From positions 536,324-600,323 of the forward strand of contig JAUXUT010000149.1 in assembly GCA_030680695.1 (NCBI GenBank): a stretch of DNA of 64,000 nucleotides, written 5' to 3'. The position numbers and the translations under genes were made by a program. The notes beneath the pieces were generated by a model. The model did not search any database and was not told the DNA's origin. It was given only the letters and a program-made list of their open reading frames with translations. Positions 1 to 64,000 of the stretch are shown in pieces; position 1 is the first letter of the stretch; every line of letters begins with the position of its first letter. The stretch is from a bacterium. GTDB lineage: Bacteria > Patescibacteriota > Minisyncoccia > Phycocordibacterales > UBA6065.

Positions 1-57
1 AATCCCTTGTGCGCAGATATCATACCTAATGGCCGATAAAGAACGGCTGAAGATTTA

Positions 58-870
58 TTAAAAACCGAGTTTCCACAATGCGTTCGCGTTCTCGACAAGC
101 TGTCGACGAAACGGGACTGGGTCTTCGCCTTTGATGCTCGCCATTTTGTCTGCTACTTCTCGCACAAAAATAGGCTCGCATCTTTTGCCCCGGTTCGGTA
201 CCGGAGCGACATACGGACAGTCAGTTTCAGACATGATACGGTCATTGGGTACAGCTTTCACCAAAGCCTCATACTGCTTGGCAAAAGTCACAACACCTGT
301 GAACGACAAGTGGAAACCAAGGTCAATGAATGCTTTGGCTTGTTCGACCGAACCAGCAAAAAAATGTGCGTCGCCACGAAGTTTATCCCCCGCCTTGGCT
401 TTGTACTCGGTCAATATCGCGAGCGTATCATCATATGCATCCCTATCCGCGCCAGATCGCACATGAAGCATAAGTGGCAGGTCGAGCTTGAGGGCGAGAT
501 CGATCTGCTCTAGAAATACCTTCTTCTGCAAGGCGCGACCGACCTCGTCTTTCGTATGGAAATAATCTAGTCCACATTCGCCAATACCGACAACCTTACC
601 CTTTGGTGCAAATGCAAATGATTCGCAATAAGCCGACGCATCGAATTTCTCTTCTTCTACATGGATTGGATGAAGGCCGATGATGGCGTAAACACCTTCA
701 GGATATTCACGTGTCATATCAATCGCTTTCTTGGACATATCTAGTCCTGTGCCGACATTTATCATCCAGACCTTTGCATCGAGGGCACGTTTTATCGTCT
801 CGTGCCTGTCGCCATCAAAATCGCGAAAATTAACGTGGGAGTGGATGTCTATGTATTCAGGGCGATTCAT
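58..870 (-). CDS. tatD: TatD family metal-dependent hydrolase/DNase
   Basis: 270 aa ORF; N-terminal IDIHSHVNF/ HxH motif and overall TatD-like layout (DxH..E..H..D). Confidence 0.8.
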   Translation of the reverse strand: MNRPEYIDIHSHVNFRDFDGDRHETIKRALDAKVWMINVGTGLDMSKKAIDMTREYPEGVYAIIGLHPIHVEEEKFDASAYCESFAFAPKGKVVGIGECGLDYFHTKDEVGRALQKKVFLEQIDLALKLDLPLMLHVRSGADRDAYDDTLAILTEYKAKAGDKLRGDAHFFAGSVEQAKAFIDLGFHLSFTGVVTFAKQYEALVKAVPNDRIMSETDCPYVAPVPNRGKRCEPIFVREVADKMASIKGEDPVPFRRQLVENANALWKLGF

Positions 871-885
871 GAGTACAGCCTACCC

Positions 886-2355
886 TTATTCCTTGCGTAG
901 GAAAAGCGGCGCATCAGGCATCTTGTTGTCTCGCGCCATCGTATATATAGCCTCGGCGGTTTGCGGCATGATCGGTCTCAACAGAACCGCGATCTCGGCC
1001 ACGCGAAGCACGAGGTCCTTAATAATTTCCTGCGCAGCGGTTTTGTCGGTCTTAACGAGCTTGAACGGTGCCTTTTCTTGTATAAGAGCATCGGCCTCGC
1101 CTATCTTTTTCCACACGATGCTGGTAGCTGCAGATATATCGAATGAATCTAACGCCTTTGCGTACGCAGGGTCTGCAACAACATCGGTAAGAAGAACGGG
1201 CCCATCGAGATTTGTCGATGCCATCTTCATGACACGGCTCGCCAAATTACCTATGCCATTTGCAAGGCCAGAATTGTACGAGGCTTTAAAACGTTCGATG
1301 GTGAACGGCGAGTCCTCGAACGAGCCAATTTCGCGTGCAAGAAAATATCGCAGGGTGTCAGTGCCGTATTCATTGACGACGTCGAGCGGACTGACTGCAT
1401 TGCCGAGAGATTTCGACATCTTCACGCCGCCTTCAGCTGTGATGAATCCATTAATGACAATGGTGTGACTATTTGGGAGACCTGCCGCGAAGAGCATCGC
1501 TTGCCACATAGCCGATTGGAATCTGGTATTGTCCTTGCCGCAATACTGCGTCGGGGTGCCATTGGTCCAAAAACGTTCGAATGTTGCCGCGTCGTCTGGC
1601 CATCCAAAAGTTGATATGTAACTCGTAAGTGCATCAAACCACACATACATGACATGATCTTCATCACCTGGAACCGGTACTCCCCATGCCATCTTGGATT
1701 TGAGGCGCGATATGCTGAAATCTTCGAGGCCACGCTTCACGAACTCGCGCATCTCGTTGAGACGGAATCCTGGAACCACATAGCTCCTTCCCTCTTTCTC
1801 TGCGGCGTCATAAAGGGCGAGCAGTTTGTCACCAAACGATGAATACTTGAAGAAATAATTCTCCTCTTCGCGAATTTCTAGATCACGATTCTGGTGTATT
1901 GGGCATTTGCCGTCCACTAGGTCAGATTCGGTCTTGTTTTCTTCACACCCAACACAGTATTTGGCCTTATATGCTTTCTTATATATAAATCCGTTGGCCT
2001 GCACAAGTTTCCAAAACTCTGTCGCGGCCTTCTCGTGCTTCGCCTCGGTGGTGCGTATGAAATGAGGCTCAACGGCCCCCTCGCCCACACCAAGACCAAG
2101 CTTCGGCAGAAGCTCTTTGAAGGTTTGTGCATATGCGTCAACATATTCCCGAACGGGTTTCCCTTCTTTCTGTGCAGCCTCGTATAGTTTCTGGCCGTGC
2201 TCGTCGGTGCCGGTGTTGAAATAAACATCGTATCCTTGCGACTTCTTCCAACGAGCAATAATGTCGGCGCGCACGAATTCAAGCGCGTGACCCATATGGG
2301 CCTCGGCATTCACGTATGGGAGTGTCGTCGTTATGTAGAAAGGCTTTGCTGACAT
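886..2355 (-). CDS. metG: methionine--tRNA ligase (short form)
   Basis: 489 aa; class I aaRS HMGH (HIGH) motif near N-terminus, KMSKS motif (VKMSKSLGN), Zn knuckle CVGCEENKTESDLVDGKCP. Confidence 0.9.
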   Translation of the reverse strand: MSAKPFYITTTLPYVNAEAHMGHALEFVRADIIARWKKSQGYDVYFNTGTDEHGQKLYEAAQKEGKPVREYVDAYAQTFKELLPKLGLGVGEGAVEPHFIRTTEAKHEKAATEFWKLVQANGFIYKKAYKAKYCVGCEENKTESDLVDGKCPIHQNRDLEIREEENYFFKYSSFGDKLLALYDAAEKEGRSYVVPGFRLNEMREFVKRGLEDFSISRLKSKMAWGVPVPGDEDHVMYVWFDALTSYISTFGWPDDAATFERFWTNGTPTQYCGKDNTRFQSAMWQAMLFAAGLPNSHTIVINGFITAEGGVKMSKSLGNAVSPLDVVNEYGTDTLRYFLAREIGSFEDSPFTIERFKASYNSGLANGIGNLASRVMKMASTNLDGPVLLTDVVADPAYAKALDSFDISAATSIVWKKIGEADALIQEKAPFKLVKTDKTAAQEIIKDLVLRVAEIAVLLRPIMPQTAEAIYTMARDNKMPDAPLFLRKE

Positions 2356-2383
2356 TGATTTGGTCTATACTCCGAAACTAGTT

Positions 2384-3490
2384 CTAAGCGGTCGAGGTTC
2401 TGCTTTTATGTATGTCATCGAGGAATTCCACGAGCATGGAAGAAAGTGGAACCGACAAGATCATGCCGAGAAGTCCGGCGAGCTCGAAACCGATGAGGAG
2501 CGAAAGAATAACGAGAATCGGTGGAACGCCAACAATTTTCTTTACGACAAGCGGATAAATGAGATGATTCTCGAACTGTTGGATGATGAGATACAATCCA
2601 GCAACAATGAGCGCGGCCGATGTACCGCCGTCAACATATCCAGCAGCAACCGCGGGGATGGCTGCAATGATCGGGCCGAATAGCGGTATCATTTCCAATA
2701 TTGCTGCGAGTACGGCAAAGAGAAGCGCATTTTTTATACCAAGCACCGTAAGGCCAAGGTACACAAGCACACCAACCACAAGGGCGAGCACAATTTGGCC
2801 TTGCATCCACAAACCAATTTTTGTTTGTGTCCTTTTCCAGAGACCGATGACGTAGACCTCGTGCTTTCGTGGTGCGACGATACGTAAGAATTTCTCTATA
2901 CCGTCTTCTTGAACGGCCAAGTAAAAAGATAGAACGATAATGAGTATGAATGAGAGGATGCCACCGAAAGCCGAGCTCGCCGAATGGACGAATCCGGCAG
3001 ACACGCTTGAAATGGCCTCGTCGATGCCTGAAACAAGACTTGAAACGGATATTCTGCCCGAGTCGGTTTGAACCGCGGCACGAGACGCTTCGATGTCATT
3101 AGACACGCTCACAGCAACCGCAGACGCACGTTCAACTTCTTCCTCGCCAAAAGGATTCCATAGAGACACACTGTTGATATAGTCGGGTACGGAGCTAAGA
3201 AACGCCGACGTGTCCCGCAACAGTGGTGGAACGAAATAATAGAAGGCGCTTACAAACATGACGCCAAGAAGGGCGTAGATAATGAGTACCGAAAATACGC
3301 GCGGTATACCGTGGCGAATAATCCATTTCGCGGCCGGCTCGACTGCCGAGGCAATAACAACAGCAGTAAGCACAACGAGTACGAGACCCTTGAGTTGGAA
3401 GAGCAAAAAGGCCATGAATATGAGGAATATGGCCTTGGCAATAGTGCCAGCGGTTATCTCGATGTTGAATGTTTTGGGCGCCTCTTGCAT
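2384..3490 (-). CDS. AI-2E family transporter (PerM/UPF0118) membrane protein
   Basis: 368 aa polytopic membrane protein with typical AI-2E arrangement of hydrophobic segments. Confidence 0.7.
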   Translation of the reverse strand: MQEAPKTFNIEITAGTIAKAIFLIFMAFLLFQLKGLVLVVLTAVVIASAVEPAAKWIIRHGIPRVFSVLIIYALLGVMFVSAFYYFVPPLLRDTSAFLSSVPDYINSVSLWNPFGEEEVERASAVAVSVSNDIEASRAAVQTDSGRISVSSLVSGIDEAISSVSAGFVHSASSAFGGILSFILIIVLSFYLAVQEDGIEKFLRIVAPRKHEVYVIGLWKRTQTKIGLWMQGQIVLALVVGVLVYLGLTVLGIKNALLFAVLAAILEMIPLFGPIIAAIPAVAAGYVDGGTSAALIVAGLYLIIQQFENHLIYPLVVKKIVGVPPILVILSLLIGFELAGLLGMILSVPLSSMLVEFLDDIHKSRTSTA

Positions 3491-3502
3491 GGGCCCATCA
3501 TA

Positions 3503-4774
3503 CTATGCGGTTAGCGCTTTTGAAACCGCAGATTTGTCGATTCCCTTCCCGATTGCGGCAAAGGTCAGTTTCTTTGGATCGAACATGAAATTAGCAACGC
3601 GTCGGACGTCGGTTGGTGTAATAGCGGCAATAATGGCGTCGATTTCTTCCGGTGTTCGTATCTTATCGGACGTTATTTCCTGCACCCCAAAGAATTCTGC
3701 CACGCTGTCGGAAGTCTCGAGGCCCATGAGCTTGCCCGCCCTCATGATTTCTTTAACCTTGGCGAGTTCATGATTTGGCACATCCTCATCACAAAGTTTT
3801 TTGGCCTCGGCCAGGATTGCCGCGGCAATTTCCGGCACACGTGAATGGGTAGTGCCAGTTGCGATAGTGAAATTTCCGAACGAGCGACGGGTCTCGTGGC
3901 TCGCCGACACGTAATATCCCGAACCCAATTCGTCACGCAGACGCACAAACAGGCGCGAACTCATTCCTCCAACCAATATGGCGCGTATGACAGATGCGAT
4001 GTATCGATCTGGGTGTGACTTATTAAAGGTTCTCCATGATACGAGAATATGGGCCTGATCAGTTTCCTTATCAAGATAAACTTCTTCTGGGCCTTCCTGT
4101 ACACGGTCGCGCGTCGCAAATTCTGGTCCAATCACCCCTTCATCGGCTTTGGCAAAAGCTTTCTCGGCCCAAGAAAGCATCTTTGTTTCCTCAACACCGC
4201 CTGCAATTATGACTGCGGTATTGGCCGCCTTATACTGGCAAGACCGATACTTTATTAAATCATCGCGCGTTATGGACGATACCGTTTCCTTGGTTCCAAT
4301 AACAGACCGCTCGGCTGGCTCTCCCTTGTACATATGAATGCGCAGGGCGTCGGCGACTTTTTCCTGGTTATCGTCGTTGTACATGTCTATTTCGCCCAAC
4401 ACGACGCCCTTCTCTTTCGCTATCTCCTTATCTGGGAATATTGAATCGAGATATATGTCAGAGACAATGTCTGCGACTTTTTCGAAATGTTTAATGTCGG
4501 CCTTCGCATAGTAAGCCGTGATTTCTTGATCGGTGAAAGCGTTGTACACCGAACCCATGTTGTCGAGCTCCGTAGATATAGCAGTCGCAGCCGGACGTTT
4601 CGTTGTGCCTTTAAAGCACATGTGTTCCAAAAAATGCGAAATACCGGACTTCTCAGGATCTTCGTAAAAACCGCCCGTGCCCACGCCGACGAAGACAGTA
4701 ACGGTAGGGTTGGCCGGCATAGGAACCGTAATCACGCGGGTGCCGTTTTTTAGGATGGTGCGAGTGTGTTTCAT
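3503..4774 (-). CDS. M16 family zinc peptidase (pitrilysin/insulinase-like)
   Basis: 423 aa; inverted zinc motif HFLEH (HxxEH) near N-terminus. Confidence 0.8.
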   Translation of the reverse strand: MKHTRTILKNGTRVITVPMPANPTVTVFVGVGTGGFYEDPEKSGISHFLEHMCFKGTTKRPAATAISTELDNMGSVYNAFTDQEITAYYAKADIKHFEKVADIVSDIYLDSIFPDKEIAKEKGVVLGEIDMYNDDNQEKVADALRIHMYKGEPAERSVIGTKETVSSITRDDLIKYRSCQYKAANTAVIIAGGVEETKMLSWAEKAFAKADEGVIGPEFATRDRVQEGPEEVYLDKETDQAHILVSWRTFNKSHPDRYIASVIRAILVGGMSSRLFVRLRDELGSGYYVSASHETRRSFGNFTIATGTTHSRVPEIAAAILAEAKKLCDEDVPNHELAKVKEIMRAGKLMGLETSDSVAEFFGVQEITSDKIRTPEEIDAIIAAITPTDVRRVANFMFDPKKLTFAAIGKGIDKSAVSKALTA

Positions 4775-4893
4775 GCCCTTAAGTGTAGCATTATGGCCCT
4801 ATCTTTGTGCTTGACTTTTTATACTAATGTGTGATATAATAGAATGATAGATTCATTTCACAACAAACAAAACAGGCGCGCGACCTGAACGGG

Positions 4894-5172
4894 TTGGATA
4901 CCCGAATTCGCGCTGTCATAAAAATGAAAAGCGTACTGTTATTCTTTCTGCTAACGCTCGCAATTTCCCCGATCGCAGAAGCTCGAGGGAGAACTTATCT
5001 TCCTGGACGCATCTCCAAGGAAAGAATCGAGCAGCAGAAAAGAGAAGCTGAGAAAGCCAAAACTTTCTTCATATACTTCTGGGGCGCAGTAATCTCCATC
5101 GGATCTTGCTGGTTCATCGCATCGGTGGCTGAATCAATCGTCAGCACACCGAAAAAAGGCCGTCCTGTGTGA
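4894..5172 (+). CDS. small hypothetical membrane/secreted protein
   Basis: 92 aa ORF with N-terminal hydrophobic segment and a second hydrophobic segment; no recognisable family. Confidence 0.25.
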   Translation: MDTRIRAVIKMKSVLLFFLLTLAISPIAEARGRTYLPGRISKERIEQQKREAEKAKTFFIYFWGAVISIGSCWFIASVAESIVSTPKKGRPV

Positions 5173-5205
5173 CGGACTTTCTGTTTAAGTAACTATCTGG
5201 TCCTA

Positions 5206-6561
5206 TTATCTGCCCAGCTTCTGCGCGAGATACGATACCAGGTCATCGAGCTTCACGCTTTCCTGTGCGCCGGTGTCGCGATCGCGAACGGTGACGGGTG
5301 ATCCATCCTTTTCAATAGTGGCGAAATCAACGGTGACACAGAACGGTGTGCCGATTTCATCTTGCTTGCGGTATCGCTTGCCGATTGATCCAGTGGTGTC
5401 ATATTCAACGGTGCTGCCATTTTTCGCGAACTCCTTGCGCAAAACCTGATGCAACTCCTTGGCCTTGGCCGTGAGGGCGTCTTTATTTTTTAGAAGTGGA
5501 AACACGGCGACTTTAATCGGGGCGACTGCCGGCGAAAGTTTGAGGTATTCGCGCTTCTCTCCCCCGAGCTCGTCCTGGGTATACGCCGATGTCAGCACGG
5601 CGAGCACGGTGCGGTCGACGCCGAACGACGGCTCGATGCAGTGCGGCACGAAGCGAACTTTCTTTTCCTCGTCGTAATATGACAAGTCCGTGCCGGACGC
5701 AGTGCTGTGCGCCTTGAGGTCAAAGTCGGTGCGATAAGCGAGACCGTACAACTCTGTCTTGCCAAACGGATAATCGAATTCAAAGTCGATAGTTCGTTTC
5801 GAGTAATGAGCAAGGTCACCAGGTGCGATTTCGTGCTCGTGGACCTTGTCCTGTGGTAAGCCGACGTCTTGTGTGTATGCGTGGACCTCTTTCACGAAAT
5901 GATTAAACGTCTCTTCCCAGTTTGCTGGATCAACGAAGTATTCGATCTCCATCTGCTCGAATTCGCGAGTGCGGAATATAAAGTCACGCGGAGAAATTTC
6001 GTTTCGGAATGCCTTGCCGATTTGAGCCATGCCGAACGGGAGCTTCGGGTGCATGGTATCGAGGACATTTTTAAAGTTCACGAACATGCCCTGGGCTGTT
6101 TCTGGGCGCAGATATGAAACTGATGACTCGTCCTGGGTCGCGCCAACATTAGTTTGAAACATCATGTTGAACTGACGTTCTTCGCCAAGCTTGCCACCGC
6201 ATTCTGGGCACTCCTTTTTGTCGCGGAGGGTCGCTTCGAGCTGATCGGCGCGGAATCGACGTTTGCATTTCGCGCACTCGACGAGCGGGTCAGCAAAACC
6301 ACCAACGTGTCCAGACGCCTTCCAGACATTCTGATTCATGAGAATCGCTGCATCCATGCCGTACATATCATCACGGTCATCAACGAAACGTTTCCACCAG
6401 AGCGTCTTTATGTTGTTTTTAAGAGCAACACCAAGTGGGCCATAATCCCAAGTTCCGGCAAGGCCGCCATAGATTTCTGAACCTTGGAATATGAAACCTC
6501 GCCTCTTGAGAAGAGATGAGAGGTTTTCCATGACGTCTGGCTGGGTTGGTTTATTGCTCAT
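5206..6561 (-). CDS. glyQS: glycine--tRNA ligase (dimeric, class II)
   Basis: 451 aa; conserved GlyRS N-terminus (RRGFIFQGSEIYGGLAGTWDYGPLG), class II motifs. Confidence 0.9.
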   Translation of the reverse strand: MSNKPTQPDVMENLSSLLKRRGFIFQGSEIYGGLAGTWDYGPLGVALKNNIKTLWWKRFVDDRDDMYGMDAAILMNQNVWKASGHVGGFADPLVECAKCKRRFRADQLEATLRDKKECPECGGKLGEERQFNMMFQTNVGATQDESSVSYLRPETAQGMFVNFKNVLDTMHPKLPFGMAQIGKAFRNEISPRDFIFRTREFEQMEIEYFVDPANWEETFNHFVKEVHAYTQDVGLPQDKVHEHEIAPGDLAHYSKRTIDFEFDYPFGKTELYGLAYRTDFDLKAHSTASGTDLSYYDEEKKVRFVPHCIEPSFGVDRTVLAVLTSAYTQDELGGEKREYLKLSPAVAPIKVAVFPLLKNKDALTAKAKELHQVLRKEFAKNGSTVEYDTTGSIGKRYRKQDEIGTPFCVTVDFATIEKDGSPVTVRDRDTGAQESVKLDDLVSYLAQKLGR

Positions 6562-6588
6562 GCTTTTATAAATAAGTTTCTTTTGATA

Positions 6589-8550
6589 TTAAGGTTGTAC
6601 GATGTCGTCTCCGTTTTTCCAATACAGATCGGTCGAGATTCGGGTGGTGAGTGCGGCGGCGGTCGATCGAACAATCACGCCAGCAAACGAGTCTGTTCCG
6701 GTGACTTGGGTCTGACTGAGAAGTCCTGGGGCTATACCGACATCGGACAGACTTGGTACAAGGCCGACCTGGAACGATACCTGTTTCGGTGCAGAGTTTG
6801 CAGGAATGTCTCCGATAAGCCATGTGACCTGGCCGCCTACGGTGTTGTAGGAAAGGTTAGTATCCGAAGGACTCCACTTACCCAACCATTCAACACCTTG
6901 CGGCAAGATTCCGGCAACCTGCGCATCGCTCACACTATTCGAAGAGTTAGAAACTGTCCATACGATGGTATATGTCGTTTGTTTGTTGACCTGAGGCGGG
7001 ATAGAACCTGAGTTGATGAAAGCTCCCTGGGAATACAAGGCTCGCGAGGTAATGCCAATGCTTGAAGCGAGGCGTGCGGTCCTTGTCACGGCGGTAACAA
7101 CATTACGGGAAACACCCAATTCGTCAGTTCGGCTGCCTGATGCTGAAACGGCTACGGTTACGCTTGGGTTAGAAACTGCTTGTCCTGGAGCCGAGCGCAA
7201 TGAGGCGAATGTGAAGCTAACACGACTCGACTCACCTGGCGCAATGGATGCAAGGCCCTGCACACGGCCCGCTTCCCATATAACGACGTCCCTCGCGGAA
7301 TCATAATATCCACCTGATGCACTGATGGATTTGCGGTCGAGGGCATTGCCTGTGAGTTTCGCCTCGATGCGGGCATTGTCGATACGAGTAGAGCTGTTGT
7401 TAGTCCACGCCACGTCGACACGCACGGTATCTCCTGGCTGGGTGGCGATGTCTCCCCTTACCCCATTGAATGTGAGGTCGATGCCGAGGAACGGCCTCTC
7501 GATCACGAAAGCACGGTCGCGCGAAACGATGACAGTAGCTATTTCGCGCTCATTATTTTCATCCCTTAATCCCACGTTCGCATGGATGACGCGTTCTTCG
7601 CCGTCCTCGCCGGACACAATTGCCTTGAAAGATATGGTTCGACGTGCGCCTGGTGCGAGGTCCCCGATACGCCAAACGTTGTCTCCGTATGCGGGCTTTA
7701 TATCTCCTGGCACAATCTGGAATCCAAATGGGTAGTCGAGTGACAGAAGTAAATCACGCATTGGTTGGGCGCTGTTGGACACGACGGTCACAGATACGTC
7801 GGTGGCTTGTCCTGCAAGAACCCTGTCGAGTGAATCTATGGAAACAATTACTGGCGACGACGAAATCCTGATGTTATAAGGCTTTTCTTTCCTGAATATC
7901 GCGTTCGAATTTGGTGTGCGATATTCGACGATAAATGAAACCTTGCGCTCGTCCCCTTCTTGGCCGAACATTATAGCCGAGATAGATTTCTGCACGACTT
8001 GTCCTGGGGCGATGTCCCCGACCGATACACGTAAACGAGAAAGGTCCTTTGTTGGATTATTCGGATCTTTTGCTCCTTCAGGGAATTGGATGATGAGGTC
8101 AACTAGTTCAATCTTTTCAGCGTTCTTGTTAACAATGGCTGTTGTGAGAAGAATCGGCTCGCCTCCGGTCACAGATGCTGGGCCTTCGATCAAGATGTCA
8201 ATGTTGTTTGCTGAAACGAAATTAGTACCTCGCAAAAGAGAAAATCCTGCTATGGCAAGTGCGATAACAAGAAATGCGCCACAGGCCGCGAGTATAAGTT
8301 TGTATGTTTTGCGGTGGCCACCATCCATATGAGGCATGACGTTCACTGGACCGGACATATCTATGGCCTGTTCAAGTTCCTGATTGGTGTCCTGGTCATT
8401 AGAAACTGGCTCGTTTTGCCAGCCAGACGGTGTGTTGTGAGTTTCCCGGCCCTGTATGTCGTGTCGTTCCGGCTCATGGGCTTCGGAATCTCTCGAATAA
8501 AGGCTTTTTTTGGCCCGGTCGAGCGGGCTTCGCTTGTCGCTTTCAAACAT
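6589..8550 (-). CDS. hypothetical membrane-anchored surface protein
   Basis: 653 aa; charged N-terminal region, single TM (YKLILAACGAFLVIALAIAGFSLL), long Thr/Ser/Val-rich extracytoplasmic region. Confidence 0.5.
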   Translation of the reverse strand: MFESDKRSPLDRAKKSLYSRDSEAHEPERHDIQGRETHNTPSGWQNEPVSNDQDTNQELEQAIDMSGPVNVMPHMDGGHRKTYKLILAACGAFLVIALAIAGFSLLRGTNFVSANNIDILIEGPASVTGGEPILLTTAIVNKNAEKIELVDLIIQFPEGAKDPNNPTKDLSRLRVSVGDIAPGQVVQKSISAIMFGQEGDERKVSFIVEYRTPNSNAIFRKEKPYNIRISSSPVIVSIDSLDRVLAGQATDVSVTVVSNSAQPMRDLLLSLDYPFGFQIVPGDIKPAYGDNVWRIGDLAPGARRTISFKAIVSGEDGEERVIHANVGLRDENNEREIATVIVSRDRAFVIERPFLGIDLTFNGVRGDIATQPGDTVRVDVAWTNNSSTRIDNARIEAKLTGNALDRKSISASGGYYDSARDVVIWEAGRVQGLASIAPGESSRVSFTFASLRSAPGQAVSNPSVTVAVSASGSRTDELGVSRNVVTAVTRTARLASSIGITSRALYSQGAFINSGSIPPQVNKQTTYTIVWTVSNSSNSVSDAQVAGILPQGVEWLGKWSPSDTNLSYNTVGGQVTWLIGDIPANSAPKQVSFQVGLVPSLSDVGIAPGLLSQTQVTGTDSFAGVIVRSTAAALTTRISTDLYWKNGDDIVQP

Positions 8551-8585
8551 AGGGAAAGTATATCATGCGCCCTGACGCGGCCTTA

Positions 8586-9155
8586 TTAGAGCTGGCTTTC
8601 TTGCAGAGCTTTATTAATCGCCGGCACGATGGACTTGATATTCGCCTTTGCAGTTGCAAGAGAGTTGTCTGGCACGAGGCGTTCTATGTCGAGATATCCA
8701 AGTACCGACAGTGCACGTGCGAGGATGAGGCTTTCGAATGCTTGCATGTCTTCGGCTGGAACCTCGCTTTCAAAAAGGCCGGAGAGGGCGGCGAAAAGTC
8801 TATCGTTCTTTTCTTCGCCTTGCACCAGACGTTTGGTTAGGCTGAAAATGCGCGCGCGGGCATTTTGCATGGCGCGTGAAGGCGCCGCGTCCGAACCTGT
8901 TGTGGCTAACGCCACAGGCGTTTCGGGCGCGGCGCCGGTGATTCGCCAGAATTCCTTGCCACGAACAAGAGACAATGAAAGGAACGAATAGTCCGTGAGG
9001 CTGTATCGAAGTTTGGACGCAAGGAGCCTGACACCCTGGGCACGAGCGCGTATGAGTCCGAAATCCTCTGTATATATAAGGTATGTCTTGCTCGTTTCTC
9101 CAGACGGTGTGGACCAGAGAAGGAAACCCTTTGTTGAATAAATGCGATACGACAT
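8586..9155 (-). CDS. recO: DNA repair protein RecO-like
   Basis: Start taken at MSYRIYSTKG; N-terminal OB-fold pattern KGFLLWSTPSGETSKTYLIYTEDFGLIRARAQG matches the RecO N-terminus (GIVL..ygEt..i..ltre.G.i...a.Ga). Confidence 0.5.
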   Translation of the reverse strand: MSYRIYSTKGFLLWSTPSGETSKTYLIYTEDFGLIRARAQGVRLLASKLRYSLTDYSFLSLSLVRGKEFWRITGAAPETPVALATTGSDAAPSRAMQNARARIFSLTKRLVQGEEKNDRLFAALSGLFESEVPAEDMQAFESLILARALSVLGYLDIERLVPDNSLATAKANIKSIVPAINKALQESQL

Positions 9156-9198
9156 GTAGTCAGATTGTATCAAATAGGATTTGGGGTAATGTTGATGC

Positions 9199-10350
9199 AT
9201 GCCAGAGCTACCAGAAGTACAAACAACCGTTGATGGAATCGAAGCCCACACAAAAGGCCTAATAATCGCGGATGCGTGGACAGATTACGGGAGCAAATTC
9301 CATATCGGTAAAAACAATATCGCCAATCCAGAATTTTTCACAAAGTTCCGCAAGTCCGTGAAAGGCGCAAAAATTGCCAAGGCCCATCGCCGCGGCAAAA
9401 ACGTGCTCGTAGACCTCGACAACGGCAAGACGATCATCATCCACATGAAGATGACGGGGCACGTCATGTACGGCTCGTACAAAAAGCTCGCCAAAAAAGA
9501 CCCTCAAGGCGAGCAGTGGAGACCGACAGATTCAAAAAACGCAGCTCTCAATGATCCTTTCAATCGATTCATACACCTCGTCCTTCCCTTCACCAACGGT
9601 AAATCTCTCGTTCTGTCTGATATGCGCAAGTTCGCCAAGGTGTCGCTCGCTGATACCCAGGACTTGGCACTTTCTGAACACTTATCGACCCACGGACCAG
9701 AGCCGCTCGACAAAGACTTCACCGCCGAGACATTCAAGGGTGCATTGATGAAACGTCCTCGCGGCAAGATAAAACAAACGATGATGGATCATACAATCGT
9801 GTCTGGCATCGGAAACATATATTCGGACGAAATACTTTGGCGTGCGGGCGTCCATCCATTGCGTAAAGTCGAGGACGTCAACAACAAAGAATGGAAATTG
9901 CTGTACAAGGCCATGCGCGAAACACTTCTGCGCGGCATAGACTTCGGAGGAGATTCCATGTCTGACTACCGAAACATATTGGGCGAGCGCGGAAAGTTCC
10001 AAAATGAACATAATGCCTATCAAAAAACTGGTGAACGCTGTAAAAAACGCGGCTGTAGCGGAACCATATGCCGTATAAAGGTCGGCGGCCGCAGTGGACA
10101 CTACTGCGACAAACATCAGCACTGGGCTTATAATACCCGCCATGGACATCTTCAAGGGACTATTCAAAGAATTCGGCTGGTTTTTCAACCTTCTCATAGG
10201 CCTCAGCATCATCTGGTTCTTCACCGGCGGATATCTGAGCGAGACGGCCAAGGAAGGACCTTACCTCAAACCACCCGCCCCACTCGATACAGGCGAGGCA
10301 TACGGGGGCAAACTCACCAATACGGCGATAGCGCCAAAACAGACTCTTAA
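9199..10350 (+). CDS. mutM: formamidopyrimidine-DNA glycosylase (Fpg/MutM) with an unusual ~85-aa read-through tail
   Basis: Begins MPELPEVQTTVDG (catalytic Pro2/Glu3); H2TH region; C-terminal zinc finger CKKRGCSGTICRIKVGGRSGHYCDKHQ at ~aa 275-300. No stop codon follows the zinc finger, so the ORF continues to 10350 and overlaps the next gene. Confidence 0.8.
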   Translation: MPELPEVQTTVDGIEAHTKGLIIADAWTDYGSKFHIGKNNIANPEFFTKFRKSVKGAKIAKAHRRGKNVLVDLDNGKTIIIHMKMTGHVMYGSYKKLAKKDPQGEQWRPTDSKNAALNDPFNRFIHLVLPFTNGKSLVLSDMRKFAKVSLADTQDLALSEHLSTHGPEPLDKDFTAETFKGALMKRPRGKIKQTMMDHTIVSGIGNIYSDEILWRAGVHPLRKVEDVNNKEWKLLYKAMRETLLRGIDFGGDSMSDYRNILGERGKFQNEHNAYQKTGERCKKRGCSGTICRIKVGGRSGHYCDKHQHWAYNTRHGHLQGTIQRIRLVFQPSHRPQHHLVLHRRISERDGQGRTLPQTTRPTRYRRGIRGQTHQYGDSAKTDS

Positions 10351-11113
10351 TCTGCCAGATGCGCCGGGAATCGTTATTCGCGACATTGATCGTGTCATTC
10401 AAAACTTCGTCGAACAATCAAGGGACGCGATAAAGCTTCATGAAGTCTCGATCCTTTCAAAAAACGCGTACATCGACGGAGTTGCTGGTGCGGGCGCCAA
10501 AGACGCCCAAAAGGAATGGTTGCGAATTGTCGCTTCACCGTCTCTCAAGGGCACGGTGAATGTGAGTAACCTCACCTTAACTGGCGGCGGCTATGGAGTA
10601 TCGGCACGCCTGCCACAGGCGGTGAATCTAACCGTTCTTGGTTCGACATACAAAAAGTCTGATGTGATGATGCCGGCCAAAGGCGTCGCCATCGTATCAA
10701 CTGGCAAGTCCCCTATCGGCACGTCGTTTCGTGTGAACATGTGCACGGGATACCTCGGCCAGTTCCAAAGCTACGTCCCCGCGCTCGCACAAGAATGCCC
10801 AAGCCCGGCCGCAAAGCTCGTCGCCTATGGCCTCGGCAACGATGCTTCTTGCAAAGCCTTTGTTGAAAAGTTGCCTAAATGCCGCGCATACAACGGATCA
10901 TATCCATCAAACATATCTGCTGCGTGCCGCGCATTCGTGTCTGGCGAGCTCTCATATAATTCGTGCGTAGCAAAACACCAAGACAGTGTAGGATTCTATA
11001 AGGACGAGTGGAGACTGTTCCTCGAAGAAAAAGACGAGCTTTGGAAACAGAAGGGCGAAATCATACGCCTCCACGACAGGACTGGTAATGCGATTGATGC
11101 GGTTACGTATTAA
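10142..11113 (+). CDS. hypothetical Cys-rich membrane-anchored secreted protein
   Basis: Start at MDIFKGLFKEFGWFFNLLIGLSIIWFF (TM/signal anchor); C-terminal half has 8 Cys. An upstream ATG at 10094 is also possible. Confidence 0.5.
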   Translation: MDIFKGLFKEFGWFFNLLIGLSIIWFFTGGYLSETAKEGPYLKPPAPLDTGEAYGGKLTNTAIAPKQTLNLPDAPGIVIRDIDRVIQNFVEQSRDAIKLHEVSILSKNAYIDGVAGAGAKDAQKEWLRIVASPSLKGTVNVSNLTLTGGGYGVSARLPQAVNLTVLGSTYKKSDVMMPAKGVAIVSTGKSPIGTSFRVNMCTGYLGQFQSYVPALAQECPSPAAKLVAYGLGNDASCKAFVEKLPKCRAYNGSYPSNISAACRAFVSGELSYNSCVAKHQDSVGFYKDEWRLFLEEKDELWKQKGEIIRLHDRTGNAIDAVTY

Positions 11114-11592
11114 TCAAACCAGCGGAACAAGACGATACCTGCCGATACCGATACATTAAGCGACTCTTTCATGCCGCGCATGGGGATTTCAGCCACGATG
11201 TCTGCCTTGGCGAGGTTGGTAGACGGCACTCCATCTACCTCATTCCCGAATACGACGAGTGTTTTCTTGCCCGGCTTAAACTTTTTATAATCTATTGATG
11301 TGGGTGATTGTTCAACACAGACAATCTGGAATCCCTCGCTCTTGAGCTTCTTCATAAGGGCCGCGGGCGACTTCTTCGCTTCCCATGGCAACGTATTCTC
11401 GGAACCTAATGCGCATTTGGCGAAATCAGTGCGGTGTTTGCCGAAACGATCCACGGGTGTGGGTGTGTAACCAGTCAAATAGATATGCGAGGCGCCAATG
11501 GCGTCTGCCGTGCGAAAAATGGCGCCTGTGTTGTATACGGATCGGATGTCGTGGAGGAGGATGCGGACATCTCGCATGGAAACTGTCTTCAT
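11110..11592 (-). CDS. SpoU/TrmH family (SPOUT) RNA 2'-O-methyltransferase
   Basis: 160 aa; SPOUT motifs (NTGAIFRTADAIGA, VFGNEVDGV, SLNVSVSAGIVLF). Confidence 0.75.
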   Translation of the reverse strand: MKTVSMRDVRILLHDIRSVYNTGAIFRTADAIGASHIYLTGYTPTPVDRFGKHRTDFAKCALGSENTLPWEAKKSPAALMKKLKSEGFQIVCVEQSPTSIDYKKFKPGKKTLVVFGNEVDGVPSTNLAKADIVAEIPMRGMKESLNVSVSAGIVLFRWFD

Positions 11593-11656
11593 GTCCGCCC
11601 ACCAAGAATCGAACTTGGGACCATCTCCTTAAAAGGGAGCTGCTCTACCGACTGAG
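11584..11656 (-). tRNA. tRNA-Lys (anticodon TTT), no encoded CCA
   Basis: Reverse-complement folds as a cloverleaf: acceptor CCGCCCA/TGGGCGG, D-arm GCTC-AGTCGGTA-GAGC, anticodon stem/loop GCTCC-CTTTTAA-GGAGA, T-arm CCAAG-TTCGATT-CTTGG. Confidence 0.85.
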
Positions 11657-11714
11657 CTATGGGCGGGAAATACTGACAACAATAGTGACAATGGCGATAA
11701 TAGCGCAAAGAGGC

Positions 11715-12455
11715 CTATAGGTCGAGGGCGAGCTTCTCGAGCTCGTGCTCAAACTGGCCCTGGCCGCGGTGAGCTCGATGATACATATGAACGAGTTTCG
11801 AGAGCAAGCCGTCCACCTCGCCAGGTTTCCAAACGGAAAGGGCGCGCTTTGCTTTGCTGTACACGAACGGATTGAGACCGGCCTCGCCCGCGGACGCAGA
11901 CTTTTCGGCAAGGGCGAGCGATTTGGCCTGCCAGAACAGTATGCCGTGAATTTCTTCGGGCACCGCATCGTGGTCGAGGGCATCACGAAGCATGACCCAA
12001 AGTTTTTTCTTGTCCTTGTTGGCGAGCGCATCGGCCATTGGAAAAAGGCTTGAAGATTCTTTGGCCTTTGCTGCGCCTTCCTCGAGCGCGTATTCCTGAA
12101 CCTTCTCGGCTCGTTTATCGAGTTTCTTTAAAACCTCTTTGGTGAGCTTCCCTTCCGAGAATATGAAAATGTTTGGGGATTCGGCGATGGCATCTATCTT
12201 GTCCATGACCATATCGCGCACGTCTGGCACCTCGAGCGTGCGGTCCATCAATATGATCTGCTTGTTCTCGAAAAGACCTTGGGATTGTGTGAGTTCCTCC
12301 AATTTCTCTGGCGTCACCTGATCGCCCGTCAAAGTCCCCGCGGCGGCATCCGGTTTCTTTTCCTTAAGTGCATCAAACAGAGCGCGTGATTTCTCGCGCG
12401 CCAAATCCGTGTCGGTGCCGTAGATGACGTATAGCATCGTAGATAAGTGTATCAT
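11715..12455 (-). CDS. holA: DNA polymerase III delta subunit-like (short HolA)
   Basis: N-terminus MLYVIYGTD typical of HolA; C-terminal helical domain (LFPMADALANKDKKKLWVMLRDAL..EEIHGILFWQAKSL). Confidence 0.6.
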   Translation of the reverse strand: MIHLSTMLYVIYGTDTDLAREKSRALFDALKEKKPDAAAGTLTGDQVTPEKLEELTQSQGLFENKQIILMDRTLEVPDVRDMVMDKIDAIAESPNIFIFSEGKLTKEVLKKLDKRAEKVQEYALEEGAAKAKESSSLFPMADALANKDKKKLWVMLRDALDHDAVPEEIHGILFWQAKSLALAEKSASAGEAGLNPFVYSKAKRALSVWKPGEVDGLLSKLVHMYHRAHRGQGQFEHELEKLALDL

Positions 12456-12506
12456 TCCGGTCGGGCGACTTGCACGCGCATATCATGTACGTTATTATGT
12501 ACATAT

Positions 12507-12858
12507 GAACGTAAAGACAACTATATCAACCACCGAGGCGCGCAAGAGGCTTTTCGATATCGTCGACGAGGTGTCTTCCCCTGCGGTCGTTTACACCCTT
12601 ACCGAACGCGGCCGCCCAAAGGCAGTCATTATGTCGGCCGAAGAATATGAATCCTGGGTCGAAACAATGGAAGTGATGCGGGAATTTCCTAACCTAGACA
12701 AAGACGTACGGGAGACTCGACAGGCTTGGAAGACCGGCGCATGGAAGAAATGGTCTGTGTATCGGGGTATGGTGAACGGTAAACTGGTTTTTAACGACAA
12801 GCCAAAATTGAATGTATACGCTCGTACTAAAACAAAACGTAAGAAAGAAACTCGATAA
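12507..12858 (+). CDS. Phd/YefM family type II antitoxin
   Basis: MNVKTTISTTEARKRLFDIVDEV...AVVYTLTERGRPKAVIMSAEEYESWVETMEVM matches the Phd/YefM fold signature. The ORF tail overlaps the toxin start by 47 nt. Confidence 0.7.
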
Positions 12859-13063
12859 GCTCGATGAAAGCCTACAGAGGCGAATCGGACTAGCTTTTGA
12901 GAAATTAATGACGGACCCTTTCCAGGGCAAAAAACTTGAGGGTAAATACAAAGGCCTGCGGTCCCTGCGCGTCTGGCCTTACCGGATCATATATGAAATC
13001 AGGAATCGTGAACTTATCGTGACAATCATCGCGGTAGCGCACAGAAAAGATGCGTATCGATAG
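12812..13063 (+). CDS. RelE/ParE family type II toxin
   Basis: 83 aa; MYTLVLKQNVRKKLDKLDESLQRRI ... YRIIYEIRNRELIVTIIAVAHRKDAY is the canonical RelE/ParE pattern. Confidence 0.75.
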   Translation: MYTLVLKQNVRKKLDKLDESLQRRIGLAFEKLMTDPFQGKKLEGKYKGLRSLRVWPYRIIYEIRNRELIVTIIAVAHRKDAYR

Positions 13064-13090
13064 CAAACAAAAAGGGCTCTGTTGAGCCCT
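13063..13090 (-). terminator. intrinsic terminator after polA (GGGCTCTGTTGAGCCC hairpin + T-tract on minus strand)
   Basis: Perfect 6-bp stem with TGTT loop; minus-strand reading is followed by TTTTTGTTTG. Confidence 0.6.
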
Positions 13091-13151
13091 ACAACCGTTG
13101 CATCAAAAAATCTAAACGCTTCCTTGTGCGCGCCTAAGCAGAAGGAGGCGT

Positions 13152-15575
13152 TTAGATTTTCTCCATTTCACCCCAATTCTCACCCATCTTCGCCTCGGCC
13201 GCGATGGTGATTCCATATATGTCTTTCGGCGAGATGATGCCTTCCATAATCTCTTTGATGTCGGGCACGATTGTGCGTGCGACCTCGTCTTTGGCTTCAA
13301 TCACGATTTCGTCGTGTATCTGCATGAGGATGCGCGCCTTGTCGGTTAGTTTCTTGTCCTCGAGGTATTTCTGAATGCGAATCATGGCGAGCTTTACAAT
13401 GTCAGCCTCGGTGCCCTGTATCGGTGCGTTGATTGCCATGCGTTCGGCGGCTGCGCGGATGAACGGGAGCTTGGACTTGAGCCCTTCAAAATATCGGCGG
13501 CGGCCGAAGAATGTTTCGGTGTATCCCTTGCGGGCGGCGTCGGCTTTTACCGCGTCGAGGTATCCCGCAAGTCCATGGAACTTCTCGAAATACTCGTTAT
13601 AAAACTTCTGGGCAGCCTTGCGATCAACACCCATGTTTTTTTGCAGAGCGGTCACACCCATGCCGTACATCACGCCGAAGTTGATAACCTTAGCCTGATT
13701 GCGCATTGTTTTGGTTACCGATTCTACCGGAACGCCGAAAACCTGTGCGGCAACCGCGGCGTGAACGTCTTCTCCCCTGCGGAAGATGTCTATGAATTTA
13801 TCGTCCTTTGATAAAAAGGCTGCGATGCGCAATTCGATTTGAGAATAATCAAAGGCGAGCAGTTTCCAGCCTTTTTCGGCGATGAAAGCGTTTCGAATTC
13901 GGCGGCCGAGGTCGCTTCGGTTTGGAATGTTTTGGATTGAAGGGTCTTTGGTTGCCATGCGGCCTGTCGCGGCGCCTGTTTGTATCGAGGTTGGATGAAC
14001 GCGGCCGTTCTCGTCGGCAAGTTTTGGAATGGTCTCTATGTAGGTACCGAGAAGTTTAGCGAGCTCGCGGTATTTAAGGATTTCACCGATGATCGGATGC
14101 TCTTCGGAAAGTTTCTCGAGTTCTGATTCCTTGGTTGAAAGCGCGCCGCCCGCGGTCTTTTTCTGACGACCCTTGGTCGGTTTGAGGCCGAGCTTTACGA
14201 AAAGTATCTCGCCCAACTGTTTTGGTGAAGCAATATTGAATTCCACGCCAGCCATACTGTGTATAGATTTCTCGAGGGTTTCGAGTTCTTTACGGTACTC
14301 GGTGCCGAGTTTTTCCAAATACTTCACGTCGATTTTAACGCCGTCCTCTTTCATTTTGTCGAGAATCGGGATAAGGGGTTTTTCTATATCTTCATAGACT
14401 TTCTTGGCGCCTTTTTGTTCGAGTGTGGCCTCGAGAATGCCGTACGCATCATTGAAAGTCTTTGCTCTGGTGTACTCGATGAGGTCGTTCGGCTCTGGGT
14501 CGGTCCTATTCGAATCGACGAGAAAAAGCATGATCAAGGCCTCTTTCAACTTGTTACCGTCCGCGTCCGACATGTCTACGGGCGCTTCGGACAAGGTCGC
14601 ATCAGCGAGCGACGCCGAGGGGCCGTCTGCGGCCAACACCTCCCTGCCCAGGGCGTTCTTGAGCTTGATGGCCATGGTGCGGAATTCAAGCGCCGTGAAA
14701 AGCGCGGCGGCCTTGTCCACATCGACGGCGTCTTTCCATTTTTTCTCTGGCAATTTGAAATCTATCGGTGCGTCGCGGCGAATGGTGGCCAGCACTTTTG
14801 AAAATTCTGCGTCATCTTGTCCTTTTTCGAGAAGCTCGATGACGCGAGGAGTCAATCCCGCCTCGATAAAATCTTCTTTATTATTTCTTAATTTTTTATA
14901 TATCTCCTCGATCGAACCAAACTTTGTAATGAGCGTTGTGGCCGTTTTATCGCCGATGCCTTTGATACCGACAATGTTGTCAGACGGGTCACCGCGCAGG
15001 CCTTTGTAGTCTGGCAAAAGGGCTGGCCCGAATCCGTATCGTTCAACGACGCCCTTCTCGTCATAAATAATCATATCTTTAATGCCCTTCTTCAGTGTGT
15101 ACACGCGCACGCGTTCACCAGAAACGAGCTGAAGGGTGTCCATATCGCCCGATGCGATGATGATTTCGAGGCCTTTATCTTTCTGCCAATCCTTTCTGGT
15201 GAGTTCGACGATGGTGCCAAGCATGTCATCCGCCTCGAACCCTTCCAGATCGTAAATAGGGATGCTGAGGCACTCGAATATCTCGCGGCTCCGGAGGATT
15301 TGCGATACAAGGGCATCGTCGGTCTTTGCTCGTCCTGCTTTGTAGTCCTTGTAGGCGACGTGGCGATGTGTTGGTTTCGGCAAGTCATAAGCCGCGACGA
15401 TATAGTCGGGTTTAAGTTGTTCGACCGCCGAAAGAATCATAGTTGAAAGCCCGTACAAAGCGCCGGTTGGCTCGCCTTTGGAGGTCGCAAAATCAGGTAG
15501 CGCATGATACGCGCGGTGCAATATGGCATGTGAATCGAGAAGGATGAGGCGCTTCATGGGCCTATTATAGCCCAC
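13152..15575 (-). CDS. polA: DNA polymerase I (5'-3' exonuclease + polymerase domains; short form)
   Basis: 807 aa; N-terminal 5'-nuclease motifs (LILLDSHAILHRAYHAL), C-terminal family A polymerase motifs (RRxAKxxNFGxxYG, QIHDE). Confidence 0.9.
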   Translation of the reverse strand: MGYNRPMKRLILLDSHAILHRAYHALPDFATSKGEPTGALYGLSTMILSAVEQLKPDYIVAAYDLPKPTHRHVAYKDYKAGRAKTDDALVSQILRSREIFECLSIPIYDLEGFEADDMLGTIVELTRKDWQKDKGLEIIIASGDMDTLQLVSGERVRVYTLKKGIKDMIIYDEKGVVERYGFGPALLPDYKGLRGDPSDNIVGIKGIGDKTATTLITKFGSIEEIYKKLRNNKEDFIEAGLTPRVIELLEKGQDDAEFSKVLATIRRDAPIDFKLPEKKWKDAVDVDKAAALFTALEFRTMAIKLKNALGREVLAADGPSASLADATLSEAPVDMSDADGNKLKEALIMLFLVDSNRTDPEPNDLIEYTRAKTFNDAYGILEATLEQKGAKKVYEDIEKPLIPILDKMKEDGVKIDVKYLEKLGTEYRKELETLEKSIHSMAGVEFNIASPKQLGEILFVKLGLKPTKGRQKKTAGGALSTKESELEKLSEEHPIIGEILKYRELAKLLGTYIETIPKLADENGRVHPTSIQTGAATGRMATKDPSIQNIPNRSDLGRRIRNAFIAEKGWKLLAFDYSQIELRIAAFLSKDDKFIDIFRRGEDVHAAVAAQVFGVPVESVTKTMRNQAKVINFGVMYGMGVTALQKNMGVDRKAAQKFYNEYFEKFHGLAGYLDAVKADAARKGYTETFFGRRRYFEGLKSKLPFIRAAAERMAINAPIQGTEADIVKLAMIRIQKYLEDKKLTDKARILMQIHDEIVIEAKDEVARTIVPDIKEIMEGIISPKDIYGITIAAEAKMGENWGEMEKI

Positions 15576-15581
15576 AGTGCT

Positions 15582-16037
15582 TTATTTAAACGATATCTCC
15601 CGCTCACCTTCGGCACTGCCATCAATGTGGCTGAACTTGATGCGGATTGCATTTGCAGGCAACGCATCACCTATTCTTTCTGGCCATTCGACAAGGATGA
15701 GGTTCGACGGATCGGCAACGGTCTCGTTCCAATGCAATTTTTCAACATCAGCGGCGCTTTCCAGGCGATACGCATCAATATGAATTAATGTTTTCCAATT
15801 CGTCCGGCCCACTTTCGATGCGTCAATGGTAAAACGTTTCTCAATTACAAATGTTGGACTTGTCACATCGTCTTCGAAAACACCAAACGCGGCGGCGAAC
15901 GATTTTGCAAAAGTTGTCTTGCCCGATCCGAGCTCACCCGAAAGGGCGACAATTGTTGCGCCAGATGTGGCTGGCTCGAGCCTTGATGCGAATTCGCGGG
16001 CAATAGCGGCCGTTTCTGTGAGGGATTTAGATATCAT
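15582..16037 (-). CDS. tsaE: tRNA threonylcarbamoyladenosine biosynthesis protein TsaE
   Basis: 151 aa; P-loop GELGSGKTTF followed by SPTFV motif characteristic of YjeE/TsaE. Confidence 0.8.
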   Translation of the reverse strand: MISKSLTETAAIAREFASRLEPATSGATIVALSGELGSGKTTFAKSFAAAFGVFEDDVTSPTFVIEKRFTIDASKVGRTNWKTLIHIDAYRLESAADVEKLHWNETVADPSNLILVEWPERIGDALPANAIRIKFSHIDGSAEGEREISFK

Positions 16038-16064
16038 GGGTCCATTCTATATATAAATTCAGCC

Positions 16065-16100
16065 ATAAAAAAGAGGCCCCCGCTTTCGCAAAGGGCCTCT
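16065..16100 (-). terminator. intrinsic terminator downstream of the lipoprotein gene
   Basis: AGAGGCCC...GGGCCTCT 8-bp stem preceded by AAAAAAG on the plus strand, which is a T-tract on the minus strand. Confidence 0.55.
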
Positions 16101-16122
16101 GAGAGTGTGGGCCTGCTTGTGG

Positions 16123-16551
16123 CTAACCCGAGCGGTGTTCACCTTTGTAGGGTGCCCACTCGCGATGCCAATAGTCCCGAGAATTACCGGGACGGAACGA
16201 CCTCGAGGCGGTGCCTGTGAGGGTCGTACCGACATAGTATTCGACGGTGACGACCACCGTATCGTTTTGAAGGACTATGCATGGCGATGTCGCGTGAACG
16301 GCACCGCCCGGATAAGACGACTGATACGTCGCCGATTTCCCTGCGGGAAACACGGTGATGTATGCGCGCATCGTTTCAGACGGGTAACGGTTGGCGATGT
16401 GGACGCCGGACCGGTGGGTATACCCCGACTCGATCCTTGTCCCCATGGCATGGGTCGTGATGACCCCGCGTTCCTTCTCGACGACGACCTGGCAACCAGA
16501 CGCTGTGAACATGACAAGCAGGCTGACAATGAACAGGGTGATAATTTTCAT
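16123..16551 (-). CDS. hypothetical lipoprotein (GC-rich gene)
   Basis: Signal peptide MKIITLFIVSLLVMFTASGC with lipobox Cys; by eye the gene is markedly more GC-rich than its neighbours. Confidence 0.5.
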   Translation of the reverse strand: MKIITLFIVSLLVMFTASGCQVVVEKERGVITTHAMGTRIESGYTHRSGVHIANRYPSETMRAYITVFPAGKSATYQSSYPGGAVHATSPCIVLQNDTVVVTVEYYVGTTLTGTASRSFRPGNSRDYWHREWAPYKGEHRSG

Positions 16552-16640
16552 GGTAAAGACTGAGTTTGGTACGTGGGCGTGGTGCCCACGGTTTCATCTT
16601 CTATTATATCATATACAGGATATTTGTCAATAGCATAAAA

Positions 16641-18356
16641 ATGGCCATAAAACGATACAATATCACCATGACTGTTACCTTCGATGAAGAAAAGCAGGAC
16701 CGCAAGCTAGACGAATTCCATAAACAGGAAGAGAAGGACCTCGCGCAAATCCTCGCATCGCGTTATGGGCTCGAGTATGCGGACCTTACCCCTTTGCATA
16801 TAGACATGGATGCATTGCGTGTCATAGACGAGAAAGAGGCGCGCGCAGCAAAAGTTGCCCCATACAGCGTGATCGGACGAAAAATAAAAGTTGCTGTTTT
16901 GTCACCGGCCAATGAACAGACTCAACAAATCATCCGTCTCATTCAATCAAAAGGATTTGAAGTGACGCCTGTCGTCACTTCCCCAACAAGCCTGGCCAAG
17001 GTGTACACGAGCTATGCCGATCTTTCTTTCTCGACCGAAACAAGGGCCGGTGCGTTTGATATATCAAGCGAAGATATAAAAATATATCTCGATGAGATAC
17101 ATTCCATGGAAGACGTTCGTGTCCGTCTCGACGAGGTGGTTAAATTAAAGAAAGGTTTCCGTATATCAAAGATTCTTGAAATTGTTCTGTCGGGTGCGCT
17201 CGCGACCAAGGCGTCTGACATCCACGTTGAACCAGAAGAAGCGTTCGCTCGCCTACGATATCGCCTCGATGGCGTCTTGACCGACGTTATGAATTTCGAT
17301 CTTGAGACTTTTGCGCTCTTGGTATCTCGCATCAAACTTCTTTCTGGACTAAAACTCAATGTGAAAAGCGAGGCCCAGGATGGCCGTTTTAGCGTAAAGC
17401 TCGGTGGGGAGGATATTGAAATCCGAACTTCGGCCCTGCCTGGTGCATATAACGAATCCATTGTTATGCGATTGCTCAATCCAAAATCGATTCAGGTGCC
17501 GCTCGAAGAGCTTGGTATACCGAAAAAACTCCTTGGAATTTTGCTCGAGGAAATCAAAAAACCTAATGGCATGATCCTTACCACTGGACCGACTGGTTCC
17601 GGAAAGACCACGACTCTGTATGCGTTCCTGCGCAAGATTCACACGCCAGATGTGAAGATCATCACCATCGAAGACCCTATCGAATACCATCTCCCTGGTA
17701 TCGTTCAGACCCAAACCCACGCACAAAAGGGATACACCTTCGCGCTCGGCCTACGTAGCGCCCTGCGTCAGGACCCCGATGTCATCATGGTCGGTGAAAT
17801 TCGCGACAGCGAGACGGCAAACACGGCCATTGATTCGGCGCTCACGGGGCACCTCGTCTTCTCGACTTTGCACACCAATTCTGCCGCTGGATCGTATCCA
17901 CGTCTTGCCGAACTCGGTGTTAACCCTCGCACCATGTCGTCGGCGATCAATATCACGCTCGCACAACGATTGGTCCGAACACTTTGTCCGTATTGTAAAA
18001 AAGAAGAAGTGCTCGCTGGTGCAGACAAAGAAAAAGTCGACCGAATTCTCGCATCTATTGTAGATAAGTCAGAAATACCACCTGAAATAGCTGGCGGTAC
18101 GACCAAATTGTGGAAATCTGTCGGTTGCGACAAATGCAACATGACTGGATATAAAGGCCGTATCGGTGTCTACGAGGGCATCATAACAACGCCGGATATC
18201 GACAAGGCCCTCCAGGTCGAATCAAATGCCGACGATATACAAAAGGCCGCCATTTCCCAGGGCATCCTGACCCTGACTCAAGACGGTGTATTGAAGGCGC
18301 TTCGTGGCATAACCACAATAGACGAGCTTGAGCGAGTCATAGACCTGTCGGCCTAG
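16641..18356 (+). CDS. pilB: type II/IV secretion ATPase (PilB/GspE family)
   Basis: Walker A GPTGSGKTTTLYAFL, Asp/His boxes, tetracysteine motif CPYCKKEE...CDKCNMTGYKGRIGVYEG; N-terminal T2SSE_N-like domain. Start chosen at MAIKRYN; the ORF track starts at 16566. Confidence 0.85.
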   Translation: MAIKRYNITMTVTFDEEKQDRKLDEFHKQEEKDLAQILASRYGLEYADLTPLHIDMDALRVIDEKEARAAKVAPYSVIGRKIKVAVLSPANEQTQQIIRLIQSKGFEVTPVVTSPTSLAKVYTSYADLSFSTETRAGAFDISSEDIKIYLDEIHSMEDVRVRLDEVVKLKKGFRISKILEIVLSGALATKASDIHVEPEEAFARLRYRLDGVLTDVMNFDLETFALLVSRIKLLSGLKLNVKSEAQDGRFSVKLGGEDIEIRTSALPGAYNESIVMRLLNPKSIQVPLEELGIPKKLLGILLEEIKKPNGMILTTGPTGSGKTTTLYAFLRKIHTPDVKIITIEDPIEYHLPGIVQTQTHAQKGYTFALGLRSALRQDPDVIMVGEIRDSETANTAIDSALTGHLVFSTLHTNSAAGSYPRLAELGVNPRTMSSAINITLAQRLVRTLCPYCKKEEVLAGADKEKVDRILASIVDKSEIPPEIAGGTTKLWKSVGCDKCNMTGYKGRIGVYEGIITTPDIDKALQVESNADDIQKAAISQGILTLTQDGVLKALRGITTIDELERVIDLSA

Positions 18357-18446
18357 ATCACTGGCCGATTTGCCTCGCCCCTGTTCGTGTGTCGCTTTGA
18401 AAAAACTAGGTTGCAGGAGACAATACGAAGAGTAGTATTGAGCCCA

Positions 18447-18493
18447 GAAAAGAAAAAGCCCGCCGGGACATCATTGGACGTCAGTGGCGGGCT
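18447..18493 (-). terminator. minus-strand intrinsic terminator (GCCCGCC...GGCGGGC stem + TTTTTCTTTT)
   Basis: 7-bp GC stem with a large loop; the minus strand is followed by a T-tract. No annotated minus-strand gene lies upstream of it. Confidence 0.4.
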
Positions 18494-18690
18494 CGTTCCA
18501 GAACATAAATCTCCAAGCGATACTTAGTGACATGCATCATAAAGCTAAGGTGAGTCCTTAGGATAGGCCCAGTAAAAACACCGAGGTGTTTAACCAGACC
18601 GTCCCGAGAATGACACCTAGTAAACCGTAAGGTTCAATCGCTTAGAGATTTATACTCTGGAGCAATGGATTTCAATACTCACTCTGTCAC
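18494..18690 (-). ncRNA. candidate ~190-nt small RNA (unclassified)
   Basis: Promoter-like TTGAAA-15/16nt-TATAAAT on the minus strand near 18655-18685 and a terminator at 18447-18493. The 5' segment AAGCGAT can pair with ATCGCTT just upstream of the terminator. No RNase P, tmRNA or SRP motifs found. Confidence 0.25.
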
Positions 18691-18716
18691 TTCTATCTTA
18701 GCATAAAGCATCTAAT

Positions 18717-19760
18717 ATGTCAAGTACCTCTGAGACAAAGAAGACGGTAGGTGAAAATAATGGCCAAGATAAAGGCTCCTTTGGCAAGGACGAACTTTTT
18801 CTTGATACGACATTACGTCCAACGACCTGGGACGAGTACGTCGGCCAAAAAGGCGTTAAAGATAACCTCAAGGTGCTCTTGCGTGCTGCTTCTGAACGAA
18901 AACATCCGCCAGAGCACATCCTTTTCTATGGTCCACCGGGCCTAGGCAAGACAACACTCGCCCACCTTATCGCCCGCGAGACGTCGTCGCAGATAAAAGT
19001 GACATCCGGGCCTTCGATCGAGAAAGTTGGTGACCTTGCATCGATTCTCACCAACCTTGCGCCTGGTGACATGCTCTTCATCGACGAAATCCATCGACTT
19101 AACAAGGCGATCGAGGAAGTTCTCTACCCTGCCATGGAATCTGGTTCGCTCGACATCATAATTGGCAAGGGTCCGTCGGCACGTACTATTCAATTGGAGT
19201 TGCCGCCCTTCACCCTGTTGGCCGCAACGACGCGCATTGCTCTCCTTTCGGCGCCATTGCGCTCGCGATTCAGCGGCGGGACGTTCAAGCTGGAATTTTA
19301 TACGAATGATGAAATACAGCAGATTATCCATAGATCTGCCAAGATGCTTGGTATCGATATAGACAAGGCATCGGCGCATAAAATCGCTCAACGAAGCCGT
19401 TATACGCCGCGCACAGCAAACTTCCTTTTGAAACGCGTGCGTGACCTCGCCCAGGTTGAAAAAGTGCCGCTGTCGCCAGAAATCGTAGAAAAAACTCTTG
19501 TTATGCTTGGGATAGATGAGTTGGGGCTTAATCAGGCCGACCGGGATCTCTTGAAGACGCTTATAAACAAATTTGCTGGTGGCCCGGTCGGCCTCAATAC
19601 CTTGGCGGCGTCGCTTGCCGAAGAAGAAGCAACCGTAGAAGAAGTACATGAACCATACCTACTCCAGCTCGGTCTCATCGAACGAACTCCGCGTGGCAGA
19701 AAAGCGACGGACAAAGCCTTCACTCACTTGAATATCAAAAATATCGGTTTAGGATTGTAA
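18717..19760 (+). CDS. ruvB: Holliday junction ATP-dependent DNA helicase RuvB
   Basis: 347 aa; Walker A GPPGLGKTTLAHLIA, Walker B DEIHRL, sensor motifs, C-terminal winged helix. Confidence 0.9.
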   Translation: MSSTSETKKTVGENNGQDKGSFGKDELFLDTTLRPTTWDEYVGQKGVKDNLKVLLRAASERKHPPEHILFYGPPGLGKTTLAHLIARETSSQIKVTSGPSIEKVGDLASILTNLAPGDMLFIDEIHRLNKAIEEVLYPAMESGSLDIIIGKGPSARTIQLELPPFTLLAATTRIALLSAPLRSRFSGGTFKLEFYTNDEIQQIIHRSAKMLGIDIDKASAHKIAQRSRYTPRTANFLLKRVRDLAQVEKVPLSPEIVEKTLVMLGIDELGLNQADRDLLKTLINKFAGGPVGLNTLAASLAEEEATVEEVHEPYLLQLGLIERTPRGRKATDKAFTHLNIKNIGLGL

Positions 19761-19777
19761 TCTAATCACACAAAAGC

Positions 19778-20305
19778 ATGGCTGGACACAACAAATGGTC
19801 ACAGATCAAGCACAAGAAAGCTAAGACGGATGGTGCCAAGTCCAAACTGTATTCTAAATACTCAAAACTTATATCTGCTGAGGCGCAGAATGTTAAAGGT
19901 GACCGAAATTCTCCGTCACTCCGCGCTTTGATTGAACGAGCCAAGGCCGAGGATGTAACGAATGACGTCATAGAGAGAGCCGTGAAAAAGGCGTCTGAGC
20001 CTGGTGCGGCGCTTGAAACCATAACGTACGAGGCCTATGGACCGGGTGGATGTGCCCTAATAATCGAGGCCCTTACCCAGAACAAGAATAAGGCCGCTCA
20101 GGAAGTGAAACATATTCTTTCTGATAATGGTTATTCACTTGCCGCCCCGGGCAGTGCGTCATGGGCGTTCACACGTGAAGGTGCGGAATGGAAGCCCTCT
20201 ATGACTGTGGCCCTCGAAGACGCGGATCTTGTCTTGCTCGAGAAGCTTGTAAATGACCTTGAGGCTAATGATGAGGTTCAGGAGGTGTTTACTAACGTGG
20301 AATAG
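19778..20305 (+). CDS. YebC/PmpR family transcriptional regulator-like protein (short, 175 aa)
   Basis: Canonical N-terminus MAGHNKWSQIKHKKAKTDGAKSK and YEAYGPGGCALIIEALTQNKNKAAQEVKHIL motif; about 65 aa shorter than typical YebC. Confidence 0.75.
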   Translation: MAGHNKWSQIKHKKAKTDGAKSKLYSKYSKLISAEAQNVKGDRNSPSLRALIERAKAEDVTNDVIERAVKKASEPGAALETITYEAYGPGGCALIIEALTQNKNKAAQEVKHILSDNGYSLAAPGSASWAFTREGAEWKPSMTVALEDADLVLLEKLVNDLEANDEVQEVFTNVE

Positions 20306-20362
20306 TATTTCTTAACTTCGTTTTACCTCTTGCCTCGTGGGTTGTCCGTATTAGAATGGGTG

Positions 20363-20549
20363 GTGAGAAGTTCGGTCGTGCCGATCTGCCGGGATAGTAG
20401 GCAGGACTCCGCCAATTTGCATGCACGGAGACGAGGAGGTGTTCGGTAAAACGAACTGCCCCAGGCCCCTGAAAAGGCCGAATCGCGAGACAGTACTAAA
20501 GCTGAGACGATCTCTTCTCAAGCACCCGTTCGCGGGTGCTTTTATTTTG
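20363..20549 (+). ncRNA. candidate ~190-nt small RNA between yebC-like gene and ruvC (unclassified; 6S- or SRP-like architecture possible)
   Basis: Promoter-like TTGCCT-16nt-TAGAAT at about 20329-20356; strong terminator AGCACCCG-TTCG-CGGGTGCT + TTTATTTT at 20522-20549; 5' TGAGAAG can pair with CTTCTCA just before the terminator; internal hairpins (GTTCG-GTAAAA-CGAAC). Confidence 0.3.
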
Positions 20550-20563
20550 CTATCATACGCCAC

Positions 20564-21064
20564 ATGAGACTCCTCGCCCTCGATCCAGGATACGAGCGAC
20601 TCGGCATCGCCGTGCTTGATAAGCCTGCGCCAGGGAAAGGTGCACGTGGCGAGAAGGAAACCCTCGTATATTCAGATTGCTTTAAGACTGACAAAAACCT
20701 CCCTCACAGCGAACGTCTTGGACTCGTCGGCGCCGAACTGTCGCGCATCATAGACGAGTTCGCCCCGCAGGCGGTTTGCCTTGAATCCTTGTTTTTCTCT
20801 AAGAATCAGACAACGGCGATAAAAGTTGCAGAAGCTCGAGGTGTGATATTGTATCTCGCCGCCAAGGCTGGCCTGCCTGTGTATGAATACAATCCGATGG
20901 AAATAAAAGTTGCTGTTACTGGGTACGGTAAAAGCGATAAACCATCTGTCATTGCCATGACGGAACGTCTCATCAAGATAAACAAGAAGATCCGCCACGA
21001 CGACGAATATGACGCGATCGCTGTTGGTCTCACATGTTTCGCGGTAGAGCGATTCGCAGCATAA
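20564..21064 (+). CDS. ruvC: crossover junction endodeoxyribonuclease RuvC
   Basis: 166 aa; N-terminal LALDPGYERLGIAVL (catalytic Asp), RNase H-like fold motifs. Confidence 0.85.
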   Translation: MRLLALDPGYERLGIAVLDKPAPGKGARGEKETLVYSDCFKTDKNLPHSERLGLVGAELSRIIDEFAPQAVCLESLFFSKNQTTAIKVAEARGVILYLAAKAGLPVYEYNPMEIKVAVTGYGKSDKPSVIAMTERLIKINKKIRHDDEYDAIAVGLTCFAVERFAA

Positions 21065-21138
21065 AGGTTATCCACATGCTTGCCACTCTTCCCAAGCAAA
21101 AGTATCTTTGGTAATAATATGGCGACATACACGAAAAC

Positions 21139-21417
21139 ATGGCACGAAAAAAGATCGAAAAAAGAATAGAAGAGGAAACACTGCTGACGATGCCGGCTGT
21201 TGCTCCTGTGGCCGCTTCCGTCGTCACTCCACGCGAAACCGAGGAAAATGAGGACCAGGAGGACGACAGCGACCCAAGCCCAAAAAAGGTGGCTTCTGAC
21301 GATGACGAACACCCTAACGAGGATGCTGAAGAAGGTTTTGGTATCGAAGGTGAAGAGGGTGAGGAAGAAGAAAATCCCCTCAGTGATTTCATGAGTGAAG
21401 AGGAAGAAAGCTGGTAA
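21139..21417 (+). CDS. hypothetical highly acidic protein
   Basis: 92 aa, extremely D/E-rich C-terminal half; no family recognised. Could be non-coding. Confidence 0.3.
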   Translation: MARKKIEKRIEEETLLTMPAVAPVAASVVTPRETEENEDQEDDSDPSPKKVASDDDEHPNEDAEEGFGIEGEEGEEEENPLSDFMSEEEESW

Positions 21418-21432
21418 CCTATATTGAGGCAG

Positions 21433-22656
21433 CTAACTTATACGTATTTTTATAAAACGGTGCTTGCCCACCTTGAGGTCAAGGTCCGCGGACACCTTGA
21501 AGTCTGGTGTCTCAATTGGTTTTCCGGCGGCAACGTCCTTAATCGCGCCACCTTCGATTAGGCGCCTGAAATCGGTCTTGGACGAGACAATTCCATTTAC
21601 GAGTAGAATATCAACAAGGGCCGTACCTATCGCAACCTTAGCCTCTTGGGCGTCCTCAGGCATGCCCCCTTCGGTGAATGCACCAACAAATGAGGCCTTC
21701 GCTTTCTCGGCAGCTGTATTGCCATGATATAAACCAGCCACAGCGAGAGCGAGCCTTTGCTTTACATCGCGTGGGTTTCCACCGGCAGCTAAAAATGCCT
21801 GTTCCTTGGTGATTTCTTCCTCGGAAACCATAGTGCAAAGTTCAAACCCAGGAATAATCATGTTGTCAGGCCAGCTCATTACCTTGCCAAACATTTCTTC
21901 GGCGCTGTCCTGCATAGTAATCATGTTGCCTTCGGTCTTACCCATCTTCTTACCAGAAGAATCCACAAGCAACTTGGTTGCGATGACGGCCTTCTCTTTA
22001 TCTTTCATTGAACGCATGAGGTCTCGGCCAGCAAGCATGTTGAAAGTTTGGTCGTTACCGCCGATTTCTGCATCGACATCCATGGCCACACTGTCATAGC
22101 CCTGCATCAACGGATACAAGAATTCGTGCATGAACACTGGTTTTCCTTGATCCATTCTGGCGCGGAACATATCTCGCTTGAGCATTTGATCAACCGTCAT
22201 ATTTGATGCAAGTCGAACAACATCAGCAAAACCCATCTTATCCAGCCACTTGCTATTGAACTTAAATTTTGCGGCATTAGCCCCAGAAAAAGACAGAAAA
22301 GTTGAGGCTTGTTTCTTGTACAAAGAAAGATTTTTAAGAACATCTTTTCGTGAGAGCTGTTTCCTCGCAGCCATCTTGTCTGAAGGGTCTCCAATCATGG
22401 CTGTGAAATCCCCCATAAGAAGTATGACCTGGTGGCCCATCTTTTGAAGAGCGGCGAGCTTCATTATTGGTATGGCGTGACCCATATGAAGTGTCGGTCC
22501 GGTCGGATCTATGCCGAGATATATCGTAAGTCTCTTGCCGCTTGCCAAAGATTTACCAAAAGCCTCTTTGGATGGAAAAATCGCCTCAACCCCCCGAGAA
22601 AGAAAATTTTCGATGGCCTTTGGATCAGTGTTTGGCTTTGGGCGAGAGAATATCAT
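21433..22656 (-). CDS. tyrS: tyrosine--tRNA ligase
   Basis: 407 aa; HIGH-type motif (HMGH), KMGKT (KMSKS), C-terminal S4-like RNA-binding domain. Confidence 0.85.
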   Translation of the reverse strand: MIFSRPKPNTDPKAIENFLSRGVEAIFPSKEAFGKSLASGKRLTIYLGIDPTGPTLHMGHAIPIMKLAALQKMGHQVILLMGDFTAMIGDPSDKMAARKQLSRKDVLKNLSLYKKQASTFLSFSGANAAKFKFNSKWLDKMGFADVVRLASNMTVDQMLKRDMFRARMDQGKPVFMHEFLYPLMQGYDSVAMDVDAEIGGNDQTFNMLAGRDLMRSMKDKEKAVIATKLLVDSSGKKMGKTEGNMITMQDSAEEMFGKVMSWPDNMIIPGFELCTMVSEEEITKEQAFLAAGGNPRDVKQRLALAVAGLYHGNTAAEKAKASFVGAFTEGGMPEDAQEAKVAIGTALVDILLVNGIVSSKTDFRRLIEGGAIKDVAAGKPIETPDFKVSADLDLKVGKHRFIKIRIS

Positions 22657-22729
22657 GAGAACACTTTATCATAGCCGTATTTTGTTGTCTTGTAGGCCGT
22701 CTCTGTAGGTGATATCTTAGACCATACCC

Positions 22730-25276
22730 ATGAAGAAAAGCTTCTTTGCCAGGGCCAAGCGCCATTTTAAGTCACACACCAAGCAGGATGTCCTAATACT
22801 GCTCGCCTGCATCGCCTGTATTGCCATAGGAATAGTCGTTCTCTGGATCTCATCCTTCCGCCTCCCAGACATCTCATCTTTCGACCAACGCAAGGTCTCT
22901 GAATCAACCAAAATATATGATCGCACCGGCGAAGTGCTGCTCTTCGACCTGCACGACAGTGTGAAAAGAACTGTGGTGTCGAGCGACGACATCTCTGAAA
23001 ACCTCAAAAAGGCAACTATTGCTATTGAGGATGATCGTTTCTATGAACACATCGGTGTCAGGCCAATGGCGTTTCTTCGTGCTGTTATTGTAAACATAAA
23101 AGACGGCGGATTTAGCCAGGGAGGTTCTACCATCACACAGCAAGTTGTTAAAAACACCCTGCTCACCGCGGACAAAAGCCCGAGCAGAAAAATAAAAGAG
23201 TGGGTCTTGGCTGTGAAACTTGAAAAACTCATCAGCAAGGAACGGATCCTTGAAATATACCTCAACGAAAACCCTTACGGTGGAAATATTTATGGTGTGC
23301 AGGAAGCATCGAGACAATTCTTCGGCAAAACAGCCAAGGACGTGACACTTGCAGAAGCTTCTTATCTTGCAGCGATTCCCCAGGCGAGCACCTTCTATTC
23401 ACCTTATGGTCCAAATCGTGACAGACTTGAGGCGCGTAAAAACCTTGTGCTATCACGCATGTTCGATCAAGGACTCATAACCAAAGAAGAATATGATGTA
23501 GCAAGATCTGAATCGGTTGTATTCCAAGAACGCGGCACCTTCGGAATAAAAGCGGCTCACTTTGTGTTTTTTGTTAAAGACCACCTGGAAGGGATTCTTG
23601 GTAAGGGAGCTCTTGATAACGAGGGTTATAAAATCATAACAACCCTTGATGCGGGACTACAGACGGCAAATGAAGAAATAATCAAATCTTCGGCCCTTCA
23701 AAACAAAATCAATTTCGAAGCTGAGAATGCGGCCCTGATTGCCCTGGATCCGAAAACCGGGGACATCCTATCTATGGTGGGATCTCGCGACTATTTCGAT
23801 AAAGAGATAGACGGTCAATTCAATGCGGCGATTGCTCCTAATCGCCAACCTGGATCAACCATGAAACCGATAATATATGCCCAGGCTTTTTCTGAGGGCT
23901 ACACTGATGACACCGTACTTTTCGATGTACAGACAGAATTCAGTGCGCAGTGTGACAAAGATGGAAAACCACTCAACCCAAGCGCTGACCCAAAGGTGTG
24001 TTACCGCCCACAAAACTACGATGATACCTTCAGAGGACCAATAACCCTACGTGATGCCCTCGCCCAATCAATAAACGTCCCTGCTGTAAAACTCCTGTAT
24101 CTTGCAGGAATCACTGATTCAATAAACCTGGCTCGCCAAATGGGGATAACAAGTCTTGGTGGTGCTAATCAGTACGGTCTCACCCTTGTTTTAGGAGGTG
24201 GTCAGATATCCCTCCTAGAAATGACGAGTGCTTATGGGGTGTTTGCGAACGACGGGTTCCGTGTTCCTTATCGATCAGTACTCCAGGTATTTGATTCGAG
24301 TGGTAATGAGGTTAGACTGCCTGCCCAAAAAACCACACGTGCGCTCGACCAAAATGTCGCAAGAACAATATCGAATATACTCTCAGATAACGTGGCAAGA
24401 ACTCCTGGTTATGGGCCTAATTCGATACTTTACTTCCCTAATCGAGACGTCGCTGTAAAAACAGGTACCACCAATGAGTCTCGTGACGCCTGGACCATTG
24501 GGTACTCGCCAAACATCGTTGTTGGTATCTGGGCCGGAAATAATGATAATCGGCCCATGGTGAAGCGTGTGGCGGGCCAGATAGTGGCTCCTATATGGAA
24601 CCGTGCAATGACTGAAGCTCTTAAATCTCTGCCCGACGAAAGGTTCGTAAATCCAACCAAACCAGATCCAATGACTCTTAAGCCTGTTATGAAGGGTGTT
24701 TGGCAGGGTGGTGACGCGTATGTGATAGATAAGATCTCGGGAAAGCTCGCCACCAACTTTACCCCATATGAAGCACGTGAGGAAAGGGTTGTGCCTGGTA
24801 TACACACAATTCTTTACTGGCTCGACAAAAATAATCCACTTGGCGACAAACCATTCAACCCAGCATCAGACCCTCAGTTTGATAGGTGGGAGTACGCTGT
24901 ACGTAAATGGGCGGCCGAACGGGGTTATGTTGATGGTGACAGATCAATAATCCCAACGCAGATGGATGATGTGCATACCTCTGCCAGCGCCCTAAAAATA
25001 GAGGTGCAAAACTTGTCTGGTGAAACTGAATATGATCCATATGAAAACCTGTCCGTATTCGTATCATCTTCTGGTATCTATCCACTCACACAGGTGAGCC
25101 TATACCTAAACGGCACACTGTTTGGAACCGTGAGGGAACAGCCGTTTGTTTTTAGGTTCAGCCCACAAGACATCCCAGGTCTAGGAGAAAGGAATGAGGT
25201 TCGTGTTGTTGGCACCGACAGTGTGTATAACAGCGCCGAAGATGAAGCTGTGTTGCGAGTCAGACTAGACGGCTAA
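22730..25276 (+). CDS. mrcA: class A penicillin-binding protein (PBP1A; glycosyltransferase + transpeptidase)
   Basis: 848 aa; N-terminal TM anchor; GT51 motifs (EDDRFYEHIGV, ..KERILEIYLNENPYGGNIYGV); transpeptidase SxxK (STMKP), SxN, KTGT; C-terminal extension domain. Confidence 0.9.
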   Translation: MKKSFFARAKRHFKSHTKQDVLILLACIACIAIGIVVLWISSFRLPDISSFDQRKVSESTKIYDRTGEVLLFDLHDSVKRTVVSSDDISENLKKATIAIEDDRFYEHIGVRPMAFLRAVIVNIKDGGFSQGGSTITQQVVKNTLLTADKSPSRKIKEWVLAVKLEKLISKERILEIYLNENPYGGNIYGVQEASRQFFGKTAKDVTLAEASYLAAIPQASTFYSPYGPNRDRLEARKNLVLSRMFDQGLITKEEYDVARSESVVFQERGTFGIKAAHFVFFVKDHLEGILGKGALDNEGYKIITTLDAGLQTANEEIIKSSALQNKINFEAENAALIALDPKTGDILSMVGSRDYFDKEIDGQFNAAIAPNRQPGSTMKPIIYAQAFSEGYTDDTVLFDVQTEFSAQCDKDGKPLNPSADPKVCYRPQNYDDTFRGPITLRDALAQSINVPAVKLLYLAGITDSINLARQMGITSLGGANQYGLTLVLGGGQISLLEMTSAYGVFANDGFRVPYRSVLQVFDSSGNEVRLPAQKTTRALDQNVARTISNILSDNVARTPGYGPNSILYFPNRDVAVKTGTTNESRDAWTIGYSPNIVVGIWAGNNDNRPMVKRVAGQIVAPIWNRAMTEALKSLPDERFVNPTKPDPMTLKPVMKGVWQGGDAYVIDKISGKLATNFTPYEAREERVVPGIHTILYWLDKNNPLGDKPFNPASDPQFDRWEYAVRKWAAERGYVDGDRSIIPTQMDDVHTSASALKIEVQNLSGETEYDPYENLSVFVSSSGIYPLTQVSLYLNGTLFGTVREQPFVFRFSPQDIPGLGERNEVRVVGTDSVYNSAEDEAVLRVRLDG

Positions 25277-25521
25277 CGCACATCAATAATCTTTAGGTCT
25301 GGGTTTTCTGAGAGGCGCCTAAGTAGGGCGCCTTTCTTTATAAAAACTAATGCTTGGGCTGTGGAGTTTGCTTTTATATAAAGCACTCCGCGGCGAAGTT
25401 CGAACTTAATATCATTAATACCGCAAACATCTTTTAATGCGGTGTTTATAGCATCATTAGAATCCTTTGATTGTTTCTCGAGTTTTGAGAACCTTTTAAG
25501 GTAATCGGTGATGTTAAACAT
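25273..25521 (-). CDS. DUF721/DciA-like protein
   Basis: 82 aa; C-terminal LRRGVLYIKANSTAQALVFIKKGALLRRL resembles the DUF721 signature (GVLxVxxxSxAWxxxL); located immediately downstream of dnaN. Confidence 0.5.
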   Translation of the reverse strand: MFNITDYLKRFSKLEKQSKDSNDAINTALKDVCGINDIKFELRRGVLYIKANSTAQALVFIKKGALLRRLSENPDLKIIDVR

Positions 25522-25539
25522 TGGTTTATAAAACCAACC

Positions 25540-26640
25540 TTATCTGTTCATAGGCATCACAAGATACATAAAGGATCGGTCTGTGACACCGTGTATAACA
25601 AGGGGCTTGTTTGCTCCTCCAAGAGAGAGCGAGAGGCTGTCTGCGTCGATGGACTGGAAACAGTCGGCAATGTATCGGTAATTGAAATTGATATCAACGT
25701 CCTGCCCAGTAACACTTGCGTCCATTGAGTTTGTGTATTCCCCAACATCACTGTTCTTTGTTGAAACAACAAATGATTTCTTTGATGGTGTGGCTTTTAT
25801 ATTGACCTGATTGAATTTATCCGAGAAAACATTGGATGTTTTGAGTGAGTCAACAAGGTCTTGTTTAAGTACAATAACCTCGGTTATAAAAGCTTTTGGC
25901 ACTATTTGTTTATAGTCTGGGAACGTGGCGTCAACCACCCTAGACATCAAATACATGTCTTTTGCCTCAAAAGCAATCTGGTTTTTATCAAAAAGGACTT
26001 GTATATCTTCTGTTGAAGTTTCTAGTGATTTTATAATGTCTAAAACATTCTTGGCTGGAATAATAACCGATGGAAAATCAAGTGTGTCTTTCACTTTCAC
26101 CTTCTTTTCTGCAAGACGAAATGAATCTGTTGATACAAAAACTAGATCAGATCCATCTTTGTAGATATACACACTAGCAAGCTCTGGTTTAATGCTTGAT
26201 GTTGATGCGCTATATACAACAGATTTTAGGCCCTTAACAAGGGTTTTTGGGTTTATTTCTATTGTTTTTTGAGATTCAAGCTTTGGAATTGATGGGAAGT
26301 CTTCTGGAGAAAACGTTTTAATAAGAGTTGTGTTGGATGGTGTGGATACCAATGCATTACCATCTTTTGTTTCAAGGGTGATGTTTTTTTCGCGATGAAG
26401 ACCCGAAAGAAGGGAGCTTAGAACAGCGCCATGGAGAGCTATCTCACCTTCTTCAGACACTTTTGCTGGAACAACTATTTCTATGCCGCAATCAAGGTTT
26501 GTTGCGCGTATAGTAAGAGCGCTTTTGGAGGCCTTCATGTGTATACAGGACAATATCGGCAAAGAAAGATTTTTGCCGGTTAACCTATCAGCTTTTGCGA
26601 TCCCCTCTATTAACTTATCTTTTATACACTCGATTTTCAT
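25540..26640 (-). CDS. dnaN: DNA polymerase III beta subunit (sliding clamp)
   Basis: 366 aa; typical three-domain clamp layout beginning MKIECIKDKLIEGI. Confidence 0.9.
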   Translation of the reverse strand: MKIECIKDKLIEGIAKADRLTGKNLSLPILSCIHMKASKSALTIRATNLDCGIEIVVPAKVSEEGEIALHGAVLSSLLSGLHREKNITLETKDGNALVSTPSNTTLIKTFSPEDFPSIPKLESQKTIEINPKTLVKGLKSVVYSASTSSIKPELASVYIYKDGSDLVFVSTDSFRLAEKKVKVKDTLDFPSVIIPAKNVLDIIKSLETSTEDIQVLFDKNQIAFEAKDMYLMSRVVDATFPDYKQIVPKAFITEVIVLKQDLVDSLKTSNVFSDKFNQVNIKATPSKKSFVVSTKNSDVGEYTNSMDASVTGQDVDINFNYRYIADCFQSIDADSLSLSLGGANKPLVIHGVTDRSFMYLVMPMNR

Positions 26641-26872
26641 ATCCCCAGTATATCTTCTATTTTCTTTATAAAACTAAAACTATTCCTATTAAAGGTGTGG
26701 ATATGTGGATAACACACTCAACGGCCTTATATAAACATATAACACCAACCCAGAATCTCAGAACCTGTTGAATAAACTTTGATTTATCCACCACCACTGA
26801 AATGAACACCGAACCAATCCGTCTTATACCCAATCTGTCCCCAACAAACCAACACAGAAAACCACAGGTTAT
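26641..26872. promoter_or_regulatory. candidate oriC (DnaA-box cluster + AT-rich DUE) in dnaA-dnaN spacer
   Basis: TGTGGATAT-TGTGGATAA tandem (one perfect consensus box), TTATCCACC and TTATCTACA boxes, plus an AT-rich stretch (TATCTTCTATTTTCTTTATAAAACTAAAACTATTCCTATTAAA). Confidence 0.6.
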
Positions 26873-28294
26873 CTACATGATAAGAGACCGGATATGATTC
26901 AACTCCTGAAGAAGTACGTGGTTGGACTTTATATCCTCCTTTATTTTCTCGCAAGAGTGTATGACGGTTGTATGGTCACGACCACCAAGCTTTTCACCAA
27001 TCGATGGGTACGAGATATTCATATCTTCACGTAAAAGATACATTATTACTTGGCGTGGTTTAACCACCTCTTTTTTACGTGTTTTTTCGTAAATATGACT
27101 TTCGTTTATGTTATAGAAATCGGAAACAAGTTTCACAATATCTTTAACAGAAATAGATTTTTTTGGTTTAAGACTGTTTTTAAGCAGAGCCTTAATATCT
27201 ATAATGTTTAATTCCCTACCCTTAACCTGCATTTGAATGGCTATGGAATTGATTATTCCCTCCAATTCACGGATATTGCCATCTATACTGTGGGCCAAAA
27301 ACTCAATAATCTCTGGGGTGAGGTTTATGCGGCGTTGGGACATTTTAGCCCGCAAAATAGCAAGCCTAGACTCATAATCTGGTGTAGACACATCAACAAT
27401 CATTCCTGCGTTAAAGCGCGATTTTATACGATCTTCTAACTCAGGAATATGGTTGGGGTGCCTATCAGACGAACAAATAAGCTGCTTGTTGTTCTCATGG
27501 AGAGAATTAAAGAGGTGAAAAAACTCTTCTTGCGACTTCTCTTTACTCGAGAAGAATTGAACATCATCCATAATAAGGACGTCGTATTTTCGATAACGCT
27601 CCTTGAAATGATTCGCCCTCCCGAGCTGCAATGAGTTCATATAATCAACAGCAAACCGCTCGGACGTTACGTAGTACACCTTTTTAGATGGATGGTGTTG
27701 TTTGATGTGATTGCCAACAGCCTGTGTAAGGTGTGTTTTTCCACGTCCTGTATCTCCATAGATAAAGAGTGGGTTGTAAGCAACTCCAGGATTTTTCATA
27801 ACAGCCTGCGCCGCAGCATGGGCGAGCTCGTTAAATGGACCAACCACAAAAGAATCAAAAGTATATTTTGGATTAAGGTTGTCTTCTTTGTTTATATAAA
27901 AGTCTTGCAGAGGCAGTTCGAAAGTCGGGGCAAGTACCTTTTTTGGTTCTTCTGCGGCTTCCTGTTTTTTCTCGTTTATCTTACCAATTACGTATTCTAT
28001 AGCCCTCACATCGTTACCGAAGTCACGGAGGTGTTTGAGTACGGTCTTGTGGAACTTGCTAGAAAGCCAATCTTTGGCGAATACGCTCGGAACCGACAGA
28101 TATACGACACCGTCAGATATTTTGTGAATATGAGTCTCCCTAAACCACATCGTGAAATTTCCTTTCGATACGGTGAGTTCGATCGCCCCAAGCACATTCT
28201 CCCAAAGTTTTTTATTATCTATTGAGGCCACAGGTTTTACTTTTTGATATGAGTAAGTATATAGTGCCGTTTGAATCAGAGAACTTGTGAACAA
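26873..28294 (-). CDS. dnaA: chromosomal replication initiator DnaA
   Basis: 473 aa; AAA+ Walker [11 protein letters not shown], Walker B, C-terminal DnaA-box binding HTH (..[11 protein letters not shown]..). Confidence 0.9.
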
Positions 28295-28351
28295 GTCATA
28301 AGTATGTTAATAATATGTGCACAAGCTGTTAATAAGAATTTTCTCTTCGCC

Positions 28352-28489
28352 ATGGCAATCAAGTACAAAACTAAAAACAGGAAGAGGGCTCGAGCCCACG
28401 GTTTCCTCGCTCGCAAGAGCTCCCCTACCGGCAGGAAGGTTATTGCTCGTAGACGACAGAAGGGCCGCAAGAGGATAATTAAGGCTTAA
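28352..28489 (+). CDS. rpmH: 50S ribosomal protein L34
   Basis: [45 protein letters not shown]; classic L34; divergent from dnaA. Confidence 0.85.
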
Positions 28490-28493
28490 AGCC

Positions 28494-28820
28494 ATGCTAC
28501 GCAAGGCAGATCGCCTCGCGTCTCGCGACATAAATCGCCCATCTCAAGGAAAAAGCGTCTTCGGGACGCTTATTTCTATGCGTTTTTTACCATCCGAGCA
28601 CACCAAAGTTTCCGTGGTTGTGTCTAAAAAGGTCGCGCCGACAGCCGTTGGACGCAACCGGATCCGCCGCAGGGTCTATGCTGCTGTGCGAGAAGTGAGA
28701 AATTCACTCAAAAAACCCGCTTTTATAATGATTATGCCCAAGAAAGAGTGCCTTTCTTGCGATATAAGGTCAATCAATGACGAGCTCAAAACCCTTTTTA
28801 ACAAGGCTGGTCTTTCGTGA
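28494..28820 (+). CDS. rnpA: ribonuclease P protein component
   Basis: 108 aa basic protein directly after rpmH with an RnpA-like pattern (RLxxxxDFxxV..G). Confidence 0.8.
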   Translation: MLRKADRLASRDINRPSQGKSVFGTLISMRFLPSEHTKVSVVVSKKVAPTAVGRNRIRRRVYAAVREVRNSLKKPAFIMIMPKKECLSCDIRSINDELKTLFNKAGLS

Positions 28821-28835
28821 TAGTATTGCCCAATC

Positions 28836-29579
28836 ATGATTTCTTTGTATAACACATATATTTACGAGCCCCTCTATAACGGTCTCATCCTTCTTATTGA
28901 TTACCTACCATTCCTTGATGCGGGAATCATTATTATCATATTCACGATTATCGTCCGCATCATAATATTTCCACTTTCTAAAAAAGCGGCTCGCACCCAG
29001 GTCGTCATGAAGGCTCTAGAGCCGGAGTTGAATGCCCTTAAAGAGCGCCACAAGGACGACAAACAAGGTCAGGCTGTCGCCATCATGGGTTTCTACAAAA
29101 AGAACGGTATAAACCCTTTCTCAAGCATTTTTCTTCTCATAATCCAGCTCCCGATCATCTTTGCACTATACAAAATCTTCTACTCAACCGGACTTTCGGC
29201 TGTGAATGGTGAAATACTGTACTCGTTCGTTGCTATGCCGGCCCAAATAAACACCGCCTTTCTCGGATTGTTCGATGTTACACAAAAGAGCGTTGTTCTC
29301 GCTGTCATCGCCGCCGCCTCACAGTTCCTCCAAATTCATTTTTCCATGCCTAAACCCCCAGCAAAGACCGGAAAAGGTGGTTTTCAAGAGGATTTTGCGC
29401 GCAGCATGCATATGCAGATGAAGTACGTCTTTCCCATCTTCATACTTTTCATCGGATATCACGCAGCTGGTGCACTCGCCATATATTGGACCACAAGCAA
29501 CATCTTTATGATCGCTCAGGAGATATATGTACGCAGGGAGCTTGCCAAAGAAATGGCGCTCAAAGAGAAGAAGGTCTAA
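28836..29579 (+). CDS. yidC: membrane protein insertase YidC (short form)
   Basis: 247 aa polytopic membrane protein following rpmH-rnpA; YidC/Oxa1 conserved core. Confidence 0.85.
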   Translation: MISLYNTYIYEPLYNGLILLIDYLPFLDAGIIIIIFTIIVRIIIFPLSKKAARTQVVMKALEPELNALKERHKDDKQGQAVAIMGFYKKNGINPFSSIFLLIIQLPIIFALYKIFYSTGLSAVNGEILYSFVAMPAQINTAFLGLFDVTQKSVVLAVIAAASQFLQIHFSMPKPPAKTGKGGFQEDFARSMHMQMKYVFPIFILFIGYHAAGALAIYWTTSNIFMIAQEIYVRRELAKEMALKEKKV

Positions 29580-30817
29580 AGACCAAAGCGATAGAGCCAG
29601 AGACTCATATCTTTCTTGTTTGTGAATATGATGTGAGAGTCGTCGTTGCTTACGGAAAGCCTAAACATATCCATTTCTTCTAGGGCATCAAACTGAGGAT
29701 CGAGTATAAAGCCGGTGTCGCCTGTTTTCACATCTATTTTCCAAAGACTGTCACTGAAAGACACACTGCCCTGGTACCAGTCGTCCGGATAGGTTCCTGC
29801 TGGTACCACAATAGGCACCGCACAATAAATAATGTTGGCTTCGGTATTGGCCCAAGCGCATTTATCGGCGAGGGTTGCCACTGAAAGGGCCAGGGTGTTA
29901 CGTGATGTGGTGTCGAAAGACGCGGACGCTATACCCCCACCCTGTGCACCGGACATGAAAACATGACTGCTTGAAGGATTAATGTTTCCATTCAATCCCA
30001 ATATTGATGACATTGCGTTAGTGAAAGTTCCAGTTGCGACGTCGAGAATATATCCATATCCATAAACAACACCACTTGGTTTTGTCGAAAGGAACGCCGA
30101 TTTCGCACCATTTCTTGATATAAGCCATCCGGAAATGTCCGACGATAGAGCAACTCGTTTACCTAATCCGTTTACATTCGTCTCAATCAATACACCGCCT
30201 GTGGTCGTTGGGTCTAGGTAAAGGATTTTTCCTGCCGCAACAGCGATTTCAGATATGCTGGCAGGAAGGAAATATCCCTCGAGGGGAGGAGTTGATGTAG
30301 ATGTTGTGCTGGTTACTGTTGAAAGCACACCGTAGAACGATTGAATAGAAGTTCCGTCTTTGAGGTAACGCATAATAACTTCCCTACCGTTGCTAGACCA
30401 CAGTGCCTCATATATTTGGGGAATAGTCACATTCGATATCTTCTGCTCGCCTGTTTCAAAGACTGGTGATTCATAGATGTGGCCAGTGGCTCGATCAACG
30501 AAACGTACAGAGACGGCTTTAGAGCTAGACGAAACAAACGTTGCACCAGCAGCCGGTTCAGCCCAAAGTTTTCGTAGGTTGGGTAGGTATACAGAGCTGT
30601 CGATGTCTATAATACCTGTACCGCCCGTGTCACCAGTTGAAGTTGCTTGGCCCCCTGTGCCACCCTGTCCACTTGGGAATGGGAATAGACCTTGGTCAGT
30701 CTTATTAATAGACGTCGAAGTCGAGTCCTTGTCATACAGGAAAAGGAACCAACCAAGCGTCGCGAGGGCTGTGATTATAAGGAGTATTATTAAGACAATG
30801 AATGTTTTTCGATACAT
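29576..30817 (-). CDS. hypothetical N-terminally anchored extracytoplasmic protein (last gene of T4SS-like operon)
   Basis: 413 aa; TM anchor then Gly/Thr-rich linker and a large repeat-like beta-rich domain. Confidence 0.4.
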   Translation of the reverse strand: MYRKTFIVLIILLIITALATLGWFLFLYDKDSTSTSINKTDQGLFPFPSGQGGTGGQATSTGDTGGTGIIDIDSSVYLPNLRKLWAEPAAGATFVSSSSKAVSVRFVDRATGHIYESPVFETGEQKISNVTIPQIYEALWSSNGREVIMRYLKDGTSIQSFYGVLSTVTSTTSTSTPPLEGYFLPASISEIAVAAGKILYLDPTTTGGVLIETNVNGLGKRVALSSDISGWLISRNGAKSAFLSTKPSGVVYGYGYILDVATGTFTNAMSSILGLNGNINPSSSHVFMSGAQGGGIASASFDTTSRNTLALSVATLADKCAWANTEANIIYCAVPIVVPAGTYPDDWYQGSVSFSDSLWKIDVKTGDTGFILDPQFDALEEMDMFRLSVSNDDSHIIFTNKKDMSLWLYRFGL

Positions 30818-30821
30818 GGGT

Positions 30822-31844
30822 TTATAGGCAACTGCTACAAATTGTTTTTATTCTTTCTGCCGTTTCTTTACGGAAGGTGTCGGCCTCAGTACGTTTGCCG
30901 AAACTTTCTAATCGTGCAGCTGTTTCCTCACCATTCCTTTTCATATGTTCAGCGATTTGGGTGGTATTTACATATTGACCGGTCGATATTTTTTCTCGGT
31001 GTTTATTTAACTGCCAGAGCTGGCCGGTTTTTTGTTGGAATATGTAACGGTCTATATCATTATCTTCGATTGCTTTTTTGTACCGGTCGTCATTGGTGAG
31101 TTCATATGCCGCCACGAGTGATTTTCTTTTTTCATCATAGGCATTCATGCCACTTTGGATTGCCTGATCGACGTTGATCTTAGTTTTAGAGTCCCAATTT
31201 AAGATAGAGCTCTGCATTCTTTCTATGTTTGCTTCTGCAAGGGCTTTGGTTCGAATCGTTGATTCCTTAACTATCAATTCTGCTCGCTCTGTTTTTAACC
31301 GTAATAAGGATGACGAATCTGTGGTGGAGGCAATCTCGGCAGATGCTATTTGTGCGTCATAAGCAGCCATCAGCTCCTTAAGTTCACGTGAGGTTCTCTG
31401 TGCGTCACGAAGCGTTTTTATAGCAGAATCAAGATTTTTTTGCGCAGCAACAAGACCCTGAAGCCTACCCGATCCCCCAGGAAGTCGAAGATTGAAATTA
31501 ACCAGGTCTTTGTTGATAGTTTGCAGAATAATGAATGAGGCAAGGATGACACCAAGTCCAAGGAAGGCATTAGTTATCCTTTCTTTGGCCGCAGATTTGC
31601 TACCAATCGATTCTTGGTACATGTATTCGAAACCGCCCCAGATAATCATGATGACGGCGATCACCGCCCCGATACCGATGGCGAGCCCATACACACCGCT
31701 TATGACTTTTATTGGGTCTGTTACTGTGCCCTCCTTGAACACTCCTGGTAACGTGGTGAGAGGTTTAAAGTCCTCTGCATACACAACACCAGCTGAGATG
31801 GCGAATGTTGCAAGTACCGACAAAACTAGAGCTTTCTTATTCAT
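30822..31844 (-). CDS. pilin-like two-TM protein (TrbC/VirB2-like topology) with C-terminal coiled-coil domain
   Basis: Signal peptide (..AISAGVVYA/ED), then two hydrophobic helices (ISGVYGLAIGIGAVIAVIMIIWGG; FLGLGVILASFIILQTI) as in T4SS pilins, then ~230 aa predicted coiled coil. Confidence 0.35.
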   Translation of the reverse strand: MNKKALVLSVLATFAISAGVVYAEDFKPLTTLPGVFKEGTVTDPIKVISGVYGLAIGIGAVIAVIMIIWGGFEYMYQESIGSKSAAKERITNAFLGLGVILASFIILQTINKDLVNFNLRLPGGSGRLQGLVAAQKNLDSAIKTLRDAQRTSRELKELMAAYDAQIASAEIASTTDSSSLLRLKTERAELIVKESTIRTKALAEANIERMQSSILNWDSKTKINVDQAIQSGMNAYDEKRKSLVAAYELTNDDRYKKAIEDNDIDRYIFQQKTGQLWQLNKHREKISTGQYVNTTQIAEHMKRNGEETAARLESFGKRTEADTFRKETAERIKTICSSCL

Positions 31845-32880
31845 ACCTGATTATTATCGCACTGTTTGCACCCTGCAGAAGTTTTTGGGAGTTCTGTATC
31901 GTGACACCGATTGATGATGCACCCGCTTGCCCTGTTTTTCGCAAGATAACACCACTTCGGTTCTGGAAACTTGGTACGGTCTGACCGTTTAGCTTCCATG
32001 AGTACGATAGTGCAGCACTATTTCTTACAGGAACCGAGAAAAAATAAGGTTCAGCAACAATTTCAACCTCATCGTTCACCAGATTAACAGAACGCAGCAA
32101 AGATTTTTCATAAAGCGTTCCATACAAGCCACTATTCTCGTAAAATACGATTTTCGGCACAATTGGGCTTATGGTCACACTCCTCCTTGCAACGATGTTG
32201 TCGCGAGGAGCGGACACTTCGACCATAATGTCCTCACCAGGACGCAGGTAGCTCGTCTGGGACGTGATAAAAGTGTTCTTACCGTACCCAGATGCGTTTG
32301 CCTGGACCTCGCCGTTCTTACTCCAAGAATATATGAGTTCTTTCGGGTTGATTCTTTTACCAGAGAAATCAACGAATTCTGGTAGTGCGATGACTTTGAA
32401 TGCTCCGTTGTATGAATGAAGAGCCTTACCTTTATAGAAAGGTGGTGTATATGTATCGCTTTCCCATACCAAGGCGACATCAGCTGGGCGTATAACAATA
32501 CTTGTATTGAATGTTCCTGTGCCCACGGTAACGACCGAGACATGGATGGTGCTCATTGACCCAACGCCGCCCGCCCTAGCCGACAATGATTTGAGGCCGA
32601 CGCCACGCTGAACTTCTTTACCATCGATGGACCAAACAACAAGGGCCGAATCAAGGCCCATACTGTAGCTCTGTAGGCGTACATCGAACAACCCGTTTGG
32701 CTGAGGTACTTCAGGTATAAGAGATAGCGTAAGTGGATCAGATATACCTGGTATGGTTTGGGCAGACGCCGAAGATGGCGCGATGATTCCAAAGGCCCAG
32801 GTCAGGGCAAGCGAAGCAATTGTACAGGCTATCGCGAGGGTTATGCGAGGCATACCCTTTAATAATAACACAGGCGACAA
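31837..32880 (-). CDS. hypothetical secreted protein (T4SS-like operon)
   Basis: 347 aa with signal peptide; beta-rich; no family recognised. Confidence 0.4.
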   Translation of the reverse strand: MSPVLLLKGMPRITLAIACTIASLALTWAFGIIAPSSASAQTIPGISDPLTLSLIPEVPQPNGLFDVRLQSYSMGLDSALVVWSIDGKEVQRGVGLKSLSARAGGVGSMSTIHVSVVTVGTGTFNTSIVIRPADVALVWESDTYTPPFYKGKALHSYNGAFKVIALPEFVDFSGKRINPKELIYSWSKNGEVQANASGYGKNTFITSQTSYLRPGEDIMVEVSAPRDNIVARRSVTISPIVPKIVFYENSGLYGTLYEKSLLRSVNLVNDEVEIVAEPYFFSVPVRNSAALSYSWKLNGQTVPSFQNRSGVILRKTGQAGASSIGVTIQNSQKLLQGANSAIIIRYE

Positions 32881-32883
32881 GAC

Positions 32884-34683
32884 TTATTGCGATAGTCTTT
32901 TAGCTTCCTTGATAGCTAGTATCTGTGAAGGGTCGGATGTTATGATTTGGTCTTCGGTATACGAGGCAATGATCTTTATAGCCACGTGTTTAAGGCCAAC
33001 AAAGAATATTCCCTCCCCCACATCTGATTCGAGTAGAAGGTATTTTTCCTCATCAGTAAGATTGAAGACCTGTTGGAGCTTGTCTATAGACGACGGGGAC
33101 TGTTTAAGGAGCACCTGTATGGATGAGTTGGTTATAATCGGCAGTCCATAAGGTGATTTTAAGAAGTCGTCGACATCTTGGGTGATTGTTGCAAGTCCAA
33201 GGAAGTGCTTTCTTCCTCTTTTTGCAAGGCCAAGAAGGAACGAAGCGGTGTCTTCGGATTTCATCATCCACCACGCCTCGTCGATGACAAGGAGGCGTTT
33301 TTTAAGGTTTTTCATGACCGCAGTCTGGATGTATCGCATGACGATGTACATTGCAACTGGTTTGAGGTCGTCTTCCATGTCTCGGAGCGAGAAGACAATG
33401 AACTTCGAGTTGATATCAACGTTAGTTGGTCTGTTGATAAAGCCGGACCATGTTCCCTTGGTGTATTTGGTGAGGCGTTGGACGAGCGATTCCCCACCTT
33501 CCATGCCCGTCAGAACCAGTTCAAAGTCGGAAAGAAGTGGTGCCTGAGCATTGCTGAAGTCGGAATCTGGGGTGATATCTTTTAACGCGTATGTTTCAGT
33601 GATAGCACGGTCAATGATCGCATCTTCTTCGGGGGTGAGGCCACCCATCATGATACGAAAGAGACCGACAAGGTTTATGATGTTTGATCGTAGAACGTCC
33701 GCAGGCGCCTCGTCTTCACGTGGGGTCGGCAGGTCAAACGGATTGATGTGGTGTTCAGAGTTTAGGGATATGTTGAAGTATTTTCCTCCCGTTGCCTCTG
33801 ATAGGAACTCATATTCCTTTTCTGGGTCGATGACAATGACTTCGGTGTCGAACATGAGGGTTCGAAGGATTTCTAGTTTGATCGAATAAGACTTTCCAGA
33901 TCCAGACTTGGCGAAAGTAATCGAGTTGTAGTTTTCAAGGCTGAATCGGTCGAAGAGCACGAGCGACGAATTGTGACGGTTCACACCGTAAAGTATGCCT
34001 TTGTCGGAGGTAAGGTCGAACGAGATGAACGGGAACAGGCTTGAAAGAGGGCTAGAATTAAGCTTGGAATGGACCATGAGCTCGTCCTTGGCAATCGGGA
34101 GGTTGGATTTGTATCCCTGCTCCTGTTGGAAGAGGGCCGGCTTTACATAGACAAGTTTTGATTCAAGCACCGATTTAATTTCGGACTCGGTCTTGTCGAG
34201 TTCGGCCTCTGAGTCAGCATATATTGTGATGTAAACACCGACATCAAAAAGTTTTTCCTGAGCTTGTTGGAGTTGATCGCGGAGCTGTTCCAGATCTTGA
34301 TATGCGGTGTCGAGCATCGGATCGCGTACAAGACCCTTGCTTTCACGTATAGATATCTGGCTTTGTACCTCGGCGACCTTTTTCTGGAACTGACGCAGAA
34401 CGCGTGCGGTTTCGACCGGATGGACAAATATCGAGATGTTGAAGACTTTGTCGAGATTGATGATAGGGGCGAACCAACTTTCGGTGAGGAATCGTGGGTA
34501 CGAGATTACGAAGAATGATCGTACAATTTTGTCACCCAGGTTCAATTCGCGTGGTGTGACCTTGAGTGCCGAAGGAGCAATGACGTCTTTCAGTTCAAGT
34601 ACGCCAGCCTCGTAGATTTCTTGTGGCAACACCGGGGCGATGTTCACCTTGTCCTTCTTTTTGAATATATCGAAAAGTCCCAT
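32884..34683 (-). CDS. VirB4/TraE/Orf16-family conjugal-transfer ATPase, C-terminal ATPase part
   Basis: 599 aa; Walker A FAKSGSGKSY, Walker B LLVIDEAWWMM; collinear with Tn916 Orf16-like VirB4 from the DFIAPS region onward. Confidence 0.8.
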   Translation of the reverse strand: MGLFDIFKKKDKVNIAPVLPQEIYEAGVLELKDVIAPSALKVTPRELNLGDKIVRSFFVISYPRFLTESWFAPIINLDKVFNISIFVHPVETARVLRQFQKKVAEVQSQISIRESKGLVRDPMLDTAYQDLEQLRDQLQQAQEKLFDVGVYITIYADSEAELDKTESEIKSVLESKLVYVKPALFQQEQGYKSNLPIAKDELMVHSKLNSSPLSSLFPFISFDLTSDKGILYGVNRHNSSLVLFDRFSLENYNSITFAKSGSGKSYSIKLEILRTLMFDTEVIVIDPEKEYEFLSEATGGKYFNISLNSEHHINPFDLPTPREDEAPADVLRSNIINLVGLFRIMMGGLTPEEDAIIDRAITETYALKDITPDSDFSNAQAPLLSDFELVLTGMEGGESLVQRLTKYTKGTWSGFINRPTNVDINSKFIVFSLRDMEDDLKPVAMYIVMRYIQTAVMKNLKKRLLVIDEAWWMMKSEDTASFLLGLAKRGRKHFLGLATITQDVDDFLKSPYGLPIITNSSIQVLLKQSPSSIDKLQQVFNLTDEEKYLLLESDVGEGIFFVGLKHVAIKIIASYTEDQIITSDPSQILAIKEAKRLSQ

Positions 34684-34702
34684 GGAAGTTTATTGTAATA
34701 CG

Positions 34703-35338
34703 TTATGAAAGTGGTATTGGCTTCTCTGTATCACCAGGATTGAATATCTTATAGAAGAGCTCGACGATTTCTTCCGTTCCAAGTTCGACTGATCTAACAC
34801 CGCAACGCACAAGGCCCTGGGCCACAACCCCAACACGCTGCTCGAGCTGGCTTCGATGTTCCTCGAATTGGGCAAGACGGTCTTCTGCGCCCTGGGCCTG
34901 GGTTTTCTTTTTGCCGAGGACGCTCGAAATACCACCTGTCGTTATAACGGCCGGACTGTATGGCACGACCACAAAGAATGTTTTGGTCATGATGTTTGAA
35001 TTCTCAGTGAATTTCTTTATGAACTCTATGTATTCACGGGTCTGCATTTTCATGATGTCGGAAACCTGTTCTTTGAGGCGTCCTTCAAGTAACGCTATGT
35101 ATGGCCGTATGTCTAACTTTCTCGATTGGATGAAGATTTGCACCGAAAAGTCGAGTGAGTTGAGGAAGTTCTGGAACTGATAGATGATTGACTGCTGTTC
35201 TTCGGCCGATTTAAGGGCGAAGTTAAGAGATGAGGCCATAACAATCGACCTCAGGGAATTATCCTTGAGGATAACCACCCCCTGCCTTATTTCCTTGATG
35301 GGGACGAATTCTTGAGTTGTCTTTGCGTTGATGGCCAT
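34703..35338 (-). CDS. VirB4-family ATPase, N-terminal domain encoded as a separate ORF (split gene or frameshift)
   Basis: 211 aa; FVPIKEIRQGVVILKDNSLRSIVMASSLNFALKSAEEQQSII..FLNSLDFSVQIF matches the N-terminal domain of Gram-positive VirB4 homologues; ends in TAA 16 nt before the ATG of the ATPase ORF, in a different frame. Confidence 0.7.
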   Translation of the reverse strand: MAINAKTTQEFVPIKEIRQGVVILKDNSLRSIVMASSLNFALKSAEEQQSIIYQFQNFLNSLDFSVQIFIQSRKLDIRPYIALLEGRLKEQVSDIMKMQTREYIEFIKKFTENSNIMTKTFFVVVPYSPAVITTGGISSVLGKKKTQAQGAEDRLAQFEEHRSQLEQRVGVVAQGLVRCGVRSVELGTEEIVELFYKIFNPGDTEKPIPLS

Positions 35339-35362
35339 GATGCGTCTCGACCATTATACGTC

Positions 35363-35800
35363 CTAAAAGGTTTTCTTGCCTGCCTGGTTTTGGGCCGGAT
35401 TCTGGCTTTGTTTGATGTCGAGTGACCAGGTTAGGTCTTTGAGCTTGCTGTCAGAGAGTTTTGGCACATAGAAATCAGGAGCCACAGTCGGGGCCTCTTC
35501 CCTTGTTTCGATCGGCTTGTTTACCTTCTTCCAAATGTACAATTTGTCTCCAAACGCGTATGTAAATGCAGATTCCACCACATTTATGAACGGTTTGTTG
35601 TTAATCTTGTAAAAAGCCAAAGCCGCAGCGAAAGCCATTATCGGAAGAATGAAAATGACGCTTATGAAAAGGTTGCCGATGAGGGTATATACAACAAAAG
35701 AAAGGCCTGCCCCGCCGACGAGGTATATGAACTGTTTTATCGTGAGGGGGCCAAATATCTTGTCTTCAACCTCTATGAATTGGGGTACCTGGAATCTCAT
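35363..35800 (-). CDS. PrgI/VirB3-like small membrane protein
   Basis: 145 aa; N-terminus MRFQVPQFIEVEDKIFGPLTIKQFIYLVGG followed by two TM helices, matching the PrgI-family signature; immediately upstream of VirB4. Confidence 0.6.
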   Translation of the reverse strand: MRFQVPQFIEVEDKIFGPLTIKQFIYLVGGAGLSFVVYTLIGNLFISVIFILPIMAFAAALAFYKINNKPFINVVESAFTYAFGDKLYIWKKVNKPIETREEAPTVAPDFYVPKLSDSKLKDLTWSLDIKQSQNPAQNQAGKKTF

Positions 35801-35804
35801 GAGT

Positions 35805-36236
35805 TTATTGGATTGGTTCTCGATATGGGTCCACGGTCGTTTTCTTTGTTGGCATGTTTACCGGCTCAGTTAACTTACCTTCGATGAAGTCGTGGGCGAT
35901 GGCATGGTCATCAGCCGGTGGTGTCATCACAGGATGAACAGCCGGCGTCGGATTTTCTATTTCGGCGAGGATGTCTTCTTTAGCCATACTGTTGACTCTT
36001 TGTGAACTTTCAACAACTGATTTTCTAGCCGGAATAAATATTTCAACATTTATATCGGTGGTAAGGTCGATAGCGTCTTCAGCTGATAGGTTAAGATGGT
36101 CCTCGATTATCGAGATGAAGTCATCACTCTGGCTTTGACCAGATATAACTTTATCTACTTCCTCAGCCAGCACGCCGAGTTGATCGATGTGTAGTCCGAA
36201 TTTATCACCAATTTTTTTTAAGGTTGGGTTATCCAT
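35805..36236 (-). CDS. hypothetical acidic protein (T4SS-like operon)
   Basis: 143 aa; no family recognised. Confidence 0.35.
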   Translation of the reverse strand: MDNPTLKKIGDKFGLHIDQLGVLAEEVDKVISGQSQSDDFISIIEDHLNLSAEDAIDLTTDINVEIFIPARKSVVESSQRVNSMAKEDILAEIENPTPAVHPVMTPPADDHAIAHDFIEGKLTEPVNMPTKKTTVDPYREPIQ

Positions 36237-36238
36237 GC

Positions 36239-38605
36239 TTAGGTATATTGCTCATCATCATCTTCTGCGTCTGCATCTGGGCCAGCAGGTGTTGTTGGGG
36301 TAGCTGATTTTGGTTCCCTTCCCCCCCTTTTACCCTTTTTACCCTTTTGTTTGTTGCCTTCGATTGAATCAAATTCATCCTGTTCTTTTTTTAGCTCAGC
36401 TTTCTTTTTTTGAAGTTCAGCTGCAAGACCATCTTTACCGTCTGTTCGAGGCCTAAAACCCTTATCAACGACTTGCTTGCCAGAGGCATCAAGTACAGGT
36501 TTTCCGTTGTCCGTTCTCGGCTTTTCATAGTATTCATGACCGATTCTGTCCTTTCTGATTATATCTCCAATAGAGTCGGTGTCGCCCTTCTCTGATTTTA
36601 ACATCGCTTGTTTTTTGGTCACCACATCAGTCATACCCATAACCCTTCCAATCCTTTCATCTTGGTGTTTTTTGTACTTTGAGTAGCTATTTATTTTCTT
36701 TGCCTCGCTCCTTATTTTATCTTTCTCGGCCTGCGTCATCTTTCCTGTTTCTCTGTCGACTTGTCCCATTAGGGCGGCGGTTTCTTCTGGTGATTCGGCA
36801 GAATTAGCTTTGTGTAGCAATGCGGCTACCTTATTTTTCTTCATCATGCTCTCAAGTTCATTCTGCATACGTATTTTTTCTAGCCTAAGTGCCGCATTCA
36901 TCTTATCCACATCATCTGTCTTGGCGGCATTTTCAAGGTGGGCCATCGCGATTTGCTCGGCAATGATCTGGTTGCTTATACCAGTACTTGCTTTCTTAGC
37001 ATCCTCAACATTAGCCTTTCTGTACGCGGCATGTGCGTTATCAGTTATATCTTCGAAGGCGCTCGAATATCCCTTACCGGCGACGCCGGCGTTCATTGCT
37101 TTGTAAATAGAATCATCCTGGCGCATAGCTGCATAGCGGGCCCTGTTCTCTTCACCAGCCTTTCCTTTACCGAGATTCTTTTCTGCCCACTCCTTCTCTT
37201 TTTCCTTGAAATCTTCGACACCTGATTTAAATCCACCCTCCTCAATTTTACCAACCTTAGTTGCATCAAGTTTCACACCGGCTATATCTAGCTTTCCTCC
37301 GAGGGCACCCATCATGCTGCCGCCCGCTGTTGTTTTGCGTGCGTCAAAACTCGAAGATGCCATTTTGTTGGTCGCAGCAAGCTGCATTCTTCCCGCAAAG
37401 CCCCTCATACCGCCTTCGGCCGCTTTAGCCTGCAGGGCACCCATAGACTCTTTGTCTTGGGTGTAATTGAACGCTCTGCGTCCAATGGTTTGTCTTCCGA
37501 ATGCACCACCAAGACCAGCTATACCTCCGACGGCGATGCCGGTCGCATTCTTTGCTATGTTTGCGATAGAGCTACCGATCTCACCACTATTATCTTTGGC
37601 CACCTGAAGAGCTTTGAGCAGCATCATAATTATGATGATGAATATGACGTAGTTGACCGGTGTGAATTCTGTGCTCGCGGCGTCATTACCGAAGACAAGT
37701 GCGTCGAATCGATCGACCATGAAAAGGGTTATGTATAGGAATAGGAAGAACATTGGCAGCATCATGAGCTGCTTAAGCATCTCGTCCCACCACTTCCCTG
37801 CTTGTTTACTATAATCACCTAATGAGAAGAAAGGTCCAGTGAACCCTATCGGTGCGGTAATGAGGAGTATCATGAACGCTACAATACGGCCGACAATAAG
37901 GAAGACCATATGGAAGAATACATATATCGCAACACAGATTAGAGCAAATAGAAGTACACCTTGGGTGAAGGACTGCAAAGAGAAAGACTTCATGCTAAAG
38001 AAATCACTAAGGCTTGTCCCTGGCCCACCTGAAGTTTGCGTGAGTTTTTCCATCTGGAGTGTTGCACGTACCGACGAGCTCATACTCGATCCATCGCCGA
38101 GATTTTTTATGCCTTGCACGAGCCACGCGGTGACAACGTTGCTTGTGTCGATCATTATTTTCGTAAAGAAAAGGCTGAAGTTGAGGAGCAGTGCTGCCAT
38201 AAGAACACCAGCGATGGTTCTTTTCACCGAAGCGAGGTTTCCGATATTGAGAATAGTTTTTATACCCTCATAGATAAGTATGAAGATAAAGATCATGTTC
38301 GCGAGATCGCGTACAATGCTCCAGGTGATTCCTATGGCTTCTGAATTATAAAAACTCGGGTCGAGTGATAGTGAAACAGCGGTGTCGATAATGAGACCGA
38401 GGAGTTGCAAAATCAAGCCGCCAATTGGTATGAGCACCCACCAGAATATTTTTCCGATAAGTCCATAGAAAATATCAATACCACCAGTTAGGAGGCTCAG
38501 GGCAGCATCGGCAACTTGGGCGTTAGCCTGATGTGGCGCGAAGAAAACACCCGCAGCGACAAGGATGGTCGTTATAAGGAAAAATTGAGAGACGAGCTTT
38601 CTCAT
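36239..38605 (-). CDS. VirB6/TrbL-like polytopic membrane protein with long charged coiled-coil C-terminal domain
   Basis: 788 aa; signal peptide, then at least six hydrophobic helices in the first ~380 aa; C-terminal ~380 aa K/E/A-rich coiled coil. Confidence 0.5.
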   Translation of the reverse strand: MRKLVSQFFLITTILVAAGVFFAPHQANAQVADAALSLLTGGIDIFYGLIGKIFWWVLIPIGGLILQLLGLIIDTAVSLSLDPSFYNSEAIGITWSIVRDLANMIFIFILIYEGIKTILNIGNLASVKRTIAGVLMAALLLNFSLFFTKIMIDTSNVVTAWLVQGIKNLGDGSSMSSSVRATLQMEKLTQTSGGPGTSLSDFFSMKSFSLQSFTQGVLLFALICVAIYVFFHMVFLIVGRIVAFMILLITAPIGFTGPFFSLGDYSKQAGKWWDEMLKQLMMLPMFFLFLYITLFMVDRFDALVFGNDAASTEFTPVNYVIFIIIIMMLLKALQVAKDNSGEIGSSIANIAKNATGIAVGGIAGLGGAFGRQTIGRRAFNYTQDKESMGALQAKAAEGGMRGFAGRMQLAATNKMASSSFDARKTTAGGSMMGALGGKLDIAGVKLDATKVGKIEEGGFKSGVEDFKEKEKEWAEKNLGKGKAGEENRARYAAMRQDDSIYKAMNAGVAGKGYSSAFEDITDNAHAAYRKANVEDAKKASTGISNQIIAEQIAMAHLENAAKTDDVDKMNAALRLEKIRMQNELESMMKKNKVAALLHKANSAESPEETAALMGQVDRETGKMTQAEKDKIRSEAKKINSYSKYKKHQDERIGRVMGMTDVVTKKQAMLKSEKGDTDSIGDIIRKDRIGHEYYEKPRTDNGKPVLDASGKQVVDKGFRPRTDGKDGLAAELQKKKAELKKEQDEFDSIEGNKQKGKKGKRGGREPKSATPTTPAGPDADAEDDDEQYT

Positions 38606-38700
38606 CCCTAATATTGTACTACAAAATTAAAGTCTGGTGTAAGTAGTCTACTTGGCCTGTCTAAAAAACGGTCAATGAGCGTCCCAACCCATATCGATCA

Positions 38701-41220
38701 TTATCGAATTAATACGGGAATTGGTTTAATATTCTGTGAAGAGAAATCAAAAGCGATACCAGATAGACCACCACCACCATAAGAGCTGGTTTGAGCGACT
38801 AAGCCACTGCCCCCAGGTTGAACCTGAACAACAGCCGGCACGGTGAACTTAATCGTTCCCACCGAAAGCACCGCACCATCAGATCCTTTGGCGGTTACAC
38901 GTGTTGTGTACGACGCACCAGGCGGCAGGGTTTTGAGTTGGCCAGTGAGAATGATTCTAGAATCATGGCTTGGCCCAGTCGAGACACCAGTGAAAGTTAT
39001 ACTGCTATTTGATGCTGGTTGGAAATTACGCGTTACACCATTCTGCTTCATGCTGATGGTGATTTGAGAAAATGCATCATCAAATGTTACTGGCTGTCCC
39101 GTTGATGATTCGAATGCGACCTCGAGAGATCCGATACTCCTATCTGCGGGTGAACTCACGCTTATTTCAGCACCGAACACATCACCGGATTTGGCGGTAC
39201 CGGTTTGGCTGGCCACAGTCACTGGGCTATTTGGATCGTTATTGGTCGAAGAAGATTGGCTTGGAGAGTCAGGTTTCTGGTTCGTGGCCGTTCCAGTTGT
39301 TGATGCCGCCCCCATGACTTCTATAACCTCAACCTCTGCGAGTTCGAGTGGTCTGTAACACGAAGCATTTCCACTATAACTTTGGTAATGCTCGTTACAT
39401 GACTTTACCGCAGCGTTTTTTTGTATTCTAATTGCGGATGCATTCTGATTTACTGGAACAACGATTGGGTTATTTGTTTGACCACCGTCAATTACCGAAC
39501 TCAACCAGACTTCCCCAGCAGAAGTCTTGGCCGATATGGTGAACATGCCCAGGCTGTCGGCCCCAGATTTATCTGACACTTTCCAGATTCGAATTTCTTG
39601 TATTTTTCTGGTCTGTCCAAGGTTCACTTCCCACCACGGATTTGCATCGTCCTCGTATGTTGATGATCCTTTCACATACTGATTGGTTTGTGTAATTCCA
39701 TCTACGGCGCCACCAGGATTCGTGCCCGATGATTGGCTTGTTGGTTTAAGTAATGCGGCGTTTGCCGTGGCGTTGCCAGAACTAAACGCGCTTACAAGGG
39801 ACGCCTGTTGTTGGCTTTGTTGGTTGGTACTTGCAGTTATACCCGCATTCGCCGCTTCGTTTATGTTCCGTATGTTCGGATTAGATTCGCTGGTGAAAAG
39901 ACCTTGTGCCTCGCCTATGCTACCGATTCGGTAATCATCGAGCTCTGTGCCAGCACCGATATCAGTAGATGCTGGAAGCGCTGTTCCATAGTATTGGGCG
40001 CGATAACGATCGAGATACGTCGGACCGCTCGTCGAACGTTTTTTAGACAGGCCAAGTAGGCCGCTTGCACCTGAAATGGCTTTCTGCGCAATTTGGTTGA
40101 GGGTTGCGGCGATAACATGGTCTATTTCGGTCGCAACAGCAGACTGAATTTCAGATTGACCAAGCACAGAGCTCAATTTATCAGCAATGATTTTACCAGG
40201 AGTTTTTGTGGTCATCTTACCGGGCTTACATTGAGGCTTGGAGTCAAAATTGCTGGTAAACTCAGATAATGTTGCGGGGCTGGCATTGAAACTAGTTTCA
40301 GACGCAAGATAGTTTGTTAGGTTCTCATCCATAATCTGTTGTGATGTAATTGCAACAGAGAACGGATTGATGGACGCAGTACCTACTGAAGGATTACTGA
40401 TGTTTGCATTTGAAGCCGCAACCGTACGAGCCCGCGCCTCGCCCGCGCTCTCATATTCATCGCATGTGTCGAAGTTCAAAAATCCCGATCCAATTGTGAT
40501 TTTTTTCTCTTGTATATTTTTTGCACGCCCCGCTCTTTGGGCTAGTTCTGATTCCGCGACTAGGTAAGCACCATATACATTGTTTGTTGGCCTGGCGGTC
40601 AGACTTAGCCAATTATCCCAACCGGCACCACCGTTGTTTTGTACAAAGTTTTCGATATTGTCACCGATTTTGCTAAGGGTACAAGTAATTCTATCTTGAA
40701 ACGGGCGGCTGTATTTGAGGGCGAGCTCAAGGCGAATTTTGAAAGAAAAGTCTTTACAAAGGAAGCCGAGCTCCGTTCCTTCGATAAATGTACCCATTAC
40801 CTGGTCAGCAGCATTAAGGAGGGTTCCCTCAAAATCGGTGACAAACAAAGGTTTACCCTCAAAGCCGCTGTTCACCCAGTTCACAACACTTGCACCGATA
40901 TTACGTATAAGCGCAATAACAAGGGCTTGCCCAAGAGGTTTTAATATACACGTAGTAAGCGTATTTGTATTTACACTTCCCCCTGAGAAGATGTCGCCCA
41001 AGAATCGGCCAACGTTGGCAGATGGAACGCCCACAGCTTCTTGGACTGAACCAGGGGCTTGTGTGGCGGCGGATGTGGTAAAGGCCGCGGCGCATGCGGC
41101 AACTGTTCCAGACTGGGCCGATACCTGGCGGGGCTGAGCAAGAAGGCCTGCTGGGACCATCAAAGACGCGATGATTGCGAAACAGATTACGTGCGCTGAT
41201 AGATTTTTCATGAAGCTCAT
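38701..41220 (-). CDS. large secreted protein with F5/8 type C (discoidin) domain
   Basis: 839 aa; signal peptide; discoidin-domain signature ...GAVDGITQTN..SSTYEDDANPWWEVNLGQTRKIQEIRIW...; Ig-like C-terminal region. Confidence 0.55.
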   Translation of the reverse strand: MSFMKNLSAHVICFAIIASLMVPAGLLAQPRQVSAQSGTVAACAAAFTTSAATQAPGSVQEAVGVPSANVGRFLGDIFSGGSVNTNTLTTCILKPLGQALVIALIRNIGASVVNWVNSGFEGKPLFVTDFEGTLLNAADQVMGTFIEGTELGFLCKDFSFKIRLELALKYSRPFQDRITCTLSKIGDNIENFVQNNGGAGWDNWLSLTARPTNNVYGAYLVAESELAQRAGRAKNIQEKKITIGSGFLNFDTCDEYESAGEARARTVAASNANISNPSVGTASINPFSVAITSQQIMDENLTNYLASETSFNASPATLSEFTSNFDSKPQCKPGKMTTKTPGKIIADKLSSVLGQSEIQSAVATEIDHVIAATLNQIAQKAISGASGLLGLSKKRSTSGPTYLDRYRAQYYGTALPASTDIGAGTELDDYRIGSIGEAQGLFTSESNPNIRNINEAANAGITASTNQQSQQQASLVSAFSSGNATANAALLKPTSQSSGTNPGGAVDGITQTNQYVKGSSTYEDDANPWWEVNLGQTRKIQEIRIWKVSDKSGADSLGMFTISAKTSAGEVWLSSVIDGGQTNNPIVVPVNQNASAIRIQKNAAVKSCNEHYQSYSGNASCYRPLELAEVEVIEVMGAASTTGTATNQKPDSPSQSSSTNNDPNSPVTVASQTGTAKSGDVFGAEISVSSPADRSIGSLEVAFESSTGQPVTFDDAFSQITISMKQNGVTRNFQPASNSSITFTGVSTGPSHDSRIILTGQLKTLPPGASYTTRVTAKGSDGAVLSVGTIKFTVPAVVQVQPGGSGLVAQTSSYGGGGLSGIAFDFSSQNIKPIPVLIR

Positions 41221-41238
41221 GTTGGAATCAATTATAAC

Positions 41239-42204
41239 TTATCGTATCAACACATATCCACTTTCTTGTGCAGAGAAGGTGATACCCATGGTCCGCATGT
41301 AAGCCCTGGTTTTCAGGGTGGCTGCCGTCAGCACATTGAGCATTTCTTCATATTGACCTATTTTCGAATACGCACCAATAGGGTCGGTACTCAAAGTTGA
41401 TATGCCAACAGCGATATCGCGACTCATTTGTAAACCTTGGATGAATTCAGAGTGGGCCGACGCGATTCCTGCTGGAACCAGTATCACAATAAGCGAATCA
41501 ATCATTTTGTTATATCTGGTGATGATGCGGGCCAGAAGATCTGTATCACCAGAAGCGGGTGTACCTGTGAGCATGCGTTCAAGCACGGTAAATTCGAATT
41601 CACTCGGGTCAGCCGCTGGTGTTGAAAGGATCTTGCCGAGGGTGTTTCCGTATACGCGTAATGCGACAGCGCTGTTATCCGACGAGATATTAAGCATCGA
41701 CACATCAAATGGCTTTACGGTAGTATCGTATTCAAGATTGATTAGCTCTGCTGCTATTGCCTCGCTTAATTCATCATTTATTTCAGCGCCAGAGCTTTTG
41801 GCCTCTATGTATCGCATGAAAAGCTCTTGCGAGAAGCGGTCTGTTGCGGTCGGTACATACATATTTGTCGATGTGGTCGCCTGGATGGTGGCGCTTTCCC
41901 CAGGACCATAAACGAGCGGGTTGCGATTGGCCTTAATTTCATCATTGTCATTCATCCTGTCACCGTCGGTGTCGGGGTTGTTGGGATCAGTGCCATAGAT
42001 GGCTTCCTCCCAGTCTTTAAGGCCATCTCCATCAGTGTCGAGCTCGAGCGACCTTTTAATCATGTCGGCTGCAATGACTGATTTATCTTTCGGTGTCTCC
42101 TCTGGAAGATTGGTGGCAAAAAGTGTACCAACAATGATACAGATTGCGACAATAAGAGCGATGCCAATTTTTGTGCCCAAAAAAGAGAATACACGACGTA
42201 TCAT
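41239..42204 (-). CDS. membrane-anchored protein with thrombospondin type-3-like calcium-binding repeats
   Basis: 321 aa; N-terminal TM; DTDGDGLKDWEEAIYGTDPNNPDTDGDRMNDNDE (DxDxDG repeats). Confidence 0.5.
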   Translation of the reverse strand: MIRRVFSFLGTKIGIALIVAICIIVGTLFATNLPEETPKDKSVIAADMIKRSLELDTDGDGLKDWEEAIYGTDPNNPDTDGDRMNDNDEIKANRNPLVYGPGESATIQATTSTNMYVPTATDRFSQELFMRYIEAKSSGAEINDELSEAIAAELINLEYDTTVKPFDVSMLNISSDNSAVALRVYGNTLGKILSTPAADPSEFEFTVLERMLTGTPASGDTDLLARIITRYNKMIDSLIVILVPAGIASAHSEFIQGLQMSRDIAVGISTLSTDPIGAYSKIGQYEEMLNVLTAATLKTRAYMRTMGITFSAQESGYVLIR

Positions 42205-42241
42205 TTCATAAGTATATCACTTTGTTGCTATACTTACGCTT

Positions 42242-43348
42242 GTGAATAGAAAAAAGGCAATATGGATTATAGCTATAGGACTCATTGTGGTCGCAATTGT
42301 CGTCCTCTGGCTTTTCATGAGGACCAAGACTGATGTCCCTGTTGACGAGCCAGGTCCTGAGTGCCCTTTTTTCCAAACAAGTAACCCTTCTGCCCCGTGT
42401 TATTTGCCTTCAGGGGTAATAGACACACCAGAACCAACAACAGGAACAACTGTTCCGGCCACTTTTCCAGCCCAATGTGCGGATGAGGCCACGGTTATAG
42501 ATAGAAACGAATGTGTGACGGTATTGGCGGCTGAGTCTCGCCGGATCGACGCCTGTGAATTTGTTGTAGGTTCGCTCGCTAAGGCATCTTGTCTTAACGG
42601 TGTAATACAGAAGCCAGTTATCCTGCCCCAAGCACCAGATGCGTACCAAAATTATTTAGAGGTGTTTGTTAAAGGCCCTGTTTCAACCGTAGAAGTCCCT
42701 CGTGTTGTTACGAGTTCCGGTATCCCAGACATGCCTGTTGCAACCACAACAGATTCACGATTCACGATGGAGGGTTTTGTGAACCGTGCGACTACAGACG
42801 CTGAATTAAAGGTATTTGCCCTATCCCATTATCAGGCCAAGCCGGGTGAAACGGTGCAGGTATACGGTTCGGGATTTGTTTATCCAAGCACAGTGATGGT
42901 CGGTTCGATACCAATTCATGGCCTTCGCAGTGTCGACGGGTTCTCTTTGTCATTCACTGCACCATCATCGACCGGTGAATACGAAATTTCAGTTACGAAT
43001 TCAAAAGGATCGTCGGGGAGTGCTCGCCCAAAGCTATTGATTACTGATAGTCCTGCTCCACGACCACAAATAACCAGCGCCTCCCCTTCTATTGTTGATG
43101 TGTCTGGAGAAGTCACATTAACTGGAATTGGATTTATGGACACCAACATTATCACCACCACTCTCGGTGTAGTTCAAAATGTGTCTTCGAATGGGACGAG
43201 CCTCCGTTTCCGTATCGCTGACCTCACAGTGGTCTCACAAGTTAAAGATTTACCAGAAGTGAAGGGTATGAGGGTACCTGTTGGTGTATATGTGAATAAC
43301 GCTAATGGATTCAACCAAGACTTATTTTATTTCGATGTACAATTCTAA
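42242..43348 (+). CDS. hypothetical membrane-anchored extracytoplasmic protein
   Basis: 368 aa; N-terminal TM, Cys-containing region, Ig/IPT-like beta-rich C-terminus. Confidence 0.4.
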   Translation: MNRKKAIWIIAIGLIVVAIVVLWLFMRTKTDVPVDEPGPECPFFQTSNPSAPCYLPSGVIDTPEPTTGTTVPATFPAQCADEATVIDRNECVTVLAAESRRIDACEFVVGSLAKASCLNGVIQKPVILPQAPDAYQNYLEVFVKGPVSTVEVPRVVTSSGIPDMPVATTTDSRFTMEGFVNRATTDAELKVFALSHYQAKPGETVQVYGSGFVYPSTVMVGSIPIHGLRSVDGFSLSFTAPSSTGEYEISVTNSKGSSGSARPKLLITDSPAPRPQITSASPSIVDVSGEVTLTGIGFMDTNIITTTLGVVQNVSSNGTSLRFRIADLTVVSQVKDLPEVKGMRVPVGVYVNNANGFNQDLFYFDVQF

Positions 43349-43349
43349 T

Positions 43350-43739
43350 ATGCGTTTCACCCAGATATTAATGGTTTTATCGGTCATTGCTGCATTATTG
43401 ATAATGCCGGCACGTGTTGACGCTCAGGTTCCTCCACTTTTACCGTTTGGTGGATGGTTGATTACTCCTATTCCGTGCACATGTAGCTTAACAACATGGA
43501 ACTGGTACGCTCCACTTTATCTCGCCGCCTCAGTTCCAGTTACCGGACCCATGACATATGTTCCATACGCAACTGTGCCGTTCGCAAATTTTCTTGTCAT
43601 AGTTCCAGCTACTCCGCACAAGGGCGCGTATATACCAGGTGTTCCAGCTTGTTGGGTTGGATTCCCTCCGTTCTGTGTTCCTTTGCCAAATATTGGTGTC
43701 ATTGGTTTTATGGGCACTGGATTACCTGGGGGTAAGTAG
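43350..43739 (+). CDS. hypothetical small secreted Pro/Cys-rich protein
   Basis: Start at MRFTQILMVLSVIAALLIMPARVDA (signal peptide); mature part Pro-, Trp-, Cys-rich. Confidence 0.35.
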   Translation: MRFTQILMVLSVIAALLIMPARVDAQVPPLLPFGGWLITPIPCTCSLTTWNWYAPLYLAASVPVTGPMTYVPYATVPFANFLVIVPATPHKGAYIPGVPACWVGFPPFCVPLPNIGVIGFMGTGLPGGK

Positions 43740-43779
43740 GGTTTTGAGTTTGCGGGATTTTTTTGCGCAGGTTTGTGAT

Positions 43780-44559
43780 TTATTGCGCGAGCTTTATCCA
43801 GATATCGAGAGACACATCTTCTGCACGTGCGTTATCGTCGAGGCCGAGCGCCTTGAACTTCTGGGCAACTTGGTCTTTAGGCATGACCGAGGTGAGATTA
43901 CCGGCGAGCTTTTTTCGTTTCTGGGCGAAGCCGGCCTTTACGGTCTCAAAGAAACGGGACTCATCTGTCGTGTTCGCAAATGGCATTTTGATGTCTGACA
44001 ATTTGAGTACCGCAGAATCTACATTCGGTATTGGGAAAAAGTTTCCACGTGATACGTTCATGACAAGTGACGGTGTTGCATAGACTTTCACCGACAGGGA
44101 CAGGATGCTTTCCTTGCCGTCGCGGGCGATGATACGGTCCGCTACTTCTTTTTGAACCATAAGGATCATAGAGTCCGGCTTGTCATCGATCGACAGGAAC
44201 TGACGGATAATCTGACCGGTGATGTAATACGGGATATTCGCGATTACCTTGTAATGGCCCTTGATACGTATCGATACAGCATCCATAGATTCGAGCACAT
44301 CGCCGTGAATGAGAACCAAATCGCCGCGAGAAATTTCTGGTTTAAAACGCGTCGCGAGAAGAGGTATAAGACGATCGTCTTTTTCGACGGCAATGACGTG
44401 CGCACCAGCCCTGAGGAGAGCCGCAGTAAGGACGCCTTTACCTGGACCGATTTCAATAACCTGCTCGCCCGGAGTGATTTCTCCAGCCATGACAATTCCA
44501 CCCACGACACGTTCGGATATGAGGAAATTTTGCCCGAGGGACTTTTTTGCGAATGCCAT
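43780..44559 (-). CDS. rsmA: 16S rRNA (adenine1518/1519-N6)-dimethyltransferase
   Basis: 259 aa; KSLGQNFL start, SAM-binding VIEIGPGKGVLT. Confidence 0.9.
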   Translation of the reverse strand: MAFAKKSLGQNFLISERVVGGIVMAGEITPGEQVIEIGPGKGVLTAALLRAGAHVIAVEKDDRLIPLLATRFKPEISRGDLVLIHGDVLESMDAVSIRIKGHYKVIANIPYYITGQIIRQFLSIDDKPDSMILMVQKEVADRIIARDGKESILSLSVKVYATPSLVMNVSRGNFFPIPNVDSAVLKLSDIKMPFANTTDESRFFETVKAGFAQKRKKLAGNLTSVMPKDQVAQKFKALGLDDNARAEDVSLDIWIKLAQ

Positions 44560-44573
44560 CTGCCTATACTGCC

Positions 44574-46514
44574 TTATATATCGAAATAAATCACTTTTCC
44601 ACCCGCTCGCACCTTTTCTTCGTGCGCAAGATGTTCGTCTGGTATGTCTAGTACGAATTCCGATGGGACGGCCATTTGGCGTGATCCGAATATGGTTCGT
44701 ATCGATGCATACGACAAGTAGAGGCGTTTTTTCGCACGGGTCAAGGCAACATAAAATAGCCGTCGCTCTTCTTCCTCGTCCCGTTTAGAGCCATTTTTCG
44801 ATTCCATGCCGCGATGTGGGAAGAGGTCCTGTTCAAGTCCTGTGATAAAAACATATTCAAATTCTAGTCCTTTGGACGCATGCACAGTCATAAGTCGCGT
44901 AGCACGTTTTTCTTCCTCCATCTCGTCTTGGTCTGTGGCGAGGGCCGCGTCTTCAAGGAGCTTTGAAATACCCTCGCCCTGCGGCATGACATCGTATCTC
45001 ATGGCGAGCGACGCGAGCTCCTTTATGTTTTCGAGCCGTTCGAGATCCTCGTCCGTGCCGTCTTTGAGCATATCCTCGAGACCACTGTACTTCACGACGA
45101 ATTTCACGACCTCGGACGGTCGCTCAGTTTCTGATTTTTGGCGAATCTCATCAAGAAGGACATTGAACTGCCTCCATTTTTCTTGATGGGCCGGTGACAT
45201 GGCGTCGATCATGCCAGAGAAAATCTTGGCCATGCTCACCTTACCAATTCCACGTGGCGGCACATTGATGATGCGTTCGATGTCGGTTATGGAATCGCGG
45301 TTAAGGGCCGCGCGGACGAACGACAGCACATCACGCACCTCTTTTCGTTCGAAGAATTTCACACCGAGCACCTGGTAGTCGAGACCTTTATCAATCATTG
45401 CTTCTTCGAGGGCGCGCGACTGAAAGTTTGCGCGGTACAGGACTGCAATTTCTCGTGGGTCTACCCCATTTTCTATGAGCTCTGCTGCTGTTGCGGCGAC
45501 AAATCGCGCCTCATCACCTTCATCGAAGGCCTGATACAGTTTTATCTTCTCGCCCGGGCCCTGTCTTGTGAACAGATTTTTCTCGAATCGATTCTTGTTT
45601 TTCTTAATAATATGGTTTGCCGCCTCAAGGATAGTCTGGGTCGAACGATAGTTCTCTTCAAGGGTGACCATTTTCGCTCCCGGGAAGTCGCGTTCGAAAT
45701 TAAGGATATTTTTGATGTCTGCGCCGCGCCAGCTGTATATGTTTTGATCGACGTCCCCCACAACACAGATGTTTTTGGACTCACCCGTGATGAGTTTGGC
45801 GATGGAATATTGCACCTTATTTGTATCCTGATACTCGTCGATATGCACATATTTCCAGAGCGATGTGTATCTGATACGCACTTCCTCGATCTCGAGCAAC
45901 TCCTTTGCCTTGAGAAGTAAGTCGTCGAAGTCTAGGGCTTTCTCCTTTTTAAGCGCTACCTCGTATTTCTGCCAGGCTTTCCAGACGATTTCGCGCATAT
46001 ATTCATTGCCGACGGTCTCACTGAACTTATCGACGTTCATACAGTTCCCCTTTTCCTTCGAGATGATGGAGAGGATTACTGATGGATCGTATTGCTTTGG
46101 ATCAAGACCCATTTCGACCACGGCGGCCTTTACGGCTCGACGGGAATCGCTGCGGTCGAAGATTGTGAAATGACGAGTAAGACCAAGTCGCTGGGCATTT
46201 TCCTTGATTATGTGAACACCGAGCGAATGGAAGGTGCTTACGAACGGTCGTTCGTTGAAAGACAGAGGAAGGTTGAGTTCCTTGTCTTTGGCGATGAGCG
46301 CCATGACGCGTTCGCGCATTTCTTTGGCTGCTTTGTTAGTGAACGTGATGGCGAGGATGTTTTTTGGCGCAGTTCCCTGTTTTATTAGATGGAGGATGCG
46401 GTATGTGACGGTCTTGGTCTTGCCTGCACCCGCCCCAGCAAGGATGAGCACCGGTCCAATCGTCGTTTGGGCGGCTTCCCTTTGCTTTTCGTTGAGGTCG
46501 GAGAGGTAAGTCAT
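44574..46514 (-). CDS. pcrA: ATP-dependent DNA helicase (UvrD/PcrA/Rep family)
   Basis: 646 aa; helicase motif I AGAGAGKTKT, SF1 motifs throughout. Confidence 0.9.
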   Translation of the reverse strand: MTYLSDLNEKQREAAQTTIGPVLILAGAGAGKTKTVTYRILHLIKQGTAPKNILAITFTNKAAKEMRERVMALIAKDKELNLPLSFNERPFVSTFHSLGVHIIKENAQRLGLTRHFTIFDRSDSRRAVKAAVVEMGLDPKQYDPSVILSIISKEKGNCMNVDKFSETVGNEYMREIVWKAWQKYEVALKKEKALDFDDLLLKAKELLEIEEVRIRYTSLWKYVHIDEYQDTNKVQYSIAKLITGESKNICVVGDVDQNIYSWRGADIKNILNFERDFPGAKMVTLEENYRSTQTILEAANHIIKKNKNRFEKNLFTRQGPGEKIKLYQAFDEGDEARFVAATAAELIENGVDPREIAVLYRANFQSRALEEAMIDKGLDYQVLGVKFFERKEVRDVLSFVRAALNRDSITDIERIINVPPRGIGKVSMAKIFSGMIDAMSPAHQEKWRQFNVLLDEIRQKSETERPSEVVKFVVKYSGLEDMLKDGTDEDLERLENIKELASLAMRYDVMPQGEGISKLLEDAALATDQDEMEEEKRATRLMTVHASKGLEFEYVFITGLEQDLFPHRGMESKNGSKRDEEEERRLFYVALTRAKKRLYLSYASIRTIFGSRQMAVPSEFVLDIPDEHLAHEEKVRAGGKVIYFDI

Positions 46515-46769
46515 GGATGAATTCTAACACTCACATGCTTACCACCCTATTTTGCTTTAAAATGGCTCAATGGGGCCATTTTTGTGTTGTGGGGATATCG
46601 AGTGGACAAAGTGGTTTGACTTACAGGGACATGCGAGTATAGTTATGAAGCACCGAAATGACTGAATGACTGAAATATGGCTCAACAGAGCCATACAACA
46701 TCTGAAATTGAGGTAAATTCTGGATAAATTAAGAGTATTTCTTGGTTTCTCAACATAGCTCCCGCCCAC

Positions 46770-47816
46770 TTGTCTGCTAAAGAGGGCCGCACGGAGATTT
46801 CACGGCCTATTATCAAGCTTTACTTTGTAAAGCTTGCGTTCGTTTTTAGTCTTTTGGCCGGCTTCCTTACCCCGATGGGCGTATCCGCAGGGGTATTTTC
46901 ATTCATTGGTAGTCTTGTGTCGAGCAAGGAAGCAGATGCTGGCATTCGAGAGTTCACTTCTCAGAACATGCCGCTTCTTCAAGCGTCTTATAACCCAAAT
47001 ATGACGAGCGAGGCCGAGATAGCCATGGTTGATGGCAGCGCTCTCATCCAGGAGGCTGGTGTGAACGGCACACAGGCAGATCTTCTTGGTTCTAAATCAA
47101 CCCAGATTAGCCTTTACGTTGTGCGCCAAGGCGATTCCCTGTCGCAGGTCGCAAAAATGTTCGGCGTTTCTGTAAATACCATTGTATGGGCAAACGACAT
47201 CAAGAAAGGACTTATACGTGAAGGTGATGAGCTCGTCATTCTCCCTATAACCGGTGTATCTCATACCGTGACAAAGGGTGACACCATTCGTTCAATTGCG
47301 ACAAAATATAAGGCTGATATGGGCGATATCCTTTCATATAACAGTCTCAAATCAGACGCGGTACTTGCCGTTGGAAGTACGATTATGATCCCTGACGGTG
47401 AAGTAATCGCCCCTGTTGTAAATTCAACCAGTGTTACGTCGCCCCTACGCAGCGCTGGCGGGCCTCTCTATAAAGACTATTTCACACGACCTCTCGTTGG
47501 TGGATCAAAGAGCCAAGGACTTCACGGAAACAACGCCGTTGATTTCGGCGCCCCAACCGGCACACAGATTCTTGCTGCAGCAGATGGTGTTGTCATCATC
47601 GCCCGCTCATCTGGATATAACGGTGGTTATGGATCATACATCGTAATCAGCCATCCAAATGGTACCCAGACGCTCTATGCGCATGCGAGCCGCGTGACTG
47701 TGTCTCAGGGCGACACTGTGTCCAAGGGTCAGGCCATAGGAACCGTGGGTTCTACGGGTAAGTCTACTGGTCCACATCTTCACTTCGAGGTTCGTGGTGC
47801 GACAAACCCATTCTAA
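46770..47816 (+). CDS. LysM-domain M23 family metallopeptidase
   Basis: Two LysM repeats (YVVRQGDSLSQVAKMFGVSVNTIVWAN; HTVTKGDTIRSIATKYKADMGDILSYN); C-terminal M23 motifs (HxxxD..., HLHFEV). Confidence 0.85.
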   Translation: MSAKEGRTEISRPIIKLYFVKLAFVFSLLAGFLTPMGVSAGVFSFIGSLVSSKEADAGIREFTSQNMPLLQASYNPNMTSEAEIAMVDGSALIQEAGVNGTQADLLGSKSTQISLYVVRQGDSLSQVAKMFGVSVNTIVWANDIKKGLIREGDELVILPITGVSHTVTKGDTIRSIATKYKADMGDILSYNSLKSDAVLAVGSTIMIPDGEVIAPVVNSTSVTSPLRSAGGPLYKDYFTRPLVGGSKSQGLHGNNAVDFGAPTGTQILAAADGVVIIARSSGYNGGYGSYIVISHPNGTQTLYAHASRVTVSQGDTVSKGQAIGTVGSTGKSTGPHLHFEVRGATNPF

Positions 47817-47817
47817 T

Positions 47818-49362
47818 TCAAAGCTTTCTTTGTCGATATTGAAGCGCCTCCAAAATGTGAGGCGCTTTTGTTTTATCGGAGCCTTCGAGGTCTGCAATGG
47901 TACGAGCCAGTCGTATGACACGGTGTATTCCACGACCGGACAGACCGTATTGTCGAGCAGCTTGTTCGAGTATAGATATGCCGTCTGATGATAGGAGTAC
48001 CGCCGCCTGCATATCTTTGGCTGGCAGCATCGAGTTCAATCGATAGTTTCCACCGAGCATAAGAGCTCTGTCCGCCTGCATTTTTCTTGCCCTTGTTACT
48101 GTTTTACGCACAATGTCTTTGTTATGAGATTGGTGATCAAGACGTGCGAGCTTTTCTCTGTCTACTTTTGACACTTCGATCCACATATCGATGCGATCAG
48201 CGATAGGTCCGGATATTTTTTTCTCGTATCGGTTGATTTCCTTGGCGCTGCACGAGCAAATCAGTTCTGTTGATCCACGATTGCCACATGGACACGGATT
48301 CATTGCCGCGACGAGTATGAAGTTTGCTGGGAATGTGGCCGCACCACGTGCCCGAGAGAATGATATGACCCCTTCTTCTAGTGGTTGACGTAGCGCCTCG
48401 AGGACTTCACGTTTGAATTCAGGGAACTCGTCCATAAACAACACACCGCGATGAGCCAGAGTTATCTCGCCTGGTTTCGGTATTGATCCACCACCTATGA
48501 TGGAGCTTGCCGAAGACGTGTGGTGGGGTGAACGCACCGGTGCTGTTGTTACCATGCCGCCATTAAGGCCACCTGCGACTGAATGTATTTCAGTGGCTTC
48601 GACCATGTCATTAAATGAAAGTGGAGGCAGGATACTGTGCAACGCCCGCGCGAGCATGGTTTTACCGGTTCCTGGCGGCCCAGACAGCGCGATGTTGTGG
48701 CCGCCTGCGGCAGCTATCATAATGGCCCGTTTAGCGGCATCTTGTCCGACGATATCGTCAATCGTGACTCCGTGGCCGTCCAGAAATTCTGTAGTCGTAT
48801 CGTCTTGATTATGGATTGAGAATGGAGTGACAGGGATCGTTTCTGTGGACTGGAGGTGGTCTATTGCTTGTCGCAGGGATGATACACCGAATACTAATAT
48901 ACCCTCTACGATGGCTGCCTCGATAGCATTTTCTTCCGGCACGAACAATTCCTTGAATCCTGCAGTTTTGGCGGCTCGCGCAAAAGATAATACACCGTTA
49001 ACCGGCCTTACACTGCCATCGAGCGACAGCTCGCCCACAAAGAGTTTTCCATCTGATTCGAAAGATATTTCCCCGGCCGCGAGAAGGTATCCAAGAGCTA
49101 TCGGCAAGTCGAAAGCCGGGCCGCCTTTTCTTGTTTGGGCTGGGGCAAGCGAAACAACAATTTTGGCGTTTGTTTGTCTCGGTGATTTGAAACCAGAATT
49201 TTTTATAGCTGCGGATACGCGGTCTTTCGATTCGTCGACGGCTTTATCCGGAAGACCAACAATCGAGAACGAGTGTAGACCGCGAGATATGTCCGTCTCG
49301 ACTGATATTATTTCCGCTTGTAATAATCTGACCTGTGCACTTGATATATGTGAGAATGGCAT
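47818..49362 (-). CDS. comM: YifB/ComM family Mg-chelatase-like AAA+ ATPase
   Basis: 514 aa; N-terminal Lon-like/ChlI domain, Walker A SGPPGTGKTMLA, C-terminal domain. Confidence 0.85.
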   Translation of the reverse strand: MPFSHISSAQVRLLQAEIISVETDISRGLHSFSIVGLPDKAVDESKDRVSAAIKNSGFKSPRQTNAKIVVSLAPAQTRKGGPAFDLPIALGYLLAAGEISFESDGKLFVGELSLDGSVRPVNGVLSFARAAKTAGFKELFVPEENAIEAAIVEGILVFGVSSLRQAIDHLQSTETIPVTPFSIHNQDDTTTEFLDGHGVTIDDIVGQDAAKRAIMIAAAGGHNIALSGPPGTGKTMLARALHSILPPLSFNDMVEATEIHSVAGGLNGGMVTTAPVRSPHHTSSASSIIGGGSIPKPGEITLAHRGVLFMDEFPEFKREVLEALRQPLEEGVISFSRARGAATFPANFILVAAMNPCPCGNRGSTELICSCSAKEINRYEKKISGPIADRIDMWIEVSKVDREKLARLDHQSHNKDIVRKTVTRARKMQADRALMLGGNYRLNSMLPAKDMQAAVLLSSDGISILEQAARQYGLSGRGIHRVIRLARTIADLEGSDKTKAPHILEALQYRQRKL

Positions 49363-49443
49363 TCCGAGAGTCTAGCAACCGGGTGTTCAAGGCAGCATAA
49401 AGACCTCATGAAGAGGTCTTTATATTTTTCAAGAAACCTTTTC

Positions 49444-49827
49444 TTATTCTCGCGGATTGTCTTTGTGTGCGAGGCACGTGAGCGCCGCTGGATTTGCCTC
49501 CAAACGCTCTTGTTCGATTGGTTTGCCACTTACGACGCAGATTCCGTATGTGCCAGCCTTGATTCTTTCGAGGGCGCTTTTCACATCGTTATACTGAACC
49601 TCGAGCTGTTTGAGGATAGCAGTGTTCGATTCGTAGCTTTCGATGTTATCAGCGATATCAGCAGCGTCCGAAGCAGAAACATCCACTTCACCAGAGGTTG
49701 CTTCCCAGTCTTTTGGATTATCAGGATTGACCTGGCCGACGCTTTTGAGTTCGGTTTCGAGCGTCTGGAGTTCCTTCTCCAGCTTATTCTTGAAGTATTC
49801 AGTATCTACAGATGGGTTCATTTTCAT
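49444..49827 (-). CDS. DksA/TraR family protein (degenerate zinc finger)
   Basis: Coiled-coil N-terminus and C-terminal GTYGICVVSGKPIEQERLEANPAALTC matching the DksA/TraR motif, with only 2 of the 4 Cys. Start taken at MKMNPS. Confidence 0.6.
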   Translation of the reverse strand: MKMNPSVDTEYFKNKLEKELQTLETELKSVGQVNPDNPKDWEATSGEVDVSASDAADIADNIESYESNTAILKQLEVQYNDVKSALERIKAGTYGICVVSGKPIEQERLEANPAALTCLAHKDNPRE

Positions 49828-49852
49828 GGGGGTAATAATATAGGTTAAGACG

Positions 49853-51016
49853 TTATTGCACAATACGGACCGCAAGCAGCCTGTCGATAAGGTATTTTAG
49901 GGTTTCAACATCGGTCGCTATGACTATTGTGTTTTGGTCGGCGAACGCATAAGCGAGGATTGGTTGGCCATTAGATCCGCGCAGAATGCGTGCGTCGATG
50001 TTCGCAACTACAGAATCTTCAAAAACATCGCTTTTAGTCGATATTGTCGCCTCTTTTGGGTGAGCAACTTGGATGAGCTTGATAAGGTCATCACGCATGT
50101 CGCCTTCCCATTCGAGCATCCCTGCATAAGCGTTTTGGAAGAATGAGTTTTTGAATATGAGGAAAGGTGCGTTCCGATTAAAGACGTATGAACCGAGCAT
50201 ATATTCCGAAGACAATGAACGGATTAGTCTGCCTGGTATTTTGGTATTGGCCAAGAATGCCGAAGGGGATGCTATTACTGTGGTTGTACCGAACGGTAAC
50301 GGTATAACTGCATATATTTGGCCAATATTTACTGATGCGCGGTCGAGGGCTTCCCCGGCGAGTGTAATCGTGTCTTTTTCTGGATCGAGTTTTACTGTTG
50401 TTATGCCATCGTACGGAATGAGGGTGCGTACAACTAGGTTTTCCGGCAAGTTTGATCGAGGGGCCGGAGCGTTCGTAGTGAGCCAGTAGTAAGCCCCACC
50501 CCCAGCCAACATCAGAATAATTAGTATTGTCGCAAGAAGCAGTAATGGGAATTTCTTTTCTCCACTATCATATTGTATCGGCGTACCAGATGTTTCCTTG
50601 CGTTTCTGTTCTGCTACCACCATCTGTGTTTTCGAGATGTTTTGATAACGCACAGCTTCTTCGGCATCAGTCTTGAAGGTACGAAGAGGTTTGATGGACG
50701 GATCGTTTTTAACAGGTACGGCTGGACTCGTTGAATTCGATCCGCCAGGTTTGAATGATTCCTCGCTGAGTTCCAGGGGTTCGTCTTTTGGTGGCTGCGG
50801 CACTGGCACCACAGGTTTCACAGGAATCGTTTTTGGCAGGTTTTCCGTTTCTGTTATGACGTCTGCTTTGGCCGCGGTTGTTTCAGGTGTACCGAATTCG
50901 TTGTCTTCAGCCACACGAGAACTGTCGAGCACATCAATGCCCTCGTCGTGGAGTCCACCCATGGTCGAGCTCTCCATCTCTTTCTTTTCGTCCTTCTTCT
51001 CGGGTTCCATATACAT
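49853..51016 (-). CDS. hypothetical membrane-anchored protein
   Basis: 387 aa; acidic/Pro-rich N-terminal region, single TM (FPLLLLATILIILMLAGGGAYYW), extracytoplasmic C-terminal domain. Confidence 0.4.
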   Translation of the reverse strand: MYMEPEKKDEKKEMESSTMGGLHDEGIDVLDSSRVAEDNEFGTPETTAAKADVITETENLPKTIPVKPVVPVPQPPKDEPLELSEESFKPGGSNSTSPAVPVKNDPSIKPLRTFKTDAEEAVRYQNISKTQMVVAEQKRKETSGTPIQYDSGEKKFPLLLLATILIILMLAGGGAYYWLTTNAPAPRSNLPENLVVRTLIPYDGITTVKLDPEKDTITLAGEALDRASVNIGQIYAVIPLPFGTTTVIASPSAFLANTKIPGRLIRSLSSEYMLGSYVFNRNAPFLIFKNSFFQNAYAGMLEWEGDMRDDLIKLIQVAHPKEATISTKSDVFEDSVVANIDARILRGSNGQPILAYAFADQNTIVIATDVETLKYLIDRLLAVRIVQ

Positions 51017-51101
51017 ATCATAGCAAAAAGCCGCTAGGCCTTCGGCCTAGCGGCTTTTATTTAATCGTGATGAGATACACCCACGGATGCCACAGGTGTC
51101 T

Positions 51102-51815
51102 TTAGCGGATCTTGCGAATGACTTTGGTCATACGGCCTGGGCGTGATGGTGGTTGCTGGCGAGGTCCTGGTGCCTTTTGGGCCGGTTCCTCTTGTATATC
51201 ATCGCCTTTATCAATGCCGTGATCGTCTTGGGGTCCGCGATTATTTCTGTCGCCGCGATTTCCACGGGTTCCTGCTCCCCCACTGTTTCCACCGCGTCGT
51301 TCGTTGAATCGGCCGCCAATTACATATCGGCTTGGATCTGAATCGAGATCAATGAAATCATCAGTCGCTTCTTTTAATTTGCCCGATGCTGACTTGCCGA
51401 AGGTTATAACCTCGACCTGACAACCCTGCATTTTAAGGTATTCAACAAGCGGTACGAAGTCGCCGTCGCCTGATGCGAGCACAACAACGTCGAGTTTAGC
51501 CGCGAGTTTCACGGCGTCGATGGCGAGACCAACGTCCCAGTCCGCCTTTTTTGAGCCAGATGAAAATATCTGTAGGTCCTTGGTTTTAGTTTCGATGCCC
51601 ATTTTATTGAGCGCGTCGAAAAAGTTGCTTTCCTCGCCTGATTCCGTCGTAATGACGTATGCGATTGCACGCACAAGTTGGCGTTCTGCAAGGGCGGTTT
51701 CGAGCACTTCACCGAAGTTTACGCGGCCATGATGAAGGTTCTTGGCGCTGTGATATAGGTTTTGCGCATCAATGAATATACCAACGCGCTGATCCTTATG
51801 TTTAATTACTGACAT
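51102..51815 (-). CDS. NYN-domain (LabA-like/PIN-like) protein
   Basis: 237 aa; GIFIDAQNLYHS...DVVVLASGDGDFVPLV NYN signature; Gly/Arg-rich C-terminal tail. Confidence 0.75.
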   Translation of the reverse strand: MSVIKHKDQRVGIFIDAQNLYHSAKNLHHGRVNFGEVLETALAERQLVRAIAYVITTESGEESNFFDALNKMGIETKTKDLQIFSSGSKKADWDVGLAIDAVKLAAKLDVVVLASGDGDFVPLVEYLKMQGCQVEVITFGKSASGKLKEATDDFIDLDSDPSRYVIGGRFNERRGGNSGGAGTRGNRGDRNNRGPQDDHGIDKGDDIQEEPAQKAPGPRQQPPSRPGRMTKVIRKIR

Positions 51816-51936
51816 TTGTTTAAAAAATTAAAGATATCGGAAAAAGTCCGATGTTATTAAAAATGCACCATGCTGACGCGAATTGAATCGCAACCCGGAA
51901 CGAAGACTCCGCCGAGAGGCGGAGCGAGTTCGGTTG

Positions 51937-52206
51937 TTATTTTACCTTGAGCTCGAGCTTCTTGGCGAGCGCGAGATAGCGCTTCGGGTGCTTGGTCTGA
52001 AGGTATTTGATGTGGTTCTGCCTGTCTGCGACCATGGCGAGGAGGCCTCGGCGTGAGTGCTTGTCCTTGTCGTGCTTCTTGAGGTGTCGAGCGAGCTCCT
52101 CGATTTTTGATGTGAGGAGAGCGACCTGAACCTCAGGCGAGCCCGTGTCTTTGTCGTGAACGGCAGAAACCTTGATTACCTTTGACTTCTTTATCGTTGA
52201 AAGCAT
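51937..52206 (-). CDS. rpsO: 30S ribosomal protein S15
   Basis: Start at MLSTIKK; DTGSPEVQVALLTSKIEELARHLKKHDKDKHSRRGLLAMV matches S15. Confidence 0.85.
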   Translation of the reverse strand: MLSTIKKSKVIKVSAVHDKDTGSPEVQVALLTSKIEELARHLKKHDKDKHSRRGLLAMVADRQNHIKYLQTKHPKRYLALAKKLELKVK

Positions 52207-52299
52207 GGTACCCCCTATCTTAGCATATATGGAGCTAAATTGCAAGCCCCGCGCTTACTACAGCCCTGTGTCGCCTTTTTTGCTATAATATTGTGCGAC

Positions 52300-53238
52300 A
52301 TGGCATCACTACGCGAACTAAAGACGCAATTCCTCGAATATATCGAAATCGAGAAGGGTCGGAGTATAAAGACCGTCCAAAATTATGATCATTATCTGAC
52401 GCGTTTTCTCGCCTTTATCAAGAAAGACGACGCAAAGTCGATTACAGATACGTCGGTGAGAGAGTTTCGCCTGTGGCTTAATCGCCAACCGGCTGGTAAT
52501 GCGCGCACCGGTCCCAATCGTGGTAGCGCGGGAACTCTCAAGAAAAAGACGCAGAATTATTATCTCATCGCTTTACGCGCTTTTCTTAAATATTTGGCTC
52601 GCCAAGGAGTTTCTTCCCTTTCACCAGAACGTATCGAGCTCGCCAAGGTCGGCGACCGGCACATCGAGTTTATGAATGACGAAGAATTGCATCGCTTACT
52701 TGAAGCGCCTGACGGCTCAGATCTCAAATCACTGCGAGACAGAGCCATATTATGGGCGCTTTTCTCTACAGGCTTGCGTGTGTCAGAGCTCTGTTCCCTT
52801 CCGCGCGATATCGACCTTTCGGCCGAAGGCATACCGGTGCGCGGCAAGGGCGACAAAGTGCGCGTCGTATTTTTTTCTGATGCGGCCAAGGCGGCCATCA
52901 AGGCATATCTCAACAAGCGTGACGATATGGACGATTCTCTGTTCGTAAAAGTTGGAGTTGAAAAACGAAGCGGCGGCGAATCACTTCCCCTCACCACACG
53001 ATCGATTGAAAGGATTGTGAAGTTGTACGCGACAAAGGCTGGCATTATGACCAAACGAGTGACACCCCACGTTTTGCGCCATTCGTTCGCTACTGATTTG
53101 TTGAGCAATGGGGCCGATTTACGTGCCGTGCAGGATCTTCTTGGTCACGCCAACATCAGCACCACACAGATATACACTCACGTCACCGACGCGCATTTGC
53201 GGAACGTCCACAAACAGTTTCACAACAAGAAGAAGTAG
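52300..53238 (+). CDS. xerC: tyrosine site-specific recombinase XerC/XerD-like
   Basis: C-terminal catalytic motifs ...HVLRHSFATDLLSNGADLRAVQDLLGHANISTTQIYTHV (R..H..R..Y); N-terminal SAM-like domain. Start chosen at MASLRE. Confidence 0.8.
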   Translation: MASLRELKTQFLEYIEIEKGRSIKTVQNYDHYLTRFLAFIKKDDAKSITDTSVREFRLWLNRQPAGNARTGPNRGSAGTLKKKTQNYYLIALRAFLKYLARQGVSSLSPERIELAKVGDRHIEFMNDEELHRLLEAPDGSDLKSLRDRAILWALFSTGLRVSELCSLPRDIDLSAEGIPVRGKGDKVRVVFFSDAAKAAIKAYLNKRDDMDDSLFVKVGVEKRSGGESLPLTTRSIERIVKLYATKAGIMTKRVTPHVLRHSFATDLLSNGADLRAVQDLLGHANISTTQIYTHVTDAHLRNVHKQFHNKKK

Positions 53239-53285
53239 AAGAAAAATAGCCTGTCGAACACCAGTCTTTCTGGTATTATTGCGGC

Positions 53286-54083
53286 ATGAAGATCGTATCT
53301 TGGAATGTGAACGGCATCCGCGCGGTGCACAAGAAAGGCCTTTTTCTTCCTTTCATCGACCAGTACCAGCCGGATATTCTGTGTCTTCAAGAAACTAAGG
53401 CCGAGCAAGGCCAGGTCGAAATAGACCTGTCTGGATACGAAGAATATTGGAATTCAGCCCAAAAGAAGGGCTATTCTGGTACGGCCATATTCACGAAAGT
53501 GAAGCCCGTCGCGATAATTAACGGCATTCCAGACCATATATGCGAGAAGTACGGCCTCATTGCTGATGAATACGGTGATCCACGCACCGAAGGCCGCGTT
53601 ATAGCCGCAGAATTCAAGGATTTTTTCCTTGTGACGGTATACACACCTAACGCCAAGGAGGATTTAAGCCGCATTCCATTGCGACATCGACAGTGGGATC
53701 CCGCGTTTCTCGCCTATTGCAAGGAACTCGAGAAAAAGAAGCCAGTCGTATTTTGTGGCGATCTCAATGTGGCCCATACTCCAGACGACCTCGCCCGACC
53801 AAAAGAAAATGTTGGACTCAAAGGTTTCACTGATGAAGAGCGAGAAGGATTTCAGAATTTTATCGACGCTGGTTTCATCGATACCTTCAGAATTTTTCAT
53901 AAAGGTAACGGCTTCTATACATGGTGGTCGCACTTTGCGAATGCCCGCGCACGCAACGTCGGATGGCGTATCGATTATGTACTTGTATCCGCATCATTTT
54001 CAGAAAAAGTGAAGTCTGCCGGAATCCTTCCTGAGGTTCTTGGATCAGATCACTGCCCCGTATTCGTGAATATGGCTTTGTAA
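53286..54083 (+). CDS. xth: exodeoxyribonuclease III (AP endonuclease)
   Basis: 265 aa; MKIVSWNVNGIRA start, ExoIII/EEP motifs, C-terminal SDHCPV. Confidence 0.9.
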   Translation: MKIVSWNVNGIRAVHKKGLFLPFIDQYQPDILCLQETKAEQGQVEIDLSGYEEYWNSAQKKGYSGTAIFTKVKPVAIINGIPDHICEKYGLIADEYGDPRTEGRVIAAEFKDFFLVTVYTPNAKEDLSRIPLRHRQWDPAFLAYCKELEKKKPVVFCGDLNVAHTPDDLARPKENVGLKGFTDEEREGFQNFIDAGFIDTFRIFHKGNGFYTWWSHFANARARNVGWRIDYVLVSASFSEKVKSAGILPEVLGSDHCPVFVNMAL

Positions 54084-54167
54084 GGCCTCTTTTACAGATG
54101 TCCTTTATTTAAAGTTATCCCCACATCATGTCCTTTACATGTCTTTTACGACTGCTACAATATATCC

Positions 54168-54470
54168 AGGCCAGTACGGAGAACTTCTTGCCGACCCCGG
54201 CGTAGAGGATCTCCCTGAAAAAGAGTTCTTTCTACATAGTCGGTAATCGTTTAAGGTTTGGTCTTGGGCAAGCGCTACGCGCGGCCCACTCGAGTCGAGA
54301 GACTCAAAAAAGGAAATAACCTCGAAAGCGAGTACACGTCGACGGCCCTGCCGCTGCAGGCATGAATTAAATTATTTTTCGGCCATCACGGGTAGGATCA
54401 CCTCCCCATGTACTCACTCTAGCGGTTATTTCGAAGCCGCTGGCAACTCATCAAGCCGGCGGTTTTTTGT
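54168..54470 (+). ncRNA. candidate ~300-nt RNA (unclassified) with its own promoter and terminator
   Basis: Sigma70-like promoter TTTACA-16nt-TACAAT at about 54132-54160; strong intrinsic terminator CCGCTGGC-loop-GCCGGCGG + TTTTTTGTTTG at 54437-54470; GC-rich structured interior; only tiny ORFs (longest ~35 aa). Confidence 0.3.
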
Positions 54471-54506
54471 TTGTAAAATACGACAGGATTGAATACAATT
54501 AAATAC

Positions 54507-54537
54507 GTAAAACGGCTCGGTTGAGCCGTTTTTGTCT
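54507..54537. terminator. bidirectional intrinsic terminator (AAAACGGCTC-GGTT-GAGCCGTTTT) after cca
   Basis: Perfect 10-bp palindromic stem flanked by A-tract and T-tract; immediately downstream of the cca stop on the minus strand. Confidence 0.65.
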
Positions 54538-56035
54538 ATTCAACGCCGTGTTTGCCACGTATTTTGGCCAACTCTTCTTCTTCGGCTTTTTGTTTTTTAT
54601 CCTTCCCTATCGCGGCAAGTTTTTTCAGAGCCATGTCGTCTAGTTTTACCAGTTCCTGTGCACGAGTCTCCATGTAATCGGTTGTATTTTTAGTCGGATC
54701 CTCCAATGCTTCTTCGAGCAACGCGTGCAGGATAAAACCAATCTTTGCATTAGGTGCCATCCCGGTGAGTTCCATAATTCTGTTACCGTCAATCTTGAGC
54801 ATCCCGACGGACACTGGATCTCGCAAAGCCTCTTCAATCATCGAGCGGTATTTACGCAGTCGATACGGATTCTCCTTTGGCCGTCCAGTTCCAATGCGAT
54901 CACAGACACGAATATTCATAAGGTCCCAGATATTGTCGTCACCGACATTTGCGACCATTCGGCGTACGGCCGATAGAGTTATGGTCTCGGTATCCGAGAA
55001 AAACATGTGCCAACGGACCAGTTTCACGACTTTTTCGACGATTTTCGTCGAAAAAGCTAGGTTTTTAAGGATTTTTTCAGTCATTCTTGCCCCAACCACT
55101 TCATGGCCGTAAAACGTGTATTGATTTGTTTCACGTGAAAACCTGCGGGTGGCTGGTTTGCCAATGTCGTGAAACAGAGCAGCAAGGCGGATTTCAAGGT
55201 CATATTCCTTATCTGCGGCATGTTGCACGGTGCGCAGAAGGTGTTCCCAAACATCATATGCGTGGGCCTGGGTTTGTTTCACACCGACTCCCTCTTCTAG
55301 TTCTGGGGCTATAAATGGCAGTATCCCGAGCTCATGACACAAAATAAGCGCATTCATCGGCACTGGCGACATGATTATGCGGCAGAACTCATCACGAATA
55401 CGCTCTTTTGCAATATGAGAAAGAAGGCCAGAATGAGTCTTTAGAGCCTCCAAAGTCCCCTTTTCTATTGAAAAATCGAGCTCTGAGGCCAATCTAACCG
55501 CCCTCATGATACGTAACGCGTCCTCGGAAAATCGTTCATGGGCGTCACCAACGGTCCTGATTAAGCCATCTTTAAGGTCTTTAAGGCCTTCAAATCCATC
55601 AATAATGTTTCCCGTGAAACCATCCCTCCCCTCTTCGATGTCTAGAGCGAGCGCATTGATAGTAAAATCACGACGCTTGAGATCATCCTCGATATTCGTG
55701 CTAAAGGACACGGCGTCCGGGCGGCGCTTGTCGCTATATGCTGATTCAAGTCGGAATGGCGTAACCTCGATTACTTTGAGTCGCTCGTCTTCCGTTTCAT
55801 CATTCACCACTCCGACCGTGCCGTATTTGTTCTCGTAAAAAGTGTGCGTGAATACCTTTTGTATTTCTTCAGGTGTGGCGTCAGTGGTCACATCCCAGTC
55901 TTTTGGGACCTTGCCGAGCAACAGATCACGAACACACCCTCCTACCAGACAAGCCTTATAATTAGCCGTTTTTAGGCCTTCTGTCACACGTGAAACCTCA
56001 CGTGGGATTTGGAGCGAGAGGATTTTCGTTTCCAT
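54536..56035 (-). CDS. cca: CCA-adding tRNA nucleotidyltransferase with HD domain
   Basis: 499 aa; Pol-beta-like NTase motif GGCVRDLLLGKVPKDWDVTT, C-terminal HD domain (HDIGK). Confidence 0.85.
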   Translation of the reverse strand: METKILSLQIPREVSRVTEGLKTANYKACLVGGCVRDLLLGKVPKDWDVTTDATPEEIQKVFTHTFYENKYGTVGVVNDETEDERLKVIEVTPFRLESAYSDKRRPDAVSFSTNIEDDLKRRDFTINALALDIEEGRDGFTGNIIDGFEGLKDLKDGLIRTVGDAHERFSEDALRIMRAVRLASELDFSIEKGTLEALKTHSGLLSHIAKERIRDEFCRIIMSPVPMNALILCHELGILPFIAPELEEGVGVKQTQAHAYDVWEHLLRTVQHAADKEYDLEIRLAALFHDIGKPATRRFSRETNQYTFYGHEVVGARMTEKILKNLAFSTKIVEKVVKLVRWHMFFSDTETITLSAVRRMVANVGDDNIWDLMNIRVCDRIGTGRPKENPYRLRKYRSMIEEALRDPVSVGMLKIDGNRIMELTGMAPNAKIGFILHALLEEALEDPTKNTTDYMETRAQELVKLDDMALKKLAAIGKDKKQKAEEEELAKIRGKHGVE

Positions 56036-56101
56036 GATTATGCGCCTATATTACTATAGTTTTTTGATTTTTGTCCGCTTTGAACGTATGATGTGACAAT
56101 C

Positions 56102-56173
56102 GCTCCCGTGGTGAAATGGATATCACAACGGTCTTCGGAACCGTCGTTGGGGGTTCGAATCCCTCCGGGAGCA
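56102..56173 (+). tRNA. tRNA-Arg (anticodon TCG), no encoded CCA
   Basis: Cloverleaf: acceptor GCTCCCG/CGGGAGC, anticodon stem-loop ACGGT-CTTCGGA-ACCGT, T-arm GGGGG-TTCGAAT-CCCTC. Confidence 0.8.
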
Positions 56174-56218
56174 CAAATAGATAGTTGGGTTTTGTTTTTT
56201 CTTCGCGTTCGTGTAATA

Positions 56219-56289
56219 TTGTCCCTATGCGGGTATCGTTTAGTGGTAGGACACGTCCTTGCCAAGGATGAGGTGAGAGTTCGATTCTC
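56219..56289 (+). tRNA. tRNA-Gly (anticodon GCC), no encoded CCA
   Basis: Acceptor GCGGGTA/TACCCGC, anticodon stem-loop CGTCC-TTGCCAA-GGATG, T-arm GAGAG-TTCGATT-CTCTC. Confidence 0.85.
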
Positions 56290-56682
56290 TCTACCCGCAC
56301 AAGATCGCGATAGTTGTAATAAAGTTGTAATAAAAATGTGTAAAGGTCGTCTTCGGGCGACCTTTATGCTTATACGGCGTTTTATTAAGCTTGGTCAAAC
56401 ATCAAAATCAAGAAACTAAGATAATATAAAGCGATTTTGGATAACTGGGGATAACTCTGGGGATAGTGTTTAAAAGACAATACCCCGAATTGGCATGAAA
56501 AACACACTTTTGTCCTTAAAAGGCCTAAGTAGAGCCGTAGTTTAGGAATTTGAATTTCTCATGAATTTAACATAATGTTTCATATGAAACGTGGATAAGC
56601 CCGTTTCACGTGAAAACAGCCTTTATGCGGATTTTATTCTTTATTTAGGCTCTGTTGAGCCCTCATTTGTCATAATGGACCC

Positions 56683-57084
56683 ATGAAAACATTCACATCC
56701 AAGAGTCAGAAGTTGGGGTTGTTGGGCGAGGATATAGTCTGTAAATACCTACGGGATAGGGGATTTACTATCATAGAACGAAATTATACAAAGAAGTGGG
56801 GCGAGATCGATATCATCGTGGCAAAGGAAGGGATGATCCGTTTTATCGAGGTTAAGTCCGCGACAAGAGATCTTGGTCCAAACAATCATGTCCTTGATGC
56901 GGCAGACCTGCACAGACCAGAAGATGGGATGCATGCGGCAAAGCGTCGCAGACTATCGAGAACAATACAGACCTATATGGCTTCAATGGGGGATATTGAA
57001 TGGCATTTCGACGTCGCCTGCATACTAATAGACCCAGAACGAAGGCGAGCGAGGATAAAAATAATGGACGATATTGTGCTTTAA
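56683..57084 (+). CDS. yraN: YraN family (UPF0102) endonuclease
   Basis: 133 aa; GEDIVCKYLRDRGFTIIERNY..GEIDIIV...IRFIEVK pattern of YraN. Confidence 0.75.
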   Translation: MKTFTSKSQKLGLLGEDIVCKYLRDRGFTIIERNYTKKWGEIDIIVAKEGMIRFIEVKSATRDLGPNNHVLDAADLHRPEDGMHAAKRRRLSRTIQTYMASMGDIEWHFDVACILIDPERRRARIKIMDDIVL

Positions 57085-57143
57085 GGTGCGCGCCGATTAG
57101 ATTTTCTGGGCCCTATCTGCTAGTATGTGGGAACTGAAAAGTA

Positions 57144-57219
57144 CGGGGCGTGGTGTAACGGCTAACATGCTTGACTTGGGATCAAGTGACTCCGGGTTCG
57201 AATCCCGGCGCCCCGACCA
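57144..57219 (+). tRNA. tRNA-Pro (anticodon TGG) with genomically encoded CCA
   Basis: Acceptor CGGGGCG/CGCCCCG, anticodon stem-loop CTTGA-CTTGGGA-TCAAG, T-arm CCGGG-TTCGAAT-CCCGG, then ACCA. Confidence 0.85.
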
Positions 57220-57221
57220 TA

Positions 57222-57527
57222 ATGGAATCTGCGAAATTTACGCGGACAATAGAGGACTTCACGTGCGAGCACTGCGGCAGGGAGGTTAAAGGAAACGGCT
57301 ATACGAATCATTGCCCGGCTTGTCTTTGGTCTAAACACGTCGATATCAACCCTGGTGACAGGGCGGCGTCCTGTGGAGGCATGATGGAGCCCGTATGGGC
57401 TGGCAAGGACGGCGTTAAGAACATGATTCTGCATCGATGTGCGCTTTGCGGATACGAGCGGCGCAAGGAACTCGTCCCAGATGATGATTTTGATGTGTTT
57501 GTGCGTATATCGGCATTGGTGCGATAG
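57222..57527 (+). CDS. RNHCP domain protein
   Basis: Start at MESAKF right after tRNA-Pro; contains CEHCGREVKGNGYTNHCPACLWSKH and a second CxxC (HRCALCGYER), the RNHCP-domain signature. Confidence 0.6.
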   Translation: MESAKFTRTIEDFTCEHCGREVKGNGYTNHCPACLWSKHVDINPGDRAASCGGMMEPVWAGKDGVKNMILHRCALCGYERRKELVPDDDFDVFVRISALVR

Positions 57528-57836
57528 GGAATAGTTAGTCAAGACATGATGACGAACGAGGCATCAACGGCCCTTTGACAGTCTTTTTATGTGTTTCCTA
57601 ATGAAATTGTGACTGAAAGAAAAAACAAATAGAAGGCGAATAGAAAACGCCAAACACGACATCCTAGATATTTAGTAACCAGACACGGAATATGTCAAAC
57701 CCAAAAGCTGATTTTGACAGATCAGGCTCGTCGTTTCTCTTTTTAACTGGTGCTTACAACCGGGTGTATGCTTTCGATACGGTAGGTTGTGCGAAAGCAA
57801 CACCTGCCGCAGGCCTTATCAATTGATAACATCACT

Positions 57837-57926
57837 ATGAACAACAATCCAAATCAACCAAATCAGCCTAATAATCCGAACCAACCAAAGAAGCCAGGCC
57901 AGCAGGATGTGCCACCACAGAATTAA
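57837..57926 (+). CDS. possible 29-aa Asn/Pro/Gln-rich small peptide
   Basis: ATG...TAA ORF MNNNPNQPNQPNNPNQPKKPGQQDVPPQN followed immediately by a strong terminator; no obvious SD; coding status uncertain. Confidence 0.2.
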   Translation: MNNNPNQPNQPNNPNQPKKPGQQDVPPQN

Positions 57927-57931
57927 AACAA

Positions 57932-57968
57932 AAAGCCCTCGGCATATGCCGAGGGCTTTTGCTTTGGA
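57932..57968 (+). terminator. intrinsic terminator (AGCCCTCGGC-ATAT-GCCGAGGGCT + TTTTGCTTTGG)
   Basis: Perfect 10-bp inverted repeat followed by a T-rich tract on the plus strand. Confidence 0.7.
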
Positions 57969-58001
57969 AATGACGTGTGTTTGTGCTAGATTAGAGCAAC
58001 T

Positions 58002-58072
58002 GCGGGCGTAATTTAGTGGTAGAATGACTGCCTTCCAAGCAGTAAGTCCGGGTTCGATTCCCGGCGCCCGCA
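58002..58072 (+). tRNA. tRNA-Gly (anticodon TCC), no encoded CCA
   Basis: Acceptor GCGGGCG/CGCCCGC, anticodon stem-loop ACTGC-CTTCCAA-GCAGT, T-arm CCGGG-TTCGATT-CCCGG. Confidence 0.85.
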
Positions 58073-58100
58073 CACTTACTCAGATAATCGATCATTCCAA

Positions 58101-58676
58101 ATGCAACTCATGTTCCTCAAGAAAACCTCATCACTATTCCTTTCGACAGCTCTTGCCCTCGGCTTTCTTTCTGTTGGAATCCCTTCTGCCCATGCCTGCT
58201 CGTGCATGATGCCTGTTCTGCCACAGGACGCCCTTGTTCAAACAGATGCAGTGTTTGTCGGTACGGTTACCATGGTTGTGCCAAAAGATGATGACATGAA
58301 CCGCGTTGTTTCGTTCGATGTGGATCGTTCATGGAAAGGCGTTACCACAAAATCTGTATCCATAGGGACCGCTCGCGATTCCGCGGCTTGCGGCATTGAT
58401 TTTGAGGCGGGGAAGACCTATGTGGTCTACGCCTATGAAAGTGATGAAGGCGGCTTGTGGGCGGGTCTTTGCTCCAGGACGCATGAAGTCGTTGTCGAAG
58501 GCATTGAGGCAGATGAAGATGTCATGGCTCTTGGCACCACAACCATCACAATCGCTGACCCTGAGCCGCACCAGTCAGCAATGGCAAGTGGGGCAGTTAC
58601 TTTGGTAATAGGCCTGGTGGCCGTGGTGGCCGGTATCGGAGCCTTCAGACTATTTGGGACTAAAAAAGCGGAGTAG
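58101..58676 (+). CDS. TIMP/NTR-like domain protein with signal peptide and C-terminal TM anchor
   Basis: Signal peptide ends ..PSAHA/CSC; mature N-terminus CSCMMPVLPQDALVQTDAVFVGTV resembles the TIMP N-terminus (CSCxPxHPQxAFCxxDxVIRAK); C-terminal TM (AVTLVIGLVAVVAGIGAF). Confidence 0.4.
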   Translation: MQLMFLKKTSSLFLSTALALGFLSVGIPSAHACSCMMPVLPQDALVQTDAVFVGTVTMVVPKDDDMNRVVSFDVDRSWKGVTTKSVSIGTARDSAACGIDFEAGKTYVVYAYESDEGGLWAGLCSRTHEVVVEGIEADEDVMALGTTTITIADPEPHQSAMASGAVTLVIGLVAVVAGIGAFRLFGTKKAE

Positions 58677-58687
58677 ACGAACGGCAA

Positions 58688-58722
58688 ACAAAAATCCCGC
58701 CATATGGCGGGATTTTTGTTTT
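58688..58722. terminator. bidirectional intrinsic terminator (AAAAATCCCGCC-ATAT-GGCGGGATTTTT)
   Basis: Perfect palindrome between the convergent TIMP-like gene (+) and hup (-). Confidence 0.7.
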
Positions 58723-58736
58723 CGAAAGAATGAGTC

Positions 58737-59009
58737 TTACTTAACTGCGTCTTTGAGAGCCTTTGCTGCGCGGAACTTAGGAACCTTCATTGCTGGGACC
58801 GAGATGGATTCACCGGTTCGAGGATTTCGAGCCTGGCGAGCCTTTCGGGTCTTTACCGAGAAGATGCCGAGACCTGCGATCGATACTTCGTCGCCCTTCT
58901 TGAGGCCGCCGACGATAGAATCGAAGACGGTGTCTACGACCTGCTCTGCCTGGACCTTGGTGGTGTTAAGAACGCCGTGTACTACTTCTACGATTGCTGC
59001 TTTGTTCAT
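58737..59009 (-). CDS. hup: HU family DNA-binding protein
   Basis: Start at MNKAAIVE; GLGIFSVKTRKARQARNPRTGESISVPAMKVPKFRAAKALKDAV matches the HU beta-arm. Confidence 0.8.
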   Translation of the reverse strand: MNKAAIVEVVHGVLNTTKVQAEQVVDTVFDSIVGGLKKGDEVSIAGLGIFSVKTRKARQARNPRTGESISVPAMKVPKFRAAKALKDAVK

Positions 59010-59190
59010 TCGTTTATGAGAGCTAACTGATAATCGACTAACATCTCGGGTCTCGAGAGGTTGTGGTCTGCAAATAAGTATATAAGAGGCCGTATTTTGC
59101 GCAAATGCTAAAAAATGGCTCTGTTGACAACTTTTACTGTAAAACAAAAATATGGCCCTGTTGAGCCGTATTTATGCCGTCGGTTTTCAA

Positions 59191-60717
59191 CTATCTGGCG
59201 AATTCTACGACGCGTGATTCTCTGATGACAGTTACCTTTATCTCTCCTGGGTACTTTAGGTCTTTCTCGATTTTTTCTGCGATCGATCGACCCATGCTCC
59301 TTGCTTCGAGGTCGTTCACTTCTTCTGGCTTCACGAAAATACGTATTTCTCGACCTGCTTGGAGTGCATATGACTTCTCTACACCCTTGAATCCTGACGC
59401 GATTGCTTCCAGTTCTTGCAGTCTCTTGATGTAATTCTCGACTGAGTCACGGCGTGCACCAGGACGAGCACCAGAAATGGCGTCGGCGGTCTGGACGATG
59501 ATTGATTCCACAGTTTCGTATGGATATTCTTCGTGGTGGGCCTGCATGGCTTTGATTATGGCCTCGTCCGTTCCGAATTTTTGCAATATTCTGCGTCCGA
59601 TTTCAACATGAGTACCCTGAACTTCGTGGTCTAGGGCCTTGCCGATGTCGTGAACGAGGGCCCCGGCCTTGGCCACGGCTACGTTAGCGCCCAGTTCCTC
59701 GGCTATCATACCGGCGATATGAGTCATTTCGATTGAGTGTTGGAGCACGTTCTGGCCGTATGAGGTCCTGAAATAGAGGCGCCCAAGGATGGCCACGATA
59801 CGCGGATCGAGATTATGGACACCTGTTTCGAATGTTGCCTGCTCGCCCTTTTCCTTTATGACCTTATTGATATCTTCACGAGCTTTCTCGACGACCTTCT
59901 CGATCTTGGCTGGCTGTATACGCCCATCAACGAGAAGCGCCTCAAGTGCCATACGAGCAATTTGTCGACGAATAGGGTCGAAAGACGAGAGGACGATGGC
60001 GCCCGGTGTGTCATCTACGATTATTTCTACACCAGTAGCGCGTTCAAAGCTCTTGATGTTACGGCCCTCCTTACCGATTATTTTCCCTTTGATTTCATCA
60101 GAAGGGAGGTGGATTGTAGTCGAGAACACATCATTCGTGACCGAATTTGCCAGACGCTGAATGGCTGTCGCAACAATTTCTTTTGCGCGTTCCTCGAGTT
60201 TATCTCCGTTCGTTGTTTCGAGCTTCCTCATACGCACAACAAGATCCTCCTCGTACTTCTTCTCGATTGTCTTTACGAGCTCATCTTTGGCGTCAGCTTC
60301 AGATATATGAGCGGCGCGTTCCAACGCAGATTTACTATCCGAGAGCATTTCGTCTGCGCGTTCCTTTATCTCGCGTATTTCCTGTGCCTTGGCTTTAAGG
60401 CTTTCTACTTCTGAATCGATGTCCGCCTGACGTTTTTCGAGCGAGTCCTCTTTTTTAATGAGGCGTTCTTCCTGGGCTTTGAGTTTATCTTCTTTTTCTT
60501 TCGCTTCCTGACGCAGTTCTTTGAGGGTCTCTGCGGCGCTTTCTTCTGCTTCAAGAAGGACTTTTTTCGCGGCCTCTTGGGCCTTGAGTTCCATCTCCTT
60601 TATCTCTATTTCGAGCGAGTTGCGTTTACGGCTCGCCACCAACACTCGTAGGTAATATCCGATACCCATTCCGCCGAGACAGGCGAGTATGAGCAGAGCG
60701 ATCACTTTCAACGACAT
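59191..60717 (-). CDS. rny: ribonuclease Y
   Basis: 508 aa; N-terminal TM, coiled coil, KH domain (IIGKEGRNIKSFERATGVEIIVDD), HD domain (HSIEMTHIAGMIAEELG...LVHDIGK). Confidence 0.9.
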   Translation of the reverse strand: MSLKVIALLILACLGGMGIGYYLRVLVASRKRNSLEIEIKEMELKAQEAAKKVLLEAEESAAETLKELRQEAKEKEDKLKAQEERLIKKEDSLEKRQADIDSEVESLKAKAQEIREIKERADEMLSDSKSALERAAHISEADAKDELVKTIEKKYEEDLVVRMRKLETTNGDKLEERAKEIVATAIQRLANSVTNDVFSTTIHLPSDEIKGKIIGKEGRNIKSFERATGVEIIVDDTPGAIVLSSFDPIRRQIARMALEALLVDGRIQPAKIEKVVEKAREDINKVIKEKGEQATFETGVHNLDPRIVAILGRLYFRTSYGQNVLQHSIEMTHIAGMIAEELGANVAVAKAGALVHDIGKALDHEVQGTHVEIGRRILQKFGTDEAIIKAMQAHHEEYPYETVESIIVQTADAISGARPGARRDSVENYIKRLQELEAIASGFKGVEKSYALQAGREIRIFVKPEEVNDLEARSMGRSIAEKIEKDLKYPGEIKVTVIRESRVVEFAR

Positions 60718-60915
60718 ATTTTTTTGTAAGGCCGACCGACGAGAAGTTCTGGATGAAAGGGGACGTGGAGCGGTTAGACGGAAGTGGGTGGTGAGGCGGG
60801 AGTGATTGTATTCAAAGAGAGCGAGAGCTCGGCGACCGAACCGGAAAATTAAATGGTAACGATTTTATACTACGATACCTATTTAATAATGGCAAGGGCC
60901 ATTTACCAGAGTTAT

Positions 60916-61494
60916 CTACAAGAGAACCTTGTCGATGATGCCGTACTTTTTCGCCTCTTCTGCATCGAGGAAAAAGTCGCGGTCGACATCCTTCTCAATC
61001 TGAGCGAGCGGCTTTCCAGTGTTATCGGCGAGAAGTTTGTTGAGACGTTCGCGCGTTTTCAGGATGTGCTTTGCGGTGATGGCAATGTCGGATGCCTGGC
61101 CCTCGATTCCTCCGAGCGGCTGATGGATCATGACCTCGGCATTTGTGAGTGCGTATCGCTTACCTTTTTTGCCGGCTGAAAGAATGACCGCGCCCATCGA
61201 TGCGGCAATGCCGACGCAAACGGTCGAGACATCGTTCTTGATGTGGTTCATCGTGTCGATGATGGCGAGTCCAGCAGTGACCGATCCACCTGGCGAGTTT
61301 ACATAAAGTGAGATTTCTTTCTTTGGGTCTTCGGACTGTAGGAAGAGAAGCTGTGCGATGACCGTGTTCGCAACATGATCGTCGATTGGGCCCGAAAGGA
61401 AAATAATATTTTCTTTAAGCAGGCGCGAGTAGATATCGTACGCGCGCTCGCCGAGACTGGTCTTTTCAATGACTGTTGGTATGAGTATGGACAT
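60916..61494 (-). CDS. clpP: ATP-dependent Clp protease proteolytic subunit
   Basis: 192 aa; catalytic Ser in GIAASMGA, His/Asp motifs, typical ClpP N-terminus. Confidence 0.9.
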
Positions 61495-61611
61495 GGCGTT
61501 TGTGGTTAGATATGCCCACGATATAGGAAATATAAGGGTTTTGCAAAGACTTGACTTTTAACTACTTAGGGTGTATAATTGATAAAGATAGTGAATCGAG
61601 CCCTTTAACAA

Positions 61612-61682
61612 TATTTGCGAAGTATAGTTGCGGAATAAAGGCTGTTTTAAGCCGAGGGGCCGACTCAAGTTGCCTTTATTCC
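61612..61682. repeat. 20-bp perfect inverted repeat (TATAGTTGCGGAATAAAGGC / GCCTTTATTCCGCAACTATA) with 29-nt spacer
   Basis: Seen directly in the sequence; lies between divergent clpP and the DGR target gene and overlaps the most upstream possible start of the target ORF. Confidence 0.7.
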
Positions 61683-61786
61683 GCAACTATATCGTTAGCC
61701 TGAAGCTGATAAGCATCCTCGGTCCCGCTTTTGCGGATACTAAGGATGACACAGTGGATGGTCCGCGTGACGTTGCGGCTACTACC

Positions 61787-62353
61787 ATGGAAAAGTGTGA
61801 AAATGCTACGACGGCCCAGTTTCTCCAGCTCGTCGCCCGGTTCGCCCAGGTTCTGCCCCTTGATGCCGACAAGGCCGAGGCGCAGAAGGCCATCGAGAAC
61901 GAAGACGATCCCTTGTGGATCGCGATCAAATCTCGGTTCACCAAGAAGGTCCAACAGGTCGTCAAAAGCCTGAAAGACATGATCGCCCTTGGCCACTACG
62001 ACTGGGTCAACTCGGACATCAACGAGAAGAACTTCGGTCTGGAGGCCCTGGTTTTGGGCGAAGGAGCCGAACTCTTCCATTTCGATCACAATATCTTTTC
62101 GGAGGATGCGATCGCAAAAATGGCAGAGAAGGGCTTCAAGCCTGGCACGCTCGGAGATCTCCTGGTCTACGGGGCCAAAAACCCCGAGGAACAGAAGAAA
62201 TACCCGATTGTGGCCTTGGGTTCCGTTGCGAGCGTCGGTGGCGAGCGCTACGTGGCTTGCCTCGACTGGAACGATTCCGAGCGCGGCCTGCGCCTCCGCT
62301 GGTTCGACGACGACTGGCGTGGCGACTGCCGGTTCCTGGCGGTTCGCAAATAA
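61787..62353 (+). CDS. DGR target protein (variable C-terminus: ...CLDWNDSERGLRLRWFDDDWRGDCRFLAVRK)
   Basis: ORF whose last 130 bp (VR) is a near-copy of the downstream template repeat, with all differences at template adenines. Start uncertain (ATG 61787 chosen; ORF track begins at 61628). Confidence 0.6.
   Translation: MEKCENATTAQFLQLVARFAQVLPLDADKAEAQKAIENEDDPLWIAIKSRFTKKVQQVVKSLKDMIALGHYDWVNSDINEKNFGLEALVLGEGAELFHFDHNIFSEDAIAKMAEKGFKPGTLGDLLVYGAKNPEEQKKYPIVALGSVASVGGERYVACLDWNDSERGLRLRWFDDDWRGDCRFLAVRK
62220..62349 (+). repeat. DGR variable region (VR)
   Basis: 130 bp, 113/130 identical to TR; all 17 mismatches are VR non-A opposite TR A; identical GC-rich 3' end (CCGGTTCCTGGCGGTTCGCAA). 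Confidence 0.85.
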
Positions 62354-62696
62354 GTTCTTCGGTGCTAGGGCTTTGGTCCTTGCACTTTGACTCTTGGACC
62401 CTTTGAAACTTTCCGAATTTATTCGGCGGGTGGAGGAGGGTCCTTTTGTTATAATAATTTACGACAGATGAAAAATCCTCGGTTACGGCTTTGGATAATC
62501 TGTCCGCAACGCCAGAAAAGAGAGTTTCCGTGGTTAAGGCTCCGGAGAGAGTTTTTCTGGTTTTGTTAAAAACAAAATTAAGAACAGTTGGTATGGAGAG
62601 CTATGCAACGAACAATGTTGCTTATACCAAAATACAGCCCCGGGAGCATTCCATGGGGAGCTCGAAGGGCAGTGGGGTAGACGGCTTCCAATACGA

Positions 62697-62826
62697 GTTC
62701 CGTTGCGAACGTCAATGGCGAGCGCAACGTGGCTTGCCTCGACAGGAACGATTCCAAGCGCAACCTGAACCTCAACTGGTTCGACAACGACTGGAATGGC
62801 AACTACCGGTTCCTGGCGGTTCGCAA
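62697..62826 (+). repeat. DGR template repeat (TR)
   Basis: Adenine-rich copy with 9 AAC/AAT codons in the VR reading frame; preceded by an in-frame TAG, so it is not an intact gene copy. Confidence 0.85.
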
Positions 62827-62847
62827 CTTTTTACATTTCTCCCGGGA

Positions 62848-63264
62848 TCATCTTTCGGGAGTTTTGTTTGCCAGCTGGCGCTTCCAGCCGCCGAGCATCC
62901 TGCCTATCTCGAAGAGGCTTTCCGATATGACGGCGTATTTGTTCGTATCAATGGCCTTCGTATCCCACGCTAACGTAACGAGGAGCTTCAGAAGGTCTAC
63001 TCTACTGATGCACCTGTTGAGCAGTATCGTCTTCTCGGCTATCTGCGAATAGCTCGCGAGAAAGCAATATTCGATCGACGAGAGGAACATGTCGTCTATC
63101 TTCGAGCCGAGGGTATATCGGCTCGCTTTCGGGAAATGGGTCAGATGATTCTGCCATATCCCATACGCATCCTTTAACTTAAGGATGACGGGAATAAGCT
63201 TTGGTTGCGAAAATTCGAGGGGGGGGGTACGCTTCGAGGTATGGGACGGGTTCAATTTACTCAT
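62848..63264 (-). CDS. avd: Avd-like four-helix-bundle protein (DGR accessory variability determinant)
   Basis: 138 aa; ..FPKASRYTLGSKIDD..S and ..FEIGRMLGGWKRQ match the four-helix-bundle/23S-rRNA-IVS protein family used by DGRs; lies between TR and RT on the opposite strand; the 5' end overlaps the RT start, so the true start may be internal. Confidence 0.6.
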   Translation of the reverse strand: MSKLNPSHTSKRTPPLEFSQPKLIPVILKLKDAYGIWQNHLTHFPKASRYTLGSKIDDMFLSSIEYCFLASYSQIAEKTILLNRCISRVDLLKLLVTLAWDTKAIDTNKYAVISESLFEIGRMLGGWKRQLANKTPER

Positions 63265-64000
63265 ACCTATAACGATATCATTTCGCTCGAGAATTTACTC
63301 GGCGCATGGAAGGAGTTCAGGAAGGGCAAGCGGAAGAAGAAGGATGTGCAGGAATTCGAGATAAGATTGACGGACAATCTCTTCGCCTTGCATCTCGAGT
63401 TAGCAGAGCGACGCTACGAACATGGAGGCTATCATGCGTTCAACATCTCTGATCCAAAGCCTCGCAATATACATAAAGCTATCGTACGCGACAGGCTCCT
63501 GCATCACGCACTGTACCGGACGCTCTACCCCTTTTTCGACAGGTCGTTTATAGCAGATTCTTATTCATGCAGGGACGGTAAAGGAACGCATAGGGCGATG
63601 ACCCGATTCATCAGTTTTGGCTGCAAGGTCTCCAAGAATAATACAAGGACATGCTGGGTTCTGAAGTGCGACGTCCGGAAATTCTTTGCGTCCATCGACC
63701 ATGAGATTCTTTTTAAAATCCTCTCAGACTTTATCGAGGACAAAGATATCTTAAATCTTTTACGAAAAGTCGTGGGAAGCTTCAGTAGCGGAAAGACAGG
63801 GACAGGTCTTCCGCTCGGCAATCTCACCTCTCAGCTCCTTGTCAATATCTATTTGAACCAATTCGATCAGTTCGTTAAGCATCGAATCAAAGCCCGTTAT
63901 TACATTCGTTACGCCGATGATTTCGTCCTGCTGTCAGACGATAGGGATTTTCTCGAATCATGCATCCCTCGCATATCAAATTTTCTCAAAGAAAACCTTA
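63241..64000 (+). CDS. DGR-type reverse transcriptase (partial, continues beyond window)
   Basis: N-terminus closely resembles Bordetella-phage bRT (ISLENLLGAWKEF.., EPKPR-like DPKPR, SYSCRDGKGTHRAM); RT motif 4 as LGNLTSQ (DGR hallmark, SQ rather than SP); motif 5 YADDFVLL. Confidence 0.85.
   Translation, partial: MGRVQFTHTYNDIISLENLLGAWKEFRKGKRKKKDVQEFEIRLTDNLFALHLELAERRYEHGGYHAFNISDPKPRNIHKAIVRDRLLHHALYRTLYPFFDRSFIADSYSCRDGKGTHRAMTRFISFGCKVSKNNTRTCWVLKCDVRKFFASIDHEILFKILSDFIEDKDILNLLRKVVGSFSSGKTGTGLPLGNLTSQLLVNIYLNQFDQFVKHRIKARYYIRYADDFVLLSDDRDFLESCIPRISNFLKENL

Follow-up and report, generated by a model that had tools for sequence, protein, structure and literature searches.

The locus under study lies at the downstream end of a 64,000-nucleotide stretch of DNA, referred to here as the window, which belongs to a small genome available as a public MAG; relatives of the locus are found in Paceibacterota, Jorgensenbacteria and other CPR. 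It begins with a target (variable protein) gene encoding 188 aa (61787-62353, + strand), the final 43 codons of which constitute a repeat, VR (62220-62349, +). The second copy of this repeat, TR (62697-62826, +), lies downstream of the gene. Next comes the accessory gene avd on the opposite strand (62848-63264, -; 138 aa), the ORF of which begins 21 nt after the TR, and finally a reverse transcriptase (RT) gene (63241-64000, +), the start of which is overlapped by avd over 24 nt. The window includes the first 253 of the 328 RT codons. The full-length RT was read from another contig (L005), which is 100% identical to the window over 5309 nt and extends it by 8.3 kb; the gene end corresponds to window-equivalent position 64227.

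A repeat search disclosed one direct repeat of 130 nt and 87% identity, connecting 62220-62349 with 62697-62826, and no further VR-like copies of the TR on either strand of the 64-kb window. Exact comparison of the two copies, which align without gaps, revealed 17 mismatches, and in each of them (17/17) an A of the TR is replaced by G, T or C in the VR. The TR contains 31 adenines in 130 nt, with nine AAC and two AAT codons in the VR frame; 17 of the 31 are altered in the VR, and the chance of all 17 falling on A is P=3e-13 (hypergeometric). With regard to the target frame, all mismatches (17/17) are located at codon positions 1 or 2. Because of this strict adenine specificity, combined with the codon-position bias, the mismatch pattern cannot be attributed to neutral divergence. 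The homology is probably two bases longer at the 5' end (62218/62695), which would give an 18th A-to-G change.

At its 3' end, the repeat terminates in a GC-rich block, CCGGTTCCTGGCGGTTCGCAA, present in exactly two copies in the 64-kb window, where none is expected. With respect to a possible distinction of IMH and IMH*, the two copies share the whole 21-nt block (62329-62349 in the VR, +) without a difference and diverge from the third base of the last codon onward (AAA in the VR, AAC in the TR). The same 3' limit of homology characterizes the related loci, and the block is a plausible, sequence-based candidate for the IMH. The first-pass annotation had described the 130-bp repeat at 87% identity, mismatches with A exclusively in the downstream copy, a TR rich in AAC/AAT codons and a shared, unmutated GC-rich 3' end. 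All these features were borne out by the repeat search and exact alignment, and the amino acid changes listed for the VR were correct on recheck. In diversity-generating retroelements (DGRs) in general, an RNA containing the TR is made and copied by the RT and Avd with random bases opposite template adenines, and the resulting cDNA replaces the VR.

The target gene is preceded by a putative promoter detected in a consensus scan (TTGACT-17-TATAAT, 11/12 matches; 61551-61579, +), and the same promoter-like box is located upstream of the target in the closest relative (L002). A perfect 20 bp inverted repeat with a 29-nt loop (61623-61691, +) was found by repeat search in what is presumably the 5' UTR of the target transcript; its homologue in L002 occupies the same place and has 24-nt arms of changed sequence. 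The GTG at 61754, which is associated with an AAGGA Shine-Dalgarno-like motif, was considered as an alternative start and rejected because this codon is GTC in L002, though the flanking nucleotides are conserved. Downstream of the gene, inspection and DNA folding indicated a possible terminator of the target mRNA, composed of a GGACCC...GGGTCC stem, an inner hairpin and TTTTGTT (62396-62449, +). It is weak in the window and absent from the list of the terminator scan; relatives carry clear GC hairpins with T-runs at this position.

The protein consists of a helical N-terminal part and a C-type-lectin-like C-terminal domain (approximately residues 60-188). Its predicted structure is a divergent C-type-lectin fold, and the model supports a display of the VR on this fold. 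A Foldseek comparison of the target with known structures gave no significant match, and PDB sequence searches with the target and Avd returned nothing meaningful. The sole match in a scan of genome contigs was irrelevant (19 residues, L001). In the metagenome scan, the target family comprises at least 258 relatives of about 190 aa, and a 241-aa ORF version of the target (P0044) is located on contig L005. The target was initially described as small (~190 aa) and without an obvious signal peptide, and this description holds: the protein has 188 aa and lacks a signal peptide, a transmembrane segment and any Pfam domain, as is typical of DGR targets in CPR. The family is abundant, unannotated, of predicted lectin fold and devoid of an export signal, which would point to an intracellular ligand as the object of diversification in CPR.

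A structured RNA element of about 215 nt was delimited directly 5' of the TR (62477-62696, +) by RNAalifold on 26 related loci. Its modules on the + strand are helices P1 (62477-62494) and P2 (62525-62548), an A-rich strand (~62564-62584), an invariant TTGG (62588-62591) and a three-way junction in which P3 (62591-62602/62683-62694) encloses P4 (62605-62621) and P5 (62637-62670). A covariance model of the element, R1, matches the window at 62572-62696 (66 bits, E 9e-13) and at no other position, with a score among the lowest of its matches. In front of the element, an extended -10-like box, TGTTATAAT (62447-62455, +), is a candidate promoter of the TR RNA, and a box of this kind lies ~25-30 nt before P1 in most related loci. 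Beyond the TR, the terminator scan located a GC-rich hairpin (9 bp, 5-nt loop) followed by a U-tract on the TR strand (62839-62869, +; stem-loop 62839-62861), overlapping the 3' end of the convergent avd. A hairpin and U-tract are found 10-16 nt past the TR in 21-23 of the 26 related loci, with stems of different sequence. Together, the 5' element and the 3' hairpin with its U-tract suggest, as judged from sequence comparison, a self-contained DGR RNA of ~400 nt.

In most relatives, the two sides of the TR are also connected by a predicted long-range helix, formed by the A-rich strand ~150 nt upstream and a U-rich stretch just 3' of the TR. This helix is well supported in most relatives; in the subclade of the window (L005, L002 and L066) support for it is poor, and 5-7 of its 11 pairs are in register. 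When RNA duplexes joining the upstream region to the 3' flank were searched for blindly, the hairpin arm dominated and the noise was too high for a signal, and the helix was for this reason tested in register on the alignment. An alternative 8-bp pairing, of 62564-62572 with 62828-62835, can be drawn as a candidate. Searches in Rfam, with either the gathering or a permissive E-value threshold, did not assign any part of the locus to a family.

Directly past the stop codon of the target, a degenerate array with a period of 8 nt and CTTGG/CTTYG motifs (62354-62425, +) was revealed by lag-8 autocorrelation, as the highest value in the whole 64-kb window. TRF did not detect this array because it is too degenerate. 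Over 32 DGR-linked targets taken together, the post-stop periodicity gives z=13.6 at lag 8 and z=8.6 at lag 16, and it is also present after unrelated target genes. It is absent after the TR, and none was found elsewhere in ~370 kb of the loci or in the window. Clusters of exact CTTGG occur in the loci only at the post-target position. The idea that the array pairs or co-varies with the ACUUGG that is invariant in the RNA element was considered and rejected, since both are in the same sense, and since in one locus (L052) the array is of CTGG type, yet the RNA keeps CTTGG. The array can be viewed as a testable candidate for a target-side signal of cDNA integration.

Adenine-specific change is also seen in the relatives. 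The TR and VR of 26 related loci have 530 mismatches in all, of which 496 fall on TR adenines, and most of the others are found where the homology ends on the 3' side. A pair of natural alleles (L094 and L095) shows 31 differences in 6.5 kb, 18 of them in the VR and all of these (18/18) at TR adenines. In addition, the VR is all that distinguishes several of the 90%-identity protein clusters. The DGR in the window may still be active, although the only other assembly with this locus (L005, with P0044) carries an identical VR. This identity is what would be observed if the element were a fixed relic, once active, in which the VR keeps the footprint of past retrohoming and the gene is no longer diversified. 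The weakness of the long-range helix in the subclade, the low R1 score and the existence of decayed relatives, such as L009 which retains only an RT fragment, are in line with such a fate. However, the two assemblies may represent one population, and the parts of the element are intact: the RT is of full length with YADD, avd is of full length, the TR preserves its 31 adenines in AAY-rich codons, and in the window most pairs of P2, P3 and P5 can form. Furthermore, non-A mismatches between TR and VR, expected to accumulate after inactivation, are entirely missing. We consequently regard the relic as unlikely.

The RNA element and the 8-nt array could, as another alternative, be unconnected with the DGR machinery, either as leader and trailer sequences kept by recent ancestry or as ordinary terminators and promoters. 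The loci are indeed related, so that controls by shuffling overstate the significance of the RNA element; its 3' hairpin with the U-tract resembles a plain intrinsic terminator, and no partner of the array, or protein that binds it, has been demonstrated. Against this, slid-partner controls, which preserve the relatedness of the loci, reduce the fraction of paired cells in the 26 loci from 90.8% to 39-49% and the covariation score from 0.646 to 0.12-0.18, and 43 of the 50 pairs have changes on both sides. R1 also recovers the element in loci on which it was not trained, including DGRs with three other, sequence-unrelated target families. A TR-adjacent element was found in every RT-fetched locus tested, whatever its target family, and it was not found near orphan target genes. 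As the periodicity, too, follows unrelated targets and is confined to this position in the loci and the window, we consider it quite improbable that the two features are extraneous to the DGR.

The protein-coding modules of the cassette can be assigned to DGR families. Avd is recognized by the Pfam model PF22296 bAvd with 46.8 bits (cut-off 40), while the NCBIfam model DivGenRetAVD gives E 9e-18 and 64.5 bits, below its curated cut-off of 80; the protein is 77% identical over its full length to Avd of L002. The RT, a Pfam RVT_1 protein, has more than 8000 close homologues and shares 63-84% identity with thousands of CPR RTs. Its best PDB match is the Bordetella phage bRT (8ub7_A, E 1.8e-38), with the next RT at E 1.8e-17, and it carries the motifs LGNLTSQ and YADD. 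The class of the RT was assigned by its best solved homologue and by the motifs [ILV]GxxxSQ and YxDD. An Avd-like ORF on the opposite strand 21 bp past the TR, and a DGR-type RT with these two motifs starting from 63241, had both been proposed in the first-pass annotation, and the Pfam and PDB searches agree with the two assignments.

Models of other RT classes also align with this protein, all below their curated cut-offs. The top-scoring NCBIfam model for the RT fragment is that of the group II intron RT/maturase (TIGR04416, 117.5 bits versus 300); further scores are those of the Drt3a (69/200), retron (54/235) and Drt2 (49/390) models, and PADLOC reported generic and DRT RT models for the RT and no match for the neighbouring proteins. 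These hits might imply that the repeat arose simply by duplication or gene conversion and lies beside a retroelement unrelated to it, such as a group II intron, a retron or a defence RT. This is nonetheless extremely improbable in view of the unreached cut-offs, the absence of any group II intron or other Rfam RNA family at the locus, the strict TR-adenine specificity and codon-position bias, the presence of Avd and the DGR origin of the best solved RT homologue.

We thus interpret the locus, with high confidence, as a complete chromosomal DGR of the CPR/Patescibacteria type, in the order target, TR, opposite-strand avd and RT, which diversifies a small, cytoplasmic-looking protein. The positions and strands of TR, avd and RT correspond to architecture B3, 'TR-(avd)-RT', to which 90% of the DGRs in CPR belong (Wu et al. 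2018, PMC5758913); the same survey distinguishes the unclassified VR groups UVR1-6. The divergent and overlapping arrangement of avd and RT, initially considered unusual, is accordingly the norm in CPR, and the layout is present in all ~27 related loci that carry the cassette. Roux et al. 2021 (PMC8144416) describe the targets of 'clade 2' of CPR DGRs as typically small and lacking both a signal peptide and a known domain. DGRs of these two descriptions (Wu B3, Roux clade 2) have the same gene order and strands as the element in the window, are likewise cellular and chromosomal in hosts with small genomes, and have targets without signal peptide, transmembrane segment or Pfam domain; no essential difference was noticed. 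The element is therefore real and ordinary for its host group, given the prevalence of B3 and of small domain-less targets. As a DGR, it adds little, since the layout and the domain-less target are already known in CPR and the sequence is already public. A lagging-strand preference has been reported for DGRs (PMC12875486); in the window, the GC skew is not strong enough to show how replication runs relative to the target.

CPR is the bacterial group richest in DGRs, which are very common there, and the first survey of DGRs in CPR/Patescibacteria is reportedly that of Paul et al. 2017. At the present locus, a transcript containing the TR would be made first, probably as a self-contained RNA of ~400 nt (from ~62462 to ~62869) that starts from an extended -10 promoter of its own and ends with the hairpin and U-tract. 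The RT with Avd would then reverse-transcribe the TR, placing random bases opposite template adenines, and the cDNA would take the place of the homologous VR, the 3'-terminal part of the target gene, leaving the TR unchanged. With 20 A-containing codons, mostly AAC/AAT, this process could generate up to ~10^18 protein variants. The scaffold for protein binding (P1, P2 and the three-way junction) would be located on the 5' side of the TR, whereas that of the Bordetella phage lies 3' of it, and the long-range helix that in most relatives joins the ends of the TR could have a role like that of the avd:Sp and TR:Sp duplexes of the phage. We infer from the sequence pattern the ends of the TR transcript, the priming site and expression of the RT from behind the terminator-like hairpin. 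Candidates for the nucleotide that primes cDNA synthesis lie in the invariant UAC-UUGG linker (62585-62591).

On this basis, we tentatively propose, at somewhat less than even confidence, that a large clade of CPR RTs uses a template RNA rearranged in comparison with the Bordetella phage, namely a self-contained ~400-nt RNA with its own promoter and terminator, an RT/Avd-binding scaffold (P1, P2 and three-way junction) 5' of the TR and the TR looped by the long-range helix, and that its targets are marked by the 8-nt CTTGG-like array after the stop codon. No description of the 5' RNA element or of the array was found in the DGR literature within the reach of our search, which extended neither to the supplement of Wu et al. 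nor to Paul et al. 2017. If both are functional and previously undescribed, they define what the priming and homing of cDNA require in cis in the bacterial lineage richest in DGRs, and the predicted ~400-nt RNA with its defined ends would be a compact substrate for in vitro reconstitution of a CPR DGR.

Comparison with the DGR of Bordetella phage BPP-1 (mtd-avd-TR-brt) puts these features into perspective. The two systems have in common adenine-specific transfer from TR to VR, homologous RTs, an Avd, a C-terminal VR in a C-type-lectin fold with a GC-rich, IMH-like end, and a stem-loop just 3' of the TR. The position of the hairpin in the window matches that of the Avd-binding stem-loop described just downstream of the TR by Handa et al. 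(10.1101/2023.10.23.563531), who also determined the bRT-Avd-RNA structure (PDB 8ub7). In BPP-1, sequences on either side of the TR form a duplex, and one is likewise predicted in most relatives of the locus. In contrast to the phage, avd is located here between TR and RT in reverse orientation, and the element is cellular and not phage-borne. A structured spacer of ~140 nt that wraps the RT is found 3' of the TR in BPP-1, whereas here ~45 nt follow the TR before the U-tract, and the large structured RNA is on the 5' side. In addition, the VR of BPP-1 is followed by a GC-rich cruciform; here there is no GC-rich inverted repeat directly after the VR, but the 8-nt array instead.

Among the closest known systems are also compact DGR variable proteins with a C-type-lectin fold, Treponema TvpA (PDB 2y3c) and nanoarchaeal AvpA (PMC5006420). 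The msr-msd RNA of retrons offers a topological analogy only, as it also combines a structured RNA 5' of the template with a long-range helix that brackets the unit. It differs from the DGR in the window in that the RT described here scores below the cut-offs of retron models, in that neither multicopy ssDNA nor a branching G is in evidence, and in that its template is a repeat which codes for protein and has a cognate VR.

The locus is, with high confidence, a complete diversity-generating retroelement (DGR), correctly identified in the first-pass annotation. Repeat search and base-by-base comparison reproduced exactly the coordinates and mismatch counts given there for the variable region (VR, 62220-62349) and the template region (TR, 62697-62826), which make up the sole long direct repeat in 60000-64000 (130 nt, 87% identity). 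Adenine-specific substitution from TR to VR was also borne out by the base-by-base comparison, as TR has A at all 17 mismatched positions, where VR has G, T or C. Of the 130 bases of TR, 31 are adenines, and the probability that 17 random mismatches all hit adenines is 3e-13. In the frame of the ORF ending at 62353, each of the 17 is located in codon position 1 or 2. Homology probably reaches two more bases in the 5' direction, which would give an 18th change, from A to G; on the 3' side it stops at the third and final base of the last codon, which reads AAA in the gene and AAC in the template. The GC-rich block CCGGTTCCTGGCGGTTCGCAA, common to VR and TR, occurs only at these two sites within the window, and a search of both strands of the window revealed no additional VR-like copies of TR. 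Read in the VR frame, TR comprises 9 AAC and 2 AAT codons, and its 20 A-containing codons in all leave room for about 10^18 protein variants.

Both proteins proposed to accompany the repeats were recovered. The minus-strand ORF 62848-63264 (avd) matches Pfam bAvd with 46.8 bits against a curated cut-off of 40, and NCBIfam DivGenRetAVD with an E-value of 9e-18, below the cut-off of that model. The plus-strand ORF starting at 63241 is a reverse transcriptase (RT) with the reported LGNLTSQ and YADD motifs; its full length is 328 aa, the remainder of the gene being taken from Logan contig L005, which is 100% identical to window 58692-64000. Among solved structures, the top match is the DGR RT of the Bordetella phage, as present in the bRT-Avd-RNA complex (8ub7_A, E 1.8e-38), followed by group II-like and group II intron RTs at around 1e-17, while group II, retron and DRT models all scored far under their cut-offs. 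RT homologues number more than 8000, and the best 120 of them are 63-84% identical and named from many phyla of Patescibacteria (CPR). A 160-aa plus-strand ORF spanning the template, the RNA element in front of it and the hairpin behind it (62491-62973, L005 3800-4282) carries a gene call in the Logan assembly, while the true avd on the opposite strand was left uncalled. This ORF is spurious, arising from the protein-derived TR.

The cassette, composed of TR, avd and RT, has a chromosomal setting without phage genes in the flanking L005 sequence, where rsmE, trigger factor, pyrophosphatase and nusA are located downstream. On the other side, four tRNA genes lie within 2 kb (Arg-TCG, Gly-GCC, Pro-TGG and Gly-TCC; 56102-58073); next, immediately ahead of the DGR, are the genes of an HU-like protein, RNase Y and ClpP, an ordinary housekeeping context. 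A DGR of the same RT clade in L088 (JGI Ga0673071_0000023, 172-183 kb) is found amid genes for a phage-type integrase, a TrwB-like coupling protein, ArdC and HTH proteins, which suggests that some members of the clade ride on integrative or conjugative elements.

The orientation of avd and RT had been regarded as unusual, a view that does not hold for this lineage. The order target(+), TR(+), avd(-), RT(+) was observed in every cassette-bearing related locus (about 27 of 85), and the divergent, slightly overlapping starts of avd and RT are seen again in relatives. Wu et al. 2018 designate this layout architecture B3, TR-(avd)-RT, and assign 90% of CPR DGRs to it (PMC5758913). In the survey of Roux et al. 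2021, "clade 2" DGRs are cellular and restricted to Patescibacteria, with targets typically devoid of transmembrane or other recognisable domains (PMC8144416). This DGR is representative of the CPR group, where the traits flagged as unusual are the norm, and its sequence is already public. As a DGR, the locus adds modestly; the conserved RNA element 5' of TR and the periodic array behind the VR, both described below, merit separate follow-up, although earlier descriptions may exist in the literature on CPR DGRs (Paul et al. 2017, Wu et al. supplement).

At this locus, the two available assemblies carry an identical VR. Across 26 loci, 496 of the 530 mismatches between TR and VR fall on TR adenines, the exceptions being mostly the boundary base, and several protein clusters of 90% identity have members that vary in VR only. 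L094 and L095 represent the same genomic neighbourhood in two samples and differ at 31 of 6561 positions. The 134-nt VR accommodates 18 of these differences, all 18 at TR-adenine positions. These sequence comparisons provide clear evidence of activity in the family among relatives of the DGR studied here. In the same two loci (target 3001-3561, RT 3633-4547 and TR 5034-5167, the latter two on the minus strand), as well as in L081, the TR-avd-RT module is inverted relative to the target, indicating that its orientation toward the target is flexible. The DGR of L094 and L095 is flanked by ribosomal protein genes on one side and by a ParE/Phd toxin-antitoxin pair on the other.

The 343-nt spacer between gene and TR is not random. 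In the 26-locus alignment, ~215 nt directly 5' of TR are strongly conserved, corresponding to a covarying structured RNA element at 62477-62696. RNAalifold predicts that it forms two hairpins (P1, P2) and a three-way junction made of P3 with P4 and P5 inside it. Including a proposed long-range helix, the structure has 50 pairs with 90.8% of cells paired over the 26 loci, compared to 39-49% in controls in which the 3' partner was slid by 1-3 columns and relatedness was kept. The covariation score is 0.646 (0.12-0.18 in the slid controls), with changes on both sides in 43 of the 50 pairs. The long-range helix would join a AAUAAAGA-like sequence ~150 nt upstream of TR with UCUUUAUU directly 3' of TR. 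Covariation is seen between its strands, for example AAUGAAGC with GCUUCAUU and AAUAACAA with UUGUUAUU, and the helix extends to 13 bp in L084; it is weak in the subclade to which the window belongs (5-7 of 11 pairs), and in the window 62564-62572 could instead pair with 62828-62835.

A covariance model of the junction core (R1, 108 positions) has a single match in the window, at 62572-62696 (66 bits, E 9e-13). Further matches are to family loci outside the model's training set and, with 64-102 bits, to loci fetched solely by RT homology, with other target families: L086/87 (Jorgensenbacteria), L088, L089/90, L091, L092 and L093. The element is found in every fetched DGR of this RT clade, across target families; Rfam 15 contains no family matching it. 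In L009 (3657-4014) the element is still found (78 bits) next to only a C-terminal RT fragment (residues 271-326), with avd absent, and the locus looks like a decayed cassette. Some target homologues are "orphans" (L013, L032, L050, L061, L063, L064/L067, L070, L074, L076, L078/L082 and L083), whose retrieved flanks (up to 5 kb) lack RT, avd, TR, the RNA element and any R1 match. Such genes may be former targets, or may be served at a distance by a DGR located elsewhere in the genome.

In 21-23 of 26 loci, TR is followed at a distance of 10-16 nt by a GC-rich hairpin and then a U-rich tract, the stems differing in sequence; in the window it corresponds to 62839-62861 plus TTTTGTTT, listed as terminator-like in the scan. 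Most loci also have a -10-like box, often TGnTATAAT, ~25-30 nt before P1, here TGTTATAAT at 62447-62455, a putative promoter of the TR RNA. From these signals we infer a discrete transcript of ~400 nt.

The Bordetella phage RNA, as described by Handa et al. (bioRxiv 10.1101/2023.10.23.563531), consists of a short upstream avd strand, TR and a ~140-nt downstream spacer. Features of this spacer are a stem-loop immediately behind TR that binds Avd, the priming adenosine, elements bound by RT and a strand that base-pairs with the upstream segment. Similar stem-loops and upstream/downstream duplexes were reported in 207 of 278 DGRs, CPR ones included, in a survey limited to the 40 nt before and the 100 nt after TR (10.1101/2023.10.23.563531). 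The 3' hairpin found here fits the Avd-binding stem-loop, and the long-range helix fits the bracketing duplex. In contrast to the phage, most structured RNA lies 5' of TR, outside that 40-nt range, and the 3' side appears to stop ~45 nt after TR. A further difference is that the GC-rich inverted repeat following the VR is replaced by an 8-nt periodic array. In functional terms, the RNA looks like a rearranged version of the Bordetella principle, in which the long-range helix and P3 would bring both TR ends to one junction, beside an invariant unpaired UAC-UUGG linker.

The array, a degenerate CTTGG/CTTYG motif repeated every 8 nt, occupies ~70 nt directly after the target stop codon (62354-62425), and 62357-62420 is the most 8-periodic stretch in the 64 kb window. 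The 4-mers CCTT, CTTG and TTGG are 6-7 fold enriched in the post-stop stretch, with 8 as their most frequent spacing. Over 32 DGR-linked targets, autocorrelation exceeds shuffles by 13.6 sd at lag 8 and 8.6 sd at lag 16, and the same analysis gave no signal of 8-nt periodicity after TR. Exact CTTGG clusters are confined to this post-stop position across all loci. The array also follows the four unrelated target genes among DGR-linked targets (loci L002-L093), and most orphan members of the target family keep it. The five family loci without the array and with at least 2.2 kb of downstream sequence likewise have no cassette nearby. The two readings considered most likely are a target-side homing signal and a protein-binding site in the 3' UTR.

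The target (61787-62353, 188 aa) has an exact counterpart in NCBI MDP1625399.1, annotated as a "hypothetical protein" on a 649-kb MAG contig; homologues were found in Paceibacterota, Harrisonbacteria and other Patescibacteria. No match was found in Pfam, NCBIfam or PDB sequences. Homologues of ~190 aa share a conserved C-terminal region of ~125 aa ending in PIVALGS-[VR]-CRFLAVRK, and their N-termini are variable. The AlphaFold model (47 sequences) is confident, with pLDDT 87 overall and >93 for residues 60-188. Foldseek top matches were CTLDs, none of them significant; the modelled domain is predicted to adopt a compact and divergent lectin fold. In agreement with the first-pass annotation, inspection shows no signal peptide, since the N-terminus, MEKCENATTAQFLQLVARF..., lacks hydrophobic character. 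The target mRNA has a perfect 20-bp hairpin (61623-61691) in its presumed 5' UTR, preceded by a putative, near-consensus promoter (61551-61579). The closest relative, L002, has a homologous hairpin with 24-nt arms and changed sequence (5854-5905); behind it come the conserved CGTTAGCCTGAAGCTGATAAGC and a further small, compensatory hairpin, and this region may be a regulatory leader.
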